Shown: positions 1 to 18,104, numbered from the stretch's first letter. The stretch is 18,104 nucleotides of DNA from Okeania sp. (GCF_035285525.1 NZ_JAYKGW010000069.1:1-18104), one strand, 5' to 3'. Numbers and translations are program-made. The notes: generated by a model not told the origin, from the letters alone.

Positions 1-45
1 TTTGTCTGGTCAAACTCAGTCAACTATAACTCAAAAATTTAATCA

Positions 46-2994
46 ATGATCAATAAAACATCTCCTGGTGCTAATAACTATGTACCAGAAAAACCATCTC
101 TAAAAATCGGATTACTTGCTCTGAAGCAAAAAAATTATTATCAGGCGATCGCTCACCTAAAAATAATTGCTGAACAAGAATCTCTCAAGGAAAAGTTAAG
201 AGCTAAAATAGGTTTAGTTATTGCTTATGAAAAAACTAAACAAGTAGATAATGCTATTTCTTTATGTCGTAATCTTACTAAAGTTTCTGATAGTAAGATT
301 CAAAGTTTTGCTGATCTTCATCTCAAAGAATTATTAAAGCAATATCCACCCCAAAATCTAACAAGATCAACAATTCCTACCCCTAAATCTCCAGAATTAT
401 CTCCCCAAAATCAACAACCTCTTGAAACAGAAATTATTCCTTTTCATCCTACTTCAGATAATTTGAAATCTGCTCAAAATCAGAATAAAATCTCTAAGCA
501 AAATATTGATTTATCTGTAGGAACTGGTTTTCATTCAATCTCAAAAAAATCAAATAATTTCCCAAAAAAATCTACCCCTAAATCTCCAGAATTATCTCCC
601 CAAAATCAACAACCTCTTGAAACAGAAATTATTCCTTTTCATCCTACTTCAGATAATTTGAAATCTGCTCAAAATCAGAATGAAATCTCTAAGCAAAATA
701 TTGATTTACCTGTAGAAACTGGTTTTCATTCAATCTCAAAAAAAACAAATGATTTGCCAGAAAATTATAGTCAAACTTCAGATTTTGTACAACATTCTCA
801 GTCAAATAAAAATCATATAGAGATAAATAAAAATCAATCTCCTGATTTATCAAAGATAGTTAATAAGTCAAATTTAAAAAAGACAAATAAATCCGATAAA
901 ATTTCCAAAAAAATTGCTTATAACTCACAAAAAAATGTTAGTCAAACTTCAGATTTTGTACAACATTCTCAGTCAAATAAAAATCATATAGAGATAAATA
1001 AAAATCAATCTCCTGATTTATCAAAGATAGTTAATAAATCCAATTCAGAAAGTACAGAAGAATTCCATAAAACATCAACAAACACTACTTCAAACCAAAC
1101 AGAAAATTCACCTAAATTGAAATGGCATCAAGCAGGAAGAGCCAAAGCAGGTCGTCGTCTTAAATCTCCTAATTTAACTCTTTTATGGATAGAACAAATA
1201 GTCGTAATTATTACTCTATTCTGGCTAAGTCTTACCATACTAAAATTTAGCTTAGATGCCACAAATGATTTTCTAGTTTGGCTGCCTTATTCTCAACCAA
1301 TTCAAATTTTTTATCGAGACCCAACTCGCAATTTTATAATTTTTCTAACAGTATTATTTATATTCTCTCCTTGGTTAATTGATGGATTATTAATACTTAC
1401 TTATAATCTCCAAACTCTACCAACAACAACTCTAATTAATTACAGTAAAGAAGCTAATAAACTACTCCGTAATTTCTGTAAAAAACAAAAGATAAAGAAA
1501 ATTACTTTGAAAGTTTTACCAATAGATGTTCCTATAGCATTTAGCTATGGATGTTTGCCTCGTTTTTTCCGAATAGTTGTTAGTCAAGGATTATTAGATA
1601 ATCTGGCAGAAGATGAAATTGCGACAATTTACGCTAGAGAAATTAGTCATGTTAAAATAGGAGATTTTCGGTTAATATCTCTAGCTAATTTAATGTTGCA
1701 AGTTCCCTACACTATTTATTGGCAATTAACTTTTTGGGCAGATTGGATATTAAATTATATCAATCATAAATTACCTGATTCTTCACCAAAAGTTATCAAA
1801 TCTTTTTTGCCTATTTTAGTATCTGGTTTCAGAATTTTAACTGCAATAATTTCGACTCTTAGTTATGGTTTATATTGGTTACTAAAATTTCCTATTTATT
1901 CATTATCTCGTCAGCGAATTTATTATAGCGATCGCCTAGCTTGTAACTTAACTTATAATCCTAATGGTCTGACACGCGCTCTTCTAAAAATTACAATTGG
2001 TATGGCTAATGATATAGAAAATCAAGGCAAAACTAGACATTTATTAGAGAGTTTTGAAATATTAATGCCAGTAGGAATAAACCAAGCTATTGCTACTGGT
2101 AGTCTTATTTTACATAGTGATTTTGAATCTATTTTTAACTGGGATATTATTAGCCCGTATCGTCGATGGTTAGAAATTAATAATACTCATCCTTTACTTG
2201 GTGATCGCTTAAAAAAATTAAGTCTATATGCTAATTTATGGAAACTAGAAACAGAATTAGATTTAGAAAATATAAATGCTGATGTAGCTGCAAAAAATAA
2301 ATTAATCAGTGTTACTGAAAACAAGAAAATTTCTATCTCAAAAAATATTTACTTGCCAAAACTTTTGCTTCAGGGAGCGCCATTTTTTGGTATTTTAATA
2401 GGTCTAGGTTTTGCTATTTGTTTATGGTTAATAGGTATATTTTCATCTGTTATTGGTCTTTGGCGTTTAGATTGGCTATTTGGAGATGTTTCCATTTTAG
2501 TTGGTTGTTTAACTATGGGTTTTAGTATTGGTATTTTGATGAGAATTAACCAATTTTTTCCCGATTTAAAGCTAACTAAAATATTGCAAAATTCTGACCT
2601 ATTAGAATTATTAACTAATCCAAACGCTTTGCCATTAGATAGTCAAATAATTCAATTAAAAGGTCAGCTTCTGGGAAAAAGTGGAATGAGTAATTGGTTG
2701 GGACAAGATTTGATTCTGCAAACAACAAAAGGTCTAATTAAGTTGCATTATTCTAATAGATTTGGTCCTATTGGTAACTTATGGCCGAAAATGAATCGTC
2801 CTAGCGATTTTGTTGGTAAGTCTGTAACTGTGACTGGTTGGTGGAGGCGAGGAGCTACTCCTTGGATAGATGTAAATACTATAAAAGCTGAAAATTGTCA
2901 ATCTATTAACAGCGACCATCCTCTTTGGTCAACAATTTTAGCTGTTTCTCTTGCTATATGGGGAGCTTATGTGGTAAGCACTGGCAAATTTTAA
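46..2994 (+). CDS. Large polytopic membrane protein: TPR-like N-terminus, ~350-aa low-complexity repeat region, M48 (HtpX/Ste24-like) peptidase-fold domain with a degenerate metal-binding motif, C-terminal TM helices and a soluble beta-rich segment
   Basis: 982-codon ORF starting at the first ATG after an in-frame TAA (40-42). Hydrophobic helices run from about aa 385 onward. M48-like blocks are PIAFSYG, DEIATIYAREISHV and SRQRIYYSDRLACNLTYNPNGLTRALLKI. Two HIP1 sites lie inside. No competing long ORF. Confidence 0.8.
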   Translation: MINKTSPGANNYVPEKPSLKIGLLALKQKNYYQAIAHLKIIAEQESLKEKLRAKIGLVIAYEKTKQVDNAISLCRNLTKVSDSKIQSFADLHLKELLKQYPPQNLTRSTIPTPKSPELSPQNQQPLETEIIPFHPTSDNLKSAQNQNKISKQNIDLSVGTGFHSISKKSNNFPKKSTPKSPELSPQNQQPLETEIIPFHPTSDNLKSAQNQNEISKQNIDLPVETGFHSISKKTNDLPENYSQTSDFVQHSQSNKNHIEINKNQSPDLSKIVNKSNLKKTNKSDKISKKIAYNSQKNVSQTSDFVQHSQSNKNHIEINKNQSPDLSKIVNKSNSESTEEFHKTSTNTTSNQTENSPKLKWHQAGRAKAGRRLKSPNLTLLWIEQIVVIITLFWLSLTILKFSLDATNDFLVWLPYSQPIQIFYRDPTRNFIIFLTVLFIFSPWLIDGLLILTYNLQTLPTTTLINYSKEANKLLRNFCKKQKIKKITLKVLPIDVPIAFSYGCLPRFFRIVVSQGLLDNLAEDEIATIYAREISHVKIGDFRLISLANLMLQVPYTIYWQLTFWADWILNYINHKLPDSSPKVIKSFLPILVSGFRILTAIISTLSYGLYWLLKFPIYSLSRQRIYYSDRLACNLTYNPNGLTRALLKITIGMANDIENQGKTRHLLESFEILMPVGINQAIATGSLILHSDFESIFNWDIISPYRRWLEINNTHPLLGDRLKKLSLYANLWKLETELDLENINADVAAKNKLISVTENKKISISKNIYLPKLLLQGAPFFGILIGLGFAICLWLIGIFSSVIGLWRLDWLFGDVSILVGCLTMGFSIGILMRINQFFPDLKLTKILQNSDLLELLTNPNALPLDSQIIQLKGQLLGKSGMSNWLGQDLILQTTKGLIKLHYSNRFGPIGNLWPKMNRPSDFVGKSVTVTGWWRRGATPWIDVNTIKAENCQSINSDHPLWSTILAVSLAIWGAYVVSTGKF
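378..767 (+). repeat. In-frame tandem duplication, 2 x 195 bp (65 aa unit TPKSPELSPQNQQPLETEIIPFHPTSDNLKSAQNQN.ISKQNIDL...GFHSISKK)
   Basis: The string tacccctaaatct starts at 378 and again at 573. Over the first ~165 bp the copies differ at only 3 positions. Confidence 0.95.
769..1044 (+). repeat. In-frame dispersed duplication: two 105-bp copies (769-873 and 940-1044) spaced 171 bp, encoding SQTSDFVQHSQSNKNHIEINKNQSPDLSKIVNKSN
   Basis: agtcaaacttcagattttgta starts at 769 and 940. The copies differ at 2 synonymous sites near the 3' end. Confidence 0.95.
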
Positions 2995-3004
2995 TTTCGG
3001 TTTT

Positions 3005-3128
3005 GTGGACTGTGGGAGGTGTGGGAAGTGTGGAAGGTGTCGAAGGTGTGGAAGGTGTGGAAGGTGTGGAAGGTGTGGAAGGTGTGGAAGGTGTGGGAAG
3101 TGTGGGAGGTATGGGAAGTGTGGAAAAA
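3005..3128 (+). repeat. Nonamer tandem array, ~13 units of GTGGAAGGT and variants (GTGGGAAGT, GTGGGAGGT, GTCGAAGGT), starting 10 nt after the stop codon of the 46-2994 gene
   Basis: Units were read in register from 3012 to 3128, including five consecutive perfect GTGGAAGGT (3048-3092). The array is stop-free in several frames, which explains the overlapping ORF-track calls. Confidence 0.95.
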
Positions 3129-3192
3129 AAATTCTGGTGGTGCTGCATTTTAGAGGTTGTGCATTGTCATATTCGTTAGAAAATATAGCAGT

Positions 3193-3209
3193 GGGAGCAT
3201 CTTGCTCCC
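3193..3209 (+). terminator. GC-rich hairpin GGGAGCA-TCT-TGCTCCC about 200 nt downstream of the upstream gene; possible terminator or 3' stabiliser (no U-run immediately after)
   Basis: Perfect 7-bp stem (3193-3199 / 3203-3209) with a 3-nt loop. A 15-bp direct repeat GTCCCAGATATTCCT x2 follows directly (3210-3224, 3227-3241). Confidence 0.3.
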
Positions 3210-3259
3210 GTCCCAGATATTCCTTCGTCCCAGATATTCCTTTTTCCTACATATTCATA

Positions 3260-3342
3260 ACTTACGCATAGACTCTACATATAGTGTTTAAAAACTATTG
3301 CACAATAGTTTTAGACTCTACATTTAGTAGCTCTGCGTAAGT
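3260..3342. repeat. Composite palindromic element: outer 9-bp inverted repeat, 12-bp direct repeat, central 10-bp perfect palindrome
   Basis: ACTTACGCA (3260-3268) pairs with TGCGTAAGT (3334-3342). TAGACTCTACAT occurs at 3269-3280 and 3312-3323. AAAACTATTG (3291-3300) pairs with CAATAGTTTT (3303-3312). Confidence 0.85.
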
Positions 3343-3668
3343 TCAGATATTAATTAATGGTATGAAGGACTACTAAATTTTTTATGTAAAGAAACGTTGC
3401 ATTCTTGAAGTAGTTATGTTAAATTTATTTACATAAGGTTGCTTAATCCAAGTAACTTGACAATTTTGCCTAGCTCAATAGTTTCGTCTGATGTGAAAAA
3501 TTTAGGTAACTATATTGCAGATGTTTGAAAATATGAACTGATATTTCCAATAAATAAGCATTAGCCTACTAAACATAGTTTGTTGATATATAGAAAACCT
3601 CTAATTAACTCATAGCAGATAAGACTTTGTGGGTAGGAAATCTCAAATCTCCCAACACAGCAAGTTTT

Positions 3669-3699
3669 ACCAGTTGGATATATCCGCTGGTTTTTTTTT
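3669..3699 (+). terminator. Rho-independent terminator with no annotated gene upstream (orphan); implies a small plus-strand transcript
   Basis: The hairpin CCAGTTGGA-TATA-TCCGCTGG (stem with one bulge, 3670-3690) is followed directly by a T9 run (3691-3699). The reverse complement has no U-tail, so the element is plus-strand specific. Confidence 0.6.
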
Positions 3700-3736
3700 A
3701 GCAACTCAGAAATTTGGTAATTTGAAAAGTAGCGAT

Positions 3737-3774
3737 TTAATAATTAATAATTAATAATTAATAATTAATAATTA
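3737..3774. repeat. Heptamer tandem repeat (TTAATAA) x5.4
   Basis: Read directly. It lies immediately upstream of MITE-like copy A. Confidence 0.9.
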
Positions 3775-3787
3775 CCTTTGGGGCTAA

Positions 3788-3993
3788 ATAGGGCTGGCTA
3801 ATTAAATCTCAAACCCTCTACAGATAAACTTTTTAGGATTTTTAGGTCGAAAAAAGTACAAGGAACTATTTTTTCAACTACTTCCTTTGTAACTTCCTGC
3901 TTCTCATTACTCTTAACTACTCCCTACTCCCTACTCCCTACTCCCTACCTCCATAAAAAGACTTTCCATAAGCAAAACCTAGTTAAATTTAAT
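3788..3993 (+). mobile_element. MITE-like repeat, copy A (~206 bp), with imperfect terminal inverted repeats and an internal heptamer tract (TACTCCC x4, 3918-3945)
   Basis: Collinear similarity to 13661-13877 and 5431-5697. Shared blocks: TAGGGCTGGCTAATTAAATCTCAAA, ATTTTTAGGTCGAAAAAAGTAC, a C-rich heptamer tract, AAAAAGACTTTCC. The right end CCTAGTTAAATTTAAT is roughly the reverse complement of the left end. No ORF. Confidence 0.7.
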
Positions 3994-4525
3994 AAAAATA
4001 GTAAATTCCCAATTACATCCCATTAACTCCCTGCTCCCTTTTCCCTATTCCCTCTCTCGACTAAAAAATTTTTTTCCCACAAATACTTAATAGATATTGA
4101 CTTAGGATTATGATAAGTTTATAGTAGTTAAGAAATAACTAGCATGTTAACAAAAGAAAGATAATCCATAAGCATTTCCGATTTGGTTGAAAAATAAGTC
4201 AAATATTTTGATTAAAGTTTTAGTTCTCACCCAACAGGGAGTATACTATAAATTATTAATATTGTATTAGCAATTGTGTGATTTGAATTAAGCAGGCTTT
4301 GAGGTTATATTTAAAAATTGCGACGATAACCGTTGAGCAAATCAATATTAAAAAGAAGTAATTAAGCAAAGCCTATAGTTTTGTTTCTTGAGTAATGAGC
4401 AAAAAGTTTAAACAACAATCTGACAAAATTAAATTATTTGCTAGAGTTGACCAAAATAAAAAATTGGAAATAATTTCATTTGGTAAATATAGGTATTTGT
4501 TAAAGTTCTTCACATTTCAAAGTCT

Positions 4526-4551
4526 AGAGCAGTTTTGTTGAATTCTGCTCT
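4526..4551 (+). promoter_or_regulatory. Terminator-like hairpin in the presumed 5' leader of the RRM gene (possible attenuator or cold-responsive leader structure)
   Basis: AGAGCAG (4526-4532) pairs with CTGCTCT (4545-4551) around a 12-nt loop, followed by TGTTTTCTGTT. It lies ~90 nt upstream of the ATG at 4640. Confidence 0.4.
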
Positions 4552-4639
4552 TGTTTTCTGTTAAATCAATTTCATTTGACCAAGTTTTCATTTGTTCTAA
4601 TTTCAACAATTAAAATTCAAAGTTTGGAGGAATTTTCTC

Positions 4640-5140
4640 ATGTCAATTCGTTTATATATTGGTAATTTACCTAAAGAGGTAATGGAACGTCAAGAACTAC
4701 AAGATGTTTTTAAAGAAGAAGGTGATAGTGTAACTACTAAATTAATCACAGATCGGAAAACTGGTAAATGTCGTGGTTTTGGTTTTGTGACAGTTAAAAA
4801 TGATGAACAAGCTGACCAAATTATTGAAAAGTATAATGGTTATCAGTTTAAAGAAACTCCTTTAAAGATTGAAAAAGCATTGCCTCGCACTAATAAGAAT
4901 AAGGGTGAGTCTGAGAATACTGAGAGTGAACCTAAAGATGAATCTAAAATTGAATCTAAACCAGTTACTAAAAGCAATTCTAACAAAGGTAAAAAGTCTC
5001 GTCGTGATAAGGATAAAGGAGGTTCTTCTAAAACTTCTAATAATAACTCTAGTAGTAATGAAGCAGTTCAACCAGACCCTCGTTGGGCGGATGCTTTGAC
5101 AAAGTTGAGGGAGCGTTTGGCAGCTACCAGTAATTCTTAA
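4640..5140 (+). CDS. RRM-type RNA-binding protein, class II (no Gly-rich tail; Lys/Ser/Asn-rich linker and conserved C-terminal PDPRWA motif)
   Basis: RNP2 LYIGNL and RNP1 CRGFGFVTV. The C-terminal PDPRWADALTKLRERL matches, from memory, the motif of Gly-less cyanobacterial Rbps such as Synechocystis Rbp3. GGAGG Shine-Dalgarno at 4626-4630. Confidence 0.9.
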   Translation: MSIRLYIGNLPKEVMERQELQDVFKEEGDSVTTKLITDRKTGKCRGFGFVTVKNDEQADQIIEKYNGYQFKETPLKIEKALPRTNKNKGESENTESEPKDESKIESKPVTKSNSNKGKKSRRDKDKGGSSKTSNNNSSSNEAVQPDPRWADALTKLRERLAATSNS

Positions 5141-5163
5141 GACTTTATTCAGTAAACTAAAAA

Positions 5164-5215
5164 AGTAGATATAGTATTATTATCATAATTCTAACTATAT
5201 CTACTGTATTGTTTC
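5164..5215 (+). terminator. Probable terminator of the RRM gene
   Basis: Perfect 12-bp stem AGTAGATATAGT (5164-5175) / ACTATATCTACT (5194-5205) with an 18-nt loop, followed by T-rich GTATTGTTTC. It starts 24 nt after the stop codon. Confidence 0.6.
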
Positions 5216-5430
5216 ACCTAAAAATGTGCATGATTATTTGTCATTGCGTTTTCGCCACTAGAGTCTAAATGAAAAGCTAAACGACATGAAAAGCGCAGCC
5301 TTGCGAAGCCCAAACGAACGATAGTGTTGGCGGAGCATGACCCCAGGAAAGCAATCTCAGGCCAACTCTCTATATGCAGTATTGAAAATGAAACCGTCCA
5401 CTACAAAGCTCATAACATATTTTGGATAAA

Positions 5431-5697
5431 TTAGGGTTTGCTGATTAAATCGAAAAGTATTCATATATCAATGTATTTGCCTTTTTGGGTAGTGAAAAAG
5501 TATCATATATTTGCCCCTTTTGGTTGAAAGAGTGAATAATTTGTAAAATATAGACACCTAAGTCAAGGGATGATTTTTCCGAGTAATTCTTTCTTACTCT
5601 TGACTTTGTAAAGACGCTCCCCATGCAACGTCCTTACTACTCCCTACTTCCTGCAAAGGGCAAAAAGACTTTCTATACAAAAAGCCAAATTTAGATA
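5431..5697 (+). mobile_element. MITE-like repeat, copy B (~267 bp, more diverged, with a degenerate heptamer tract)
   Basis: Left end TTAGGGTTTGCTGATTAAATC. Internal GTAAAGACGCTCCCCATGCAACGTCCTTAC palindrome-like block and TACTCCCTACTTCC tract. Right end CAAAAAGACTTTCTATACAAAAAGCCAAATTTAGATAT parallels copy A. Confidence 0.6.
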
Positions 5698-5803
5698 TAC
5701 ACTAAATGGTGAAGATGAAGATATTGTTGTAGTGCAGGCCGGAAATCCTCCGATGGGTTTACCTTATAGCAATGGGAAGTGACCGCTATATCTTTTAAAT
5801 TTA

Positions 5804-5906
5804 TTAGTTATGATTTGCTGATTAAATATCAAAGGTTGGGCTGGTAAAGGCTTTAACCTTTTTAACTTCTGATTTCTGGGAAACCATAAAAGTACCTATT
5901 TTTTGG
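5804..5906 (+). mobile_element. Partial (left-half) MITE-like copy D
   Basis: TTTGCTGATTAAAT (5814-5827) and AAAAGTACCTATTTTTTGG (about 5889-5906) match the left half of copies A, B and C. The heptamer tract and right end are absent. Confidence 0.45.
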
Positions 5907-6079
5907 CTGTTATCGTCTAAAAAATGGTAAAATTTTGGGTCTGATTATCAGGAAATTTGCCCTAGCAGATAGTCTAAAGGGAAAGTTTGAAAGGATATCG
6001 AAGAAAAAAGTATTTTGGTAAATATAAATATGAGATGCACCCTCTCAGTTGAATAAAAAAAAGAATAAACTGGTAAGAC

Positions 6080-8465
<2,386 letters not shown>

Positions 8466-9061
8466 TTAAAATTAAATTTACTTATTTTTTTATTATTACT
8501 TTACAAGTTGTTACAAAATTCAGCAACATCTAAATTAAGTTATTTCTGATTTTTCTGAACATACTTTCTTTTTTTTTCGTAAGCATTTTCTGGGTCGTGG
8601 TGCGCCAACAGCTATTAGCAATCAGCTCAAGGGAAAAATGAATGAAGCAGCACTGTTTTAACTTCTACTTTTCAACTATATATATTATCTGAAATTGTGA
8701 ACCAATATAGTTTACGGCCGGAAATTATAGATAGATGTCCCTCAGAAACTGTTAACGAAGTTCCTCCGTTAGGAGGCTAGCTGAATGCTGACTTTTTTTT
8801 CAGCCCATCTTTTTGACAAGAAAGAATAATTATGGTAATAGTACACCAAAATTAGCAATAAAGTTGTATTATTTTAATAAAGTATAAAAATACTAAGGTT
8901 AGCTGTTTAATATATAAAATATATAGATTAAGATTAGCAGACGAAGGTATTTTAAGAGCCAATAATAATATAGATTAGGCGGTGAGGCAATCCTCATAAA
9001 GACCAAAGAATTTGACACGATAAAATAATCAACAATAAGGACAGAACAAAAAAACTAAGGC

Positions 9062-11107
9062 ATGGGCAAAGTAGTCGGCATAGACCTGGGCACAACAAAC
9101 TCCGTAGTATCCGTCATGGAAGGCGGAAAGCCAATCGTAATAGCTAATTCAGAAGGAATGCGTACCACACCATCTGTAGTTGGCTTTACTAAGGAAGGAG
9201 AACGAATAGTGGGACAGATGGCCAGAAGGCAAACGGTTCTGAATCCCCAGAACACTTTCTATGGAGTCAAACGATACATTGGACGTAAATACTCTGAACT
9301 ATCACCAGAGTCAAAACGTGTCCCCTATACGATTCGCCGGGACGAATACGGCAATGTCAAAATTAAATGTCCTCGAATGAAACGAGATTTTGCTCCTGAA
9401 GAAGTCTCGGCTATGATATTGCGAAAATTGGCAGATGAAGCAAGTCGTTATTTGGGAGAAGAGGTAACAGGAGCAGTAATTACCGTACCAGCTTATTTTA
9501 ATGATTCTCAAAGACAAGCTACTCGTGATGCGGGGACTATTGCGGGTCTGGAAGTAAAACGTATTTTAAATGAACCAACTGCAGCATCTCTAGCTTATGG
9601 ATTAGAAAATACAGAAAATCAGGTAATTTTGGTCTTTGACTTGGGTGGAGGTACATTTGATGTTTCTATCTTGGAAGTAGGAGATGGAGTATTTGAAGTT
9701 AAAGCTACCAGTGGTGATACTCAACTAGGTGGAAATGATTTTGACCAACGAGTAGTTGATTGGTTAGCTGAACAATTTTTAGAAGCGGAAGGAATAGATT
9801 TAAGAACTGACCGTCAAGCTCTACAAAGACTGACTGAAGCTGCCGAAAAAGCCAAAATTGAATTATCTGGGGTGGGGGTGACAGAAATTAATCTCCCCTT
9901 TATTACGGCCACACCAGATGGTCCTAAACATCTGGAAACTAGGCTAACTCGCTCTCAATTTGAAGGACTTTGTGGAGATTTAGTTCCCAGAATCCGACGT
10001 CCAGTAAAAATGGCTTTGAAAGATGCTGGTATTAATCCTTCTATGATTGATGAGGTAGTATTAGTAGGAGGTTCAACTCGGATTCCTTTTGTCCAAGACT
10101 TAGTTTATTCTCTGATTGATAGAGAACCAAATCAGGGAGTTAATCCTGATGAAGTTGTGGCAGTGGGGGCAGCTATTCAGGCTGGTATTTTAGGTGGGGA
10201 TGTCCGAGATGTGTTATTATTAGACGTGACCCCATTGTCTGTAGGCTTAGAAACTATCGGGGGAGTGATGAAAAAACTTATTCCTCGAAATACTACTATT
10301 CCGGTACGACGTTCTGATATCTTTTCTACTGGCGAAAATAATCAAACCTTAGTTGAAATTCATGTAATTCAGGGAGAACGAGAAATAGCTGCTGATAATA
10401 AGTCTCTCGGAAAATTTAAACTTACCGGTATTCCACCTGCACCAAGGGGTGTCCCCCAGGTACAAGTTGCCTTTGATGTTGATGCTAATGGTATTTTGCA
10501 GGTAACGGCGATGGACAAAACTACTGGTAGGTCTCAAAGTATTACGATTCAAGGAGCTTCCACTTTAAGTCAGCAAGAAATTAGTCAGATGATTCGGGAT
10601 GCGGAAAAGTTTGCTGAAGCAGATCGACTGAAACGGGAGCGGGTAGATAAGCGTAATAAGGCTGAGGCTTTGGCCTTTCAAGCCGAACGACAACTCCGAG
10701 AGGTGGCCTTGGATTATGGGATGCAGTTTGCGGCCAGAAGTCGTCAACGGATTGAGATGTTGATTAGGGAACTGCGGGATAGTTTGGAACAGGATGATGA
10801 AAGGGGTATCGATCAGGTGGGGGTTGATTTACAAGATGCTCTCTACGATCTGAAACGTGAGATTTCAATTTATACTTCGGAAGAGAGTGATGATGATTTC
10901 TTTGGGTCTGTGCGCCGAACTATATCTGGGAATGAGCGTAAGTACAGGGAACGTTATGATTATGATTATGAACCTAGGGTTTATGATCGTCCTCCTGAGC
11001 GTCGAATTAGTAATCGTCCAACTCGTCCAACTCGTCCAACTCGTCCAACTCGTCCTTATCAAAGTCAAGATTGGGATAATGATGATGATGATGATGATTG
11101 GTTGTAA
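9062..11107 (+). CDS. dnaK: Hsp70 chaperone DnaK paralog with a non-canonical extended C-terminus (DnaK3-like, inferred from tail and linkage)
   Basis: [26 protein letters not shown] and [10 protein letters not shown] actin-fold ATPase motifs, plus a substrate-binding domain. The tail is ...[32 protein letters not shown] rather than a short acidic lid end. Confidence 0.93.
11015..11056 (+). repeat. In-frame nonamer repeat (CGTCCAACT x4 plus a partial unit) encoding (RPT)n in the DnaK tail; (GAT)6 follows at 11081-11098
   Basis: Units start at 11015, 11024, 11033 and 11042. The frame was checked against the 9062 start. Confidence 0.95.
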
Positions 11108-11109
11108 GA

Positions 11110-11137
11110 GGGAGTAGGGAGTAGGGAGTAGGGAGTA
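11110..11137 (+). repeat. STRR-type heptamer array (GGGAGTA) x4, beginning 2 nt after the dnaK stop codon
   Basis: Perfect units at 11110, 11117, 11124 and 11131. This is the exact reverse complement of the TACTCCC tract inside MITE copy A. Confidence 0.95.
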
Positions 11138-11707
11138 GTAATTGATAGTTTATGGATAAGAATTAATTTTATTTTTAATTTTTAGAGATGTCTATTGTGT
11201 ATTTTAGGTTAGGTAAAAGATACTTTTTTACTCTATTATTTAAAATGATATAGTGAACATCAAAAGTTATTGTATATTTAAAATTAAATAACTTAGTTAT
11301 TATGATGACTGAGGAGGTGAGAATTGAAAAATTTTCTAACTTAATCAGTAATTACTATATCTATAATTCTGGCTATCAAGTGAGAAGTATTAAATCTATA
11401 GTAGCAATCCTATATTCAAAATTTTTATAATAGTTAGTTTGAACTGATTTTTTTTAACTTCTCATTGTCTAACCATTAAATAAAATATTACAACTGAAAT
11501 AGAATTACTATACTAAGCCGTTCACCATTTAAACCCTATATTTGTTCTGTTCTTAGTTAAGAAGACAAACCTGATTAATTATTATGACTTATGACTCCTG
11601 ACATATAAGTTGCTGAAAAGCATTTTCAATATGTCTTAACTTATTTGTTTCAAGGAATGAAAAGAAAATATTTATTATTCAAACTACCTATAAGTTTAAG
11701 TTAGCAA

Positions 11708-12709
11708 ATGCAAAACTTTCGGAATTATTATCAGATTCTAGATGTTTCTAAAGATGCTTCAGTGGATGAAATCAAGAAAGCATATAGACGATTAGCACGA
11801 CAATTTCATCCAGATGTAAATCCAGGAAATAAACAGGCAGAAGAAAAGTTTAAAGATATTAATGAAGCTTACGATATTTTATCAGATTTAGACAAACGGG
11901 AAGAGTATGATAAGTTTATTCGATATTGGAAGCCAAAAGGAATTGGTAATAGAATGGGAGTACGGGTTCCCGATCTGAGAAATTGGGGAGATAATTTTTC
12001 TGGAAATAGTGGTAGGTTAGACAAGGATGTTGATGTTAGTGATTTTTCTGATTTTAATACTTTTGTAGACCAATTGTTGGGTCGTCGTCGGGAAGTTAAA
12101 ACTCCAGCAACGGCAGCAAAACTAAGAACTCAGTCGTCTAGTGTTTATCGCCCTACTCAAAAAAAAGCAGTTTATAAGGCGATGGAAAGGGAGGCTAAAA
12201 AGGATATTGAGGCTAAGTTGACTTTGCCTCTGGAAAAGGCTTATGTGGGAGGGGTTGAGAAAATACGTTTGGAGGATGGACGGTCTATAGAGGTAAATAT
12301 GCCTGCTGCTATGGTTAGTGGTCAAAGGATTCGTCTGAAAAATCAGGGCATTGGTGGGGGAGATTTGTATTTGAAAATTACGGTCGCTCCTCATGGTTTT
12401 TATCAGTTGGAGGGGGCGGACATTTTTTGTGAGTTGCCTATTACTCTTGTGGAGGCTGTTTTGGGTGGGGATGTTGAGGTTCCGACTTTGGATGGTTGGG
12501 TGAAGATGAAGTTGCCTCCAGGGGTGGTTTCTGGTCAACGTTTACGACTTGCGAGTAAGGGGTATCCTGATGGGAAGGGGGAGCGTGGAGACCAGTTGGT
12601 GGAGATTAAGATTGTGACTCCGAAGCAGCTTAGTGAGGAGGAGTTGGAGATATATCAGAAGTTACGGGATGTTGAGAGGTTTAAGCCACGAAAGGATTTG
12701 CCTGTTTGA
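11708..12709 (+). CDS. dnaJ: DnaJ-family co-chaperone lacking the Cys-rich zinc-finger domain (type II / CbpA-like, DnaJ3-like by linkage)
   Basis: J domain [35 protein letters not shown] with an HPD loop. No CxxCxGxG repeats. C-terminal substrate-binding domains present ([38 protein letters not shown]...). Confidence 0.9.
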
Positions 12710-12756
12710 TTTGGTTTTTGGCTGAGTATGGGAAGCGTGGGAAAGTCAAGTAAAGA

Positions 12757-13465
12757 CTGAGAACATTAGTTTATATCTTTAAGGTTGAATAAAAAATCAT
12801 GCGTATAGACGAGTTGATCCATTAAAATAAATGATATCACATTTTTTTGAGGAATGCAAGCTGGATACTGAACAAAATTTTTTTGGGAGCTTTAGAAAAT
12901 GATAATTGGTTTGGGGTGATCGCCTTTAGTAATTTCGGCAGGAATTTTTTCCTGAGAGGCAAGACATATAGTGGTTCTCATTTAAGCGAAATGCTATTAC
13001 AGGCAAGATACTTTTATTATTAATATTTGTATTTCAGATACTGAGAATCTGCTGCATGGACTTTGGTTGAATAAAAAATCATAATTGTAGACAAGTATAC
13101 CCAGTAGAATATACTTTATCACGATTTTTGGCAGAATGCAACCCCACTGCTACATAAAAATTTTTTGGGAGCTTCAGAAAATGATAATTGGTTGGAGGCG
13201 ATCGCCTGTAGTGCTTCGGCAGAAAATTTTGGCTTCGAGACACATACAGGTATTGCAGACAAGATAAATGTCTATGGTAAAGAGGTTTGATGCTGAATGT
13301 CTGTATTTCAGATACTGAGAATCTGCTGTATGGGCTTTAATTGAATAAAAAATCATATATACAAACAAGTAGACCCAGTAAAATATACTTTATCACGTTT
13401 TTTTGAAGAATGCAACCCCACTACTGGATAAAAAATTTTGGGAAGCTTGAGGAAATGATAAAAAT
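12757..13465 (+). repeat. Non-coding tandem array, ~2.5 copies of a 274-282 bp unit
   Basis: Unit starts (GGTTGAATAAAAAATCAT) at 12783, 13065 and 13339. Conserved blocks: TGTATTTCAGATACTGAGAATCTGCTG.ATGG.CTTT + TTGAATAAAAAATCAT, TATCAC..TTTTTG..GAATGCAA, TTTTGGGAGCTT.AGAAAATGATAA. No ORF is conserved between units. Confidence 0.9.
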
Positions 13466-13576
13466 TTTTTGCCTTTTCTCAGATAGTCTTTGAGAAAAAT
13501 TTATGAAATTATACCTGGCAAAAATTTGGCAGATTCAGAAATTTATGGGAATAAAAGTTAGCAGTTTGAATGATGT

Positions 13577-13608
13577 TTGTAGAGACGCTTTATAGAACAT
13601 CTCTACAA
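13577..13608 (+). terminator. Palindromic hairpin TTGTAGAGA...TCTCTACAA followed by AATTTTTG; terminator-like, and it resembles a dispersed GTAGAGACG-type palindrome of filamentous cyanobacteria
   Basis: 9-bp perfect stem (13577-13585 / 13600-13608) with a 14-nt loop and a downstream T5 run. Confidence 0.4.
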
Positions 13609-13660
13609 AATTTTTGCGGGCAAAAAAAATACTAACTAATGGATAACGGATAATTGATAA

Positions 13661-13877
13661 TTAGGGCTAGCTGATTAAATCTCAAATAATTTATAGATCA
13701 AGGTATTGGCATTTTTAGGTCGGGAAAAAGTACCTAGTTTTCATATCTTTATGCACAGTTCCCAAAAAATAAAAAAGTTAGCATATTGGGCAAGAGTTGA
13801 GCCAAAAATTACTCCCCCATTCCCCTATTCCCCTACTCTTTAAAAAATACTTTTTCAGCAAGCCAACCCTAATTAAT
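13661..13877 (+). mobile_element. MITE-like repeat, copy C (~217 bp)
   Basis: TTAGGGCTAGCTGATTAAATCTCAAA, ATTTTTAGGTCGGGAAAAAGTAC, C-rich tract ACTCCCCCATTCCCCTATTCCCCTACTC. The right end AGCAAGCCAACCCTAATTAAT is approximately the inverted left end. An isolated end-like fragment TTAGGGCTGGGTGATGAAAT lies at about 14030-14050. Confidence 0.7.
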
Positions 13878-14284
13878 CTCCAAAGTTTTAAAACTCCTCC
13901 TTTTAAGGATAAAAAAGAAATAATATTTCTGTATTTGGTGCAATCGTCTTGATTTTAACCAGAGGTAATTATTCATTATCAATGATCCATTATCAATTAA
14001 TAAAAACCTGAATAAAAACCAATAATTAATTAGGGCTGGGTGATGAAATATAATGGATAATTAATAATTAGAGATATAGTAATGTTATTTTATTCGTGTC
14101 AAAAATCTTGCTAATTTTGGGAAATGAGTTTGAAGGCAATGATTAATAGGTAAAAGTTTCAGAATTGATTTATAGTTTTTGAATTGTGACAACCTAATTT
14201 AGTAATTTTATAGTTTTCATTATCCATGAATAAAGATTGTTATATACTAAAATAGTAGATATTTACTAATACTATTAGGTCACA

Positions 14285-16777
14285 ATGAATTTAATTCCTC
14301 ATCAATGTCAAGATTTACAAAATCAGGTAGAAAATCTACTGCAATTATTGCATCAAGAGCCTACTTTGAGACACGAAGATACAACGGCTGTTCGCTCTTC
14401 TTTAAATAAAGTAATTTCTCCAAAATTTGAAATAGTATTTGCTGGTGCTTTTAGTGCAGGAAAGTCGATGTTGATTAATGCTTTATTAGGTAGAGAATTA
14501 CTCTATAGTGCGGAAGGTCATGCCACAGGAACCGAATGTTATATTGAATATGCTGAACCTGAAAAAGAAAGAGTGGTTTTGACATTTTTAAGTATTGCTG
14601 AAATTCAGGAACAAGTATCAGTTTTAAGGAGGCAATTAGGTTTAGACTCGAATGCAAATATTGAACAATCAGAGGTGATTGGAATTATTCGGGAACAATG
14701 TAATGCAATTATTAAAAATGAAGGAGGGGAAAATAAATCGGAACGCGCTAAACAAGCAAAGGCATTAAAGTTATTGGTGGATGGTTTTGAGGCAAATCAA
14801 GAATGTATTCATCCGATGCAAAATTCTATTTTTTCAATGGAACAGTTTAATTTTTCTAACCTGAAGGAAGCAGCTAGTTATGCGCGAAGAGGAATGAATA
14901 GTGCTGTGTTGAAGAAGGTGGAATATTATTGTCATCATCCTTTATTAGAGGATGGAAATGTCATTATTGATACTCCCGGAATTGATGCTCCTGTGGAGAA
15001 GGATGCTCAAGTTACTTATGACAAAATAGAGAACCCAGACACTTCGGCTGTTGTTTGTGTTTTGAAGCCTGCTGCTGCTGGAGATATGACAACTGAGGAA
15101 ACAGAATTATTGGAAAAAATGCGAGAAAATCCTGGTATTAGAGATAGGGTTTTTTATGTTTTTAATCGCATAGATGAAACTTGGTATAATTCTCAACTTC
15201 GACAAAGATTAGAAAGTTTGATTATTTCTGATTTTAGAGATACGGAAAGGATTTATAAAACCAGTGGTTTATTAGGTTTTTATGGCAGTTTAATTAAAGA
15301 GACAAGTCGAGGCGATCGCTTTGGTTTGGATACTATATTTGTTAATAGTGTTAAAGGTTTGGATGGAGAGGAGGAAACGCCACAGTTTGTTTATGCTTTT
15401 AATAATTATTGTGGAACTTCTCGGAAACTTCCTAGTAATTTTCGGGTAAGTATTAATGGTTTTGAGTCGCCTAATGAAAATTATGTCAGGATTTTAGATG
15501 AGTGGGGAAAACCGTTAATTGAACAATTAATTATTGATAGTGGAATAGAGGAGTTTCGGAATGGAATTACTCGTTATCTGAAGGAGGAGAAACGCCCGCA
15601 GTTATTTGCAAATTTGGCAGATGATTTACAAAGTATCTGTATACAATTACAGAAAAATTATTTAGGAACTCAGCGAGATTTGGCAAGTCAACCTCAAGAA
15701 ATAGAGGCGATGAAAGCTCAGGAATTATTGTTATTAAATTCTCAACTCCAAGAGGTGGGTGAGGGATTTAGTCAACATATTTCTGAGGAAGTAAATTTGT
15801 TAGTCACAAATAAATGTGATGGTTTTGAGGCTGATTTTAATCAACTCCAATCTCGAATGATTCGTCGTTTAGATGAACTGTTAGATACTTTTTCTGTGGA
15901 AGCTGCTTATAGTCGAGCAACTATTAATCATCCCCGGAATGCAACGGCTCCTTTATTGGCAGTTTTAGTAGAGGCACTTTATTATTTAGCTAATCAATTA
16001 GAGGATATTTTAGTTGATTCTACTCAGTTAGTAGTAACTGGATTTTTTCAACGTTTAATTGATAGGGTTCGCAAGTCAGAATATTATCGACAACTCTATC
16101 GTTTGTTAGGTAATGATGGAGGGATTGAAAAGCATTTAAAGGAGGTAGAAAAAGAAGTTAGTACGGCATTAATAAGTGCGGCGCGAATAGAATGTGATAG
16201 GTTTGTACGAGAAAGTCCGCGTTTTTATGATGAAGGAACTTTTTCTATTTATCAGTTTCGCCAGACTTTATTACAGACTTCTCAAAGTTTTGATTGTAGT
16301 AGTATGGTGGAGGCGGAACCTGCAATTAGACAATTGTTGAAGTTAGATTTTGAGCCAAAAGTTTCTAAGACTATTCGGCAAACTTTTCGGCAAACTGTGA
16401 ATCAAACTTTGAAGACTAATTTATTACCAATGGCTGAAAAACAAGGGGAGGATATTATGCAGCAATATAATCAAGCGCGGAAATATTTAGAGCAAAGTTT
16501 GGAGAAGGAAGCTACTGAGAAAATTCAGAGAAATTTACGTTTTCAAGTTGAGGTTGAGGAGAAGATTAAGGTTTATAATCGGATAGTTTCTTATATTAAT
16601 GGTTGTCTCCAGGCAATGTTGTTGAATGAGCGACAGTTGCCAATTATTTCTGAGTTTGATTTTGGCAAAAGTGAGGAAAATTTGGAAGTGGTAAGTAGTG
16701 AGAATGAGAAGTTATTGGAAAGTGAGGAAGTCTCGCCTCTTGATGATTTACGTCAAAAGATGAATTTGAATAGTTAG
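14285..16777 (+). CDS. Bacterial dynamin-like GTPase (BDLP/DynA-type large GTPase) with a long helical stalk and a KGK-type C-terminal tail
   Basis: G1 P-loop GAFSAGKS (14444-14467), G3 DTPG (14969-14980), G4-like NRID (15164-15175). These are followed by ~500 aa of helical, Glu/Gln/Leu-rich sequence. No convincing TM segment by eye. Confidence 0.85.
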   Translation: MNLIPHQCQDLQNQVENLLQLLHQEPTLRHEDTTAVRSSLNKVISPKFEIVFAGAFSAGKSMLINALLGRELLYSAEGHATGTECYIEYAEPEKERVVLTFLSIAEIQEQVSVLRRQLGLDSNANIEQSEVIGIIREQCNAIIKNEGGENKSERAKQAKALKLLVDGFEANQECIHPMQNSIFSMEQFNFSNLKEAASYARRGMNSAVLKKVEYYCHHPLLEDGNVIIDTPGIDAPVEKDAQVTYDKIENPDTSAVVCVLKPAAAGDMTTEETELLEKMRENPGIRDRVFYVFNRIDETWYNSQLRQRLESLIISDFRDTERIYKTSGLLGFYGSLIKETSRGDRFGLDTIFVNSVKGLDGEEETPQFVYAFNNYCGTSRKLPSNFRVSINGFESPNENYVRILDEWGKPLIEQLIIDSGIEEFRNGITRYLKEEKRPQLFANLADDLQSICIQLQKNYLGTQRDLASQPQEIEAMKAQELLLLNSQLQEVGEGFSQHISEEVNLLVTNKCDGFEADFNQLQSRMIRRLDELLDTFSVEAAYSRATINHPRNATAPLLAVLVEALYYLANQLEDILVDSTQLVVTGFFQRLIDRVRKSEYYRQLYRLLGNDGGIEKHLKEVEKEVSTALISAARIECDRFVRESPRFYDEGTFSIYQFRQTLLQTSQSFDCSSMVEAEPAIRQLLKLDFEPKVSKTIRQTFRQTVNQTLKTNLLPMAEKQGEDIMQQYNQARKYLEQSLEKEATEKIQRNLRFQVEVEEKIKVYNRIVSYINGCLQAMLLNERQLPIISEFDFGKSEENLEVVSSENEKLLESEEVSPLDDLRQKMNLNS

Positions 16778-16825
16778 GGGAATTTTTTAGTAAGTATTTA
16801 GCCATAAAGTAAACATTAAGAAGTT

Positions 16826-16958
16826 AGCTATAGCAATTCTAAATAGTTTGTAAGATTTTATCGTAGGGGTTTGGTCTCCAAACCCAAGTGCCGAGAGATT
16901 TGGAAACTAAACCCCTAAAGTTTTTTCTCACAAATTATTTTATGTTGCTATATCAGCT
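16826..16958. repeat. 133-bp long imperfect inverted repeat (hairpin-forming element) 49 nt after the dynamin-like gene
   Basis: The left arm AGCTATAGCAATTCTAAATAGTTTGTAAG (16826-16854) pairs with the right arm CTCACAAATTATTTTATGTTGCTATATCAGCT (16927-16958) at roughly 24 of 30 positions. The core holds nested stems. Confidence 0.8.
16865..16926 (+). terminator. Probable terminator of the dynamin-like gene, embedded in the long palindrome
   Basis: AGGGGTTT (16865-16872) pairs with AAACCCCT (16909-16916), followed by AAAG and T6 (16921-16926). Inner alternative hairpin GTTTGG-TCT-CCAAAC. Confidence 0.55.
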
Positions 16959-17369
16959 ATTAGTTTTATTGCTTTTAGTTGGCAAATAGAGCTACTTGCT
17001 TTTGTTCTTAAATTATCTAGTTGAAAATGTAGTAGAAGTTAAGCGAATATTTGCTTTATTCATTAAAAATATGTTTGCGTAGTATTCCGCAGAAAAAGTT
17101 TAATATTAATAGCTGAATCAGTTATTTCTGAGAGAAGGAGGTAAAAGCAATTGAAAAATTTAGAGAGAGTTAAAAGTTACTGAAAAAGTAAGATTATTTA
17201 ATTTTAGAAGGAATTATTCATTATTTGCTGAAGTCTTTACTGTTAAGAGTTGGTTGTGCAGCATTCCGCAGGAAATGTTTACATTTTTTATCTGAAAAAA
17301 GTGTAGAATATTTTTGAGGTATCCTAGAATTACTCGCTAAATATTTTATTGGAAACGGAGAAATTAAAA

Positions 17370-17799
17370 ATGGCAAATAATTCAGATAATCAAGAATTTA
17401 TTTTTCTGGAGGGAGAAGAGCTTGTTAAACTCGATAAAAAAAACATATAACCAATTAAATTTATCTGGAAACAACTTTGATAATTTACATCTAGTAATTG
17501 AACAATTAAAGCCAGTAATTATTCAAAGAGTGCTAAATGATAATAATTTAAAAAATCAGTTATTTGGAGATGGTATAGATATAGAATCTGAGATTTTGAA
17601 ACCAGGTAAACAATGGCAAAAAGGGAAAATTAAGGTAGAACTTAATTTCAAATTTTACCCTGATGAACCTGAAGCAAAAATCGAACAAAAACAATTAAAT
17701 CAGTTAGAAAGTTCTAGTGATAATAATTCTGAAGTTTTGGAAACTGAAGTATCTCCACTTGATGATTTACGGCAAAAATTTAATCAGGAAAATCAGTAG
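17370..17799 (+). pseudogene. KGK-domain protein gene, read as two frames joined at an A8 run (frameshifted pseudogene, slippage-dependent gene, or sequencing error)
   Basis: ATG 17370 has GGAG 9 nt upstream and opens a 26-codon ORF (MANNSDNQEFIFLEGEELVKLDKKNI*) ending at 17450. The 17422-17799 frame has no Met codon at all but encodes the KGK core (GDGIDIESEILKPGKQWQKGKIKVELNFKFYPDEPE). Removing one A from 17436-17443 fuses them into ~142 aa. Confidence 0.6.
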
Positions 17800-17846
17800 A
17801 AACTTTCTAGGATAAAATTAATTTGTGTAGGAGATTTTTTCCCAGT
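17719..17846 (+). repeat. Direct repeat copy 1 (KGK tail coding region plus ~47 bp of 3' flank)
   Basis: Near-identical to 17978-18104 (offset 259/258 bp) with a few substitutions and one 1-nt indel. Confidence 0.9.
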
Positions 17847-17911
17847 TTATAGTTCTGCTTTAGTCCTACTAGATTTGTGGTGCTAAAGCACTACTACTAA
17901 CTAATATTTGA

Positions 17912-18049
17912 GAAACTTTAGAAGAAATAGAAGAAAATGAATCAAGTCATTTAAAGAATGAAGAAAAAAATTCTGGGGATAATAATTCTGAAGTTCTAGA
18001 AACTGAAGTATCTCCACTTGATGATTTACGGCAAAAATTTAATCAGTAA
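17912..18049 (+). pseudogene. Start-less orphan tail cassette encoding ETLEEIEENESSHLKNEEKNSGDNNSEVLETEVSPLDDLRQKFNQ*
   Basis: Open frame runs from just after the TGA at 17909-17911 to the TAA at 18047-18049. It has no ATG/GTG/TTG start in frame and no KGK core. A G-to-T change relative to the intact copy creates the earlier stop. Confidence 0.55.
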
Positions 18050-18104
18050 AATCAGTAGAAACTTTCTAGGAGAAAATTGATTTGTGCAGGAGATTTTTCC
18101 CAGT
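17978..18104 (+). repeat. Direct repeat copy 2; runs to the window edge
   Basis: GATAATAATTCTGAAGTTCTAGAAACTGAAGTATCTCCACTTGATGATTTACGGCAAAAATTTAATCAG... matches 17719 onward. Confidence 0.9.

Follow-up and report, generated by a model that had tools for sequence, protein, structure and literature searches.

A dynamin-like GTPase of an Okeania lineage ends in the C-terminal peptide of the KGK protein family encoded next to it

Results

A SynDLP-type dynamin gene is followed by a KGK gene

The window, an 18.1-kb contig (18,104 nt) of an Okeania sp. MAG, contains a gene for a dynamin-like GTPase (DLP), a KGK-family gene on the same strand 592 nt past the DLP stop, and a third, dead copy of the KGK tail at the contig end (Table 1). 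Both Pfam families named in the original prediction were recovered: the DLP matches Dynamin_N (E = 1.3e-17), and the frame-repaired 142-aa KGK product matches PF08872 with E = 1e-12 and 49 bits, above the gathering cut-off of 25.6. In a phmmer comparison with chain 7zw6_A, the DLP reached E = 0 and 1102 bits, with query residues 2-798 colinear with residues 2-800 of the chain, and orthologues at 70-91% identity were found throughout cyanobacteria. This chain is SynDLP (Slr0869, PDB 7ZW6), the type member of the KGK clade, whose cryo-EM structure has been published (Gewehr et al. 2023, PMC10104851) and for which GTP hydrolysis, nucleotide-independent oligomerisation and membrane binding have been reported (PMC10104851). 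The KGK clade of cyanobacterial BDLPs was defined by a KGK gene downstream (Jilly et al. 2018, PMC5827413), and its members have an extended P-loop, GxxxxGKS/TxL/INALL/I, in a dynamin-type GTPase domain (PMC5827413); the DLP has such a P-loop, GAFSAGKSMLINALL, at residues 54-68. Neither C8 nor C774 varies among 56 orthologues, and C774 aligns with the cysteine of SynDLP CLKAM, where a conserved Cys pair forms the BSE disulfide (mutant C777A; PMC10104851). The AF2 model of the DLP (mean pLDDT 78.8) contains a GTPase domain and a long helical stalk/BSE. By sequence, the DLP is a SynDLP orthologue within the published KGK clade, and the two proteins are alike in full-length colinearity (BSE1-GD-BSE2-stalk-BSE3), P-loop, Cys pair, downstream KGK gene and disordered C-terminal extension.

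Two other assignments, to dynamin-like systems of phage defence or membrane repair, were rejected. For Eleos (LeoA/LeoBC), the PADLOC LeoA match scored 31 bits over residues 15-70 only and LeoBC scored 25 bits, and neither Eleos partner genes nor other defence genes were found near the DLP. For a DynA-type two-headed BDLP, NCBIfam DynmDynABac gave 45.5 bits against a cut-off of 1600. The DLP is a dynamin-superfamily GTPase like Eleos and DynA, yet its PADLOC matches are confined to the P-loop region.

The gene pair is widespread. In 47-50 of 71 informative loci, the DLP is followed by a tailed KGK gene at a distance of 50-650 nt and, sampled from the KGK side, a DLP lies directly upstream in 8 of 10 informative metagenome KGK loci. 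The link is not obligatory in cis, because a KGK gene is missing from within 6 kb of the DLP at about 21 Nostoc-type loci and the other 2 of the 10 KGK genes adjoin unrelated housekeeping genes. The original prediction knew of no described dynamin-KGK module; in fact the pairing has been published as the KGK clade (PMC5827413) and the SynDLP structure is available (PMC10104851). The pairing has been described in terms of gene order only, with no mention of a shared peptide (PMC5827413; PMC10104851). The dynamin-KGK gene pair is thus already known, and the KGK-type tail on the dynamin is what is added here.

Table 1 Features of the dynamin-KGK locus, in window coordinates
Feature	Position	Strand	Details	Basis
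DLP gene	14285..16777	+	830 aa, C-terminus SSENEKLLESEEVSPLDDLRQKMNLNS	ORF translation, Pfam
Native disordered C-terminal extension of DLP, start	16661..16693	+	residues ~793-803, after BSE3	AF2, orthologue variation
Putatively KGK-derived tail on DLP (SSENEKLLESEEVSPLDDLRQKMNLNS)	16694..16774	+	residues 804-830	~27-residue alignment with KGK tails
Motif core EVSPLDDLRQK on DLP	16727..16759	+	residues 815-825; predicted short helix 819-825	
DLP-KGK intergenic spacer	16778..17369	.	592 nt	repeat search
MITE-like inverted repeat in spacer	16829-16952			repeat search
Dispersed repeat in spacer	17002-17118 and 17251-17296			repeat search
KGK-family gene (PF08872)	17370..17799	+	start ATG 17370; 142 aa once the A8 run is shortened by one A	
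A8 homopolymer with +1 nt frameshift in KGK gene	17436..17443	+		sequence, orthologue comparison
KGK acidic linker end and tail (SSDNNSEVLETEVSPLDDLRQKFNQENQ)	17713..17796	+	motif core 17746-17778	
Third, dead KGK tail copy with ~40 nt of 3' flank	17967..18101	+	core 18005-18037; runs into contig end	

The dynamin and the KGK protein share a C-terminal peptide

The motif core EVSPLDDLRQK is identical at 11 of 11 amino acids in the DLP and the KGK protein, and the five nucleotide differences between the two copies are all third-position and synonymous (GTC/GTA, TCG/TCT, CCT/CCA, CGT/CGG and AAG/AAA). When five random substitutions were simulated in 33 nt, all were synonymous in 0.03% of cases under a uniform model and in 0.07% with kappa = 2. 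This low chance (~3-7e-4) upholds the earlier claim that the peptide has been selected at the protein level and is not a recent DNA copy. The likeness extends further than was first noted, over about 27 residues (SS[ED]N..LE[ST]E-EVSPLDDLRQK.N), and the flanks of the two tail copies are unrelated in sequence. On the DLP, the tail follows a C-terminal extension that is variable between orthologues; residues 793-819 have pLDDT below 50, and the cryo-EM structure of SynDLP leaves its last 19 residues unresolved.

On the KGK side, the PF08872 match extends to model position 118 of 119, indicating that the tail, with its SPLDDLR region, belongs to the family model. This agrees with the proposal that the peptide is the native C-terminus of the KGK family and that the GTPase carries a KGK-type tail. 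PF08872 was matched by all of the KGK orthologues P0121-P0145. KGK proteins begin with a small alpha/beta domain, the N-terminal half of which evolves fast; an acidic, disordered linker connects it to a C-terminal amphipathic helix with the motif [ED]-S-P-L-D-D-[LI]-R-x-x-hydrophobic, after which 5-13 variable residues lead to the true C-terminus. The combination of acidic linker and [ED]-S-P-L-D-D-[LI]-R helix, a feature derived in this analysis and outside the Pfam description of PF08872, is found in KGK genes throughout Oscillatoriales and Nostocales (Nostoc, Microcoleus and Okeania), in 70 ORFs of 100-175 aa that encode KGK proteins at DLP loci and in 18 metagenome KGKs. The AF2 models of the DLP and of the KGK orthologue P0122 both place a short helix right on the motif, preceded by a disordered linker (linker 109-132 and helix 134-144 in P0122).

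An exhaustive profile search of 1.84 billion (1.84e9) representative proteins returned only 18 hits, all of which were KGK proteins or fragments and one DLP C-terminal fragment, and a metagenome pattern scan found no further family with the motif at its C-terminus. The motif is therefore not a ubiquitous protein ending, a possibility the original prediction had raised against itself: among these representatives it is carried by KGK proteins and this dynamin only, and the tail helix appears to be essentially confined to the KGK family.

Constraint on KGK proteins is strongest in the C-terminal helix

The KGK tail is near-invariant between paralogues that are only 36-68% identical overall. Among Okeania-clade KGK genes, the tail and its non-coding flank have been homogenised together at the DNA level, so that paralogue invariance there is no evidence of selection by itself; the selection argument rests on the comparison of DLP with KGK and on Microcoleus. 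In 12 Microcoleus genomes with a single KGK gene per genome, pN/pS was 0.02 for the KGK tail (pS 0.28), 0.22 for the KGK core, 0.62 for the KGK N-terminal half and 0.11 for the DLP. The predicted C-terminal helix, 8-11 residues on a flexible leash, is the most constrained segment of the KGK protein.

The tail occurs on the dynamin in one lineage

In a survey of 80 DLP loci from a genome collection, the KGK-type tail was found on the DLP of 10 genomes from one group of marine filamentous cyanobacteria (Okeania, Dapis and relatives), and only a decayed remnant was found in 2 more. The DLP here and its nine tailed relatives thus differ from the other 68 orthologous loci, a comparison made among the surveyed loci. 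The dynamin-KGK module does not in general include a tailed dynamin. The original prediction had named two observations that would count against it, orthologues mostly without the tail and orthologues standing apart from KGK genes; the first is what we see (68 of 80), the second is not, given the linkage in most of the informative loci.

Across the 10 tailed genomes, whose synonymous divergence is 0.3-0.4, pN/pS is 0.17 in the motif core and 0.21 in the last 16 codons, compared with 0.48 in the preceding linker and 0.22 in BSE3. These ratios (~0.2) indicate that purifying selection has maintained the DLP tail across at least 10 genomes. In Trichodesmium proper, a GAA-to-TAA nonsense mutation removed the DLP tail and the motif has decayed colinearly behind it (MWSIGDLGKQINVN), giving a picture of constraint lost. 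The DLP tail is dispensable in some genomes, Trichodesmium being without it. In O. hirsuta, the DLP is tailed while KGK is absent within 6-10 kb, which we count as probable support for a function of the tail independent of a linked KGK gene.

The DLP tails all end in ..QMNLNS and the local KGK protein ends in ..KFNQENQ; the DLP ends resemble the ..RRMMNENS of KGKs from neighbouring genera. We infer that the DLP tail looks like the product of a single old in-frame graft, specific to this lineage, in which the last ~27 KGK codons would have been joined to the disordered extension of the DLP in the ancestor of Okeania, Dapis and Trichodesmium.

The KGK genes of the lineage are duplicated and decaying

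As assembled, the KGK gene meets a stop in frame 0 at 17448-17450, shortly after the homopolymer run. The annotated 125-aa ORF (17422-17799, + strand, TTG start), which ends in SSDNNSEVLETEVSPLDDLRQKFNQENQ, is a truncated reading of the same gene. The intact orthologues P0122-P0132 have the common N-terminus MAENSDNQEF, and the orthologous DNA reads GAT GAA CAG ACA TAC where the window has GATAAAAAAAACAT. The frameshift may be a real pseudogene, a site of transcriptional slippage or a MAG assembly error. Compared with the PF08872 family, whose model it fits, the KGK gene here is frameshifted, and the tail here also occurs free of a KGK domain, on the dynamin and in tail-only debris.

The third tail copy is 93% identical in DNA to 17708-17842 but has neither a start codon nor a KGK body, and after FNQ a TAA replaces GAA to give an internal stop. 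This copy, like the true KGK start and the frameshift, had been missed earlier. We aligned 45 copies of the ~130-nt module of tail and 3' flank from the window and nine related loci, and many of them are disabled; the KGK debris has acquired stop codons as well as the replacements R-to-P, D-to-Y and P-to-L. The Okeania/Dapis/Trichodesmium lineage has swollen, decaying KGK arrays produced by repeated duplication of this module, and the frameshifted KGK gene and dead third copy of the window are part of that decay. The spacer element at 17002-17118 is present twice in the O. hirsuta locus.

Discussion

The locus holds a known dynamin-KGK pair, and we consider it probable that the dynamin has retained an old graft of the KGK tail and that this tail is a docking helix for a conserved receptor. 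Because the DLP of this lineage acquired the conserved C-terminal peptide of its KGK neighbour, the peptide is a probable docking handle linking both proteins, and the fusion is evidence of the Rosetta-stone type for a single complex in which dynamin and KGK tail work together. The helix on its flexible leash would tie its bearer to one conserved receptor, most likely the dynamin assembly, since the adjacent dynamin is unusually conserved (at least 70% identity over the phylum) and oligomeric. On this view the dynamin would tether KGK proteins as exchangeable accessory heads, and the built-in tail of the Okeania lineage would either compete with KGKs as a form of self-regulation or link neighbouring protomers. 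In the AF2 model of the natural DLP with its tail, a weak test run on a monomer with only three tailed sequences in the alignment, the tail was undocked in cis at low confidence, with pLDDT 26-44 (~50-60 in the helix). When alignment columns of the DLP were set against the tail variants (P or S in front of LDD), three rare residues proved common to two independent lineages, a count within the background range.

Two known systems offer analogies for such docking. In the eukaryotic dynamin family, the proline-rich C-terminal region binds SH3 proteins and Drp1 has receptors; there too, a short linear motif on the disordered C-terminal extension of the GTPase meets small partner proteins, but the motif is polyproline where ours would be an acidic amphipathic helix. 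The likeness is analogy and not homology. The ESCRT-III MIM1 motif, (D/E)xxLxxRLxxL(K/R), binds MIT domains and resembles the tail in its acidic disordered linker, its C-terminal L-x-x-L-R-x-x-hydrophobic helix and its place on a membrane-remodelling protein. The register differs, and this comparison serves as a lead only.

A possible though rather unlikely alternative is that the tail binds not the dynamin but another conserved component, which might be a membrane protein or the DnaK/DnaJ pair whose genes lie just upstream. The KGK body would contact the dynamin and the KGK tail the partner, making KGK an adaptor that a tail grafted onto the dynamin bypasses, which would explain the decay and loss of KGK in the lineage. 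Rosetta-stone logic is compatible with this, as the tail alone was fused, without the KGK body; so are the tailed O. hirsuta DLP with no nearby KGK, the pseudogene debris in the clade's KGK arrays together with the frameshifted copy of the window, the tailed KGK genes not beside a DLP, the lack of cis docking in AF2, and a co-oriented dnaK-dnaJ pair upstream of the DLP in 31 of 82 loci, each of them Oscillatoriales-type. However, no candidate partner is conserved over all DLP-KGK loci, the Nostocales loci that retain DLP-KGK are without dnaK-dnaJ synteny, most tailed-DLP genomes retain several intact KGK genes, and an acidic helix is unlike a typical Hsp70 client peptide.

It is improbable that the tail is instead a stability or sorting signal (a C-terminal degron recognised by a protease or an unfoldase, or else a tag for localisation or export) through which the dynamin gained co-regulated turnover or targeting. 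The strong constraint on the motif, and its place on a disordered leash at the very C-terminus of proteins that are otherwise unrelated, would suit such a signal, but the varying distance from motif to C-terminus is a misfit with carboxylate-anchored degrons and PDZ-type signals, the neighbourhood has no conserved protease, unfoldase or secretion gene, and the M48 peptidase of the window lies 11 kb off, and synteny with the O. hirsuta locus does not extend to it. That the tail is a functionless by-product of recent duplication or gene conversion is highly improbable and largely refuted by the substitution pattern: the locus is recombination-prone, its module repeatedly duplicated, and a hybrid fragment in L009 (~8713), in which a KGK-type linker runs into the tail end of the DLP type, indicates recombination between DLP and KGK copies, but the 5 of 33 sites that differ are all synonymous between unrelated flanks, the DLP tail is conserved across 10 diverged genomes, and the motif decayed fast where constraint was lifted, in Trichodesmium and the debris copies.

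The favoured reading, a docking helix with the dynamin as its likeliest receptor, has a more far-reaching version to which we give little credence. The tail would be a portable docking helix for SynDLP-type dynamins, KGK genes would encode exchangeable heads that diversify fast, and the Okeania tail would be a built-in pseudo-ligand, holding the GTPase in auto-inhibition until a KGK head takes its place. The heads would be shuffled and duplicated through the constant ~130-nt module in Okeania, Dapis and Trichodesmium, and would direct the dynamin to, or activate it at, a range of structures, whether of the cell or derived from invaders. If true, this would put the dynamin at the centre of a system for sensing, repair or defence whose adaptors turn over like cassettes.

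KGK proteins are a cyanobacteria-specific family without a known function. Our analysis shows strong constraint on KGK proteins only in a leashed C-terminal helix of 8-11 residues, a helix that one lineage appears to have welded onto the dynamin itself.

A C-terminal peptide shared by the dynamin-like protein and its KGK neighbor

Pfam assigns the large protein to Dynamin_N (dynamin-like protein, DLP) and the small downstream protein to KGK (PF08872), as had been predicted. The DLP is similar to Synechocystis SynDLP (Slr0869; PDB 7ZW6) along its entire length (E = 0). It has been reported that a downstream KGK gene is the defining feature of one group of these proteins in cyanobacteria, the 'KGK clade' (Jilly et al. 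2018, PMC5827413), and that SynDLP, in which the last 19 residues are unresolved, belongs to this clade (Gewehr et al. 2023, PMC10104851). The gene pair in the window is thus a member of a known clade, all of whose testable defining features it has, and the original prediction was wrong in stating that no dynamin-KGK module had been described. PADLOC and NCBIfam scores spoke against a defense-system identity of either the Eleos or the DynA type.

The DLP ends in SSENEKLLESEEVSPLDDLRQKMNLNS and the KGK protein ends in SSDNNSEVLETEVSPLDDLRQKFNQENQ. Across the codons at 16727-16759 and 17746-17778, the 11 amino acids are identical and each of the five nucleotide differences is a synonymous change at a third codon position, so the shared tail claimed from the sequence stands. 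When five random substitutions were placed in 33 nt, the peptide was unchanged in 0.03% (uniform) or 0.07% (transition-biased) of 200,000 simulations. The shared ending is real and not a product of chance. The Pfam match of the KGK protein extends to position 118 of the 119-position model, indicating that the Pfam KGK model includes the tail; isolated 45-aa tails are too short for Pfam scoring. The positions of the genes, repeats and tail copies in the window are listed below.

Features of the window
Feature	Position	Strand	Remarks
M48/HtpX-like membrane peptidase gene	46-2994		982 aa; long low-complexity N-terminal extension
Tandem duplication in the peptidase gene	377-764		195 nt; perfect-looking, 96% match
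Tandem array just downstream of the peptidase gene	3011-3125		9-nt unit TGTGGAAGG, 12.8 copies
dnaK (NCBIfam PRK13410-type, 1205 bits) and class-B-like dnaJ	9062-12709	+	upstream of the DLP gene, same strand
RPT repeat at the DnaK paralogue C-terminus	11014-11107		4.7 copies of a 9-nt unit; acidic run after it
DLP ORF	14285-16777	+	830 aa
MITE-like inverted repeat	16829-16952		54-nt arms; DLP-KGK spacer
Dispersed ~100-nt repeat	17002-17118 / 17251-17296		DLP-KGK spacer
KGK gene start (ATG)	17370	+	MANNSDNQEF...
ORF ending in the KGK tail	17422-17799	+
A8 homopolymer	17436-17443	+	one A extra versus orthologues; splits the KGK gene
Third KGK tail copy with ~40 nt of 3' flank	17967-18101		93% identity to 17708-17842

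Linkage and specificity of the tail

A KGK ORF with a C-terminal [ED]-[SP]-[PS]-L-D-[DE]-[LI]-R was found by a KGK-protein profile directly downstream of the DLP gene in 47-50 of the 71 loci that have enough sequence downstream of it, showing the dynamin-KGK linkage. No KGK was found within 6 kb of the DLP gene in ~21 Nostoc-type loci. As an independent, KGK-centered sample, we searched metagenome contigs with the ESPLDDLR DNA pattern and obtained at least 18 KGK tails; among the matches listed, the DLP gene lies directly upstream in 8 of the 10 KGK loci with enough upstream sequence. The two other tailed KGK genes among these matches adjoin unrelated housekeeping genes rather than dynamin, one following DUF3352 and cytochrome c assembly genes (locus L108, 2669-2974) and one beside a GH2 glycosidase gene (locus L117, 3466-3891).

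The motif is not a ubiquitous ending, which follows from the representative, metagenome and viral searches. An exhaustive HMMER search of 1.84 billion representative proteins with a profile of the three tail copies in the window gave 18 matches at E <=0.001, all of them KGK proteins or fragments (53-263 aa) except one C-terminal DLP fragment; as the proteins in this library represent 50%-identity clusters, a carrier would be missed if the representative of its cluster lacks the tail. A word-index protein search with the tail only returned short proteins and missed known full-length carriers, and hence does not exclude long ones. Among the metagenome matches listed, the sole other recurrent one was an internal ESPLDDLR octapeptide in an enzyme, the rest being random ORFs. 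This conserved enzyme of ~480-520 aa is unrelated to KGK and carries the octapeptide within ATTESPLDDLRHH (ATTESPLDDLR[HY]H; L088, L091-L095 and other loci); the identity is a chance one that would contaminate naive motif censuses. Phage-encoded tail mimics were also considered, and none of the three pattern matches in viral contigs was KGK-like.

Upstream of the DLP gene, dnaK and dnaJ are present in 31 of 82 loci (e.g., L034, 1864-5613), from Okeania, Trichodesmium, Microcoleus and Tychonema, and dnaK-dnaJ-DLP-KGK is a conserved order in Oscillatoriales. This arrangement was not seen in the Nostocales loci among the 82. A functional link of dnaK-dnaJ to the dynamin is possible. The RPT-plus-acidic ending of the DnaK paralogue in the window is unusual for an Hsp70 C-terminus. 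Elsewhere in the window, the translation of the M48/HtpX-like peptidase seems to include a second duplicated segment. Rfam and promoter/terminator scans of the DLP-KGK region found nothing, and the dispersed spacer repeat also occurs twice upstream of the DLP gene in Okeania hirsuta.

Occurrence of the tail among dynamins

Of 120 database orthologues of the DLP, only the two closest (90-91% identity) have the EVSPLDDLRQ ending; in all orthologues at <=79% identity, the acidic C-terminus is a different one and varies in sequence. We surveyed 80 genomic DLP loci from species-representative genomes. The window and nine loci, from Okeania, Dapis and three MAGs, encode a DLP C-terminus of the form E[VI]S[PS]LDDL[RK]..MNLNS. 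In two loci, those of Trichodesmium erythraeum IMS101 and a second Trichodesmium MAG, a GAA to TAA change creates a stop just before the motif, which persists beyond it as a decayed, colinear remnant, MWSIGDLGKQINVN, ahead of the 3' flank that the window also has. The remaining 68 loci have no trace of the tail. This distribution indicates that the DLP tail is restricted to one lineage, having been acquired once in the clade ancestor and lost secondarily in Trichodesmium.

We infer that KGK codons were grafted in frame onto the DLP gene once, long ago, and that this gave rise to the DLP tail. The DLP tails all end in ..QMNLNS, whereas the local KGK tails all end in ..KFNQENQ and those of neighboring genera in ..RRMMNENS, a pattern that speaks for an old graft and against conversion still in progress. 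In Okeania hirsuta, neither a KGK gene nor KGK debris lies within 6-10 kb of the gene for its tailed DLP, and when DLP C-termini with and without an adjacent KGK were compared across loci, we saw no systematic difference.

Selection on the tail

In the ten tailed DLPs, pN/pS is 0.17 for the motif and 0.21 for the last 16 codons, compared with 0.22 for the folded BSE3 segment and 0.48 for the linker before the tail; the DLP tail is thus constrained like folded protein. For KGK, we used 12 Microcoleus genomes having a single KGK gene each, so that paralogue conversion is no factor. In these genomes, pN/pS is 0.02 for the KGK tail (pS 0.28), 0.22 for the core, 0.25 for the linker and 0.62 for the N-terminal half, with 0.11 for the DLP. 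No other part of the KGK protein is as constrained as its tail, and the pN/pS values show purifying selection on both carriers, bearing out the earlier claim of such selection on the peptide motif.

Turnover of KGK genes and tail copies

The original prediction had overlooked the true start of the KGK gene, its interruption at the A8 homopolymer and the third tail copy. The KGK gene begins at an ATG whose translation resembles that of the intact orthologues (MAENSDNQEF...), and the 125-aa ORF with a TTG start, publicly annotated as P0121, represents a truncated version of it. At the A8 site, the orthologous DNA reads GAT GAA CAG ACA TAC, and the frame can be restored by a +1 shift or by removal of one A. 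The window is an entire MAG contig, and the frameshift could be a true pseudogene mutation, an assembly error or a transcriptional slippage site. The third tail copy has neither a start codon nor a KGK body and contains an internal stop.

Loci of Okeania, Dapis and Trichodesmium contain as many as 5 intact KGK genes, and short fragments number at most 8 per locus; loci outside this clade contain 1-3 KGK genes and almost no fragments. The recurrent unit in the clade is a ~130-nt module composed of the linker end, the tail and ~40 nt of non-coding 3' flank. An alignment of 45 copies, taken from the window and from nine related loci, shows that stop codons or the substitutions R-to-P, D-to-Y or P-to-L have inactivated many of them. 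The third tail copy and the frameshifted KGK gene of the window are part of this turnover. Because the non-coding flank is homogenized too, the identity of KGK tails among clade paralogues is partly due to concerted evolution, and our selection argument uses the distribution and pN/pS of the DLP tail and the Microcoleus KGK data instead of this identity.

In the L012 locus (Trichodesmium MAG_R02), the DLP 3' end including the decayed tail is present three times (8101-8487, 9137-9358 and 11844-12068), interleaved with KGK genes; therefore, the end of the dynamin gene is also subject to local segmental duplication. In a fragment of the related locus L009 (~8671-8790), a KGK-type linker (SDNHNSENM*IE) is followed by a DLP-type tail end (VSPLDDLPPQMKLNS, then a stop) and a DLP-type 3' flank. 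This hybrid looks like a recombination product of the DLP and KGK tail copies, and such debris would show that recombination between them does occur. The Trichodesmium-type protein P0176 (263 aa) is a fusion of two KGK domains, of which only the second keeps the tail. KGK is present in one or two copies in the proteins of the Pfam entry, which the double-KGK fusion fits.

Predicted structure and possible role of the tail

In the AlphaFold2 model of the window DLP (56-sequence alignment, mean pLDDT 78.8), folding of the body extends to about residue 790, disorder covers residues 793-819 (pLDDT below 50) and a short helix is placed at low confidence at 819-825 on LDDLRQK, with no confident docking in the natural DLP-plus-tail chain. 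The intact KGK orthologue P0122 is modeled (mean pLDDT 64.5) with a small alpha/beta domain, with disorder over residues 109-132 and with PLDDLRQKFNQ, at 134-144, in a helix. In both predictions, the tail thus comes out as a short amphipathic helix (L-x-x-L-R-x-x-hydrophobic) that hangs on a flexible acidic linker, a modeled layout with the anatomy of a docking motif. A Foldseek search of the PDB with the KGK body of this model gave no significant match (best E-value 0.77), the weak MDM2-like matches (probability <=0.33) being dismissed as noise, and a sequence search of the PDB with the KGK body found no match.

The tail probably acts as a docking helix that would tie its carrier to one conserved receptor. 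The most likely receptor is the dynamin assembly: its gene is adjacent, its conservation is unusually high, and it is an oligomer that has a flexible C-terminus close by. If so, the Okeania DLP would hold a built-in competitor or cross-linker. We also looked for DLP columns covarying with tail variants, and positions 27, 622 and 626 were common to two independent xSLDDLR lineages; this was rejected as receptor evidence since background homoplasy gives similar counts.

The main alternative is that a third partner binds the tail and that a DLP with a grafted tail no longer needs KGK as an adaptor, which would fit the decay of KGK in the Okeania/Dapis/Trichodesmium lineage. A degron or sorting signal is less likely, as the distance from the motif to the C-terminus is variable and the cognate machinery is not syntenic. 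That the shared ending is a neutral DNA copy is essentially excluded, in line with the original argument against a recent copy.

In the searchable literature, where the KGK domain itself is rarely mentioned, we found no mention of the KGK C-terminal motif or of the string 'SPLDDLR'. As far as this literature shows, both the KGK C-terminal helix as the key constrained element of the family and its capture by a dynamin in one lineage are new. These observations overturn nothing, and they provide a first concrete, testable handle on the role of KGK and on the possible regulation of SynDLP-type dynamins.
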